Of a stretch of 64,000 nt of DNA, positions 1 to 64,000 are shown one piece after another. Each line of letters begins with the position of its first letter. Position 1 is the stretch's first letter. The stretch is from Octopus bimaculoides (Eukaryota). A program made the position numbers and the translations under genes. Location: positions 36,406,112 to 36,470,111 of the forward strand of contig NC_068998.1 of assembly GCF_001194135.2 (NCBI RefSeq), written 5' to 3'. A model generated the notes under the pieces. That model saw only the letters and a list, made by a program, of their open reading frames with translations, was not told where the DNA came from and searched no databases.

Positions 1-185
1 CTTCTGCGCATGTCCACTCCACACATGCTCACACACACGTACATCGGCAAAAATTCGTCAATTTCTTGAAAATGGGGTCATAACCCCGAAATATTGAATA
101 TAAGGTAAGTCTACATTAATTCACATATTTGTTTTCTTGTGATTTACCTTGCATTTACTTCGCATTGTTTTAGCCTTACCTACGA

Positions 186-193
<8 letters not shown>

Positions 194-242
<49 letters not shown>

Positions 243-311
243 TTGTATATTTATTATTTATACATATGTGTGTGTGTGTGTGTATGTGTGTGTGTGTGTG
301 TGTATGTATGC
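194..311. repeat. Compound microsatellite (CT)n-(AT)n-(GT)n
   Basis: Directly visible dinucleotide runs. Confidence 0.95.
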
Positions 312-687
312 ATGACGGTTAAGACATTGTTGCAACTGTAATTATTCTGAAAAATTAATCTTCGCTAATTTGAAAGAGACGGCAATCATTACGGCAATCC
401 GGACGCCATTGTTGTGTGGTAGACTTTCTTAAATCAATGAACATGTCGGCGCAGATAAATTACTTCCATTCCCTTCTTGTTAATTACACTCCACTCTATC
501 TTATCGCTCTGTACGAATACCCACACTCATACACTCTCCCACTCACACTCATACACACACTCACGCACCGTTTCGCAGGTACACAAATACAGATATAAGT
601 GAAATAGCTGGGGTTTTCATTATTTAAAAACAGCGAGGAAATAAGTAAGGTAGAGTAAAAATTTATTTTATAAGTAATCTCACGTCT

Positions 688-760
688 GGCTGCATGGTTA
701 GAAGTTTGCTTCCAAAGCTCATGGTTTCGGGTTCGATCTCGCTGTCTGACATCTTGAGCT
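688..760 (+). mobile_element. Decayed 5' tRNA-like head of SINE family B
   Basis: ggctgcatggttagaagtttgcttcc...catggtttcgggttcgatc resembles the heads at 24638 and 35928. Confidence 0.5.
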
Positions 761-761
761 T

Positions 762-797
<36 letters not shown>

Positions 798-1344
798 CAG
801 CCTCGAAGCCGTCTTCCGGGCGGCATTGAAGCTAGCTCCTGCGGAGTGCGCCTTTGCGGCTTTCGGGATCCATGTTCCTTTATTTATTTTTTTTCATTTT
901 ATTCTCACTGTAGTAATTAATTCACTTCATATTTTTAGACTTGAACCTCCGTTCGTACTAAGCAAGTGAAATGTATAACCGTCATGCCTATCATCATTTT
1001 TCCATTACTTCGCCATTTCCCACCAAAATATTAAAATGAGATTGAGATAAAATGAATAGGATCCATTTCCTCTCAATCTCATTGTATCTTTTATGGCAAA
1101 TCTTCAGGAGGATATTGTAACCGGAAAAGGAAAATTAGTTTTCCACCTAGACATAAGTTTTATAAACTACAAAATATAAATATTCACACTAGCACACTTG
1201 AAACGTGCCTGTTACAAATCTTTATCTCGATTTGAATGTACGTGATGGTATTTAGAATGCCCAAACTTAACTCTGCAAATGTGCTAAACACTGATGCTGA
1301 TCATAGTTTAATCAATAAGCGTAGGAGTGAGGTAAATGCATTAG

Positions 1345-1660
1345 AAATAGGGGCTCAGTGGGGCCTCATTTAAGCGGCCCTTAAGAAATTGAATCTCCTT
1401 ACGATACTCCCTGAGAGTTCATGTTATGAAATTCATTGTCATTGCTCCGATTTGGTCACCAATACCATTTATTTAGTTTAAAATGCAGTAAAAATAAGGG
1501 GGTGGGTTAGTGGGGCCACAATTAAGGCCTTTGGATATTTCTCGGGATTGGGGGAGTTGCTGGTTTGAGTTTCGTTGTCCTTGTACCAACGGCCTAGGAG
1601 GAGTTAAAGAACATAAAAACGTAACGGACAGAGAAACATCACTCAAATTTATTTAAAGAT
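1345..1660 (+). mobile_element. Possible non-autonomous Helitron/Helentron-like (Lep1/DINE-1 style) element
   Basis: 3' end ggcctaggaggagtt...gtaacggacagagaaacatcactcaaatttatttaaagat followed by (AT)n resembles recalled Lep1/DINE-type 3' ends; 5' end undefined. Confidence 0.3.
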
Positions 1661-1744
1661 ATATATATGTGTGTGTGTATGTGCGTGTGTGTGTGTGTGT
1701 GTGTGTGTCTGCACGCGTGTGTATGTGTGCGTGTGTGTGCGTGT

Positions 1745-1990
1745 GTGTTACCACCTACCAATGCTTGACAACAATAGGGAGGTCAGTGGGACCTCACTTA
1801 GGAGGCCCTTTTTTGTTGATAGATTGTCTACTTAGCAGTTCAGCATAAAGACCGCGACAAAATAAGTACCAGACTGTAAAATGAAACACTAAGTACTGGT
1901 GTCGATTCGTTTGACTAGAATCCTTCAAGCAGTGCCCTAGCATGGCCGCAGCCCAATGACTGAAGCAAGTAAAAAATAAAATATAAATGA
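1745..1990 (+). mobile_element. SINE family B, 3' arm
   Basis: gcttgacaac...aataagtacc...ggtgtcgattcgtttgact...cagtgccctagcatggccgcagcccaatgactgaagcaagtaaaa; matches 24900-25077 and 32590-32800. Confidence 0.75.
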
Positions 1991-2164
1991 TAAATATCGA
2001 GCATGGTTATCAAATGTCACGAATCGTTGCTGTAACGCTTAGGAATCGCTGCATAGACAGATGCAAATTATTAGTAATAGGTGGCGGCGCACTAATCCAA
2101 AAGCTGGGTAGATTGACACATAACTCACCGGATTATAGATGAAATGAATATGTACCACGGAGTG

Positions 2165-2366
2165 AGGCAGCAAACCAGCAGAATCATTACCGCGCAGGGA
2201 AAGTGTCTAGAAACATTACGTTCTTAAGTTCAAATTCCGTCGAGGTCGACTTTGCTCTTCATCCTTTTGGGGTCGATAAAATAAGTACCAGTTGGATACT
2301 GGGGTCGTTGTAATCGACTTATCCCCTACCCCGAAATTGCTGGTCTTGCGCCAAAATTTGAAACCT
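2165..2366 (+). mobile_element. SINE family A (A1 tail), decayed
   Basis: Core agttcaaattccgtcgaggtcgactttgc..tcatccttttggggtcgataaaataagtaccag; tail gaaattgctggtcttgcgccaaaatttgaaacc. Confidence 0.8.
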
Positions 2367-3084
2367 ATATATATCAAGATGGCGGGAGGGAAGAAAAATC
2401 TGAATATCGATTCAGATTTAGATCAATAACTGCATGAGTAAATGTCAAAGTGTACGTCAAGAATATCTAATGTAGGTGTGGTGTATGCATTATCTGGAAA
2501 GTTCGAAACAGATAGGAAAACTGAAGCCTCTAAAATTCGAAATATTACACAAGGCAGCTTTTATTAGTAGCAGACACAATAATGATTTCAAATTTTCCTA
2601 TAAGGCCAACAATTTTAACGGAAAATCCCAGACAATTACACCGATCCCAGTGCTCAGCTGGGGCTTGTTATCGAACCCAAAAGAATGAAAAGCAAAGCTT
2701 TTTATCGGAAATGGGACTCAGAACGTATATACCCGGGAAAATACTGTTAAGTATTTTGTCCGGCACGCTAATTATTCTGCCAGTTATCCGTTTTAGTATT
2801 GGAGAAAATAATGTAATAAAAAAATATATATGATGTGCTACAGAGTTAATTTTGATTGGAATTCTATCGATATCATTGAAAATTTGTGTTTACGATATTA
2901 TGATGCAGAAAGGAGTTATGCGCATCAAAGAAAACCGGAAATTTTACAAAGAATTTTCTTAAAGATATAAAAGGTTGGATAAACTACAAGCTTTTGAGAA
3001 ACTAATCATATTAAATGTGAAATACAAATGTTCTTGTTTAGCAAAGAACATAACCAATCACAACGTAATACAATGACCTGAAAA

Positions 3085-3271
3085 TAACGGTTTTAAATTT
3101 AGGCAGTGTTAGAAATTGTTACATCGACTCCAGCACATGTTTTATATCGATTCTGGAAGGATGAAGTCAAGGTTGAACTCTGAGAATTTGAACTAACAAA
3201 GTAAAAATCAGGAACAAATGCCGTTAAGAAGTTTGTCCGACACGCTAACGATTCTGCTCGTTCACCGCCTA
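3085..3271 (-). mobile_element. SINE family A, old copy (first of a three-copy stack)
   Basis: Reverse complement of head aggcggtgaacgagcagaatcgttagc plus decayed core. Confidence 0.65.
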
Positions 3272-3288
3272 AGTAGCGGACAAAATAA

Positions 3289-3485
3289 TGCTTTTTTTGA
3301 TATAGTCGAAAGGCCTGAAATTTTGTGCGAGGGGTATTGTCGATTGCATCGACCCCAGTCGGAACTTATTTTATCGACAGTGAAAAAGACGGACGGTAAA
3401 GTGGTCCTCGGTGGAACTAGGACTCAGAACGCAAAGAGCCGGAAGAAATGCCATTAAGAATTTTTGTCCGACGTGCTAACGATTC
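3289..3485 (-). mobile_element. SINE family A (A1 tail), middle copy of stack
   Basis: RC core and aggcctgaaatttt tail; agtagcggacaaaataa occurs at 3272-3288 and 3693-3709. Confidence 0.7.
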
Positions 3486-3486
3486 T

Positions 3487-3692
3487 TATTTCTTTATTAC
3501 CCACAAGGGGCTAAACATAGAGGGAACAAACAAGGACAGACAAAGGGATTAAGTCGATTACATCGACCCCAGTGCGTAATTGGTACTTAATTTATCGACT
3601 TCGGCAAAATTTGAACTCAGAACGTAACGACAGACGAAATACCGCTAAGCATTTCGTCCGGCGTGCTAATGATTCTGCCAGCTCACCGTCTT
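3487..3692 (-). mobile_element. SINE family A (A2 tail), younger copy of stack
   Basis: Close to the RC of 8771-9003, with a short internal deletion. Confidence 0.9.
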
Positions 3693-4524
3693 AGTAGCGG
3701 ACAAAATAAAACCAACACATTCTACTAAAAATGACATTTCCTACATCAAAGAAACTGCCTCTCTCAAAACGACGGGCTAAGATGTGGCCACACATGAAAC
3801 CGACTTGCATACAAGAACTAAATGCTCCGCATGCAAAAATCATGACAGTATCCCCCAACCAGCTCTTGGCATCGTGGAGCCACTGACTGGCCCCTCACCC
3901 GATGACGCTCCGGATGCCGTAACTCAATGTAATCGAATCAAAAGACCTAAGATTCAAATGTTGTTGGGTGTCACATGATCACACGCTTCTCCCAGGCCTT
4001 GCCGAATATGACTCACTCCTCCATCACTTCAGGTGTACTAAATGCACCAACTTGAGCTGTACAGTACTGATCCCCATTGATCCCACAGAGTTTTTGTTGG
4101 CGTTGTCTCGTACATAGTGGACCACTCTGCAATCCCCGAGGACACTTGACCAAGGAGAATTTTCTTTTCTCTTTGTCACGAATGAAATATCTCTATCAGA
4201 AGCCTCTGGCACTTTCACGAAACTGAGCGCGAAGGATCGGTGGCGTTCATGAAGCTGGGATGCCGAGTAACTTTACATTTGGTTGTCCATTTATTGCTCA
4301 CTATTGTGTTCACAAATATCCACCACATCATGTATATACATATACATACATCATACATACATACGCCATTCAGTTGAAACTAACACTTCTCATATTATGT
4401 GTGCTTCATTTCATGAAAATCCAAGTGCAACAATGATCATATGCTGTTGTTCCATAAATATAACAAAGGAATACGGGTTTCTATTTTCTCACAACTTCAC
4501 CATTGTTACTTAAGCAGTTCTCAA

Positions 4525-5000
4525 ACAGCATGAAAATTATTGGCGGTGATACGAATGCGAAAATTGAGCTAAAAGATGCAAATCTTACATCAATTTACCA
4601 ATCAAAATTGCGAATATGTCCATGACTTTCAAAAGGAATGTAATTAATTTGAATTAACAATGCACAAAGAGAAAAGATTAGCTGTAGATGCTCTCATCCT
4701 CATCTAATACTATGGCACAACTGGATCCCAATCTAGTCAACTAAAAATGGGAAAATAGTGTTATGAATGCAAAGCTTCAACTACCTATTTTACTGTCAAT
4801 TCTCACAATCGAATTGTGATGGGAAAATTTAGGCTGCAATAGAGAGTAAATAAGAACTTAAGTAAAAATTGAATATGTTATGACTGGAAGAAGCTGCGAG
4901 AAATTCATAAGCAGCTGATGTCGAAAATCGATTCGAAGTATTACAGCTTTTAGTTGATGTCAAAATTACGAATTCCATTAACAATAACATCATAAATTCT
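4525..5000 (+). pseudogene. RTE-clade LINE, decayed APE endonuclease and linker
   Basis: Frameshifted translation KIIGGDTNAKI...AQLDPNLVN*KWENSVMN...VNSHNRIVMGKFRL...ENRFEVLQ matches APE motifs GD.NAK, QLD.IL, SDH. Confidence 0.75.
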
Positions 5001-5636
5001 AATGAAAATGCAGCAGAAGCAAATATTCCAAGCGTAGAAAAAAATAGTATGTCATGGGAATGTAAAATGATAAATTATGAAGAGAGAAGAACAGGTAGAA
5101 GTGCATAGTGCTACATCTAAAATAACTCAAAAGAGCTATGGAATGAACAGGGCCATCACTAAGCCCCTGCGGTAGCAGGGAGCCTCCGCGGTTCAGAGGC
5201 TCCATGTTAAGATCAAAATACATAGATGAGCTATCTATTTACTTTGGTTAAGATGTTAACTAAAAATTTCAAGCCAGAGGAGTAAAAAAATGCGTGAGTG
5301 TACTGTAAATAAATTTCAAAGAAACGAGAAAAGTAAATGAAAAATGCTTGTAAACGAATTCCTTAGGGAGATAAAAGGAAAACGAAAGAAATCGAAAACA
5401 ATGAAAATAAGAACAACTTCAACACAAAAGACAAGAAAACGAAGCAATGGTGATGAAAGGTGGGGGTTGTATACTTATACATACATACAGACATACACAC
5501 ACAGGCATACGTACACACATTTATACATACTTATAGATATATACGACTGGCTTTTATCTGTTTCGTTTACCAAGTTCATTCGCAAGGCTTTAGTCAGCTC
5601 AGAGAGAGAAAGTGAGAAAGAGAGAGAGAGAGAGAG

Positions 5637-5682
<46 letters not shown>

Positions 5683-6719
5683 NNNNNNNNNNNNNNNNNN
5701 NNNNNNNNNNNNNNNNNNNNNNNNNNNNNNNNNNNNNNNNNNNNNNNNNNNNNNNNNNNNNNNNNNNNNNNNNNNNNNNNNNNNNNNNNNNNNNNNNNNN
5801 NNNNNNNNNNNNNNNNNNNNNNNNNNNNNNNNNNNNNNNNNNNNNNNNNNNNNNNNNNNNNNNNNNNNNNNNNNNNNNNNNTATATATATATATATATAT
5901 GGCGTTGTTATTTGATGTTGAAAAGCTGGTCACTTTGTACACAGAATAGTGGCCTTTGACCACCTAAGGCAATAAAAACTGGAGACAAAATTCTTTCTGT
6001 ACCAAAAACAATGCGAACACGCGCACACACACAGACACGCACAGAAGTTTGTGTGTGTGTATGTATGTGTCTATCTATGTACATATATAGGGATACAGAT
6101 ATTGCGTTCTCACAGTCACCAAACCTCTCAGTTCTTCAGTTGTAACTAGTTTGTGATCGAGGCATTTCATTTCGCAAGGTACTATTTTTCCTTAAATTTG
6201 TGATTTCAGAGAACGGTAAGAAATTCTTCATATTTTGCATCTTTGGCATTTTGACTTTACAGTTTGAATTGTAGTATTGTCTCTCCAGTCGTAAATATTG
6301 CAACAGCTAACAGTGAGATATAGAATTTAAAAAAGTCATTTCCGACTGTAATCAAGTATTTGAGAACATTCACGTCTATCTTTCAAAAATATATAATTTG
6401 AAATAGTTTGCTTTTGTTTTGGACTGCAATTTTTTAGTATTTTAATATTCTTGAATAAACGTCTTTGCATACAAAAGCTGAGACAACTATACTTCACAGT
6501 TGCTATTTTGAAATGCTTGTCTTCTGATATTTGTGAGTTCATTGAATAAATATTTAACTCTATTAAATATTGACCTTCCTAAACATGAAATAATGCGATA
6601 ATTCCAGCGAAAATAAATTTAACTTGTTGTACTTTTAAAGATGTTCTTTAGGATAACGTGAAATATTGAACTTCAGATAGAATAAAGTAAAATGTAGCTA
6701 TGAATAAAAGGTGCGTAGA

Positions 6720-7750
6720 TTATGAATTTTGATTGAAGAGATGGAGCCTCGAAACAAAAAGTTGCCGGGGGCTTCTAAAATTACGAAAGAAATAAAGAAT
6801 TGTATCAATTTTTTTCAGATTCCAAGGCACCACACCTCAACACTATACTAATGGAAGTATGGAAAACAGGAGCACTCTTGAATCGGCTATTAAAATGTGT
6901 AATAGAACATTATAGCAAAACAATGCTATTATTTGGGTCAAAATGGTCCAGTACAAATCCCAAAGAGAGAAAATATTCGATAATCTAAACAAAACAGACA
7001 TTAATTTATCAGTTATTGCTGTTAAAATCCTAAACAAAATGTTGCTTGAAAATGCACCATTATTAACAATCGAACAAAATTGCTTTGCTTCAGAAGGATC
7101 AACATTATCGCATATTCTTGTAATACCAAGACTTAAGAGGGCGTTAAAGATAAGAACGTAAATGCTGTTATATCATTTATAGATCTTAGAGAGGCATTCG
7201 ACTTAACCCACCAAGCCAAATAGATATAGATTCTCTGAGAATATTGTATTCCAGGCAATATCGCAGCTGCAATCAACATCACATACAATAGTACAACCAT
7301 TCAGGTTTTATCACTTGATTGTGATACAGCTTTCTTTGAGAACATGACAGAAGTACTACAAGGTAACTCTCTAGCACTTATCCTATTTATTGTGGCTTCT
7401 TTGAAAAGCAGACGTCATTCTGGAACTGTTATTAATGACTCAGATGCAAAACCTATAACTCTCACTTCTAATATTATTAAGGAAGCTCACTTGCTACTTC
7501 AATGAGATGAGGAAGCAGGAAAGCACCTCGAATTACATTTCAATAACAAAAGGACAGAGTTTATGGTTCACAGTTAACCAACAAAACATGTGATGTCATC
7601 ATATGTAAAACCGAGATGTATAACTGACTTTAAAACCTTGGGTCATGGATAAAAAGCTTAAAGAGAGGAAGGAAGATGATAATTGAATTGATATGTTCAG
7701 CAATGAACAAGACGTCCGCAATATGGGTCTAAACTATTTAATGACTTCAA
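6720..7750 (+). pseudogene. RTE-clade LINE, decayed reverse transcriptase
   Basis: VKILNKMLLE...EQNCFASEGSTLSHIL...DCDTAFFENMTEVLQGNSLALILFIVA...DFKTLGHG match RT motifs (QNGFR.GRST, GVLQGD.LAP.LF, FKYLGS). Confidence 0.85.
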
Positions 7751-8770
7751 AATACAGTTTTTAGAGTTACTGTATAAAGCATATTGTTACATGAATCTGA
7801 ATGGGGGACACTTACGGAAGTAAGTGTATGTGTGTATGCGTACATCTATCGATCCATCCATCCATTACTTTTGGAAGCAGAAAGTTTTTTTTTTCTGTTG
7901 TATATGTATAGTTATTCTTTTTATGTTGTATTTGTATTATTATCATATTATTCTTTTTTGTTATATACGTACAATTGTTAAATCATCTTAGCTTGTCTCG
8001 TTTGTTTTTGTTCTTGTATACATTCGTTAGCTATCTCCAGAAGTTTCCTGTTCTGGTGCTGCCAAGACGGAGAGGTATCAATATTAAAAGCGTAAAACTA
8101 CTAGACTGACTTGGACATTGACTGGTGAGGAATCAGCTGCGAATTTTCCGTGTATTATGATTTTGCCTAATTTCCCGTTTGCTGTTTTCGCCAAATTTTC
8201 ACTTTGTTGTGTTCTTTCTATTCAACCCTTGAAATACATACATACATACATACATACATACATGCATACATACATACATACATACATACATACATACATA
8301 CTTATAAATATACGTACATACATACGTGAACTGCATCCAGTTGTGGGGTTCTGGTTCGAGAGTGCCAGGCTTTTGAGAAGTCACACTTGTTAGGATCCTA
8401 GCTATCAGTTAACTAGCAAGTGAACTACCAGGAGTGAAGAACCCTTAGTTCTCGTTAGAATTTCCACATAGGGGAAGGTAAATACGTATAAAAAATATCT
8501 GAAGTATTGTTGATTTGTGGTCGTTTCAACCGTTGGTATACCACTGGTTTTGTAGCTGATTGTGCAGAAAAATGTTGGCTCAGTACTGTCCAACACTTTA
8601 TCCGCTCAAAACAAATTCACACACAAGGGGAACTCTTAGACTTTCAGCACGTTTGCACAAACTTACTGAGTTTAGAAAGTGGTCTTACTCAGCCATGAAT
8701 TGACTTCCACCGCACACACACACACACACACACACATACACCCCCACACACACATGAACACACACACACT

Positions 8771-9003
8771 GGCGGCGAGCTGGCAGAACCGTTAGCACAC
8801 CGGACGAAATGCTTAGCGGTATTTTGTCTGCCCGCTACGTTCTGAGTTCAAATTCCGCCGAGGTCGACTTTGCCTTTCATCCTTTCGGGGTCGATTAAAT
8901 AAGTACCAGTTACGCACTGGGGTCGATATAATCGATTTAATCCGTTTGTCTGTCCTTGTTTGTTCCCTCTGTGTGTAGCCCCTTGTGGGTAGTAAAGAAA
9001 TAA
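8771..9003 (+). mobile_element. SINE family A, full-length young copy (A2 tail) inside (CA)n
   Basis: tRNA-like head ggcggcgagctggcagaaccgttagc, B-box-like gagttcaaattcc, central tttcatcctttcggggtcgattaaataagtaccag (Meta/MESC-like from memory), tail ccccttgtgggtagtaaagaaataa. Confidence 0.92.
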
Positions 9004-10167
9004 CACACGCACACATATAAGACAGAGAGAAAGGGTACAAAAAGAGAGAGGGGGAAAGAGAGAGAATTACCTTATGTATAACTAGGATGAGGTTAATCTT
9101 GAGAAGAAAATATAAAGTGAAATAATCATTGTGGTATATGTACAAACCAAAAATTGATAAATGAGATGAAACATTAAGGAATCTTACACTATGGAAAATA
9201 ACGTTTATACATTATATGTAGCCGGAAATTTGTACTGTCAAAATCTGTTAGACTTGACGAAATTAATATTTCTGTAGGGGAAATTTTTTAGTTTGAACTG
9301 TCAATTATATTTGATAAAAAGGTTAAAATATTCAACCATGGCGTCTTGATTTGAATATAAATATGGTTTTTCTAAAAATTAAAACGTCTTACAAAAATAT
9401 CTACTACGATTTTCTGTAAGAATACTCTGAAATAGTTATTATAAAATCGTATAAAATATTCTCACCTAAGTTTAGAAGAGAATGCACAATGTTTTTGGCT
9501 TAAACTCGTAAGTTTAGCTACAGGTATATTTAAGAGTTTTGTAGGCGTTGTAGGTCTCAAAATCTAACCAGCATGATCACATCTATAACTATTTAGATGT
9601 GTAAAAAATACGAATGATACTAGTTGTATATAAGAAAGAAATAAGAATATAATGGACAAAAACATATTGCATTAAAATAAAAACAGCAGCAGTATTAAAT
9701 TACACATGTTGTGATATAAGTATAGTGATCCAACACCGTAATACCGGCGTGGGATAAAGATTTGGGTTTGAGGAAAAGTTCTGTAAGATAATAGAGACGT
9801 TGAATACGAAAAAGAACACAATTATTTTTGGGTGTAAAATATAAAGAAAATACAAATGGGTACATATAATGTTGTGGTAGATACACGATAGAATTACCAA
9901 GAAACTACAATCTCATACAAACCAGATGTAATATCTTTAAAAATGATATGCAGTACAAAAAAGATGAGACAATATAAATGCAAAAAAGATAAAATACAAA
10001 ATCAGGGAACGAATAAATAAATATAGATAAATGATTATATATAGAATATCTTTATTATAAAAAACAACTATGTAAATTTACATAAGAATACTTACCCAAG
10101 TATCTATATTATATAATACTCAAACACATATATTACTATACAGGTGAGTAAATACATGCATGCCCAT

Positions 10168-10219
<52 letters not shown>

Positions 10220-10256
10220 ATGTATATATATGTATATATATACATATATATGTGTA

Positions 10257-10293
<37 letters not shown>

Positions 10294-10879
10294 TATAATT
10301 TATATATATTATGTACATGGATATATATTATATAACTATGTATATGTATCTCTCTCTCCACACACACCACATATATACAGATAGATAGATACACACATAT
10401 TTCTATATGTATGTATATAGACATCTACATACATACACACGCGCAATGACGCACATACATACATGGACATACACACTACACCTACAACGATATATGGACA
10501 AACACACACAAGCATTTGCACGGAAATAACTGAAGACAAAAATATATGAATTAATATAGATAAATGTGTATTAATTTAAGAATAAAAATAAACCACTGAT
10601 GCAAATAGAAGCTTAAAAATTGCTAAAGGATACACAAAAATAATAACTAGATTAAATGAACACAAAATGACATAATAAAATCAAAACCTCAAGTAAAGTA
10701 TAAAAATTTCTAATTTATATACGAAACAAAAAGAACTGCAATAATAATAATAATAATAATGGAACTAAAACGCAGGGTGTATCTATACTATAAAAGGCAA
10801 TAATTATATAAAAATGAATCAAGTAGGGGTAAAATAATTGAGATTTAATAGATACAGAAGTAAAAAGTAGATATATTAA

Positions 10880-12230
10880 TCTAGGGGGAATAATTCTAAA
10901 TTTAAGAAATCATATTGTAGTTAAGTAATGAGTAATGTGTAAAGTTGTTATAAGTAGTTATGGGTATTCTTCTTCTGCTTATTAAGTCTATATTAGGGAT
11001 GTTCGCATAATCAGTATACTCACGTCTAGTTAATGCTCTATTGTAATATTCATTATATGATAGGTAGATAGCCTCGAATAAATGTTTCTAACTATATAAT
11101 TTTCTTTCTATTATAAGCACAAAGCTTGAAAATTGGGGTGAGGGAGCTAGTAGATTATACTGATCTCAGTACTCATGTGGTGCTTGTTTTATAGACCTCA
11201 TAAGGATGAAATGTATAGTAGACCTCGGTAGAATTTGAACTCAGAACTAAAAGCCATATGAAGTATTTTATCTGGCATGTTAATGATTTCATCCGGCATG
11301 CTAATAGCTTTAGAATAGTTACTAGACTTAACGACATAGCATTTCATCAAGATCTTTGTATATTCCACATACTGATGTCATGGGAGCTAACTCTTTGTGT
11401 CAGTATCGATAATTATAAATAAATAAATAAATAAATGAATAAATAAATGAAGCTACGTATTTCCTTTTTGAATCTATATGTGCTGCGTGACTTCGTGATA
11501 ACAAACTCTGTACAATTTACCGGAAGCAGGGAGGATGTTTAGAAGTATAGTATTTTAAATATGAAATCCAGCAATGTTACAAACTTCAGCAGAAGCTTTT
11601 GCTCCCATGCTCACATCGAAGGGCCCTGAATTTTACTTTTTGAAACATATGGAATTACCATAGAAAGTACATGGTTTTTCTTTCGTATAATATATCAATG
11701 TCACTATTTTCGATTGAAGTAATGTTCATTGTAAAGTTGAGGAAAGAACTGCTCTGAGAATCAGCTTCATTATCGTACAATAGCATTTCTTAGTATCAAA
11801 CTGCAAACAAGTGGAAACCATTTTCATCTTGGAAACAATTGAATCATTGGATATCAGAACTAGTTTTACTTCAAAGAGTTAACAGTTATTGGTGCTTAAT
11901 TTTAGGAGTAATTGAATGTAATATATCTTTGCTAATTATGTCTTTTCGTATATTTTCCTAACGTCATCAGGCCTATACTAGGTATCTACATAGATTTACA
12001 CATTTACACATCTACACATGACATTATAGATCAATTGGTAACTCTATATTTAGATTCTCTACATTTTTTTTCTTCCCGGATGTCAGATATTGATTTCAGC
12101 CACCTCTTGGCTATTTCTATTTTACTATTTTTGTCTTTAGTGGAATACTCTACACCGCTTCTTACTCATAATTCACTTCTCATATTGTTCCACATCTATT
12201 TATAAGGCGAACTTTAGTATTTTCTTTCTA
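10880..12230 (-). pseudogene. Penelope-like element, decayed RT, interrupted by a SINE
   Basis: Minus-strand remnants QFDTKKCYCTI, FDVSMGAKASAEVCNIAG, GKLYR, IIIDTDTKS, YYNRALTRREY match PLE RT motifs FD...YPSI, FDVTMGS.DGAE.CELVG, GLYRDD, YYN.AL...GY in the right order. Confidence 0.7.
11101..11290 (-). mobile_element. SINE family A, old copy inside the PLE
   Basis: gacctcggtagaatttgaactcagaac and tail ttctattataagcacaaagcttgaaaatt. Confidence 0.65.
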
Positions 12231-13007
12231 TTANNNNNNNNNNNNNNNNNNNNNNNNNNNNNNNNNNNNNNNNNNNNNNNNNNNNNNNNNNNNNNNNNNN
12301 NNNNNNNNNNNNNNNNNNNNNNNNNNNNNNNNNNNNNNNNNNNNNNNNNNNNNNNNNNNNNNNNNNNNNNNNTATATACGAGATAAATTCTTGATTTATT
12401 ATTTTATTGAAACTATCTTCACTTCTTGATAGTGTGGATTATTGGCAATTAGGACCGACTCCAAATGAGAAGGGGAAATAATCTCAAGAATCAAGAATTT
12501 TCCAATGCTAAAATGGCATTAACGAAAAAAATACAATTTGATTGTATGAATGGAAGAGGACAGCTGTTATGCGTATTTCTGCCTCAACAGCCGTCATCAA
12601 CACAACTATTCGTCTACCTTATCTTCAGCAAAAAAAGAAACATATACATATGTCTTTAGCTGATTCTGAGTCAGAAGAAGAAACAGAGCTTCTTTGGTTC
12701 TCTTCAATGCTCCTGAGACGAGTATGCGGTAGGAGTTGTGTGAATTCAAACGGGTGATTCGGCGCCCAAATGCTTAAGACAGAGAATAGTCTTCTAATGT
12801 CACCTCAGAGCCAGGTATGTGGTGATATTTAACTGAATGGTACGTTTCGTCAACTACCGGGAACTGTCTGCTTCGGCAGCCTTGAACACTATTTCTGTCC
12901 ACTAAACATCATTCACAAGGCTTCAGTCAAATCGAAATTGTTGTAGAAGAAATCTGTCCAAGGTACGGACTGAATGCAATGCCGAGAGCAGATAAAATAA
13001 TAATAAA

Positions 13008-13295
13008 TGGCACTCCGTCGGTTACAACGATGAGTGAAACAGTTGATCCGATCAACAGAACAGGCTGCTTGCGAAATTAAAGTGCAAGTCGCTGATGCCT
13101 CCAAGAACAAATGTACCCTCAATGTAGTTCTCAGGGAGATTCAGCGTGATACAGAATGTGACAAGGCTGGCTTTTGTAATGCAGGTACTACTCATTTTTG
13201 CTAGCTGAGTGAACTGAAGCAATGTGAAATAAAGTGTCTTGCTCAAGGACAAAACACGCCGCTGTGAATCGAACCTACGACCTAGTAGTAAAGCC
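13008..13295 (-). mobile_element. SINE family C (CORE-like; resembles octopus OR2 from memory)
   Basis: RC shows tRNA-like head, gtccttgagcaagacactttatttcac...cactcagctagcaaaaatgagt, and 3' end gatcggatcaactg...gacggagtgcca. Confidence 0.8.
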
Positions 13296-15619
13296 ACATG
13301 TCTTCGCTGAGAGCAGATATACCCACTCATAATACATTTTTACTATAGAATGCAGTTTTATATTCCAATCTATCTTTTATTGAGGAATGTCAATTTTGAA
13401 ACATTTCATTTTCTTTGTCAAGTTCTTTGTCAAGTTCATTGGGGCAACATGACTTACAGAAAAGGCCAATTTTATTTTTTCACTTCTTTCCCTCCTTCAC
13501 GGTTTCTTCCACCAATTACATCAAGATTTGGAGTAACGAAAGAAATCTCTAAGAGGTTGCATGAGAACGCGCGAATTAGCAACTGCAGCTCACTCAGATT
13601 ATGACCTGCCGTCTCAATGTGAAATTTAATTCGAAATACGTAATATCTGAAAATGAATGCGGAAAAATCACTGCTGGAATACTTTTGATTATAGATATGC
13701 ACAATAAACAGCAATAACTAATTTTTTAGAAGCCAGCAAAGAAGCATCTATAGGGTTGTTCGCCTTGCTAGAAATAGTAGCGTATCAACTTTGAATATAA
13801 AGAAGAGATTCGTGAACCAACCGAGATACCCCTGCACAGCTGTTTTATCTGGTAGAAATCACAGTCAAGTCTTAAATAAATAAAGAGTTATTGTAGAACG
13901 AGGACAACATGTTTGCAGAGGCAGATGATCGCAATAGAAAGATCTTTGAAGATTATTCAGTTCTGTCAGAGTTGCTTCAGGCATAAGCGACATCATAAAA
14001 GAACACATTTAATAATGGTCTCCTAAAAATATTCCGAAAATAAAAGCAATACAAAACGGGTGGTGAACGATGCAAAATTTTTCTTCATAGGTTTTAACAA
14101 AGATGACTTGCGGCTAAATACCACCACCACCAGCAACAACAACAATAGTAACAGCTACAACAACAGCACTAAAATCATCTGGCACATCGTGCATTGTACG
14201 TTTATCATAATTTCTTATCATTTTTACATTTTTCTATGTTAATTACAGGCCTTAACAAGTGCTATTCTCTTCATTCTCTCAGTTTATTTGCCAGTCCTTG
14301 ACAAAGACGATATCGTGATAATTTCTTTCCTAATGGCAAACAAAAGCTTAACGAAATTATGTTTGCTCTCTAATCATTGCATTACTTGATAGGTTTTCTT
14401 TTCTAGTAAAAAAGTGCTTTTATTTTGTAAATAAAGGAGTCATTATTTACTTCAATAGCTTTTTTTGCCAGTATTTGGCATTCAACCATTTAAACGTTAC
14501 TTAAAATTAACAAAACTATTTTGTTATCATAATTTGCTTAGTCGCTACTTTGTTGTAATTTGTTAACTTAAATCATTCAAGATCTAAACATTTTTATGCC
14601 TTCTTCTCAGCAGCTTACTTTCTTTCGGCTATTAGTAGCCACAAAGTCTTTGCGTCTTATCGTTTTTTTTTTTTTTTTTTGTAATTCGAATATTTAGTAA
14701 CAACGGTCGTTTTCTTATCAATACAAATAGACAAAATAAGGAAACTTTTATCATCAGCATTTCTTATCCCTCACTACCGTTGTAGTTGTTGTTGTCGTTG
14801 CTTAGCTCCATGTTAGCTTCGATCGAACAGACACAAGGTTAATGGCATTCCAACCACGACCACCTTGTATTACAGAATCTCTCATGTTGTGTTGTAGGAA
14901 GATAATTACTGTTGTTAGTTCCAAGATCAGTACTCATTGAGCAGATTTAGAGCCGAAAACGCTCCAGCCTTTGTCGATCCTTTCTTGCATTTTCAGACTC
15001 AGTTCATCTACAACCACATTATTCATTTACAGTTATACAAGATGTTTAAGTTGAGTGGTCTCATTAAAATTTGGCATCTATTTGTAACAGATCCAACGAC
15101 CATATATAGAATCTGTTAACAGTGGTTAGTCCTATAACTTTATAAGATTAATCTTCGAAATTGCTGGTCTTTACGAATTGATTCTAAAGAGTTTCTTCGC
15201 GATATATTTTCTGGAAAAAAAGTCGTCATGTTTCTTTTTCAATACCTATTTTTATTAATTTCATTTGCAAATTCAATTTCAGTAATTGTGCTGTCTTTAA
15301 ATTCATAGATAAATCTGTTTCGGAATTTCCATTTCAGTCATCAGTGGGAAGTATTCCGAGGACTTTCAATGAGTTGATAAATCTATAAAAACAAATAAGA
15401 ATATTTTTAGAAATTGATAAATTTGTTGGCTAGTAGATAAAAAACAAACAAAAAAAAAATTTGAAAGCTATTTATGAAAATTGATAATGTTGAAAATTAA
15501 ACTATTCAAAATAGACTACAAAAACAAATGAAGAAATACTTTACTTTATTATTTTACGAAGGAAAGAGAAAACAGAATAAAGTTTCCAGGAACAATTTTC
15601 TCTTTTCTAAAACATACAG

Positions 15620-16520
15620 AATAACTAGTGACAAGTGAATTTCCATCTGGGCTGAATCAGAGCACTTTATGTCTATGACTTCTGATTACTTTCGGCAGCT
15701 CCTGGTATTAGTAACTGACACCCACGAAATGGTCTGTGTGCATCTCTGGGAAGTTCACCTATAGAACATGATAAACTGCTCGTTTAGTTTTTGAAATAGT
15801 GTCTAATCGGAACTCATGACTTAGTTGATCTTTATTGTTCCAAAGGTTATGAGATTTATTCTGCACAAAGGGGAGAGAGGATCCTTTTCACTTGTCTTTC
15901 TTGTCTTTGGTCTGGGCTCCCTCTTCTGGGTCTTCTTTCTGTTTTCTTATTTACGTTGTCCACGACAGTTTGATATTCATCTTATTCCACCTCAGTCTCC
16001 ACCTCTCCTCTGTCCTATTAAGATGATATAATTATACTAGTGTGACTGCTTCCTCTCACTTCTTGATTATCGGCTCTTGATATCAAGAATGTGTTCTGAT
16101 ACTATAGTATTAGAGGCTATTGATGCTCTGGAAAGGGGGACTTCTTGGTTTCCTGTTGCTATTGTCCACTCCAATCCTTAACTTCATTTCTAGCTGTTTT
16201 TAGTTTTATACGTAGAGCAACTGGGCCTTCTGCTCTGCGTTACCAGTCTCATAGCCTTTGTTTCCGTCTTCATCACAAATCACAATACCAAAACGGCTGT
16301 TTCTTTCGGATTGTATAAAGACTTGTATGTCTATTGACCACATATCTGTTTTAATTACCTTGAAACTCACTCATTTGCGAGATCTGCCTCATATGCAACC
16401 ACAGGACAGGAACCACTGTCGCTGTCAATACCTCTGATTGTATCCTTGTATTCCTCTAATTCATATATTGCAACACACACTTAAAGGTTGGTAGGTTTGT
16501 TGTACACCAGCTCAGCATGT
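15620..16520 (-). pseudogene. Heavily decayed RLE-type (R4-like) LINE fragment
   Basis: Weak remnants such as HTSLYTIRKK (cf. DRLY.PRKE) and T*SALIQP (cf. TE.LI.AAQ); many stops. Confidence 0.35.
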
Positions 16521-17461
16521 CGCCTCGAATTGCACTCGGCCTTGAGGATCAAACACGCTTCCCACATGCGTTGTTCCGACTTTGAAAATCACATCATTTC
16601 ACTTATTGGTCAGGTTTTATTACAACTGTTATTTTTAGGATAATTGAAAAAACTCTTTTATCGTTCATCAAGCAGAGAAATGCAACTTCTCTTATTTGAC
16701 CCTTTGAAAATAAATACTCTTGGCTAGGAATAAGTTTTTATTGATACAATGTACCACGATGTATATATTTTTACCAAATATTACCAAAGTAAAATCTATC
16801 AATTCTGCTTGTTTAGTAATCGCAGCTTAAATGTCGTTGTTAATAACTTTGTTTGTGTTGTATAACTTAATGTTTTCACATGTGAAAATTGCATAATTTT
16901 TTAACGTGACAGTGGTTGTTGTCATCTTCTTAATCAAGTCTATTTTCTTATTCGTTTTTGTATAATCTTTTTTTTAACGTCAAAGTTAAGTTATTTATTT
17001 TATTTTTAGATGATTACTGCTGCTCTAGAATGAGAAGTAATATTCAAAAAGAAGTGTCAACTTACAAAAAAGAAGTAATAATATGCCAATCGATGAAACA
17101 AAAAATAAATTTTGTTTCCTCTAGGTGTTGCGACAAACATCGTTGGGCTGGAGAATGTCCATGCTTGAAAATAGTCTGAAATAAGAAAAGTTTCCACTAA
17201 GTAAAGCTAGCAGAAATCAAATTCTATCGCAACATTCTGAAAAGATGTCCTTTCAACACAAGCCAAGAACAACAATGACGACGATGACGGAAACAGAAAC
17301 AAGACAAGCAATGACAACAACAACAACAATAATAATGTTGATCCTTTCTGCTACAGGCACAAGTTCTGAAATTTTTTGAGGAATGGATTAGTGGATTACA
17401 TCGACCATAGTACTCCACTGATACTTGATTGGATTCCAGTTTTATGAAAAAGGATGATAAT

Positions 17462-17521
<60 letters not shown>

Positions 17522-17522
17522 T

Positions 17523-17781
17523 GGCTGAAGTTCAAAAGATAGTGCTCATGGGAACTGCCCATATCCTACGTAAAATACTGTCTATGTGATCTCAAATTTT
17601 AAAGCAAACACATAATTTTCTTATGGGTTCTTAAGCATTCACTTGAACAAAACTGTACAAATCCAAATATATGGTACCCTCGGCATAACACCTACATGAA
17701 CTTCTAACTTGTTGTCTCTTGAGGTCTCTGGGTGAGACTTGGATCCAACTTGTACAAATGCAAAACAAAAGTCAAACATAA

Positions 17782-17782
<1 letters not shown>
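17523..17782 (+). mobile_element. R4/Dong-like LINE 3' end, 5'-truncated, inside (TAA)n
   Basis: Encodes AEVQKIVLMGTAHILRKILSM* (typical R4-clade C-terminus) plus 3' UTR; TAA arrays on both sides. Confidence 0.85.
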
Positions 17783-17823
<41 letters not shown>

Positions 17824-17838
17824 AATAATAATAACAAC

Positions 17839-17881
<43 letters not shown>

Positions 17882-17890
17882 TTAATAATA

Positions 17891-19335
17891 ATCCTTTCTG
17901 TATTATTGGCCACAAGGACCGAACACAAAAACATATAGGGACAATACAATCAAGGGACAAGTGGGGTTTAAAACAGAAAACGTGTAAACAACAAAAACAA
18001 AATAACAGTTAACAACAACAAAAAAGAAACAATAAAATTCCCCAATGGGGGAGTTACAATCCAAAGCAACCAGGCATCCCACACATCCTGGTCACCACGA
18101 CTGTCAAGGGCACGCCTCTTCTCCTCAACTGCACCAGCTTACAGACGAATATTCAGAGTAGGCCCATGCACGCGAGCCATTGTCGCAACATTCACTCACC
18201 TCTTAGCAAACTTACTGCGCGGCAGTGCTTCCCTCTCTACCCTCATTTTCCTTTTCAAGTGGAACTTGAAAAAGCCGATGAGGGATCGGCCGAAGAGGAA
18301 AGTATGTCTTCAGTCCTTCCGGTCTCCTCTACCACACTACCTCTTTCGCTATAGCAACCAGGCAGAGGAAAACGGCCTTTCCCTCCCAACCAAAAGAAGG
18401 TGATCCTCACAATGGACTCGGCTGATAACCGGATCCGTCCTACACGTGATAACAGCTGTTCGACAAAGCTCCACAGGTCGGTAATGCACGGACGCTGGAC
18501 GAGTGCATGCAGGACGGTTTCATCGCCATGTGCACACCTCAGACACGACCGCTTGACAGCATTTCCGTGTCTGTAGATCTTGTCTCAAACCGGCAAAGCT
18601 CCCCGGTAGCACTGTCAGGCCAGAAATTTCGGGAAGTTATACATAGGCCCTGGCCAGAAAGTCCTCCGGAAAAGCCCAGTTAGTTGATCCCTCTTGACGC
18701 CCAGAGTTTCTCCCAGTACGTCGTCGCTCTTTCCCTTCACTAGTCCTCTATAGAACTCTATGGTGGAATTTCAACCGACCGCGTTTCCCGAATGGCAGAA
18801 AGCTGTGAGTGCTTGCCGACATTCCAGGTGCCAAGCGCGCTTTCTCGGTCTGCGCTTGACCCAAGACTGTAGCTCTGTCGATGAGATGAGCTGCAGAATG
18901 TCCCGTTTGACGAACAACAACCACACCTGCTGGCCATTAAGGAAACGATGGAAATGTCACAGCCTCAGTGCATTCTGCGCATTATTAGCCACGGTATGTC
19001 CAGTCCTCCACTCAACAGCTGAACCGCCTGATGAGCACAACACGTCCCTTCCATAAAAAGAAGAAGAGCAAGCGCTCCAATTTTTTCACGCACGAAGTGG
19101 GGCAAGGAACGACAGTCAGGCGGTAGTAGATGACCTAAGCGAAGTATGCATTCGCCAACTCAGCTCTCTGCCCATTTCTGGGTGAGATTGGCTACCCTGC
19201 TCGTCACCTCTCCGCAATTCTTGTCCACCTGGAGGTCTGGACCAAATCAGACCCCCATCAATTTAACCGGTCATTCTGTCAAGCGTACTACAACGCTGTC
19301 GGTTGGCATGCACCTGCCTCTCCAGGTGAAAAACT
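17891..19335 (-). mobile_element. L1-Tx1-like LINE, 3' 1.4 kb (post-RT region, CCHC knuckle, 3' UTR)
   Basis: PVKLMGV*FGPDLQVDKN, LERLLFFFLWKGRV, and SCLRCAHGDETVLHALVQRPCITDLWSFVEQLL (C-x2-C-x8-H knuckle); T-rich 3' UTR ending agaaagga(tta)n. Confidence 0.85.
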
Positions 19336-19526
19336 GATAATGTCATTCTGTCAACGTGTGGACGCTGGTTGCTCTCGTTCATACTTTACGTTTAAATTTC
19401 TGTAATTTTGAATTTTTATCACTTCTTATTTTGAACTTGACAAAGACACACTTACTGTTGAAATATCGTTGAACTAATAAAATATCTTACAATCGAATCG
19501 CGCTCTTCGTCTTGACTAATAATAAT

Positions 19527-19568
<42 letters not shown>

Positions 19569-19587
19569 AATAATAATAATAATAATA

Positions 19588-19890
19588 GGGCTGATTACTA
19601 CCTAGCTCAGATACCAGGAAACCCCAAAATGGCTGAAGTTCAAAAGATAGTGCTCATGGGAACTGGCCATATCCTACGTAAAATACTGTCTATGTGATCT
19701 CAAATTTTAAAACAAACACATAATTTTCTTATGGCTGCTTAAACATTCTCTAGAACAACACTGTACAAATTCAAATATATGGTACACTAGGCATACCACC
19801 TACATGAACTTCTAACTTGTCGTCTCTTGAGGTCTCTGGGTGAGACTTGGATCCAACTTGTACAAATGCAAAACAAAAGTCAAACATAAA
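19588..19890 (+). mobile_element. R4/Dong-like LINE 3' end, second copy, inside (CAA/TAA)n
   Basis: RADYYLAQIPGNPKMAEVQKIVLMGTGHILRKILSM*; same 3' terminus (gtcaaacataaa) as 17523-17782 but a longer 5' extent. Confidence 0.87.
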
Positions 19891-20809
19891 ATAATAATAA
19901 TAATAATAATAACTGCTCCATTTGGAACAGCTACGATTTTGAGATTGGTGCTTGGATGTTGAGTGTCTTCTACGATAAGTTGACATCCAGGTACCAAATC
20001 TTATAATTTGCTGAAACAGGCCCTGTGAGACTTCTGACTTCACTCGCCTTATATCCTTATTTTTGAACTGAGGCAGGAATTCAGTCCGGATGCTGTTGGC
20101 TCCAGCGTATGAGATTTTTCTTGATTTTAGCTTTGTTTACGTAATTGTTGTTGTTGAGTTTCTTCATTATTCTTGTTGCTTTCGTTAGTGTTATTGTTAT
20201 TGCTGTCATTGTTTATGCTATTGTTGATCGTGATGCCTTTACTTTTTTTCAATCAACTTCTCGCTGACATTTTCAACATTTTTCGTGTTGGTCTTGTCGA
20301 TATTGACATTTTTATCTTTTACATCTTCTATAGAATAACTTTTCTTCCTGTGTTTGTTGTTATTGCCACTGCTGTTTGTCTTTTGTTTGTGCTGTTCTGG
20401 TAACTGGTGATCTCAAGGTTCTTCTAATTGCCGTTGATGATATCGTCGTTGTTGTTGCTGTTGTTGTTGTTGTTTATAGCCGTGCCTTTTTCTTATTGGT
20501 GTTGTCAGACTTATCACTTATAAATTTGTTTATTCTATAACTCCAGAAAGACTTCAAATAAAATAGCTTCATAGATTTAGAAAGCAACATTTTCAGTTCA
20601 GACGACAGCTTTGGTTTTTCGAGTAAAATGGAAAACATCAACGCTTTTCAGTCTTCAAACGTTCGGTTTATTGACATTTTAAATAAAATATTATTTGTCA
20701 GCTGGCCGCAGACGACTGGAAAATATAATTGTGCTTTCTCTAATATACAAGTTTATAAACACTATTTTCTCAGCAAGTGTTTTAAATTATGCTAACGGTG
20801 AAAATTTCA

Positions 20810-22113
20810 ACTTTCATGTGAAGAAGGCTAGAAGAACGCATCGTTTATTATACACAGACAAAGCAGTTCTAAATGAAGTAAAATCTAGAAAGAAAAATTT
20901 AACAATAGCATCGATAGGTTATAAGAAAGCCTATGATATGATTCCACACTCATGCATAAGTGAATGTTTGCGTTATATTCTGTGTTGCATACAACATAAG
21001 GGAATTAACTAGCTTTAGCATGAAGACATGGAAAGTAGATCTCTATTCAGGCGACACAGCGTTTGAGAAAGTTAATATCGACAGAAGGATTTTCCAAGGA
21101 AACCCTTTATCTCCTTTAATATTTGTCTTATGTTTACTCCCCTTCAGTTTAGTATTAAGGAAGGCAAAGGGAGAATGTCAGTTCAGAAATAGTAAGGGAA
21201 AAATTAGCCATTTGCTCTACATGGCTGATCTGAAGCTTTTTAATGAGTATGAAATAGAGAGATATTCCTTAATACAAACTAGTAGTTTTCAGCAAAGATA
21301 TAGGCATGGAATTTGGCATAGATAAGTGTGCAATATTAGTCATGAAAAAGGGACAAGTAGTCACTTCCAGTGAAGGCATCCAATTACCAGCTGGCCAGAC
21401 ATTAATAACACTGAAAGAAGGAGAGAGTTACAAGTATCTAGGGGTATTAGAATCTGAGAGAGTAATAACTAGAAATGAAATCAAAAATTGAGAAGGAGTA
21501 CATCAGAAGGCTGAGGAAGCTAATGAAGTCAAAGCTAGATGGTCCGAATCTTAGGAAGGCTGTAAATACTTACGCAGTGTCGTTACTTAGATACACAGCA
21601 GCTTTTGAAGATTGGACAAAATCTAAATGAGCAACTCTAGACAGGAGAACTAGGAAGGAATTCAATACGAATGGAGGACTTCACCCAAGAACAGGAGTAG
21701 CAAGATTATACTTACCTAGAAAGGAAGGTGGAAGAGGTTTAATATCAGTAGAAGATTGCGTGGAGTTAGAGAAGACCAAACATTGAGGACTAATTAGATA
21801 AATCCAAGATAGATAAAAACCAAGTAGATTCCCAATGAAGGTTATGTAACTCAAAAGAGGAAAGCGTTACTCATATAGTAAGTGAATGTAGCATGCTGGT
21901 ACTGGAAGAATAAAAGAAAAGACTTGACAACCTAAGGAGAGTAATCCTCTGGGAGTTATGTAGAAAGCTAGGATTTGACCAAACTGACTATACTGATAAT
22001 TGGTATGGACATGAACGTAGTAAAATACGAGAAAGCAAGAAATATAAGATGTGGGAATTTAACATTCATACGGACAGAGTAGTAGAAGCTAAAATACCTG
22101 ATTTAGTGGCAGT
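20810..22113 (+). pseudogene. R4-clade LINE internal fragment (RT, CCHC remnant, start of RLE)
   Basis: KNLTIASIGYKKAYDMIPHS, IFQGNPLSPLIFVL, ISHLLYMADLKLF, FGIDKCA, YKYLGVLE, RLYLPRKEGGRGLISVED, HIVSECSML, RVVEAKIPDL. Confidence 0.9.
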
Positions 22114-22377
22114 TGTTGGCACTCCATCGCTTACGACGTCGAGGGTTCCAGTTGATCCGATCAACGGAACAGCCTGCTCGTGAAATTAACGTGCAAGTGG
22201 CTGAGCACTCCACAGACATGTGTACCCTTAACGTAGTTCTCAGAGATATTCAGCGTGACAAGGCTGACCCTTTGAATTACAGGCACAACAGAAACAGAAA
22301 GTAAGAGTGAAAGAAAGTTGTGGTGAAAGAGTACAGCAGGGTTCGCCACCATCCCCTGCCGGAGCCTCGTGGAGCTT
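22114..22377 (-). mobile_element. SINE family C, 3' part running into a gap
   Basis: Near-identical to 38657-38940. Confidence 0.9.
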
Positions 22378-23183
22378 NNNNNNNNNNNNNNNNNNNNNNN
22401 NNNNNNNNNNNNNNNNNNNNNNNNNNNNNNNNNNNNNNNNNNNNNNNNNNNNNNNNNNNNNNNNNNNNNNNNNNNNNNNNNNNNNNNNNNNNNNNNNNNN
22501 NNNNNNNNNNNNNNNNNNNNNNNNNNNNNNNNNNNNNNNNNNNNNNNNNNNNNNNNNNNNNNNNNNNNNNNNNNNNNNNNNNNNNNNNNNNNNNNNNNNN
22601 NNNNNNNNNNNNNNNNNNNNNNNNNNNNNNNNNNNNNNNNNNNNNNNNNNNNNNNNNNNNNNNNNNNNNNNNNNNNNNNNNNNNNNNNNNNNNNNNNNNN
22701 NNNNNNNNNNNNNNNNNNNNNNNNNNNNNNNNNNNNNNNNNNNNNNNNNNNNNNNNNNNNNNNNNNNNNNNNNNNNNNNNNNNNNNNNNNNNNNNNNNNN
22801 NNNNNNNNNNNNNNNNNNNNNNNNNNNNNNNNNNNNNNNNNNNNNNNNNNNNNNNNNNNNNNNNNNNNNNNNNNNNNNNNNNNNNNNNNNNNNNNNNNNN
22901 NNNNNNNNNNNNNNNNNNNNNNNNNNNNNNNNNNNNNNNNNNNNNNNNNNNNNNNNNNNNNNNNNNNNNNNNNNNNNNNNNNNNNNNNNNNNNNNNNNNN
23001 NNNNNNNNNNNNNNNNNNNNNNNNNNNNNNNNNNNNNNNNNNNNNNNNNNNNNNNNNNNNNNNNNNNNNNNNNNNNNNNNNNNNNNNNNNNNNNNNNNNN
23101 NNNNNNNNNNNNNNNNNNNNNNNNNNNNNNNNNNNNNNNNNNNNNNNNNNNNNNNNNNNNNNNNNNNNNNNNNNNNNNNNNNN
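22378..23183. other. Assembly gap (N-run)
   Basis: N-run. Other gaps: 5683-5881, 12234-12371, 24748-24774, 32192-32416, 37095-37154, 38941-39220, 45126-45338, 49872-50723, 59172-59734, 60688-60945, 61895-62078. Confidence 1.
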
Positions 23184-23500
23184 TTCATCATTTCGGGGGT
23201 CGATTAAATAAGTACCAGTTACACACTGGGGTCGATGTAATCGACTCAATCCCTTTGTCTGTCCTTGTCTGTTCCCTCTATGTTTAGCCCCTTGTGGGCA
23301 ATAACGAAATAGGTATTTCATCTGCCGCTACTTTCTGAGTTCAAATTCCGCCGAGGTCGACTTTGCCTTTCATCATTTCGGGGGTCGATTAAATAAGTAC
23401 CAGTTACACACTGGGGTCGATGTAATCGACTCAATCCCTTTGTCTGTCCTTGTTTGTCCCCTCTATGTTTGGCCCCTTGTTGGCAATAAAGAAATAAAAA
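23184..23500 (+). mobile_element. Tandem head-to-tail SINE family A (A2 tail) units, period about 185 bp
   Basis: ttcatcatttcggggg starts at 23184 and 23369; junction gcaataacgaaata|ggtatttcatctgcc. Confidence 0.9.
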
Positions 23501-23514
23501 ATAATGATAATAAT

Positions 23515-23670
23515 AACGGTTTCAAATTTTGGTACAAGGCTCCATATTTAGAGGACGCGGCTTAGTCGATCATATCGATTCCAGTGTCCAACTGTTATCT
23601 TTTTATCGACTCCGAAATCATGAAAACAAAGTCGACCTCGGTGGAACTGGAAACAATACGTAAAGAGCAG
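23515..23670 (-). mobile_element. SINE family A (A1 tail), old copy
   Basis: ggtttcaaattttggtacaagg...aaagtcgacctcggtggaa. Confidence 0.7.
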
Positions 23671-24279
23671 TAACTACTGTATATTATTTAGTTAGAGCTC
23701 TTCGTTCATGGTTATAAAATCTACAAGCAAACTATAAAAATATCTCTTGATGACTGATGAATATTTAGACAGGATGAAACCTATTTAATAAACCTAATAA
23801 AACAGGTGATAAATTTAGCCAAGACATAAACACGAGTATTTGATGCAATAAATGTGCTAGAAGTACTATATTAAGAGGCAAATTAACTTTAATTGCGAAC
23901 ATAAAGCGAAACACAGACAGAGAAATCTGAGAATTAGAGCGGAACGAGCCAAAGAAATACTTAGGATCTGGTGCAGTTTATAAGATACAATACATAAATG
24001 AAAGTAAAAATTAAAAGAAAATACTATGAAGCTTCAGGCTAATACTGGCTTCAAATTTTGGCACAAGGCCAGCAATTTCGGGGGAAGAAAAAAGAAACGA
24101 TAGGAAAAATTATTAAAGGTATAAATATACTAGCCATCCAATTTATGAAATAAAATTTCAACATGATAATTGGATGAGAAATGAGCAGAAGAATTCTGAG
24201 AGAAAGAAAGAAAATCAATTAAAAGAAAGAACCTACTAACAACGTTCGGAAGTTTCCGCCTCGGAGCAAATATTCTATC

Positions 24280-24575
24280 TTTTATCTTTCATTTGCTCTA
24301 TTCATTAGACTGCGGCCTTGCTGGGGCACCACATTGAGGAATTTTGGTCGAATGAATCGACCTCAGTAGTTTAATTTTTTCAAAGCCTGATATTCATTCT
24401 ATCAGTCTCTATTTCCGAACCGGTAAGTTACGCCGGGGGGGGGGGTCGTAAACACACCAACACCGGTTGTCAAGTGGTAGTAGGGGAAAAACACAGACAC
24501 AAAGACAGTTAAATATATATACGACAGGCTTCTTTCACTTTTCATCTACCAAATCCACTCACAAAGCTTTCCCAC
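24280..24575 (-). mobile_element. SINE family B, decayed, with short internal (TA)n
   Basis: RC of both arms (accaaatccactcacaaagc; caacaccggttgtcaagtgg; gactgcggccttgctggggcacc). Confidence 0.75.
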
Positions 24576-24637
24576 AACATTGTGTTCAGATTTATTAGAT
24601 TAAAAAAAAAACATATTGTCTATTAAAATTTTCATCT

Positions 24638-24774
24638 GCAGGAGTGACTGTGTGGTTAAAAGCTTGTTTCTCAACACATGGTTCTGAGTTCAGTCCCACT
24701 GCGTGGAACCTTGGGCAAGTGTCTTCTATTATAGCCTCGGACCAACCNNNNNNNNNNNNNNNNNNNNNNNNNNN

Positions 24775-24858
<84 letters not shown>

Positions 24859-25077
24859 ATATATGTATATATGTATATATGTGTGTGTTTGTGTGTCTGT
24901 GTTTGTACCCCCATTATCGCTTGACAACTGATGTTGGTGTGTTTACGTTCCCGTAACCTAGCAGTTCGATAAAAGAGACCGATAGAATAAGTTCTGGGAT
25001 CGATTTGTTCGACTCAAGGCGGTGCTCCAGCATGGCTGCAGTCAAATGACTGAAACAAGTAAAAAGAATAAAAGAAT
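24638..25077 (+). mobile_element. SINE family B, full length with internal (TA)n(TG)n and a gap
   Basis: Head gcaggagtgactgtgtggttaaaagc...ggttctgagttcagtcccactgcgtggaaccttgggcaagtgtc; 3' arm ends gactgaaacaagtaaaaagaataaaag. Confidence 0.88.
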
Positions 25078-25539
25078 ATGTTTCATTCTTCCTTTATATA
25101 CATTAAATAGCCGTTTCTAACAAAACCAAAAGATTTTATATCTCAAAAATTTGATGTGATAGACAAAATCTAATGATAGATTTGGATTCAGCTAAAAACC
25201 ATTGATAAACCTTGTGCCAGGAAACATGTGTTGACCTGTGTAATAACTGATGGCATGTGTCATGTGATGAGCCAACATAAGTGGGATCTTCTGACGTGTA
25301 TGCTCAAGTTGAGCCGAGGTCAACTTTGCCTTTCATTGTTTCGGGTTCAATAAAATAAGTTTACCAGTCAAGCACCAGGGTTGATGTAATCGACTGGTCT
25401 CTCCCATCAAAATTTTAGGCCTTGTAAAATAAGTACCAGTTGAGCACTGAGTCAATATTACTTTAATTTGTATATTTCTATCTTTTTGTTTATTTTGATA
25501 GAATAGTCAGAAGAAGGAGAGCATCTTTGACTTATTATA

Positions 25540-25950
25540 AGGACTACGAGACTGAAAACCTGCCAATAAAAGAAACCGGACGCTTTTGACAGCCAATGTC
25601 TCCGGAAAATACTTGGCATCATATAGAACGATTTTATCAGCAACAAGGTCAGTAGACGAGCAGACCAATGCCTAATGTTCACGACCATTTAAAGCGCCGA
25701 CTAATTTGGCTGGGACATGTCGTGAGACTCAATATGAACAGACTCATCAAACAACATCCTTAAGTAGAATCCTGAGAATCGCCGGCAGAAAGAATGTTCC
25801 TAGATAAGCAGGCACAAGATGATTGACAGGGACCTTCAACTAGTAAACCTACGATGGAATGATGTGCTGGGAATAACTGCTAACCGATTCTGCAAGAATA
25901 CATTGACTGCCTCGTGCGTCGCCCGATGCGGGGCACCTAAGTCTTGGTAG
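25540..25950 (+). pseudogene. RTE-clade LINE 3' end
   Basis: DAFDSQCLRKILGI...KRRLIWLGHVVR...MIDRDL, then 3' end tgcctcgtgcgtcgcccgatgcggggcacctaagtc. Confidence 0.8.
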
Positions 25951-27102
25951 GAGCTATCAGTGGAAGAGGGGTTGTTATAGTCAGACTAAATACTTGTTCT
26001 GAATATTTGCAGCAGAATGGACTTTGCTAAAGACACTCAAGAACTATGTGACAAATCAAGCCCACCACTCGTAAAATGGCAATGAAGAAAACATGACATG
26101 CTGAAAGTAGTAGCCAATTCTCTCCCGAATAACACCCTAACAATTTTTAAAAATTAAAACTTAACCTTTAGAAAGGTAAAATCTAAAGAAAATGATATAC
26201 TTAATCCATTATCTTGTTTAAAGCCATTACCTGATCCTAAGATTCCTTTAGAGGAGTCCTCAATGCTGTAAGCAACGCAGCCAGGTTTCTGGTTTGGGGA
26301 TACCGTCTTTTCTGCCACAGGCTACCCAAAATTTCACGAGTACTACTTTCTCTCTTGCCTGAGTGATTAAAATATTGGGTAATATAATCCGAGATACAAT
26401 ATGTCTGAAGAACAGACAAAAATTAGAAAAACAAAAAAATTGTGATTGTCACGAATGGAACACTTTTGATTACACATGTACTAGATTAGTAACTGGCCTA
26501 GAACCAAACAACCACAATAACTACTAATTTGTTATATCTATAATTAAAATTATGTATAGATGCCAGCAAATCATAAATGGATGTACCCTCTGTTATATTT
26601 GTTGTTTATAATTTTCTACAATTCACTTACTTTATTAAATTTATTGATTATTTTCAAGAATTCTATTTAATCTTTTCTACCATAAACAACGTTTTATTTT
26701 ATATTCTTTGCTAGTTTATGTCACTCTTTACTTTAATAAATATTGTTTACTAATTTTCTTTTTCATTAGGAATGTTCTGGAAGATAGTCTAATCTAAGAA
26801 CATTATCTATTTGATCGTCTAACTTTAAATGTTCTAAGCTATTTTTCTTTTACATAATTTTTTTTTTTTAGCTTTAGCTTTCAGCTTTTATGTTTGTGCG
26901 TATGTGTATGTTTGTGTGTGTATGTGTATGTATGTATGTATGTATGTATGTATATGTGTGCGTGTGTATATGTGTATGTATATATGTGTATATGTATGTA
27001 TATATATATTTATATATATGCATACACACACACACATATATAACAAGGTTATATATGTGTATGTATATATATGTGTGTTTGTGTATAAGTGTGTGTGTGT
27101 AT

Positions 27103-27187
<85 letters not shown>

Positions 27188-28944
27188 CTCGCTGTCACTA
27201 ACTACTGCCTAATTATATATGCCTGCTTAACTTTTGCATCAACAAAGTATAAACTGTCAACTATGATATTGCAGATATGGTTTTGTAGTTAACTTTTATA
27301 TGTTAATATAAAACTATTATATATCTTCAGGTCCGTTTCCACAGAGCTGGGTCTTCCTGATCTTGTGAGTAAAATATTTGGTAACAAGTGCAGAATAACC
27401 TCGGTTCTATCTGTTTATGATTCGTATATTTAACCCATCTTGAGTGCCTTTTGAGTGTGTCTTCTACGTCATAGACATTCGTGCTAAATCTAAGTCCTTA
27501 GAATTAATTCCAGCCTTTGTATCACCAATATCGGATGTCTTGAAAAAGAAAATTGACGCTGCTCTTCGTTTTCTAACTTAGCCATGACAAAACGAGTCTA
27601 AAACTCTCTTTGTTAGTCTCTTGGCCCCTCTTACATTTTTCTCCCTCGCTCTTAACCCTCTCCATGTATGTATGTGTGTATGCATCCATGTCTTTCTGTT
27701 TGTCTGTCTGTTTGTATATATGTATGTTTATATAATTATCAGTCTTACATAGTTATATTTTTGTGGATTCATAGTAATTTGAAATATCTATTTACTCTAT
27801 CTGCCATGAGAAATGCACCATAAAAGTTTGATAAAAAAATGTACTGTTATTGCATCAGCTATGATATTAAGCTGTGACGCGCATTTAGTTTGTGTGTAAT
27901 CGCAGAAGAGTGAAGCCAAGAGACATACAATACGGCATGGACATCAGAAATTTCTTAATGAAATATGTCATGCACAGTTTGCTCAATGGAAACGTTGTGA
28001 CATGCCATAACTAAAACAACGACGACGACCACAAGAACAACAGCAACAACAATAAGAGAATAAAATAATAATCCTTCCTAGTATAGGTACAGGCTTGAAA
28101 TTTTGAGGAGGGTGAGGAGTTTGTCAATTACATCGTTTGCAGTACTTAACTGCATATTTTATTTATAGCACATATTTTATTGACTCCAAAAGACTGAAAG
28201 AAAAAGTTAATCTCGGCGGAATTTGATTTAGAACGGAGAAATGCATGAAAATTTTTGTCCGGCATGCTAACAATTCTACTAGATGGCCACCTAAATAATG
28301 ATAAACTTTGAGGAGAGAGGCAAATTAATTGAATCGAGTCCTTTGCGTGACTGGTACGTACTATATCCTTCCAGATAAATAAATATTTTACGACTTGCCT
28401 GCCTCGGTAGACTATATACTGCCCCATGCATCAGCATGAGCCTCTTGAAATCAATTTTAAGGTCATATCCCTCTGAGCGTGAGGAAAATGTAAATCAGCT
28501 TTCTCCTTCCTGCTCCTAGCCATATGACGAAACAGTCTCCTTCATGACGTATCTGAACTTATTTCTTTGATTGGAATTTGTCTATGTCTAGGAATTATTA
28601 TATACTGGATGCCAAAGTTGGAAAGATTTTTTTGTTGTAAACGCTTTTATCCGTATTAAAAAGCAAAACACAACCAAAAAAGAAATCTCATGTTTTTGTT
28701 GCAAAAGATTGTCTTTTTTTTCCAATATTTACGTCTAGCTTTCCTTCTTTTTTATGAGATTTCTGTGCCAATGCTTGTTTCATTGGCATGTATTACCAAC
28801 TATTTCACCCAGTGGACGTAAAATTAATCAAGAAATTGCTGACGTTACTGAATCAATTCGGACAAATTGACACAAAAACTTCGTAAAAAAAAAGAAAAAG
28901 AGTAGAGCGCTGTGAAAGGTATCTTTCCACAGTAAATAATAATG

Positions 28945-29038
<94 letters not shown>

Positions 29039-29042
29039 TAAA

Positions 29043-29499
29043 TGGGCTACAGCAAATATTCTGCTCAATACCACAGATTTGCCTGTCAGTTATTTGACCT
29101 TAACCATTTGAGCATGTCTCTTGGTGGTTGACAATATGTGCATCTCTGATCACGAGCAGAAGTAGTGGGGAAGCATCATAGGCATGTATTGAGAAGAATT
29201 CTTTGGGGTTTGAATAATTCACCTCTGGAAACATGGGTGTTTTGTTCAACATCCTTAAACAACCCTTATTCAAGGACCTTTTGAGCTGGATGGGTTACTC
29301 GACCTGGAGAATATCCTAACTGGGCCTCACCTGCAAGGTCATGCGCTTTTATCTTGATATGAGATCTCCATACCGCGCACATATGTTTGTGATGCATGTG
29401 CCTAGTGCACCCTTATCAGACGGGTAGTCATGATGGGTATACTGGGTTTCGTATATTTTACCCAATGTCACTTTGATGGCATGCGCTGCTCTCTCACTC
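29043..29499 (+). mobile_element. Unclassified ~460-bp non-coding element inside (TAA)n (probably a retroposed 3' UTR)
   Basis: Higher-GC complex sequence bounded by TAA arrays on both sides and ending ctctctcactc(aat)n; no ORF recognised. Confidence 0.6.
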
Positions 29500-29587
29500 A
29501 ATAATAATAATAATAATAATAATTTTAACATTGTTACCAGCGCTCATTTATTCCTAAAATATGACGTATACAGATGTGTTGCAAAGT

Positions 29588-29635
<48 letters not shown>

Positions 29636-31812
29636 CACTTCTCTCTTATACCCACTACCAAACAAAATACTCTTATATTTGTATCTATACAATCATCTCT
29701 TTATTCTTAACTCATCTCCACCTTGTTCCACCTGCATTTCCAGAAACATTTTCACCTGGTTCATAGAACACCCTTTTCGCCATTGTCTGTCTTTCTTCTT
29801 TATTTTCTCTGTACCTTGCTCTTCCATTCTTCTGCTGAAGGATTAACATGTTAAACGTAAAAGCTCTTTATCTTTCCTTTACGACGTTAAGATAGTACCT
29901 TATTTATCAACCTTCGTATTTATGCTACACTTGTATCCTTATACTCGCATACATTCAGACGTATGTATATATGCGCATACGTACATTCATACGTACGTAT
30001 ATTGTTCCTAGAGACACAGACAGACAGACGCACACACATACACACATACACACACACATACACACACCCATGCATATACTTATTTACACACACGCGCGCG
30101 CGCACACACACATACATACACATATGTATGTAGAGACGGACTAACGAAAGGAGAAAAAATACTAAATATAATATTAAAACGTTAAAAATGTCTTAATTAC
30201 GCAAAATAATTTCACAAATATATAAATAAGGAAGTAATGATAATAATAATAATAATAAGAAGAAGAAGAAGAGGAGGAGGAGGAGGAGGAGGAGGAGGAG
30301 GAGGAGACGAGATTTCAAATTATTTTGATAATGATATGATACGTTAATTAAACGAACAAAAAAATTAACAAAATTCGAAATAATTAAAAAGTACAAAATT
30401 AGATAGAAAGAACGTTTATAGATATCTCAATAAATACTTAATTACATATGTATTTATAATAATTGTAATTTAATTATTATATTTAATCTCATTGCTTAAT
30501 TTAGGTTTTTACGCAACAGTTTTCTGAAAAAGTTTTGATTTCTTCTGACAAGGCCCGAGGCCAAATCGATTAAATAGATTGTAGTGTAATTAGTTATACA
30601 TATAATTATTGATCGCAGAATGATAAAAGCAAAAGACAACATTGGGAAGGAAAGTAAGTAGGTGAAGTTAATTACTGCTGTAAGACAATATAACTCGGCG
30701 CTTTGCTACTTTTGCTGACATCTCGTTGATTTGATTCTGATTGTTATTGTTATTGTTTTACTTTAGCTACAGGTTATCCCTTATCATCCAAATCAGTAAT
30801 CAAAGGTGTTGTAGCCAGGACTATTGCTTTGCTGGTATTTTGTTTATTTATAATTATTTAAATGTTTCTTGAAGCCGAGAACTCAAAATGCTACCCACCT
30901 GGCTTCCAGAGAATGTAATTCTCTTCTGAACAATACGCCGGTTCGTTGTAGGGTTTAAAGCCAGTAATTTTTAGGAGAGGGGACAAGTCGATTATATCTA
31001 CCCCACTACTTGACTGTCACCTTATCCTATCAATCTCGAAGAAATTAAAGGCAAAATTAACCTCATCTCAATTAAATTCATCTCAAAACGTAAAGAGCCA
31101 GAATTTGTCCGACCTGCCAATTCTGCTAGCTTGCCGCCCTATAGGCATTTTACAGGACTGCCTTTTTATAGAGATATATTATCCTCTCGCAAAATGGTTA
31201 TTTGTGATCTGAAGGTGATTTTACTTCTATATCTAGCAGGTCAAGCAAAGTAGATTCTTGTAGTTCAGAGAAGCGTAAAGGAAGCGTGAATTATATTCTA
31301 GTTTCGTACCTCAACTGCGCTAAATCTGTTTGCTCTCAGAAAGCATCATTAGACGTTAGAGAAATATAACGAATATCACAACATCTTATTTTTTCATGCT
31401 CCAAGATATAGAGGAATTATAGCTAGTTACAGGAAGCAAACATTTCACGATCTGCACTGTAAATGAAAGAGGTAAATTCTTAGCGAAACGAACCTGCGAC
31501 ATGATTTCAAGTCACTACTGAAGCTAACTTCTTTCAAATTATATAGAAACAAGGTTATGTCATTTAGATATTTGCTTCATAAGTACGTGCTTGTGAGTTC
31601 GATTCAACTGAACTATAACTTGAGTAAGGGGCTTGTAATATAGCCGTTCATATAGTACTATGTGAATAGAATTTAGTTGATAGACGTGCAGAAAAAGCTC
31701 AATGTCCTGTACCCAGATATGCATCTATATATACAGGTAGATGTAAGTATGTACATACATGTACGTATATATGCATATACTCATTTATATATATATATAT
31801 ATATATATACAC

Positions 31813-32105
31813 ACTAGCAGCTAAGCCCAGTTTCACCCGGTCTGTTTAGATGATGTGGCTGTGATAGTTTTCGGTTAGGCATAATCTATAACAGCCTTTC
31901 TCAACCTTATCATTTCGGGTCCCCTGTTTCGATTGGAGCCTCCAGCTGTATGAAAATTTCCTGAACCCACTTCCTTGTCAGAAAACAGCTACAGGAGTTG
32001 TGAAGAACGAATTTGTACGTAGTCTATTTCTGAGAACTATTCTACTGGATCTCTGTCTAATCATTAAAACATTGATTTAATTATGAACATAGAAAGAAAT
32101 TATAC
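31813..32105 (+). mobile_element. Possible Helentron-associated (HINE-like) element
   Basis: Begins actagcagctaagcccagtttcacccggt just after (TA)n, like recalled ACTAG + short GC palindrome 5' ends. Confidence 0.35.
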
Positions 32106-32589
32106 ATTAATCCCTATTTTTGTAAGCAGTTGTATCCGTAAAAAATTCTATTTGCAGAGAGCAGAAATTGAAAGAAGATATATGAAATAATNNNNNNNNN
32201 NNNNNNNNNNNNNNNNNNNNNNNNNNNNNNNNNNNNNNNNNNNNNNNNNNNNNNNNNNNNNNNNNNNNNNNNNNNNNNNNNNNNNNNNNNNNNNNNNNNN
32301 NNNNNNNNNNNNNNNNNNNNNNNNNNNNNNNNNNNNNNNNNNNNNNNNNNNNNNNNNNNNNNNNNNNNNNNNNNNNNNNNNNNNNNNNNNNNNNNNNNNN
32401 NNNNNNNNNNNNNNNNCAGAGTGAATGAAGGTATGTGTCATGATGATTGACGTCTTTTAAGGTACACACACATACATAGAAAATGTCATCGTATAAAATT
32501 TTTACGATAAAATTTATTTATATATATATATATATATATATGTGCGTGTGTGTGCGTGTGTGTGTGTGTGTGTGTGCCTGTGTATGTTT

Positions 32590-32800
32590 GTGTGTCTATG
32601 TTTGTCACCCCAACATCGCTTGACAACCGATGCTGGTGTGTTTACGTTCCCGTAACTTAGCGGTTCGGCAAAAAGAAACCGATAGAATAAGTACTAGGCT
32701 TACAAAGAATAAGTCCTGGGGTCGATGTTCTCGACTATAAAGGCGGTGCTCCAGCATGGCCGCAGTCATATGACTGAAACAAGTAAAAAAGTAAAAGAGT
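32590..32800 (+). mobile_element. SINE family B, 3' arm, young
   Basis: cgcttgacaaccgatgctggtgtgtttacgttcccgtaacttagcggttcggc...ggcggtgctccagcatggccgcagtc; preceded by (TA)(TG)n. Confidence 0.88.
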
Positions 32801-33489
32801 ACCCCATCAAGATAGATTCCCCTCCACCTTCATTCTTCTGTCGGAGTAGATCGATTAAAATACCAGTAATACGCAATGATTTCTTTTCAATTGATAGTCA
32901 TTTCCCATCGATTATGCAATTCGCCTATACATTTCTTATTCTTGTACCAATACAAAATAAATCAATATTACTATTAATTCAACTATACACATATATAAAT
33001 GTATGCAACGAATATATAGTCTTTCACATTTCAAAACTTCCTCATCTCATCTCTCTTTCCTTTCCTATGTTCTTCTCTCCTTCTCCATAGATTTATGTAT
33101 TCCATTCCACCATCACCACTACCCACATTCTCTCTTACCCTCCTTTTCTCTCTTCATCTATTTGTTTTATACATTTCGTTTCTCTGATGATGTTTTTGTT
33201 ATCGCTGTTGTTGTTAGTGGGGGGGATGTTGTTTAACCCTACCTTTCTCACACAAATCGAACTTCATCCAACAGATCTATGACCATAAAGTATTCCAACC
33301 ATGAGCATCAATTCTCTTTAGGAATATGTATGGAGCTAGATTATCTAAAACGTTCCTTCTTGTGTTTTTTAGAAGGTAGTCGGGGATTTAAAGGGCATTC
33401 GACTGCTATTTTTAGCTTATCAAATTACTGCGTAGACGGCTTTCCCGTTTGCTTGCTTTCTCATGTCTACTTCATACACCCTCGCAACT

Positions 33490-33990
33490 TACTTCACTCT
33501 TGCCACCCACTCATTCTGCCACCCACTCCTTCACTCACTTGCCTACGTACTCACTCACTCACTCACTCATTCATTCACTCATTCACTCATTCACTCACAC
33601 TGCTTCTCATTTATTTACACACCCTCTCACTCACTCAGTCAGTGATGCACTCCCTCCCTTTCGCACTCATGCACTCTCTCCTTCTCTCACTCACTCACTC
33701 ACTCACTCACTCACTCACTCACTAATTCATGCATTCTCTCACTCACTCACACAGCCAATCATGCACTCTCTCTCTTTCTCTATCTCTCACTCACTCACCC
33801 ACACTCTCTCTCATTCCCTCATTAACATACTAACTCACTCACTCGTACACACACACCCTCTCTCCTTCCCCCTCCTCTATTCCTCTTCGTTCCTCCCTCT
33901 TCGCTCACTCACTCACACACATACACACACACACACTTACCCACCCACCCCCTCCCTCCTTCACTCGTTCACATTTACTTTCTTCTCCAC
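33490..33990. repeat. Degenerate (TCAC)n array
   Basis: Repeated cactcactcac; source of the H/S/L/T-rich ORFs. Confidence 0.9.
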
Positions 33991-34286
33991 TTTCCTTTTT
34001 TCTTTCACTATTTTAGCTTACTATCGATCCAATAGGCGTTTCAATATTATTACATACACGACTCAATGGCGACTATGTACCCGTTTAGTCTCGTAAAAAT
34101 TGTTTTATTAGCCAACGTAGCCGCCCACAAGCTGAGAGTGACTGATAGTGACTAATCATTTCGTAATAAATGTTTAAACCTATTCGTTAAGCAATGCTGA
34201 AACTAACCAGCTTTGAACATTGAGATTTTTATCTTACATTCATAATGGCATACACACTTATAGACATGCATCTATCTATCTATCTC

Positions 34287-34322
<36 letters not shown>

Positions 34323-34536
34323 GCCATCGCGTTTTTTCTCTCATTATTCACGCTCTCTTTACTCATACACACAAACACACAGACGCATGCACACATGCAT
34401 ACATGCACGCACACATACATATGGACGCACGCACACACACACATGCATGCACACACAGACACAGACACGCACATACACACATGTATATAATGGCGGTAGC
34501 CCAGCATGGCCGCAGCTCTCGAGCTCAAATTAGTTA

Positions 34537-34576
<40 letters not shown>

Positions 34577-34625
34577 CCACACACTCACAGGCACACACAC
34601 ACACACACAAAAATACATATATGTT

Positions 34626-34677
<52 letters not shown>

Positions 34678-35339
34678 TAGATGTGTACATGATATCTGGC
34701 TAAATATATGCGTATGCATACATAATTTACATGTTTATACATAACAGATAAATACACAAGTATATACATAAAATTTGCAAAGTAATTTCAAGATACTAAA
34801 TGAAGCGTGATGCACTTTAGATCTATATGTATAGATGTTTTTATTATATATTTTCACTACTCACCCCTCCAATCATACACACATGTGCACCCGCATGGAC
34901 GCACGCACACAAACAACACACGCACCCAGATACACACACACACGTGCACACACACATAACTGCTTATCAACCTAGCCACCTATCTATCCAGCCAGCAGAC
35001 TAACCAGTACGCTAGCCAACCAGACGTTCAGCCAACCAACCAGCAAGTTAGCTGCAGCGGGAAAGTAAAACAGTAAGAGAAACTAAAATTTACAATCAGG
35101 TAGGTAATGCACAGAACAAATTGTTATCGATGCTACAACTCAAATAATTTCAGTAAAAGCCGATACAACGATTGGCAAAGAATTGTCAATGATGAATGAG
35201 GTAACCTCGCCATGTTCCTAATTACAAAATGCAACTAGCAAAAGAGCAACTCAGAAAAAAATAGAAAAAAATGGCAACCTTAGAGTTTAACCGCCATAGA
35301 AACAACCAGCATGTTACCGAGTTAACGATGGTTTATCTA

Positions 35340-36088
35340 TATGTTCACTTGGTCAGCTAGAAAGAACAGTGACATCTTCCTCAAATCATACCCTGGTTGT
35401 CTTTAAACAAAAGAGAGGACTCTCTGGGGAATGAAGTTCTGGATTCACTATATTTGAATGAATAAAAGATAGGATGGTCACAGCTGGAATGGTTTTGATT
35501 ATAGGTTTATGCTTAGAGCTTAGAGCTAACCTTGGTGGGTAGACAATAGCAAAAACAACAACAAAGACAGAAAGCCTCACTCGAGCGATGTCCCGAGGGA
35601 AGTCTATGTGATCGGTAGACTTGCAAGAAATAGCAGTCTTGAAAAAAGGAAGGGCTCTGTAGAAAATGCAGTCATTGATACATTGTATATGAGTAAAAGA
35701 CGGAACGGTCATAGTTGGAACATTTTTGATCATAGGTCTACTTGAGAGTTAAGCTGGGAGTAAATAACAACGAAAATACTTACATGCGTGCGAAGTTACG
35801 AAGGAGACTGCAGACGACTGGCCTGCAAGAAATAACAGTTAATTCTCTCTCAGATTGCATCCTGTCATCTTAGAAAAACGGGACATTGGTTAATGCAGTC
35901 CGGAATATACCAAAATGGAAATAAATAGGTGCTGGTGTGGTTGTGTGGTATAAAGTCTGCTTCTAGGTTCTAGGTTCAGTTCCACTGCAGGGTACCTTGG
36001 ACAAGTGTCCTTTGGTCTCCTACTATATAGCCCGGGCAAACCAAAGCCTTGTGATAGGATTTGGTACACGGAAACTGAAAGAAACCAA

Positions 36089-36140
<52 letters not shown>

Positions 36141-36960
36141 GTGCCTATCTCCACCACCGCTTGACTAACGGCATTGTTGTGTTTACGTCCCTGTAACTTA
36201 GCGGTTCGGCACAAGAGACCTATAGAATAAGTGCTAGGCTTGTAAAAGAATGAGTTCTGAGGTTGGTTCATTCGACAAAAAAATTCTTCAAGGCGTTGCC
36301 TCAGCATGACCACAGTCTAATGACTGAAACAAGTTGAAGATAAAAGATAAAACAAAACAAAGAATGGTTACTTGTGGAATGTTTTGATCATAGGTATACT
36401 TGCAGAAAGATGACCTGGGGTTAAATAACAACACCAATAATAGCCAGCAGATGAGCTAATAAGTTTTTTTTCTGTGCTAGAGATAGCAACGAAATTTCGA
36501 TCAAAACACTCGGCATGAACTTTAAAATAGAAGGTACATAAAACAATTCTATATTTGAAAAAAAGACATGATGGTCATGTTTGGAATAGTTTTGAACATT
36601 GGTCTGGTGTACAAATCTCGACTGGTATAAACAAAGACAAGATCAAGGGAAGCAGTAGCAGCAGCAGCAGCAGCAATAACGACAACACCAGCCAACACAA
36701 ACGAAGATGCAGGCCAACTGCATGTTAGAAGTTGTAGGTCAAGTTATAATTGACGATAAAACCAGACAAAACTGCTCATTACATACAAAAATGCCCCGCT
36801 TCAAAATAAATAAATAAGTGAATAAATAAATAACATAATCGCTATTTTAAGGTATCGGGGTTGAAATTTCCAAAATGAATCTACGAACATCGTAGACAAG
36901 TAAAGTTGAGATGACCATGATTGAAACAACTTTAAATTAAGGTCTTGCTTCATCAGAGCT
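35340..36960 (+). repeat. Cluster of old dispersed repeat family D (gatggtca..gctggaat..tttgatcataggt..ctgggg.taaataacaac)
   Basis: Decayed module near 35470, 35700, 36362, 36570 and 36905; RC copies near 14790, 30750, 33230, 44030 and 48450. Confidence 0.55.
35928..36350 (+). mobile_element. SINE family B, full length with internal (GT)n
   Basis: 5' arm, (GT)n at about 36091-36138, 3' arm. Confidence 0.85.
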
Positions 36961-37018
36961 GAGCTGAGCCGTAGAATAACATTTGATGTTGTTGTTATTA
37001 TTGTTCTTCTCCTCCTCC

Positions 37019-37094
<76 letters not shown>

Positions 37095-37154
37095 NNNNNN
37101 NNNNNNNNNNNNNNNNNNNNNNNNNNNNNNNNNNNNNNNNNNNNNNNNNNNNNN

Positions 37155-37215
<61 letters not shown>

Positions 37216-37535
37216 ATAATAATAATAATAATAATAATATTTTCTACTAAAGGGACAAGGCCTGAAATTTTCGGGGAAGGGACTAGTCGATGTTTCACTG
37301 TTACTTAATTTATCGACCTCAAAAGTATGAGAGGCAATAATAATAACCAACAAACCAATCAGAGAGGCTCTATGCGGTCAATCGAACTGCTGAAAATTGC
37401 AGCCAAATCTCAATCAAATTACACTATCTTTTTCTTTCTTAACATATAAACACTTGGGCTTTTTCACTGGAAGTATCTCCATTCACTGATACCTTTACTC
37501 TCATCAACCCGTTGCGAATGGTCTGAAACTGAACA

Positions 37536-37751
37536 TTATTTTCTACTCTAGGCACAAAGCTTGACATTTTGTGGGAGGTTGCCAGTCGATTAGATCGATT
37601 AGATCGACCCAGTACGCAACTGGTACTTAATTTATCGACGTCGAAAGGCAAAGTCGACCTGAGCGGAATTTTAACTCAGAACGTAAAGATAGACGAAATA
37701 TCGCTGAGCATTTCGCCCAATATGCTAACGTTTCTGCCAGCTCGCTGCCTT
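37536..37751 (-). mobile_element. SINE family A, near full length (A1 tail)
   Basis: RC head aaggcagcgagctggcagaaacgttagc; tail ttgtgcctagagtagaaaataa. Confidence 0.82.
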
Positions 37752-38656
37752 GGTTTGAAATTGAATATTAATTAACTGTATTAGTTCTACTAGTTTCAAA
37801 AAGCTTGCTAAAGATTATAGAATGGAATGAAAAAATGTATTTGTTTCTCGTAAAACCTAACGTTGCTGAAACGGAATCGTTATTGCTCAAATAGAGGACA
37901 AAAGGACACTTTTATATCAAACTGTATAACTCAAAATACTTATTTGTTGATGTATGTTTAGCAGGAACAGCATGCGGAAAATTGCCTTACACGTTTATGG
38001 AACATATAGATTAGTTAATTCCACAACACAATATATATTTAGCCTAAATCAAAATTAATTGGTGATGACAGAACCATTCATTCTCTCCTGTAATTACAGC
38101 TGCAAAATTATTTTGGAAGAAAATTAATTCTTCGATGTATTGAAATAATCAATTTGTATAATGTTCTACAGCATGTTACTTAAATTCTATCGACAATATA
38201 TTACTAAATTTACACCAGCGAAGGGAATCTGCTTCCTTCATGCACATAATTCCTAAGACACACATTTTATTTCTGCCTCTCAGCCAAAAGGCCAAAGCCG
38301 GAAACATTTTTGCATGTTTTTTTTCTCATAGTAATTGAATGTATGATTCACTCTCAGAATAGTCTTGTCAATTCTTCACAGATATCTCCCTTCTGTGCAG
38401 CCAGTCTTCACTCTCTATACTAAACTCTACTATGTACAACCCTAATCCTTGACAACGATCACTTCCTTCTTTAAATTCTAACTCTTCCTTCCGCGCTCTA
38501 TAGTCTCTCTCTCCTCTCCCAATTTAATCTTTGTACAATCTCTCTGTGCTCTCTGATCTCTCTAATCTACTTCACCCGTTCTGCATCCACTCTCTCCTCT
38601 TTCTACCATTCTTCTCTCTGTACAGACACTCGCCTTTCTTTACAATCAATTTGTGT

Positions 38657-39270
38657 GTTGGCACTCCGTCGCTTACGACGTCGAGGGTTCCAGTTGATCC
38701 GATCAACGGAACAGCCTGCTCGTGAAATTAACGTGCATGTGGCTGAGAACTCCACAGACACGTGTACCCTTAACGTAGTTCTCGGGGATATACAGCGTGA
38801 CACAGTGTGACAAGGCTGACCCTTTGAATTACGGGCACAACAGAAACAGGAAGTAAGAGTGAGAGAAAGTTGTGGTGAAAGAGTACAGCAGAGTTCGCCA
38901 CCATCCCCTGCCAGAGCATCGTGGAACTTTAGGTGTTTTCNNNNNNNNNNNNNNNNNNNNNNNNNNNNNNNNNNNNNNNNNNNNNNNNNNNNNNNNNNNN
39001 NNNNNNNNNNNNNNNNNNNNNNNNNNNNNNNNNNNNNNNNNNNNNNNNNNNNNNNNNNNNNNNNNNNNNNNNNNNNNNNNNNNNNNNNNNNNNNNNNNNN
39101 NNNNNNNNNNNNNNNNNNNNNNNNNNNNNNNNNNNNNNNNNNNNNNNNNNNNNNNNNNNNNNNNNNNNNNNNNNNNNNNNNNNNNNNNNNNNNNNNNNNN
39201 NNNNNNNNNNNNNNNNNNNNCGATCCTATGACCGCGAGTCCGCTGCCCTAACCACTGGGCCATTGCACCT
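38657..39270 (-). mobile_element. SINE family C, full length spanning a gap
   Basis: tRNA-like head ggtgcaatggcccagtggttagggcagcggactcgcggtcataggatcg; 3' end gacggagtgcca. Confidence 0.88.
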
Positions 39271-39337
39271 ACACACAATCAATTTATTTTATAGTCATTC
39301 TTCCTCTCTGCAATCCCTCTTCTTCTCTACAGTGAAT

Positions 39338-39770
39338 CTTTTATCTTTTACATGTATCAGTCATTTGACTGAGGCCATGCTAGGGCACCACCTTGAAGAT
39401 TTTTTTTTTGTCGAATGAACCGACCTCAGTACTTATTCTATCGCTTCTCTATTGCCGAACTGCTAAGTTACGGGGATGTAAACACTCCAACACCGGTTGT
39501 CAGCAGTGGTGACGGGGGGAACAAACACAGACACAAAGACACACACACATACATACATACATACATACATACATACATACATACACACACACACAAATAC
39601 ACACACATATATGTCTGTGTGTGCGTGTATTGACATATATACAACGGACTCCAGTCGTATATATTCCCTCGCAAATTCCCTCGCAAGGTTTTGGTTGGCC
39701 TGAGGCTATAGTGGAAGACACTTGCCCAAAAAACATCACCTTGTAAACGAAGGATGTGCTATGGAACCAA
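39338..39770 (-). mobile_element. SINE family B with internal (ACAT)n
   Basis: RC of both arms flank the acatacat array. Confidence 0.75.
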
Positions 39771-39939
39771 CAACGAAAGAACATCTATGTGGTCGCCCGA
39801 CTGGCTGGAAACCGGTATGTCTCTCTCAAATTACACCCGACCGTCTTATACAACATATTTATACAACATATTATCTAACATCTCTGCTCCCAAAACAACA
39901 GTTTTCTTTCTTTCTTTTTCTTTGTTTCATCATGATCAT

Positions 39940-39949
39940 CATCATCATG

Positions 39950-40000
<51 letters not shown>

Positions 40001-40125
40001 TTCTTCTTCTTCTCCTTCTTCTTCTTCTTCTTCTTCTTCTTCTTCTTCTTCTTCTTCTTCTTCTTCTTCTTCTTCTTCTTCTTCTTCTCCTTCCCCTCCT
40101 CCTTTTTCTTCTTCTCTTCCTCCTC
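39940..40125. repeat. (CAT)n followed by (CTT)n
   Basis: Directly visible; source of the poly-I/F/H/K/M ORFs. Confidence 0.95.
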
Positions 40126-40500
40126 CTTGATTTTTTTTACGTCACTTGTCTCACCAGTATCTTTCTTTTTTATATGCACAAACAACATATACAACAATGG
40201 CAAAATATACAACTATGATGCGCGCGCAATTCGATGCCCACATCAGATAATTGTTAAGGAATCAATTTGAGGCGAGAGATTGACAGAGATCTGTTAAAGT
40301 TACCAGAAGCCACACTGCATCAAGTGGATAGTTCTTGTGGTTAGATAGCATCACAGTTCGGTAGTGAGACCGTTTTCTCTTGCTCAACTTCTCCACATCT
40401 TTTTCTCCAATATGATCATGTATCGAGATGGATTCAGCAAAATTTTCCAGATCCATGAAAGATAATGTTAATGTGAGAATCCCCAAAATAAAACAATGGT

Positions 40501-40572
<72 letters not shown>

Positions 40573-42164
40573 GCACACACAATTGCAAGCAAATTGTAAT
40601 ATAAGTGTTGTAAAGTATACACAATATGCAAGCCATATGTAACATAGAAATCGATTTATTGGTAGAGTGGAAATTATGTTCATTGTATCCAAATATGATA
40701 GTACACCCTGAGCATTTGCTCTTGGCTGTTTTCACATCAGTGTTTAAGAAAATAAAATAATTTGCAGTAGTTATATGATGAGGGGACGTTAAAGATGTGC
40801 GCTGGTTCGTGAAGTCAGTAGTAGTTCTAATTCAAAGTATGCTGAGTTTTGATTTCGAATCAAGAATACATTTAACCTCACTGACTGACCAATCACCTCT
40901 AATGTCCACACAATGGTCATATAAATGTTGCAGATTCCTTTGGTCCTATACAACAGTTGTAAGCATCCAAGACTGAAATACGAAACAGATAGTCCTATCT
41001 TTATACAATGTGCGCGTGTGCGTGTGTGTATCGTGTGTGTATTACATATCTATACATATACATACATACTATACATCCGTCCGTCCGTCCATCCATCCAT
41101 CCATCCATCCCTCCACACCTACACACACACACACACACACATACACACTCACACACAATTTTATTGTAAAATTGAAAGTTATAAACACTTATATCACACA
41201 CCATAACACAAATATGTGTAGAATAATATTCATTGACAAATTGTCCATTCCTTATTGAATTCACCACATAAATTGACGATAAATAACAGAAGTAAATCTT
41301 GCATCAGAACACAAATCTAAATTTAACACAAGCAACATACGTACGTCAAAATTGGTTAAGCTCATAACTGATGGCGTTTTAACCAACGGCCAAACTACTT
41401 GTCTGATAGCATTCAACTCAATCAGTAAAATTCTGGAGGCAGGGCCTGCGTAAATAAGAGTCCCTCACTATTAAAGAGACGCTATAGAAGCCAATGCCAC
41501 TTCGGTTGGACGGTGTATGTGACTGAAAGAGTCATCCTTATCATACGCTATAACACTGATTCTGCTTTATAATTACATTAAAGTAACCATGAATCTTTCT
41601 CTTGTTTCAGTGACTGGACAGCGGCCTTGCTAGAGCATCGCCTTGGCGGCTTAGTTGAACAAATCAGTCCCATTCCTTATTTCGAAATCGGGCACTTAGT
41701 CTATTGGTCTCTTTTGCAGAACTGCTAAGTTACGGAGATGTAAATAAACTAACACCCATGGTGGAAGGAACAAAATCAAACACACACATGCACGGCGGAC
41801 TTCTACGCAGTTTCCGTCCGACAACAATCTATAGTATAAAAGAAATTTGCTCAAAGTGCCATGCAGAACGATTGAACTTGAATCCACGAAATTGTTAAGT
41901 GAGCTTCTTAACTACACAGCAATGCTTGCGTTTATGAATGTGGAATACTCAACCGCTCACACTATGATTCGACGTGGCAGGAGTTGAGTTGATTTAGCAA
42001 CAGAATAGTCATCGTCGAAGCCGACAGAGGACCCAGTTACTTGATTGTTACTTTCATATATCTAATTCCCTCACCATACAAAGAAAGATTATTAATAAGA
42101 TGCGGGCGTGCACACAAATATATTCTATATACTTATATTTAGTCATATTTAAACGTGTATAGAT

Positions 42165-42890
42165 ACAGGTTAGCTGTGTGATAAAAAGTATGCTTCCTAA
42201 CTACATGGTTCCGGGTTCAGTCCCACTGCGTGGAACCTTGGGAAAATGTCTTCTACTATAGCCGCTGACCAAAGCCTTGTGAGTGGACTTGGTAGACATG
42301 CACTTGGTAGACTGGCAAGGTTGCCAGCTTGCTCGATGGCAAGTGGGTCCCTCCGCCATTAGAATCCATATATGGGGACCCATAAGGGGTCCATCCCTTC
42401 AAGTTTGAAAATTTGAGAATTTTTTATTCACTCCTGGAAGAATGCTTTAATTATTTCAGCCTGGCTGTGTTTGAAAAGAATACTTTTAACATAAAAAAAA
42501 TAAATAAATTATAGCATTGTAGTTGCGGGTGGGCCCCGTTAATCTCCTGGCAACCAATATTTTTAGATCCAGTCCACCACTGTACATACATACATACATA
42601 CATATACATATATATTTGTGTGTGTGTGTGCATGTGTGTGTATGTATGTGTGTATGTGTGTGCGGTGCGTGTGTCTTTGTGCTTGTGTTTGTCCCCCACC
42701 ACAACCGGTGTTGGCGTGTTTATGTCCTTGTAACCTAGATGCTCGGAAAGAGGGACCGATAGGATAAGTACCAGGCTTAAAAAAGAAAATAAATACTGGG
42801 GTCGATTAGTTCGACTAAAATTCCTCCAGGCAGTGCTCCAGCATGACCGTAGTCTAATGACTGAAACAAAAGATAAAAGATTCACTACAT
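42165..42890 (+). mobile_element. SINE family B interrupted by a ~280-bp insert
   Basis: 5' arm 42165-42297, foreign insert, (TACA)(TG)n, 3' arm from about 42680. Confidence 0.78.
42301..42582. mobile_element. Putative MITE with imperfect terminal inverted repeats
   Basis: Left cacttggtagactgg..ggttgccag..gggtccctccgc versus RC of right cagtggtggactgg..ggttgccag..gggcccacccgc; right end followed by TA. Confidence 0.4.
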
Positions 42891-42956
42891 TGTATAAATA
42901 CAACTACGCATACATGCCTGTCTGTCTGTCTATCTATTTGTCTATCTATCTATCTG

Positions 42957-43008
<52 letters not shown>

Positions 43009-44961
43009 CCTACCCGCTCTCTCGATATATACGTTTGTGCGTGTGCATGCGTATATACGAGTATGTTTGTGTGTGTGTGTGTGTGTGTGAGTGAGACAGA
43101 GAGGTTATGTTTGAATTTCAAGTTTATGTGTTTCCTTATATAATCTCTGAGAAATTTTAGGCTCCTCTGATCATAATTCACAAGAATATCGAAATAATGT
43201 CGACGGAAGTTCACAGGCTTATTCCTGCTTTGATCTATTGCTAACACAGACGAGTATCTCATGCTGATTTGGAACGGTGAATGGAGAGTTGGCTGACGTT
43301 TTTATTGGTTGATTCGCTGGTTGGTTGAAGGATCAAATCGAAGCTCGTATGATCGCGTAATAAGCAACTTTCGTTATTTAACATTAACAAGTATAACTGA
43401 AGGTTATCCAACCAAATTAGGAGACAAAAAAGAACTTCCTCTAAGACGTTTTACAAATTTAAAAGAAACAATCAAGGAAAGTAATTGAAATAAGAACAGC
43501 CGATAGAAATGTTTGCACAATATGGACAAAAGTGATTACAAAAGATTATAATAAACCCTTCGATTTTATCAGCTTTCCTCAGCGAAGAGTATTTTAATCA
43601 GATGGGAAGACTAATAATGATCAAGGCACATAGAAACAGAAGAACTGTATTGACTATTGATACTAGAGTGACGATTTTAAAATCGTAGTAAAAGATAAAA
43701 GATACAACTAAATATTTTGAAAATACATCATGTCTCGTGGTTACCCTTTTTTGCGAGTGGTATGTCTTAAGTGTATGCTTATAAAACATTGTACTGTGCT
43801 TTTAGTGTTGATTCCATCGTTAATCGTATTTTTTTGAGGGAATACTGAATGGAATACATGTATCATTGTCTGTTTTCCTGTCTAGGTTTCATCTTGTGAA
43901 TTAATGCGCCTCGTCTTTGGCAGGAGTACATAGTGAGTTATGCGAAGATTGACGCATACGTTTGGTTGATAAAGCAGTTAGAGTCTTGAAGTTTACAACT
44001 TTCGCATTTGCAAATCAAATCCGTTGTTGTTCTGTTCCATTTCAGGCTTGTTTGAATAGAGCTATGATCAAAAGTGTTACAGTCTCAACTTCCTCGTATT
44101 TTTAGGGCATACCTACAATATATTTACCAATGTCCTTCACTTTTTAGTGACTCTAGAAGGCTTTTGAAAGACGGATGACAACTATTTCTAGCCGGTTGAG
44201 AGGCTGCAAAAAAGGTATCCTCCATCACATGGCCTGGTTTCAAGTATACGGACGTGATTGTCGCCGATAAGAAGGTTTTCAATGTTAGTGTTTTCATAGA
44301 ATATGAGTAGTGTTAGATTGTTGTTAGCTGTAGTACAATCTTTTTTTCAACTGGAAAATATCAAACTTACTCCAGCCCAAAATATGTAGAAGTTCTCCTC
44401 TCTTTGATAATAAGAAGTCAAAATAGATTTGCATTCATATAAGTCTTCTCCACGTTGATAGAAAAACTTCAAAGACTCGAAAAACATTTTAATTTTATTT
44501 ACGAAGGCAATGTTTCATTTTACTTTTCATTCCTCACAGCGTCTGTTATGAAAAGACATTGATATAATGCATTTTATATTCAGTTATATAAGATTTTGAA
44601 ATGTATTTATCTATTCTAAAGTTAGTATGCATTTAATTCATGGAATACACTTAATGTAGAGCCTATGTAATTTGAATAGGTGTCATGTTTATCTTCTATC
44701 CTTTAATTGATTCGGTTACTGGACGTCGGCCAAACTGGAGCACCACCACAAAGTGCTTCGTCGTACGAATACGACACCAGTATTTACTTTTTAAAGTCTG
44801 GTAGTTATTCTATCGGTCTTTTGTGCCGAGCAGTAACTTCAAGAGGACATAAACAAACCAATGTTAAATTTCAAGCAGTAGAGAAAACACATACACGCAC
44901 ACGCACACGCGCGCACACACACACACATACAGACGCACATGCAAATATACATAAATACACT

Positions 44962-45017
<56 letters not shown>

Positions 45018-45647
45018 CATATATTAGGGTGTTATAAAAACCTACATTGCTAGAAATAAGAGCTAAGATGCTCTAATGAATATATACATATGTACAGACT
45101 GGGACTACAGTTGTCCTATATATATNNNNNNNNNNNNNNNNNNNNNNNNNNNNNNNNNNNNNNNNNNNNNNNNNNNNNNNNNNNNNNNNNNNNNNNNNNN
45201 NNNNNNNNNNNNNNNNNNNNNNNNNNNNNNNNNNNNNNNNNNNNNNNNNNNNNNNNNNNNNNNNNNNNNNNNNNNNNNNNNNNNNNNNNNNNNNNNNNNN
45301 NNNNNNNNNNNNNNNNNNNNNNNNNNNNNNNNNNNNNNCACACACACACACATATATATATACATATATACATGTAAATATATAGATGTATAGATATGTA
45401 TGTGTGTATGTGTGTGTATTGGTGTATGATACGCTTCCACACACTTTCAGTTCATCAAATTCAATCACAAATTTGCTCAAGGCTATGGTAGAAGATACTT
45501 GCCGAAGGGTCCACTTAGTGGGACTGAACATGAAAGTATGTTGTTGCCAAACAAGTTTCTTCACCTCACAGCCATATCTGTTCGATGTACTTATTTCGTA
45601 TTCATGACGAAAGCAACATAGTACAAAAAGTGTTAAAATAAACACAC

Positions 45648-45699
<52 letters not shown>

Positions 45700-46167
45700 A
45701 ACACACACACACGCATATATACATATATATAACTGGCACTCCGTCCAGTTGATCAGATGATCGGGACAGCCTGCTCGGGAAATAAAGTGTCATGTACAAG
45801 GACACAAGGTGCACCGCTGGGAATCGAACTCACGACCTTACGAACGTGAGCCGATTACCCTAACCCTGTGTATGTGTGTATGCATACACATACACACACA
45901 ATGAGTGAGGGTGGGGGGTCAAACTGTTATAAATATCCTACACAAATTGGGACATGGCAAAATAAAAATGAAAAGAAAATCCACCATCCATTTTACATAA
46001 CAGTTAATTCCAAACTTTTATTGCATTTAAATTATTTCAAAATACATTATTAGATAATCCAAAATATCTTATGATACCCAGAATGTATTACAACAATGAA
46101 ATAATACCAAGATGAATCGTTAACATAACGATTACACATATATTTGCAATATTAAACATATTTTAAG

Positions 46168-46420
46168 GGCGGCGAGCTGGCAGAACCATTAGGTCTCCTC
46201 AGCGAAGCCTATTTTAATGAGATGGGCAGACTAACAATGGTGAATGCACATAGAAACATTTCAACCGTATTTACGTTCTGAATTCAAATTCCGCCGTGGT
46301 CGACATTGCCTTTCATGCGTTCGGGGTCGGTAAAATAAGTTCCAGATGAGCACTGACGTCGACGTAATCGACCTACCCCGTCACCTAAATTTCTGGCCTT
46401 GTGCCAAAATTTGAAGCCAA
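46168..46420 (+). mobile_element. SINE family A (A1 tail) with an altered internal segment
   Basis: Head ggcggcgagctggcagaacc, core, tail aatttctggccttgtgccaaaatttgaagcc. Confidence 0.8.
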
Positions 46421-46630
46421 CATTACATGTATATTCCGTTTATAAAGAAAATGCAACTCGGTATGTTACATAAAGTCAGTTTTATTGTCGGATTTAGATT
46501 CTACAGCTTTAAAGAGCGTTACCTAAAGTTTCCTAAGCCAAGGCAATCTTGAAATGGAGCTGGTTGATGGAGGTTTTTCCACTTTTATGAGTCATTGTGT
46601 TACCAACTTCTAGTTGATTACATCCGGAAA

Positions 46631-46760
46631 GGCGAGCACTGAACTCTCAGAATGACGGTGAGCAATGGACTCTCAGATTGACGGCGAGCAATGAACTCTT
46701 AGAATGACGGCGAGCAATGAACTCTCGGAATGACGACGAGCAATGAACTCTCGGAATGAC
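46631..46760. repeat. Minisatellite, five 26-bp units (ggcgagcaatgaactctcagaatgac)
   Basis: Contiguous imperfect units without spacers. Confidence 0.92.
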
Positions 46761-47154
46761 TGTTTCTCAGTCTGGTTTAAGTAATCTACTGAAAGTTAAG
46801 ACGTATTCTATGCTACTGTTTGCTCAGCGTTTTTACTTTACATTTGAAATATTTTCATGTCTTTAATAAATTTGATATCTCTCGCCTTTATAGAGATTGT
46901 AAAAATGTGTGTGGTTCGCATATTTCATACCTAAACGGTAATACCACCTGGAAATAAGCATTTGGTCCCAGTCAATGGATTACTTCCTTTCAGTGGATAA
47001 AATTCCTTACCGATCGTAAATGTCATGAAAAATGTTGTTTTGCTCTTCTTCTGTGACAAAAGCATAATCTAAACAAAAAATCTTGTCCACAAATCTGGTA
47101 GATATTGCCAGCTACCACGTGGGGTTAACAGTTTAAAATACATTTGCAGATGAA

Positions 47155-47880
47155 ATACTTGGACATAGTCAGTGTTGTATCCTGTGGTTACTGAATGTTT
47201 CGGATCGTACGACATATACCCTGATGTAAGTGATCCGACTAAGAGTGTTAAGGACTTCTACCAACCCCACGAATCATCTCTATTTTGCCAAGACCATTTA
47301 GATACTTTACCAGCAGCTTCAACATTGTTCTTGGTGGTGATTCTGTTCGCATCTGTAACGTCCGGGGCTCCATAAATCCTACGTTCTGAATTCAAATTCA
47401 AGGGTACGACTGCGAACCTTTGACTTCCAACCTCTAATGGCAACCATCTCATTCTCTATCCATTCTTGCAGCAGTCCTTCACCAACCTCTGGTACTTAGT
47501 TCTCTTGCGATTCCTTCCACCTCTCTTCCTAGAGCACAGTTTATTCAAATAAGATTAACGCTTTCTTGCTCGGAAACTAAAATGGCATTAGATACTTCGC
47601 TGTGATAAATTAAATCTATATAACTGATTCAGTCGACGAACCATAAGCCATCATTTCAGTAGACTAATTCTCTTGGCCATTTCGATTGTGTGAATAACAG
47701 AAACATAGACTGAAATAGATATAAAAGAAATTTATTCCAGAATTATTTACTGAAGATTTAAATCATTTCTTCTGTAATTTTCCTTTTGATAATATCTTTG
47801 ATGTCTTATATTTCTGCAAGTGATAACTTGTATCGGTTTACAGATCTTACATGTCTCAGTGATGCAGCAGCTGAAATTGT
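47155..47880 (-). pseudogene. Hero-like (R2-group, RLE) LINE 3' end with 3' UTR
   Basis: LILFE*TVL*EER, KYQRLVKDCCKNG*RMRWLPLEVGSQRFA, VEAAGKVSKWSWQNRDDSW match the recalled Hero C-terminus (LELTVPWEER, KY..LV..C...GW.....P.EVGCRGF, EAAE.AS.WLW). Confidence 0.65.
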
Positions 47881-48174
47881 CGGCAAAAACAGATAATGTC
47901 GTTGTTTTGAAATCTAAATATTTTTTTTAGTACTCAACTTTCGAGTAGAAGCAGCATTAGCGTATTTTGGTGGGAACTACCTCATTACTATCTCTATGGT
48001 TTAAATCTATACCTGAGACAGTTATACCAGTGGCTGTACCACAGTAACACCTGTTTAAATTTGTTATATGCAATAGAAGCAGCATTAGATTAAAATAGCA
48101 TTCATGTATCACACTCAATATAAATACAACGTTGCATTCGCAATATAGTGAATGGTCTATTCCCTGACCTTTAA

Positions 48175-48262
48175 AAATCGGTGATGAATCTTGTCGAAAC
48201 ATGTGGTTAACTATTAATATACATTATTGATAAGGCCTAAGGAGACCGAAATGCATCAGACG
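48175..48262 (+). ncRNA. Two decayed minimal type-I hammerhead-like motifs in tandem
   Basis: gtgatga-atcttgtc-gaaacatgt and ttgataag-gcctaaggagacc-gaaatgcatc; palindromic stem III segments; the cores carry substitutions. Confidence 0.35.
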
Positions 48263-48781
48263 TTTACGCTAACCAGTGCTAGGACAATTTTCGTCTCCCT
48301 CTGATATGTGTACATAGTGGTTACGTTGTTGCATTGATGCACTCGACAAAAAAGATAGAAAAGAAATTTGTTACACAGCGTTATAGCATATTCTACTAAG
48401 CCGGTTATCTGCCCATTTATAGCTTGTTGTTATTGCTCCCCTTTAAAATTCAGACTAAACCTGTTTAAACGTAGCTGTTATCAAAGCATTCTAACCGTGA
48501 CCATCATGTTGTTTCAAGTGTGTACATGACTACATTATCGAATGTGTAACTTCCCTTATTACAAACAGTGGGCTATGACATGAGCGTAGAGTTTCAGAGG
48601 TAGCCTTGCTGATTCTCTGGTACCCTCCTCATGTTAGTCTGAGAAGCATGCTCGTTGGTACAAGAGACACTCTTACTGACACCATAGGGTTCTCCGTTAG
48701 ATATACAGTTTACGGGGTTTAGAAAACACTATAACAGGAAATTCTCCAAGATCAAGCTTATCAAGAGAAAATATTTATTCA

Positions 48782-48815
<34 letters not shown>

Positions 48816-49004
48816 CTACACAAACACGCTCATATATATATACACACATACGCACACATATGTGTATGTATATACAATAATGGATAAATATACATCCATC
48901 TGCATATATGAGTATATATGTGTGTGTGTATGTATCTCTATCTATTCATGTCTCTCTCGCTATATATATGTATATATACATACATGCACATATTCATATG
49001 TATG

Positions 49005-49037
<33 letters not shown>

Positions 49038-50930
49038 ATGTATACGCATGTATGCATATATACATGTGTGTGTATGTATATATGTAATCTATGTACCTAT
49101 GTACATACACATATGCACACACGAGAGGTTTTCAGATCACAAATATTCCGGTATGCACCTGCTGTGATTGTACGGTTCAACGGAAATGCGTGCACAACTA
49201 ACAATCCTTGATAGCCATCATGCTGAGTCTGTCTACAAATAGGCTTCATACTATCTATTCGAGTCGTGTTAGAACAGCTTTGCTATTTTTACTGTGGCTG
49301 ACAAATTCAAGAACTGTCCCTCCCTGAAATTTTGCTGAATCTTAGCAAATGCACTTGGGAGAACCTCAGTAAAGTATTAAGCAAAGGGTCTTTATTCCGA
49401 ATTAAATTTTATTGAGGCGCACATAGTTTCAAATCGTATGTGTGTCTTCATAATAGTGAACAATCAGGATGAGCAGTTTCAATTAAAAGGCTAGAAAGCC
49501 TGAAAGGAAAAATGATCGTGATCTTATCCATGGGGATAATCGCCGAATAATGTATCATCTCCCTAATAACGTATCAACTCCCTTACATAATTGGAACCGG
49601 TTAACTATAAAGTCTCACACGAAAAAATGGAATATTCATTGCGATGCTGCGAAAGTTAGGTTCCTCCGCACTTTTCGACTCGTAAACAAAATCAACGGCG
49701 TCTTTGCGTGTGTTTCACGAAGCTCAAGGCTGAAACTTCACAAATTGCAACTTCGTTTTTCCACGTTTTGTTGATTGTCAATGAATAACAGAAATAAATA
49801 AATGAAACATTTATTTGCATACGAAATTAAAAAAAGAAAAAAAACTGAATGTAGGCGATAATACAAGGTTGNNNNNNNNNNNNNNNNNNNNNNNNNNNNN
49901 NNNNNNNNNNNNNNNNNNNNNNNNNNNNNNNNNNNNNNNNNNNNNNNNNNNNNNNNNNNNNNNNNNNNNNNNNNNNNNNNNNNNNNNNNNNNNNNNNNNN
50001 NNNNNNNNNNNNNNNNNNNNNNNNNNNNNNNNNNNNNNNNNNNNNNNNNNNNNNNNNNNNNNNNNNNNNNNNNNNNNNNNNNNNNNNNNNNNNNNNNNNN
50101 NNNNNNNNNNNNNNNNNNNNNNNNNNNNNNNNNNNNNNNNNNNNNNNNNNNNNNNNNNNNNNNNNNNNNNNNNNNNNNNNNNNNNNNNNNNNNNNNNNNN
50201 NNNNNNNNNNNNNNNNNNNNNNNNNNNNNNNNNNNNNNNNNNNNNNNNNNNNNNNNNNNNNNNNNNNNNNNNNNNNNNNNNNNNNNNNNNNNNNNNNNNN
50301 NNNNNNNNNNNNNNNNNNNNNNNNNNNNNNNNNNNNNNNNNNNNNNNNNNNNNNNNNNNNNNNNNNNNNNNNNNNNNNNNNNNNNNNNNNNNNNNNNNNN
50401 NNNNNNNNNNNNNNNNNNNNNNNNNNNNNNNNNNNNNNNNNNNNNNNNNNNNNNNNNNNNNNNNNNNNNNNNNNNNNNNNNNNNNNNNNNNNNNNNNNNN
50501 NNNNNNNNNNNNNNNNNNNNNNNNNNNNNNNNNNNNNNNNNNNNNNNNNNNNNNNNNNNNNNNNNNNNNNNNNNNNNNNNNNNNNNNNNNNNNNNNNNNN
50601 NNNNNNNNNNNNNNNNNNNNNNNNNNNNNNNNNNNNNNNNNNNNNNNNNNNNNNNNNNNNNNNNNNNNNNNNNNNNNNNNNNNNNNNNNNNNNNNNNNNN
50701 NNNNNNNNNNNNNNNNNNNNNNNTATATATATATATATATATGAGTTCCGATGCACGAGAATCTCGGACCTTGAGTCACTTTGTATATAAAAATATACAT
50801 ATACTCATATTCTGACTTCTGTTTTTCCTGTTTGCACCAACATCCTTATATATATTTGTATGTGTATGTATGTATGTATGTATATGTGTGTGTGTGTGTG
50901 TTTGTGTATGTGTGTATGTATGTATGTATT

Positions 50931-52037
50931 TATGTCATTCAGCTTTATTTCAAGATTTCTTGCCAATTGAGAAAATGCCAGTTTCTAACTTCGATCCAAG
51001 GTTCTTTAATTGGAATTTCAGTATCAGCAGGGTATTTTTGTATGTGTGTATGTGTATGTGTATGTGTACACATTTGTACGTCTTGTTATATGTATATTCT
51101 TTTATGCATATATTTGCATATCTAGACATGCTTATATATGCTTAAATGGTAAACTTCTGGAAAGTTTTACGGATTTTTATAGTCCACTAGTGGCTTAGAT
51201 CTGTAATTTTCGAATCAGCTTACTCCTTTCCCGGTTTCGATAAGCCTAATTTCTCAAGATTCATATTTATGCAGTGTGTAATATCTCAGAGCTCCAATAT
51301 TTACAGGTATGAACCTGAACTTGTGATCTGGATAGAGTAACTGAAGATTTCTCGATAGTTCAGCGTAGCCATTTTTTTTTTTCGCTCATCTCTTTATGAT
51401 GACATCTGCTGGGCAGCTGATTCCCACAACTGTATGCAGCTTCTGTTTTTTTTAATCACAAATCATTATGTCAGATCTATTGTGTTCACATTTTATTGAA
51501 GTTTTCATCGTCATATTCTACCAGTACTCCTTTTTTATGAACCCAATATACTGTGGCTTCTTATTTCTTTGTCCCCGGGGTTATCCTTCCGACGTGTCTC
51601 GTTATACAGTGTCTCAGCTACAACATCATGTCTCATCAGTAGATATACCATGGTGACATTTTCGGACAACTGCTTATGATATAGGTGATATCTCCGGTGT
51701 CAACTCCACAAAGTGTGCATCAGTTGTCACATGTTGTTGCTTCTCCTGCATCCCTATCCCTTTTGTGCATCAGGTATTTGGTTGATATTTCCTGTTCCTG
51801 GATTGCAAACACATACCCTTCAAATCTGAAGGGAGTAATCCGGTTGTTGTTCCACGACAGACCGCTTTGACGATCGATATTTCTATCATCTCGGAGCTTT
51901 CAACCAACATATCCATGCATGGTCATCTGCTGATATACGCTCATCCTTTCACGTTGCGGTAAAGTCGTGCGACTCCTTTGGGTTTGTATTTATGGTTATC
52001 AGACAAGGAATGCTGCTCAAGAAACTGCTTTCCAAGT
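50931..52037 (-). mobile_element. R4-clade LINE 3' 1.1 kb (CCHC, RLE, 3' UTR) ending at (TACA)n
   Basis: YQQMTMHGY, FEGYVFAIQEQEISTKY, CTLCGVDTGDITYIISSCPK, RNLQLLYPDHKFRFIPVNIGAL, IRKTFQKFTI*; 3' UTR ends ggcaagaaatcttgaaataaagctgaatgacata next to (ATAC)n. Confidence 0.82.
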
Positions 52038-52207
52038 CTTTGCATTATATTCTTGCCTTCCTTGAAATGTATGGCTTTTTCTTCTCACAGAAAAACCCAA
52101 TATTATTGATGCCACGAAGGAAACGGAAACAAGAAAACTTAAGATCTTGAAGTACCGATTCCGAATCACACTTTTGATTCTCAGTTTAACTTATTTCATT
52201 TCCGTTG
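52038..52207 (-). repeat. Inverted repeat arm 1 (pairs with 53186-53356)
   Basis: 52142-52207 is the exact RC of 53186-53251; the outer ~105 bp align with scattered mismatches. Confidence 0.95.
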
Positions 52208-52307
52208 CCATCATTCTCATGTATGTATGTATGTATATATGTATGTATGTATGTACGTACGTATGTACGTACGTATGTACGTACGTATGTATGTTTGTAT
52301 AAGCCTT

Positions 52308-52338
<31 letters not shown>

Positions 52339-53033
52339 GTGCGCGCGTGCGCGCCTATACTTGTCACCCTCGCACCACTTGGCTGCAAGTGTTGGTTTGT
52401 TGACGTTCTTGTAACGCAGCTTTTCTGCACAAGTGACCAATAGAATAAGCACCAAAAAATGAGTATTGGTGTCGATCTGTTCGTCTAAAACCTTCGAAGG
52501 TGGTGCTCCAAAATGACCACAGTTTAATGGCTGAAACATGTAAAAATAAAGCAAAAATAACATTAACAATTTAAAACGTTTGCATCTGTTTGTGACAGAT
52601 CTACCACTAGTTATCTTGAAATATTATTTCACGGAAGATGACCGATCTATGACAACATTGTGGATATAAGGTACGGTTAATAAAGCAAATTTCACATTTG
52701 CTTAGAAATGTCTAACTATTTGTTACATGCCGGACAGTCTTCTATTATAGATGCAGCAAACAAAATATTCAACAAAGGTTCTGCCTTTTCTAAACGTACA
52801 TGATATACTCAATATTTTTAGTGTTTATTCCCCAGAAATAGGATGTTTTTTATTTAAATATTTCAAAATTTCTAGAGATTGAACACTGTAGATATTTGTA
52901 GAATACTATATCGCTGTTCAGCAAACACAAAAAGTTTTCTACTGCTAAGGTGAATCTTCTCATTGAAAGATTTTTGTAATAAAACTTGTTATAAAACTTG
53001 TTATTTATATGCATATATCCATACACGCCACAA

Positions 53034-53101
<68 letters not shown>

Positions 53102-53185
53102 ACACATACACACATACACAAACACATACTAGTAAAAATATAATTTCGAATTTGTCATGTTCAGGCCTCACCAAAAGGCTGTAAA

Positions 53186-53356
53186 CAACGGAAATGAAAT
53201 AAGTTAAACTGAGAATCAAAAGTGTGATTCGGAATCGGTACTTCAAGATCTAAAGCTTCCTTGTTTCCGTTTCCTTCGTGGCATCAAAAACATTGGTTTC
53301 TTTTGTGAGAAGAAAAAAAACATATGTTTTCAGAAAGGCAAGAATATAATGTAAAG
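53186..53356 (+). repeat. Inverted repeat arm 2
   Basis: caacggaaatgaaataagttaaactgagaatcaaaagtgtgattcggaatcggtacttcaagatct... Confidence 0.95.
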
Positions 53357-53609
53357 TTCTCTTTTCTGTTTTACGTTTTGCTTTTTTGCTCAAAGAAATT
53401 CGAAGTTCGATCATCTGAAACTGGTGTATTGACTATTTTTGATTTGTTGTCTATCAGAATAGCTGAACAGAAATTACCAAACATGCGTACGTATATAATA
53501 CGCATGTCTGTGCATAGGCGCAGACAAGGCTGTGTACAACTACAGGCATGTCTGAATATAGATCTATAGTTGCGATCATGGCTGTGTATAGAGGCAGGCA
53601 AGGTTATGT

Positions 53610-54040
53610 ATAGGTGCAAGCGTAGCTTTGTAGTTGTGAAACTTGCTTTGCAGCCACGTGGTTTCCATTTCAGTCTCACAGTGCAGCACCTTGTCTTCTA
53701 CAAAAGCCCCGGCCAGACCAATGTCTTGTGCGTGAATTTGGTTCGGTAGAAACTGTTTAGAAGCCCCATCGTACTCACACACGCACACACACACACACAC
53801 ATATATATATGCCATTATGTTGTATATATATGACATTGTTTTGCCCCCACCACCACTTGACAACCGGTGTTACTTTGTTTATATCCCTGCAACTTAGAGG
53901 TCTAGCGAAAGAAAGACTTAGTACTAAACCTGGAAAAAATGTACTGGGCGGGGGTGGGGTGGTGGTCATCTGTTCGGCTAAAATCCTTAAGGCCATACCC
54001 TAACATGGCCGCAGTCCATTGACTGAAACAAGTAAAAGAG
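53610..54040 (+). mobile_element. SINE family B, decayed full length with internal (CA)(TA)n
   Basis: Both arms recognisable. Confidence 0.7.
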
Positions 54041-54631
54041 GTCCTTCCGTTATTATTCGACATGCTAGCAACAGAGGTCAAATATTTCACAAATCACACT
54101 GTACTCTCTTGGAAAAGTTAAGGACACATTGGAGAACGTAGTCTTACACATTAGAGAATGTGGCCTTACCTCTCAAAAGGCGAGAAGATTACAGTTGGTA
54201 TGTCTTTTGATCAGAGGTAGACTTATTAGAGATAACCTTTGATCAAACAACAATTATATGAATACGCACCTGAATACCTGTGTCCTAACACATAAGCATA
54301 CACGTGCACATTACAGTAAAAGGCAAACCACACAGAGGGAAAATCGAGGTAAGCCGGTAAATCGTGTGAGAATCTGTTGTTTCAATCCCTTCAGTCGGAT
54401 AATCTTCATACTATAATATCAGATGGATTCAGCCCGAACTTATACTTACATTACAGGCGTCGCTTCGGTGCCACTGCGTGGAATTTGGGCAAGTGTTTTC
54501 TGTTATAGCCCCGCGGCGACCAAAGACTCGTGAGTGTATTTGGTAGAGAGAAACTTAAAGAAGTTTGTCGTGTATGTATGTATGTATGTATGTGTGTGTA
54601 TGTATGTATGTATATATGTATGTATGTAAGA

Positions 54632-54745
54632 ATGTCATTTTTCAGTCTTATTTCAAGATTTCTTGGCAATAGAGAAAGAAACGGTTTCCAACCTAAATCC
54701 AAGGCTCTTTCATTGGTGGTGTTTCAGACAAAATCATGTTAGCGA
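54632..54745 (-). mobile_element. 3' UTR tip of the (TACA)n-associated R4-like family
   Basis: Similar to 50931-51035 (tcatt..cag..ttatttcaagattt..ttg.caat.gaga) and abuts (GTAT)n. Confidence 0.75.
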
Positions 54746-56079
54746 GATTCCAAGTGGTGTAGAAGTATATTTTAAAATCTGTTCAGGATAGCGCTACGAA
54801 TTGTGAGTAAAATGTCTTTATTTCTCTTATTAATTGTTGGGAGAAATAAACCAGTTACCTATTTAGGCTGAAGAAGTCGGCATATTTCTAGAGGAAGACG
54901 TTCAAAACGAACTTTTTAAACAGTTCTCTACACCTGCAGGTCCAATGTATGTACGTATGTATGTATGTATGTATGTATGTATGTATGTGCGGATGTACGT
55001 GTGTATTTATGTATGACTGTGTTTGTGTTTATCACTCACGGCAGCTTGGCAACTATAGCTGGTTTGTTTAGGTCGCCGTAACTTAGCGGTTCGGTAAAAG
55101 AAACCGATTTAATAAGTACCAGGCTTATAGATAAGTAGTGGTATTGATTCATTTGACTGAAACTCGTCAAGACAGTGCCCCAGCATAGTCGAAGTCTAAA
55201 GACTAAAACAAGTAAAAGAATAAAATAATACATACATAAATACTTATACTCGCACACATGTATACATATGCATACATACATATCTACAAATATATATAAA
55301 CATATGTATACACTCACGCAAATATGTCTATATGTTTATACATAAATAGACCAGTTCACTGAAGAACATTAAGAATAAAATAAAATACAAGAAAACATAT
55401 ATATCAGGCACCACAGATATAAATTCTCAAACTGCTCGCTGTGTATGATATGAATCAAATACATACTAATAGAAGAATAGATAAACACTTTCTTCAAAAG
55501 CCTCATAGAACAGAACGGAGATCCATTATAACAAACCAGGAATTAATATTATTGATGTATTTGTGAACTCTCCTGTTGTAGACGGCAGATGAAACTTTGC
55601 AATTCCTTGCAGAATAACCTACACGGATGATTAGCTTATGGTGATCAGATGTTTGTGCTTTGCATTATCTCACTGTCTCTATCAGATCGACATTACTTTC
55701 ATTGGTGCATAATGTGCCACAAGTTAGGTGTCGAGGTGATCACAGAGCAACGTGAAATGAGGTGTTTTGCTCAAGAATAAAAGACGGTACCGGGTCTGGG
55801 ATTCCAACCCACAATCTAGCGATCGAGAGTGCAACAACATAACCACGATATACATAAATCAGAGAGACAAAAATCGTCCCGGCAGTGGTTAGCGAGAATG
55901 TCAGACTTGCACTTCGGTTACGATATGCCTTATCAATAATGCGTATTCCCGGTCCGGGAATCGAAACCATGTTCTCGCAATCGTAAGTCCAACACTCTAA
56001 CCACTCGGTCACGCAACCTCCAATGATATACTACAAAAACATTAATGATATCGAATCACAAGTCATATAAACCCGCGGA

Positions 56080-56400
56080 CCAACTATTATTGGACAATGT
56101 AATTTATAAATACGATTGCCAAGGTGGAAACTTTAAACTTCATGTTACTAATTATTGGATAAGCTATACAAGCACGTTAATAATCAGTCAGAACACCATA
56201 GACTTACAACAAAGAAGCAATTGCATTGCACTACAACACACACCCTAAAAACAAACACAGTTAATGAAACATTAGTGCACAACGCTTATGAACACACCAG
56301 AGAGACTTCCATAATAGACCATTACTGATAGAAGCAATAAAACATTCTAATGCCAAAATAAACACACGGACATTGCATTATAGTTAGAAACAAAGCTTAA
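56080..56400 (+). pseudogene. PLE GIY-YIG remnant, different family from 57540-58591
   Basis: LLDNVIYKYDCQ...NYWISYTSTL...LLIEAIK resembles NVVY.F.C...YIG.T.T.L...I.EA; heavily decayed. Confidence 0.45.
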
Positions 56401-56917
56401 CACCTGATTGCTGAAATAAAAGGAAAGACAGATATTGCAACCGTAAAGTGGATATACAGTGGAATCAAACATATTGGTTCTAGCTTCTGTAAAAAGCAGC
56501 AATACATGTCAGCAACACGAAATTTTGCAGACGAGACTGTGAAGGCTTAAAAGATTTGAAGATGGTATAGGAAGTCTGACGCTCCAAACAAGATGCAACG
56601 TGATTAACACACCCACATGTATCTGTCTTCTAATAAGGGCCTATTTAATAATAATAAAGATAAGTACGATAAGGCAATTAAAGATGCAGGTTACAGAGGT
56701 AGAATTAAATATATCCCACACACGAATACAACGAATAGAAATAATATTGACAACTCTAACTGCAATAATACAGAACAGAAATATGCCTAAACTCAGTAAT
56801 AAAGCACAGAGGCTTATAGATCACGACACAAACATGATCGAAACTAGCAACACTAAGAAGAACTATAACAATAACAGAAATACATCAAATAAAATAACGA
56901 GGGAAATTAGATGAGGC

Positions 56918-58591
56918 ATGAGTGATACCAATGAATCCACTAATCAGGAAGAACACAGTGATAACTTAAAGCATTATCTACAGAAACCGAGTCCCAGCAC
57001 CACTAATGGCGGTATTAATGCGCATAGACTAGATAATAAAACTAATGATAATAAACATATACACCACACGCATCACTCTAACAGCTATAAACATGTGTCG
57101 TTCGGCAAGATTACCGGTAAAACGAGAGACACTAACTGGCTCATACTCCCATATGCGATGCAAATAATGACCGACTTAGCTAAGCTAATATTTAATATTA
57201 CAAATAAACATTTTGATAAGAATAGCAAGTATTCGAAACTTATTAATAGTAAAGTAATAAAGATAGGTTATAGTCTCACACGTAGCTTAGCCAGCATCAT
57301 TTCCTCCCTAAATAATAAAAAAAATAGACATTTTCTATTTAAAGAGAAGCAACAATAACAACGGCAGCAGTAATAGTAAGAATAAAAACAATAAATCCCA
57401 TAACCATCCCAGATTTAGTAAAGGGAACACTCGGAACCATAATAACCCTATTAATCTTGATAGACTTAGCACTATCCCACCAGAGAGTAATCCCCCCCCC
57501 CACACACACACACACCACAGCACAATCGATGTGACTGTAGGAATAAAGATAATTGTGCCCTTGGAAATAGCTGTAAAAGTAAAGATGTAACTTACCAGTG
57601 CACTGTTACAACACAGTTTAGTAAAAAGATATACACAGACGTGCAGGAAGTAAATCGATACCTTTAATTTTCGAAATCTTTTATTTAATGCGCAAGGCGA
57701 ACAATTGAAATGTAATTGATAGGTAGGACTATATATTTTAGTATTTAGTTGACATTCCCTTTGCAGTTTTTAATTCAGAAACTGCTTTTGGCACTGAACT
57801 GATGAGCTTTGTGATTGTTCCTTGTGGAGGTTTTCTTCTAGCTGCTCGTCCATAATACCCAAGCTTATTTAGATATGTAACAAACGTTCTTGGACTAACT
57901 TCTAGCGGTTTTGCAATGTCAGAAGTTCGTTTGTCAGGGTTCATTTTCCGCAATTCCCTTCAAACAACGAAGCTTCCTTTCCGAGGGCCCAGGTCTACCG
58001 AGACGAGAATCTGTTGATTCTTTTCCTTGGCTTTTGAATTTCACTATAATTCTATTAACAGTAGTAAGAGGAATTTGAAGATTTTTGGCAATCTGATTGT
58101 TCTGCTGAATTTTTGTGTGTGCCATGGTTACTCTTCGCAAATGCTTAATATATTGGCACCTGGAATGAAAAAGAATAATTACATTGTAAATTCTACACTG
58201 CTGAAAACATATTAAGACATTTTGATCAGAAATTTTGAAAATTAAAGGTTTCTATTTACTTCCCGTATGTCAGTGTACATAGGAGCTACACAAAATGATA
58301 TGAAAGGAAGATCAGCCGCGTACCAACACTCTTTCAGAAATAGAAATAGGATTAACTCGACCGGATTAAGTAAATATATTTGGAAACTTAAAGATAAAGA
58401 TACTAGATTCGGTTTACAAAATCCTCGCCTCCGCACTTTCGTACAATGTAAAAAAAAACAAGAAATACCATCTTTGCATCAATGAAATATTTTTCATACT
58501 AGAGGCACAACACCCATTACTTCTCTTGAGGGGAGAGAAAAACATAGCCTGCCTGCACAAGGGGAAGTTTACCTTCGCTAAATATAAATAG
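56918..58591 (+). pseudogene. Penelope-like element 3' part (linker and GIY-YIG endonuclease), split by a Tc1
   Basis: KTRDTNWLILPY...KHFDKNSKYSKLINSKVIKIGYS...SIISS; NCALGNSCKSKDVTYQCTV..KKIY|IGATQ..HSFRNRNRINSTGLSKYIWKLK; ends IACLHKGKFTFAKYK*. Confidence 0.85.
57634..58275 (-). mobile_element. Internally deleted Tc1/mariner, 642 bp, TA target duplication
   Basis: 44-bp TIRs with 7 mismatches (57634-57677, 58232-58275); TA at 57632-57633 and 58276-58277; N-terminal HTH (IAKNLQIPLTTVNRII...GRP...GYYGRAARRKP) joined to C-terminus (AKGMSTKY*); DDE domain missing. Confidence 0.92.
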
Positions 58592-60651
58592 TATTAGAGA
58601 CCTTGCACCATCCCCAAAAGTAGCCCTTCACCACAAAAATAGTAGTTCTCAATCTTTAATGAAAGCATATATAAATTCCTAAATTAAAGCTAGTTTAATA
58701 GCATTACATACCTGGGTCCCTTATGGGTGTTCCAATAGTAATATCCCTACCCTTTCATCAACATATCTAAGTTTAAATCTCACTCCATCCATAACAACTA
58801 ATTACATAATATATATATTTATTAAGCCATTTCTCCTTCATATAACCTATTCACCCCTTTAACAAATGCCAGTTCTTTCAATCATGAACCTAATTTGGAA
58901 TACAGAGGGCATCAGTACTTAATCCTCAATCATTAACCCCACCTAAGGGAACCTGTACCCGCCATCTCAGCTAAGGCTGAAATGGCAACCAATTTTACTT
59001 ATCTCAACATTTTATACAATGGGTGAGCTGGCTTTCCTTGCTTCAGTCTGGACTTAATTTTCAGCCAGCGTACTGGTCTATCTCCATTTATAGTGGACCC
59101 AATTAGACCAACCCATTTCGGAACAAACCCCCACCCGTAGAACATAGCTATATATATATATATATATATATNNNNNNNNNNNNNNNNNNNNNNNNNNNNN
59201 NNNNNNNNNNNNNNNNNNNNNNNNNNNNNNNNNNNNNNNNNNNNNNNNNNNNNNNNNNNNNNNNNNNNNNNNNNNNNNNNNNNNNNNNNNNNNNNNNNNN
59301 NNNNNNNNNNNNNNNNNNNNNNNNNNNNNNNNNNNNNNNNNNNNNNNNNNNNNNNNNNNNNNNNNNNNNNNNNNNNNNNNNNNNNNNNNNNNNNNNNNNN
59401 NNNNNNNNNNNNNNNNNNNNNNNNNNNNNNNNNNNNNNNNNNNNNNNNNNNNNNNNNNNNNNNNNNNNNNNNNNNNNNNNNNNNNNNNNNNNNNNNNNNN
59501 NNNNNNNNNNNNNNNNNNNNNNNNNNNNNNNNNNNNNNNNNNNNNNNNNNNNNNNNNNNNNNNNNNNNNNNNNNNNNNNNNNNNNNNNNNNNNNNNNNNN
59601 NNNNNNNNNNNNNNNNNNNNNNNNNNNNNNNNNNNNNNNNNNNNNNNNNNNNNNNNNNNNNNNNNNNNNNNNNNNNNNNNNNNNNNNNNNNNNNNNNNNN
59701 NNNNNNNNNNNNNNNNNNNNNNNNNNNNNNNNNNTATATATGTATGTATGTATATGTATATATGTATGTGTCTATGGACTTTAGGATAATTGAAATATTT
59801 TCGTTACATATTTTCACTTCTAAGGCAAATTTACTGCAGTTTACTGTGGAAAAAATAAACATTCTTGCTTATGTTAAATGGTGTAAAGGAAAAAAAACCC
59901 AGCTTATCTCCAAAATGTCTGCCCCTATATATCGAGACAAAAAGTATTTTCCGCTAGATACTAAGATTCGTTTTAACTCAAATGAAGTGTCTTGATCAAA
60001 ACAAATTCACTACTCGGTGCAGAAACTAGGCCAACGTTCTAGGGATCTTGAGCCGAATATCGACGAGACTAAACAACTTCACACATACATACAAACAAGT
60101 AAATATGGTAAACAGAAATGAAGTGTTGTAAACATGATAGTCTTCTAATGTTATTTTTTGATTGGAATTTTATCATTTTATTATTTACTTTTCCATATTT
60201 TCGTTTTATTTTTTCAAGTTTCTTTAGAGTAGCTATGATCTAAAAATCCATCACTAACATTTCTAGAGCTTCATGCACTCAGCTTCAAATTGAGAAACGC
60301 TTACTATGAATTTAGGAAGTTTACTGTAGCAAACAAACTGCTAGGAATTTATAGGAAAGATGAGATAAACGTTGATGAAATGAATGAGAACAGAACACGT
60401 AGTGACGGTTATACAACACAACACAGCTTCAACAAATGTTCTCAAATATATTTATACATGCACACACACACACACATACATACATTTGTAAATGTGTGGG
60501 CGGGGTGAGCGTATGCACTTTTATGGGTGCAGGTGTGTTATATATGAACAAATTTATATATACAAAAGTTTAAGTTTTAGAGAAATATACATTTCAACCA
60601 TATAGAAATAGTGATAATAATACGAACACTGTTACGTATGTATGTATGTGC

Positions 60652-60687
<36 letters not shown>

Positions 60688-61033
60688 NNNNNNNNNNNNN
60701 NNNNNNNNNNNNNNNNNNNNNNNNNNNNNNNNNNNNNNNNNNNNNNNNNNNNNNNNNNNNNNNNNNNNNNNNNNNNNNNNNNNNNNNNNNNNNNNNNNNN
60801 NNNNNNNNNNNNNNNNNNNNNNNNNNNNNNNNNNNNNNNNNNNNNNNNNNNNNNNNNNNNNNNNNNNNNNNNNNNNNNNNNNNNNNNNNNNNNNNNNNNN
60901 NNNNNNNNNNNNNNNNNNNNNNNNNNNNNNNNNNNNNNNNNNNNNTATATATATGTATGTATACATATATATGTATATATATATATAGAGAGAGAGATAC
61001 ATATATTACATATATTTGTTTTTTATATGAGTC

Positions 61034-61144
61034 CATGATACCTTCACCTGCACTTCTAGCAACGTCATCTACTGCATCTCCTGCTCTCTCTGCCCTTCTC
61101 TGTACATCGGTAAAACGGGACGCCGCTTGGCTGACCGGTTCAGT
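61034..61144 (+). pseudogene. PLE (Neptune-like) GIY-YIG fragment
   Basis: Uninterrupted HDTFTCTSSNVIYCISCSLCPSLYIGKTGRRLADRFS. Confidence 0.88.
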
Positions 61145-61339
61145 GGGCCTGAAGCCGGAATTATGTAGTTAGGAATCAAACGTCTTACTAAACAACATCA
61201 GAGCTTGGGTAGTTCTCTGAGGGTCTGTGATAGACAAGCAATCAAATCTGTTTCAGGCTTATATCAGGGACAAGATGGTAGTTTTAGGTTCAATCGAGCT
61301 GACAACCACACGCGCGCGCGCATGTAGATTTTAAAATAC

Positions 61340-61650
61340 TGGAACACTGTGGGTTACGACGACAATTGTTCCAGTCGATCTGATCAACGGAACAATCTGC
61401 TCGTGAAATTAACGTGCGCGCTCCACATACCCGTGTGGCCATTAGCATATTTCTCACGGAGATTCAGCGTGACACAGAATGTGACAAGATTGGTCGATTG
61501 AATCACAGATATAAATCTTTTCGCTAGCTGAGTGAACTGGAGCAACCAGAAATATAGCATCTTGCTCCAGTATACAAGGTGCCGACGGGAATCGAACTCG
61601 TGACCTAACAATCTCAGTTGAATACCTGTAACCACTAAGCAACGTGTCTT
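61340..61650 (-). mobile_element. SINE family C, decayed
   Basis: RC head ggtcacgagttcgattcccgtcggcacc; gagtgaactggagcaa; gatcaacggaacaatctgctcgtgaaattaacgtg. Confidence 0.8.
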
Positions 61651-61659
61651 CACTCCACG

Positions 61660-61708
<49 letters not shown>

Positions 61709-62129
61709 GTGTCAGTGTATGAATGTGTGTGCATGTGCATGCTTAATTATCTTATCATTTACACACATATTCATGATTTTTACTGAATGTTTATTTTAAT
61801 TATTACAATATTGAATATATATCTAGAGGTTCATCAAATTAAGTTATAGTCGTTTTCCCGGTTGTTGATATTAAAATTAATATAAAAAAGAAATNNNNNN
61901 NNNNNNNNNNNNNNNNNNNNNNNNNNNNNNNNNNNNNNNNNNNNNNNNNNNNNNNNNNNNNNNNNNNNNNNNNNNNNNNNNNNNNNNNNNNNNNNNNNNN
62001 NNNNNNNNNNNNNNNNNNNNNNNNNNNNNNNNNNNNNNNNNNNNNNNNNNNNNNNNNNNNNNNNNNNNNNNNNNNNNNTGTGTGTGTGTGTGTCACCCAC
62101 ACACACAAACACACATATGCCAGGGAGTG

Positions 62130-64000
62130 GAGCATCGAAAGTATATAGATGCAACATATTTGGTTCCGGTGACTTGTTTATGCAAATATTTTGACTCAGC
62201 TCCATTTTACTTTTCTTCCGTAGGTGTAAGGCATGCTCACCGCCTGAAATGTTTCCAGACAAAGTAGGAGTAATGTAAAACAAATCTAAAATGGTTTCTG
62301 GGTAATTAGAGTAATTATTTGTCCACTGGTCAGTTCGGGTAACGTGGTTGTTGTGACTCTCATAGCGACATCAGTTATTTTATTATAAAGTCCACATGAT
62401 GCAGACAAGCTGTTGGCGTTACTTGGTCGGTATTCTGCAAGATAATACATTTGCGACAAGAGTTCTTTACATTGGACACTCAGGTGGTAGGGAAGACAAG
62501 AAGTGTCAATCTGTCATTTTCTCTATGTGTTACACAGTTATTATGTGGAAAGTAGCTGATTTTCTGGTAACAGATTACAAATGAGCTAGCGTGACCAACA
62601 TGAGCAGCCTGTAATCTGTTCGGGCAACAGCAATTACTTGAAGTTAATTAAAAGAGCTGCCGCTAATAGCAACAATGAAATAAGTCACTTTTCTTGTTGA
62701 TGTCCTGGTTGAGTATGTGCAGGCATGAGACCTGTTAAGGATGCGATATCTGATATTGGAGAAGTCGCTTCAACGGTCTTGGTGTCTCCAGAGGAAGACT
62801 TATAGAGAGGTGGAGTTTCCCCTATCCCTACACCTGAAAGTGAGCAAATGCTGCGTATAGTTTTAATGTAATTGGCTGTCATGCCATTTTATTATCTTTT
62901 GATGTCATCGGATGGTATCAGGGTGACAGTATGACCACAATTTTTGTAAGACAGGTATCTCCCACCAAGCATTTAATAGAATTTTGGAATTACATATTTG
63001 AATATTGGAAGGAGACTGTACGTATGGATGTTTGCATCTGTAGCAGCGTATAATGTTGGGAGCGATATCAGCATAAGTAGCGTTAACATTAACGATATGG
63101 GAGTTAAATATTTTATAATGTATATATGGCTTCTTGTGAAATGCTTTTTAATTAGCGCCAGAAAGCTATTAACTATAGAAATGGAAACCTCCAAACTGAA
63201 TGCTGAATTACTTTAGTCTTTCTAATTTCAAGTTCGGTGTGTGTGGATGTACTTTATAGATTGTCTTATCATTAAAGCTATTCCTCTCTAGCATCTCGTC
63301 ATAATGTGGTGAGGTCTCGTCGAAACTCTCTATTCCTTCTGATAGAGGTGAGATTCTACTGACGATATCTGCGTCTAGTGTCTAACTGTAGCTAAGTGGA
63401 GGTTAGTGCATCGTTGAAGTTAAGGTAATACTTGCACGTGGTGAGGTCTAGAGTTACATCCAGGAAGTTGACTTTTGTTAAATTAATGGTAAAAGCTATG
63501 TTTATCATGGATTCTTTGAAGTAAGTGTATGACAGAAATTCTGAACTTATACATAGCGTAGCCATTCATATGACTTGAGATTACAATACCATCATCATTG
63601 TAGAGCGTTGTACTGCTTGTGTATGAATTTTGAGGTTAGCCAGGATTAGTAACTCAACAGGGTCAGTAACACAGCCTCACTGTAGCTCACCACAGATATA
63701 TCGAACTGTGTCGCCTCACTGTTTTTTTTTTTTTGCCCAAATAAGGAATCATTGTAATACAGAAGCGTTTCTGATATCAAAGTTACTAATTCTGATTAAC
63801 TGGCAACTAAAGTTTAAGACACTCGGCGGTGGGGTTCTACATCGAAGAAAAAAATAATAAATGATATTCATCTCACGTTTGGAGTATTTTTTGTTGACTG
63901 TATCGAAACCATGATGATATCCGTGGGGAAGCAGATGATGAAGGTATGTTGGATTGTTGGTATGGCTGTGGAATAGTATTTTAACACATCTTTTATATAT
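62130..64000 (-). pseudogene. Penelope-like element, decayed RT, linker and GIY-YIG; continues past the window end
   Basis: QFDISVVSYSEA, LYNDDGI, LTKVNFLDVTLDL, SFLALIKKHF, ECPM..LVANV, RYESH, FVWKH in colinear order. Confidence 0.82.

Follow-up and report, generated by a model that had tools for sequence, protein, structure and literature searches.

The window analysed here is a stretch of 64,000 nucleotides from Octopus bimaculoides (contig NC_068998.1). On its minus strand lies the 3' part of a LINE, and copies of a SINE, referred to here as family A, occur on both strands. Read in its sense direction, the LINE begins with a decayed, 5'-truncated ORF2 remnant interrupted by frameshifts and stops (18145–19344), which corresponds approximately to amino acids 698–1141 of the ORF2 of a homologous element from Argonauta, including the zf-RVT CCHC region. 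The similarity is strong in tblastn (E = 2e-93), the remnant was read in six frames, and there is a weak zf-RVT match. The 3'UTR follows, comprising a segment delimited by alignment to the Argonauta and L002 3'UTRs (17970–18144) and then an 80-nt 3'-terminal module (17890–17969) made up of an interrupted stem-loop and a terminal box, AATAATACAGAAAGGATT. Sequence reading, covariation counts and folds place an inner hairpin, GGUC-CUUGU-GGCC, within this module at 17908–17920, with a 4-bp stem and a pentaloop at 17912–17916. The sense (minus) strand terminates in ...TGTGTTCGGTCCTTGTGGCCAATAATACAGAAAGGATT and then runs into a terminal (ATT)n repeat of ∼38 units (17778–17889; 17778–17892 according to TRF), which reads as (ATA)n/(TAA)n on the plus strand. 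Positions 17890–17969 are the true 3' end of this 5'-truncated, decayed LINE, of which the ORF2 remnant, the 3'UTR and the (ATT)38 remain. An (ATT)n repeat adjoining the 5' side of the element was also considered and dropped; homology ends near 19344, and the next 170 bp, up to 19516, match nothing assigned.

The LINE and its relatives

A homologue search with the C-terminus of the decayed ORF2 found a protein of Argonauta hians, and the A. hians locus L001 carries a near-full-length LINE of 5.8 kb with both ORF1 and ORF2. The 3'UTRs of this element and of the window LINE align right up to the terminal repeat, and the module is homologous to the end of the Argonauta LINE in a dinucleotide-shuffle test of tail against tail (z = 10.2). 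A second LINE copy in L001 (760–850) is 5'-truncated to 90 bp and has an identical junction between UTR and module. The junction is common to the three LINE 3' ends recovered with the module, one from the window and two from a single Argonauta locus, and these alignments show that the module belongs to the LINE proper and is conserved between two octopod genera.

These copies also bear on another reading of 17890–17969, namely that it is a 5'-truncated SINE fragment beside the end of a LINE that itself has no tail. Tail-only fragments do exist in the window (24046–24084), and insertions cluster at (ATT)n here. However, the UTR passes into the module with no intervening repeat or target duplication, and the junction recurs unchanged in the full-length and truncated Argonauta copies. 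The Argonauta 3'UTR is homologous all the way through the tail, which is therefore no stray piece of a SINE. The original prediction had allowed for a separate SINE remnant that other copies of the LINE lack; this fails since the Argonauta copies carry the same end, and the SINE-fragment reading is extremely unlikely and largely refuted.

In a more distant LINE (L003), whose protein is 52% identical, the 3'UTR is still homologous (z = 6.3) and the CTTGTGGCCAAT box is retained. Because the terminal box of L003 alone gives a non-significant z of 1.5 against A2, one of the SINE tails described below, it is not counted in favor of the link with SINEs. Seven further contigs in which the LINE tail was sought (L002, L004, L005, L131, L132, L133 and P0002) end before the tail or are unrelated. 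Those designated L126–L130 (ORF2 39% identical) are without the module, and their source organism is without the octopus SINE. A protein-pattern scan of metagenome contigs gave no more LINE copies. The 120 loci returned by a DNA scan with AGAAAGGATTATTATT appear to be chance 16-mers, because both the SINE and the LINE are absent from those that were BLASTed.

The domains recognized in the LINE by Pfam are Exo_endo_phos (an N-terminal APE endonuclease; PF03372), RVT_1 (PF00078) and a C-terminal zf-RVT (PF13966). Among solved relatives, human L1 ORF2p scores best (E = 4e-45) and is collinear over residues 6–859, whereas R2 reaches only 1e-19, and by these similarities the LINE is placed in the L1 superfamily (L1 plus the Tx1 group). 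ORF1 has a single CCHC knuckle, for which zf-CCHC gives an E of 0.017, short of the cut-off. It has no Transposase_22 or L1 ORF1 domain match in Pfam, and its similarity to fish ORF1 is not significant. The ORF1 of Tx1 elements is, as far as is known, of the gag-like CCHC type and not of the vertebrate L1 ORF1p (Transposase_22) type. The names of homologues and clusters are just ‘hypothetical protein’ and similar, with no clade label, and a literature lead concerning ZCCHC3 and Tx1 yielded nothing. Surveys of octopus and mollusc LINEs give the L1-type lineage as L1-Tx1 or Tx1 (PMC13282606, PMC8967140, PMC10294476). The LINE is most likely a member of the Tx1 clade, an assignment based on domain architecture, the literature and elimination rather than on a phylogeny with reference sequences.

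Family-A SINEs and the common tail

SINEs make up ∼8–12% of octopus genomes, and SINE expansion is a hallmark of the lineage. Family A has a putative tRNA-type head and a body that is CORE-like by description. This one body occurs with at least three alternative tails, termed A1, A2 and A3, the third of which was found in the present analysis. Neither ARAGORN nor Rfam recognizes a tRNA in the family-A copies; when pol III boxes were sought, the box-like strings TGGCAGAA.. and GAGTTCAAATTCC were visible by eye. The module is also present on other SINE families in Argonauta, and the bodies that bear it, CORE-type and simple tRNA-type, are unrelated, the simple Argonauta SINE scoring 21.8 bits against the Rfam tRNA model, which is under threshold.

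The tails were located by sequence comparison, by BLAST and with R1, a covariance model of the module of 40 positions. At E ≤ 1, R1 reports 16 matches in the window, and all but one of these have E < 0.01. They comprise the LINE end (17894–17932, 33.6 bits), 13 family-A 3' ends and two short, 5'-truncated, tail-only fragments, the module being restricted to the 3' ends of retroposons. Three of the SINE matches had not been used in building the model.

The A2 tails comprise one on the minus strand at 3488–3551 (copy ∼3486–3700), which scores 51.6 bits with R1 and matches the Argonauta LINE, and three on the plus strand. The latter lie at 8938–9001 in a full-length SINE (8773–9003), identified by sequence comparison and R1, at 23247–23310 in a copy that an N gap cuts off at its 5' side (23184–23311) and at 23432–23495 (copy 23312–23500), the last two identified by BLAST and R1. 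All five A1 tails are on the minus strand. That at 17341–17381 belongs to a 5'-truncated copy (17341–17456), ends in CAGAAAGGAT, has ATT repeats on both flanks and is matched by R1; that at 28070–28111 (copy ∼28070–28290) is followed by (ATT)n and gives only a weak R1 match (18.2 bits). A further 5'-truncated copy has its tail at 37238–37276, with (ATT)3 at the 5' flank and (ATT)8 at the 3' flank, and the remaining two, at 37536–37575 (copy 37588–37749; 30.4 bits) and 11101–11139 (copy 11153–11247; 24.7 bits), lie outside the training set of R1. A3 tails were found by sequence and R1 at 46382–46419 (plus; ..AAATTTCTGGCCTTGTGCCAAAATTTGAAGCC; copy 46168–46419), at 23517–23554 in a family-A copy (minus; followed by (TTA)n) and in the tail-only fragment of ∼40 nt already mentioned (24046–24084, minus; 5'-truncated). 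A fourth, at 2328–2367 (plus; copy 2217–2321), scores 26.5 bits with R1 and is also outside the training set.

The closest correspondence between LINE and SINE is given by the Argonauta element. Its tail aligns with the consensus of the window A2 tails with a score of 52 (z = 12.8), a value equaled by none of 5000 shuffles. Its last 43 nt are 79–86% identical to the A2 tails of the window, the match to 3486–3527 being 86% identical with a BLAST E of 1e-6. When the whole 5.8-kb element was BLASTed on the window, it found the LINE copy, microsatellites, three of the four A2 tails and nothing else, and all of the A2 matches lie within its last 43–48 nt. The reverse BLAST gives an E of 2e-4. In the other direction between the two species, the window LINE tail matches the tail of a tRNA-like Argonauta SINE with z = 12.0.

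The tail of the window LINE itself is only a moderate match to A2, weaker than that of the Argonauta LINE. Against 3488–3551, its local score has a z of 3.8 with harsh gap costs (24 of 5000 dinucleotide shuffles) and of 4.7 (9/5000) or 6.6 (0/5000) with gap costs that permit colinear blocks, so that this alignment, too, beats shuffled sequences of the same dinucleotide composition. The A1 tail at 17341 aligns with the LINE tail from the hairpin box to the terminal CAGAAAGGAT (z = 5.1–5.4; 2–3 of 5000), and in the decayed A1 copy at 28070, the terminal block alone matches (z = 3.1–3.5); the proposal that A1 shares the extreme end of the LINE is borne out to that extent. The motif CCTTGTGGSYAATA occurs five times against an expectation of 0.06.

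A likeness of this kind might be supposed to arise by chance between AT-rich, low-complexity sequences, and when the window LINE tail was BLASTed on the window, the A2 tails appeared only at E ∼2–7. The z values against dinucleotide shuffles, the excess of CCTTGTGGSYAATA and the BLAST E of the Argonauta match refute this explanation, whose likelihood is negligible. The strings quoted in the original prediction are present where it placed them, and its central claim, that the family-A tail is related to the 3' end of an L1-like LINE, is upheld by the shuffle tests, by BLAST and by the conservation of the LINE in two genera. By these alignments, the 3' module of the family-A SINE and the 3' end of an L1-superfamily LINE are homologous.

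The CUUGU hairpin and the terminal repeats

In 18 tails, drawn from the LINE, from A1, A2 and A3 and from Argonauta SINEs, the CTTGT loop does not vary. The structure was picked by eye from the sequences that were later scored, many of which are related copies, and with this to be borne in mind, the four pairs flanking the loop are paired in 81.9% of cells, against 63.4% in shuffles (none of 500 reaching the observed value) and 14–47% with the partner slid. For the inner stem, the covariation score is 0.52 against 0.19, double changes occur in three of the four pairs, and the 4-bp arms covary between tail families. An extended structure of 11 pairs is 79.8% paired, compared with 38–55% when slid, its outer helix being weaker, and RNAalifold gives no support for a helix beyond the inner pairs. 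Minimum free energy folding recovers the hairpin in most copies. It is short and thermodynamically weak, with a consensus energy of −0.24 to −1.07 kcal/mol, and the z-scores of single-sequence folds are not significant. The shared tail carries a conserved RNA stem-loop with compensatory changes in the inner stem.

Beyond the hairpin, two terminal variants of the LINE are also seen in SINEs: AGAAAGGATT followed by (ATT)n, as in the window LINE, and AGAAAT(A), as in the Argonauta LINE. An (ATT)n repeat terminates the LINE of the window and both of those from Argonauta; among the SINEs, it comes after every one of the five A1 copies and after one A3 copy of four. All four A2 copies terminate in ..AGAAAT(A) without an ATT repeat, and they have no (ATT)n flanks. 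Of the five A1 copies, the three whose flanks were examined have ATT repeats on both sides, as do both copies of another element of the window, element X (17522–17777 and 19587–19889). Elements form same-orientation, head-to-tail chains in the window and in L001, and head-to-tail arrays are formed by a related LINE family.

Element X raises the question of whether a LINE of another clade is the real mobilizer, for instance an element associated with (ATT)n/(TAA)n such as Dong-R4, which is abundant in octopus, the L1-like end being convergent or borrowed. The copies of element X border (ATT)n and have no hairpin, and in O. vulgaris, Dong-R4 has the highest activity reported for any LINE class (PMC13282606). 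Against this, the L1-like match is long (43–60 nt), anchored to the end and inclusive of the covarying hairpin, and the sole other RT-bearing fragment in the window (20683–22100, plus strand) is not L1-like, its 3' end being lost in a gap. The LINE 3' ends compared were those of the L1-like family, and on that footing mobilization by another clade is very unlikely.

A putative LINE partner for octopod SINEs

The putative partnership would fall within a familiar class, the stringent SINE/LINE pairs, but with a partner from the L1 superfamily, which is unusual in an animal. The LINE of octopods ends in a module of 45–60 nt, consisting of an interrupted stem-loop of ∼11 bp whose inner 4-bp helix closes the CUUGU pentaloop, followed by a short A-rich terminal box (AAUAAAGAAAU or AAUAAUACAGAAAGGAUU) and often by (AUU)n, and the abundant family-A SINE and other Argonauta SINE families present the same module. 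According to the mechanism we propose, the ORF2 protein would recognize the hairpin and terminal box on the RNA and nick the target, and reverse transcription would be primed at the 3' end, with probable slippage on the AUU repeat. SINE RNAs bearing the module could then be copied in trans. Because both end in the same ∼40–60-base sequence including a conserved hairpin, an L1/Tx1-like LINE very probably copies the octopus SINEs. That the L1-superfamily (most likely Tx1) LINE and the octopod SINEs are a stringent pair by virtue of the common 3' module, the SINEs being copied in trans, is the reading we consider probable. Protein recognition, trans-mobilization, the direction of transfer from LINE to SINE and the Tx1 subclade are what we infer, mobilization and ‘stringent’ recognition from sequence and covariation. 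A wider proposal, in which a Tx1-like LINE combines stringent recognition of CUUGU hairpin, box and (AUU)n with insertion preferentially into (ATT)n and with interchangeable tails, and is the engine of the octopod-specific SINE expansion, to which about a tenth of the genome is due, is possible and is offered tentatively.

The direction of transfer might also have been the reverse, or the source a third one, the LINE having captured the module from a SINE or other RNA, for example by template switching; the partnership could hold even so. Homology alone carries no direction, and head-to-tail retroposons favor chimeras formed by read-through or template switching. However, in three LINE copies from two genera, the module joins a LINE-specific UTR at one and the same point, and L003, at only 52% protein identity, shares both the homologous 3'UTR and the CTTGTGGCCAAT box. 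SINE bodies that are unrelated to one another (CORE-type and simple tRNA-type) also carry the module, as a common LINE donor predicts. Capture by the LINE is unlikely. It was further suggested that family A had swapped tails between Tx1 subfamilies. One SINE body with A1, A2 and A3 tails and the terminal variants found in LINEs speak for this; since none of the LINE 3' ends recovered has an A1- or A3-type tail in full, tail swapping is plausible and only partly documented.

Stringent pairs have been established experimentally in the L2 clade, with UnaL2/UnaSINE1 of eel and ZfL2 of zebrafish (reviewed in PMC3747384; PMC4176376). As in these, the octopus LINE and SINEs have in common a tail of tens of nucleotides with a conserved loop, a covarying stem and short terminal repeats. 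UnaL2 belongs to the L2 clade and ends in (UGUAA)n, whereas the octopus LINE is of the L1 superfamily, with a CUUGU loop and (AUU)n, and is known from sequence alone. Within the L1 clade, maize and sorghum SINEs are paired with a monocot L1 lineage, and Chlamydomonas SINEX-3_CR with L1-1_CR (Ohshima 2012, PMC3472496; PMC3747384). L1 tails account for three of 58 catalogued SINE/LINE pairs, none there from an animal, those described being from plants and a green alga (Ohshima 2012, PMC3472496). The octopus case resembles these pairs in its L1-superfamily LINE and in a 3' stem-loop common to the SINEs, in which loop bases are conserved and changes in the stem are compensated, but its host is a mollusc and its terminal repeat is (ATT)n, whereas they are found in green plants and end in poly(A). 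An animal SINE has been attributed to a Tx1-clade LINE before, in crocodilian SINEU/Tx1-Mar (Kojima 2015, PMC4494074), but that link consists of a common target preference and snRNA-derived 5' heads and not of a common 3' tail. The SINEU heads derive from U1/U2 (PMC4494074), whereas those of the octopus SINE are putatively tRNA-type.

Microsatellite-specific Tx1 elements include Kibi, in (TC)n, and Koshi, in (TTC)n (Kojima and Fujiwara 2004, as cited in PMC4494074), and the I factor ends in (TAA)n (PMC3747384). The A1 copies, element X and the LINE 3' end are similarly found in or before (ATT)n, and in same-orientation chains. Unlike in Kibi and Koshi, target specificity in octopus is suggested by a few copies, and A2 is without (ATT)n flanks.

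Octopus CORE-SINEs were described as OR1 and OR2 (Ohshima and Okada 1994, as cited in PMC4758252 and PMC4824008), and genome annotations class octopus SINEs mainly as tRNA-Core and tRNA-Deu (PMC8967140). Family A, too, is abundant in octopus and combines a putative tRNA-type head with a CORE-like middle, and it probably belongs to the same superfamily as OR1, OR2 and ‘tRNA-Core’, to which it is likened by description and not by sequence. Most SINE families of O. vulgaris are classed as unclassified (PMC13282606), and no LINE partner for OR1, OR2 or ‘tRNA-Core’ SINEs of octopus is named in the literature searched.

Naming a partner and a recognition module makes the driver of the octopus SINE burst a testable question. 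Very few L1-superfamily LINEs have been listed as having a sequence-specific 3' end, and the octopus case brings an animal into their number; it is also relevant to the question of whether mammalian L1, with its relaxed recognition based on poly(A), shows a derived state. If a Tx1-like LINE is indeed a stringent engine of this kind, it would be the first animal counterpart of the stringent L1 pairs of plants and algae, and it would favor stringent recognition as the ancestral state of the L1 group. The module is, in addition, a simple handle for the annotation of octopod SINEs, its 40-position covariance model having recovered every tail in the window.

An L1-type LINE and its relatives

The window DNA looks like that of an octopod cephalopod, being rich in N gaps and SINE copies and having its nearest protein relatives in cephalopods. 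Six-frame reading and tblastn place in it a decayed, 5'-truncated LINE copy on the minus strand with its 3' end at 17890. The C-terminus of its ORF2 is broken by frameshifts and stops in the six-frame reading, with a weak zf-RVT match in the remnant; residues 728-1141 of an intact relative match 19327-18145 (E=2e-93, tblastn) and faint homology extends to about 19344. The 3'UTR runs down to 17890, ending in the sense direction ...TGTGTTCGGTCCTTGTGGCCAATAATACAGAAAGGATT, and is followed by (ATT)n of ~38 units at 17778-17889/92, read as ATT on the minus strand. The strings and coordinates of the original prediction, which derived the tail of the abundant family-A SINE from the 3'UTR of an L1-Tx1-like LINE, are correct when checked in the window sequence.

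A homologue search with the stitched ORF2 fragment led to protein P0004 of Argonauta hians, whose locus (L001; GCA_054771915.1) holds a near-full-length LINE. Its ORF1, which has a single CCHC knuckle, is open for 640 codons (about 639 aa counted from the first Met), its ORF2 is about 1140 aa with two frameshifts, and its 3'UTR is followed by a short (ATT)4. Because ORF2 contains Exo_endo_phos, RVT_1 and zf-RVT domains, and among solved structures human L1 ORF2p is its closest relative (E=4e-45, with collinearity across residues 6-859), far above R2 proteins at 1e-19 only, the LINE is a member of the L1 superfamily. Its tentative assignment to Tx1 in the strict sense has indirect support from repeat surveys, in which L1-Tx1/Tx1 is the L1-type lineage of octopus and molluscs (PMC13282606, PMC8967140, PMC10294476), from the type of ORF1, which has a CCHC knuckle and lacks the ORF1 domain of vertebrate L1, and from hints of target preference. 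A second reverse transcriptase fragment in the window (20683-22100, plus strand; RVT_1 E=9e-11) does not resemble L1; its sole PDB match is a weak one to R2, and its 3' end enters an N gap at 22378.

The 3'UTRs of the Argonauta and window LINEs align continuously through the terminal module (window 17890-17969), and a comparison of just the two tails gives z=10.2 over dinucleotide shuffles. Upstream in L001 lies another copy, 5'-truncated to about 90 bp, in which UTR and module meet at the same junction and the (ATT)22 is long. The junction is thus kept in both L001 copies, and the window LINE end is therefore no isolated piece of a SINE missing from the LINE's other copies. In L003, a LINE further removed (52% protein identity), the 3'UTR is still homologous (z=6.3) and contains a CTTGTGGCCAAT box; the end of this LINE taken alone shows no significant similarity to the SINE tail (z=1.5).

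A decayed copy of the window copy's own subfamily (L005, 1330-1462; Logan SRR11869391) has a 19-nt 3'UTR unit (TATTGTCCCTTGTTTTATA) tandemly expanded to at least six units directly upstream of the expected module position, and the contig stops before the tail. A related intact family, with ORF2 39% identical and a cluster of 732 members, occurs at L126 and L128 (ENA ERZ21867824). The octopus SINE is absent from its organism. These LINEs lie head to tail in tandem arrays that repeat every ~6388 bp, an arrangement typical of target-specific elements.

SINE tails carrying the LINE end

Family A has a single body, in which a tRNA-type head containing box-like strings is followed by a CORE-like middle ending ..GGGGTCGATGTAATCGAC, and different tails are joined to it: A2 ends ..TTGTTCCCTCTATGTTTAGCCCCTTGTGGGTAATAAAGAAAT, A1 ends ..AAAATTTCAGGCCTTGTGCCTATAGTAGAAAGGATT(ATT)n, and a third type, A3, first found in this analysis, ends ..AAATTTCTGGCCTTGTGCCAAAATTTGAAACC. 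The similarity of the window LINE to A2 proposed originally does beat shuffles, with a significance that varies with gap costs: z=3.8 under harsh costs (24/5000 shuffles as good), and z=4.7 (9/5000) and z=6.6 (0/5000) under two milder schemes. Over 53 alignment columns the Argonauta LINE tail matches the A2 consensus of the window with z=12.8 and 0/5000 shuffles as good, a match that is, at the sequence level, decisive for tail sharing between LINE and SINE. When the entire 5.8-kb Argonauta LINE is compared with the 64-kb window by BLAST, it yields no hits beyond the LINE copy, microsatellites and three of the four A2 tails, which are all matched through its last 43-48 nt (86%, 84% and 79% identity; E 1e-6 to 6e-4); the reverse search finds the L001 LINE end at E=2e-4.

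L001 also contains CORE-type SINEs and, at 903-1362, immediately before the full-length LINE, a simple SINE of about 150 bp repeated three times in tandem; it has the LINE tail and a tRNA-like head, which scores 21.8 bits to Rfam tRNA, under the threshold. Both kinds end ..TGTGTTCGGCCCTTGTGGCTAATAGAGAAATC, which scores z=12.0 against the window LINE tail. The LINE's end is therefore found on several unrelated SINE bodies, in two genera.

The A1 tail at 17341 likewise shares the end of the window LINE, the alignment running from the hairpin box as far as the terminal CAGAAAGGAT (z=5.1-5.4). A1 and the window LINE have the terminal box AGAAAGGATT+(ATT)n in common, A2 and the Argonauta LINE AGAAAT(A), a parallel in sequence that fits co-evolving or swapped tails. 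Swapping between LINE subfamilies, as first suggested, is plausible: the terminal variants are matched on LINE copies, although no full A1 or A3 tail was found among the LINE copies recovered.

Tail sharing between SINEs and LINEs is well known, and L1-clade partners are rare: 3/58 pairs (Ohshima), those described being from maize/sorghum and a green alga (PMC3472496, PMC3747384). The one animal Tx1-SINE link found, that of SINEU with Tx1-Mar in crocodilians, differs in that the partners have target sites and heads in common and the link does not rest on tails (PMC4494074). Full-text literature searches found no LINE partner named for octopus SINEs, although Repbase/Dfam entries, outside that search, may note the similarity; 893/900 recently active SINE families were unclassified in a 2026 O. 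vulgaris annotation (PMC13282606).

A hairpin in the shared module

CTTGT is present in every tail, between short complementary arms whose sequence varies with the family (5'/3'): GCCC/GGGU in A2, GGCC/GGCU in the Argonauta SINEs, GGUC/GGCC in the window LINE, GACC/GGUC in the truncated Argonauta LINE and UGGC/GCCA in A3. In an ungapped alignment of 18 tails, the same partly related sequences from which the structure was derived, 81.9% of cells in the four inner pairs are paired, against 63.4% in shuffles (0/500 as high) and 14-47% when the 3' partner is slid. Three of these four pairs show two-sided changes, and the covariation score of the four is 0.52 vs 0.19. An outer A/U-rich helix brings the total to about 11 pairs, 79.8% paired vs 38-55% when slid. 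Single-sequence MFE folds recover the architecture in most copies. The helix is short and weak, with only three of the four inner pairs predicted by RNAalifold, and fold z-scores are not significant.

Scanning the window and L001, with no filters, for a covariance model of the module gives 16 window sites at E<=1 (15 at E<0.01): one LINE end, 13 family-A 3' ends and two short 5'-truncated tail-only fragments. The SINE matches at 2328-2367, 11101-11139 and 37536-37575 are outside the training set and lie exactly behind independently found SINE bodies.

By analogy with stringent LINEs studied by experiment (reviewed in PMC3747384; PMC4176376), we infer that ORF2p would bind the hairpin and terminal box and prime reverse transcription at the RNA 3' end, where slippage on the AUU repeat is likely, and that module-bearing SINE RNAs would be copied in trans.

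Arrangement of retroposons at (ATT)n

In the window, 17341-19889 (minus) holds retroposons head to tail in one orientation with (ATT)n between them, in the order X2, (ATT)7(GTT)13(ATT)4, LINE, (ATT)38, X1, (ATT)21, A1, (ATT)3(GTT)5. L001 540-7200 (plus) likewise has (ATT)n as the separator of a one-orientation chain: CORE-SINE, (ATT)3(GTT)2, LINE fragment, (ATT)22, three tRNA-like SINEs, full LINE, (ATT)4. Such chains suggest insertion into (ATT)n tails or targets, by analogy with microsatellite-specific Tx1 elements. Element X, a roughly 300-bp repeat whose 5' end is fixed (TTTATGTTTGACTTTTG...), is present on the minus strand at 17522-17777 (X1) and 19587-19889 (X2); the copies are about 92% alike, each has (ATT)n on both sides, and X1 is without the last 40 nt of X2. 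The CTTGT hairpin is absent from both.

ATT repeats flank all three A1 copies examined on both sides (17341-17456, 28070-28290, 37238-37335) and none of four A2 copies (tails 3488, 8938, 23247, 23432), the one at 8773-9003, for instance, being embedded in a (CA)n tract; target choice may vary with the tail variant. Over the whole 64 kb there are nine loci with at least four ATT units, and in all of them ATT is read on the minus strand, in none on the plus. This strand bias of (ATT)n-tailed insertions may be one of orientation within a transcription unit.
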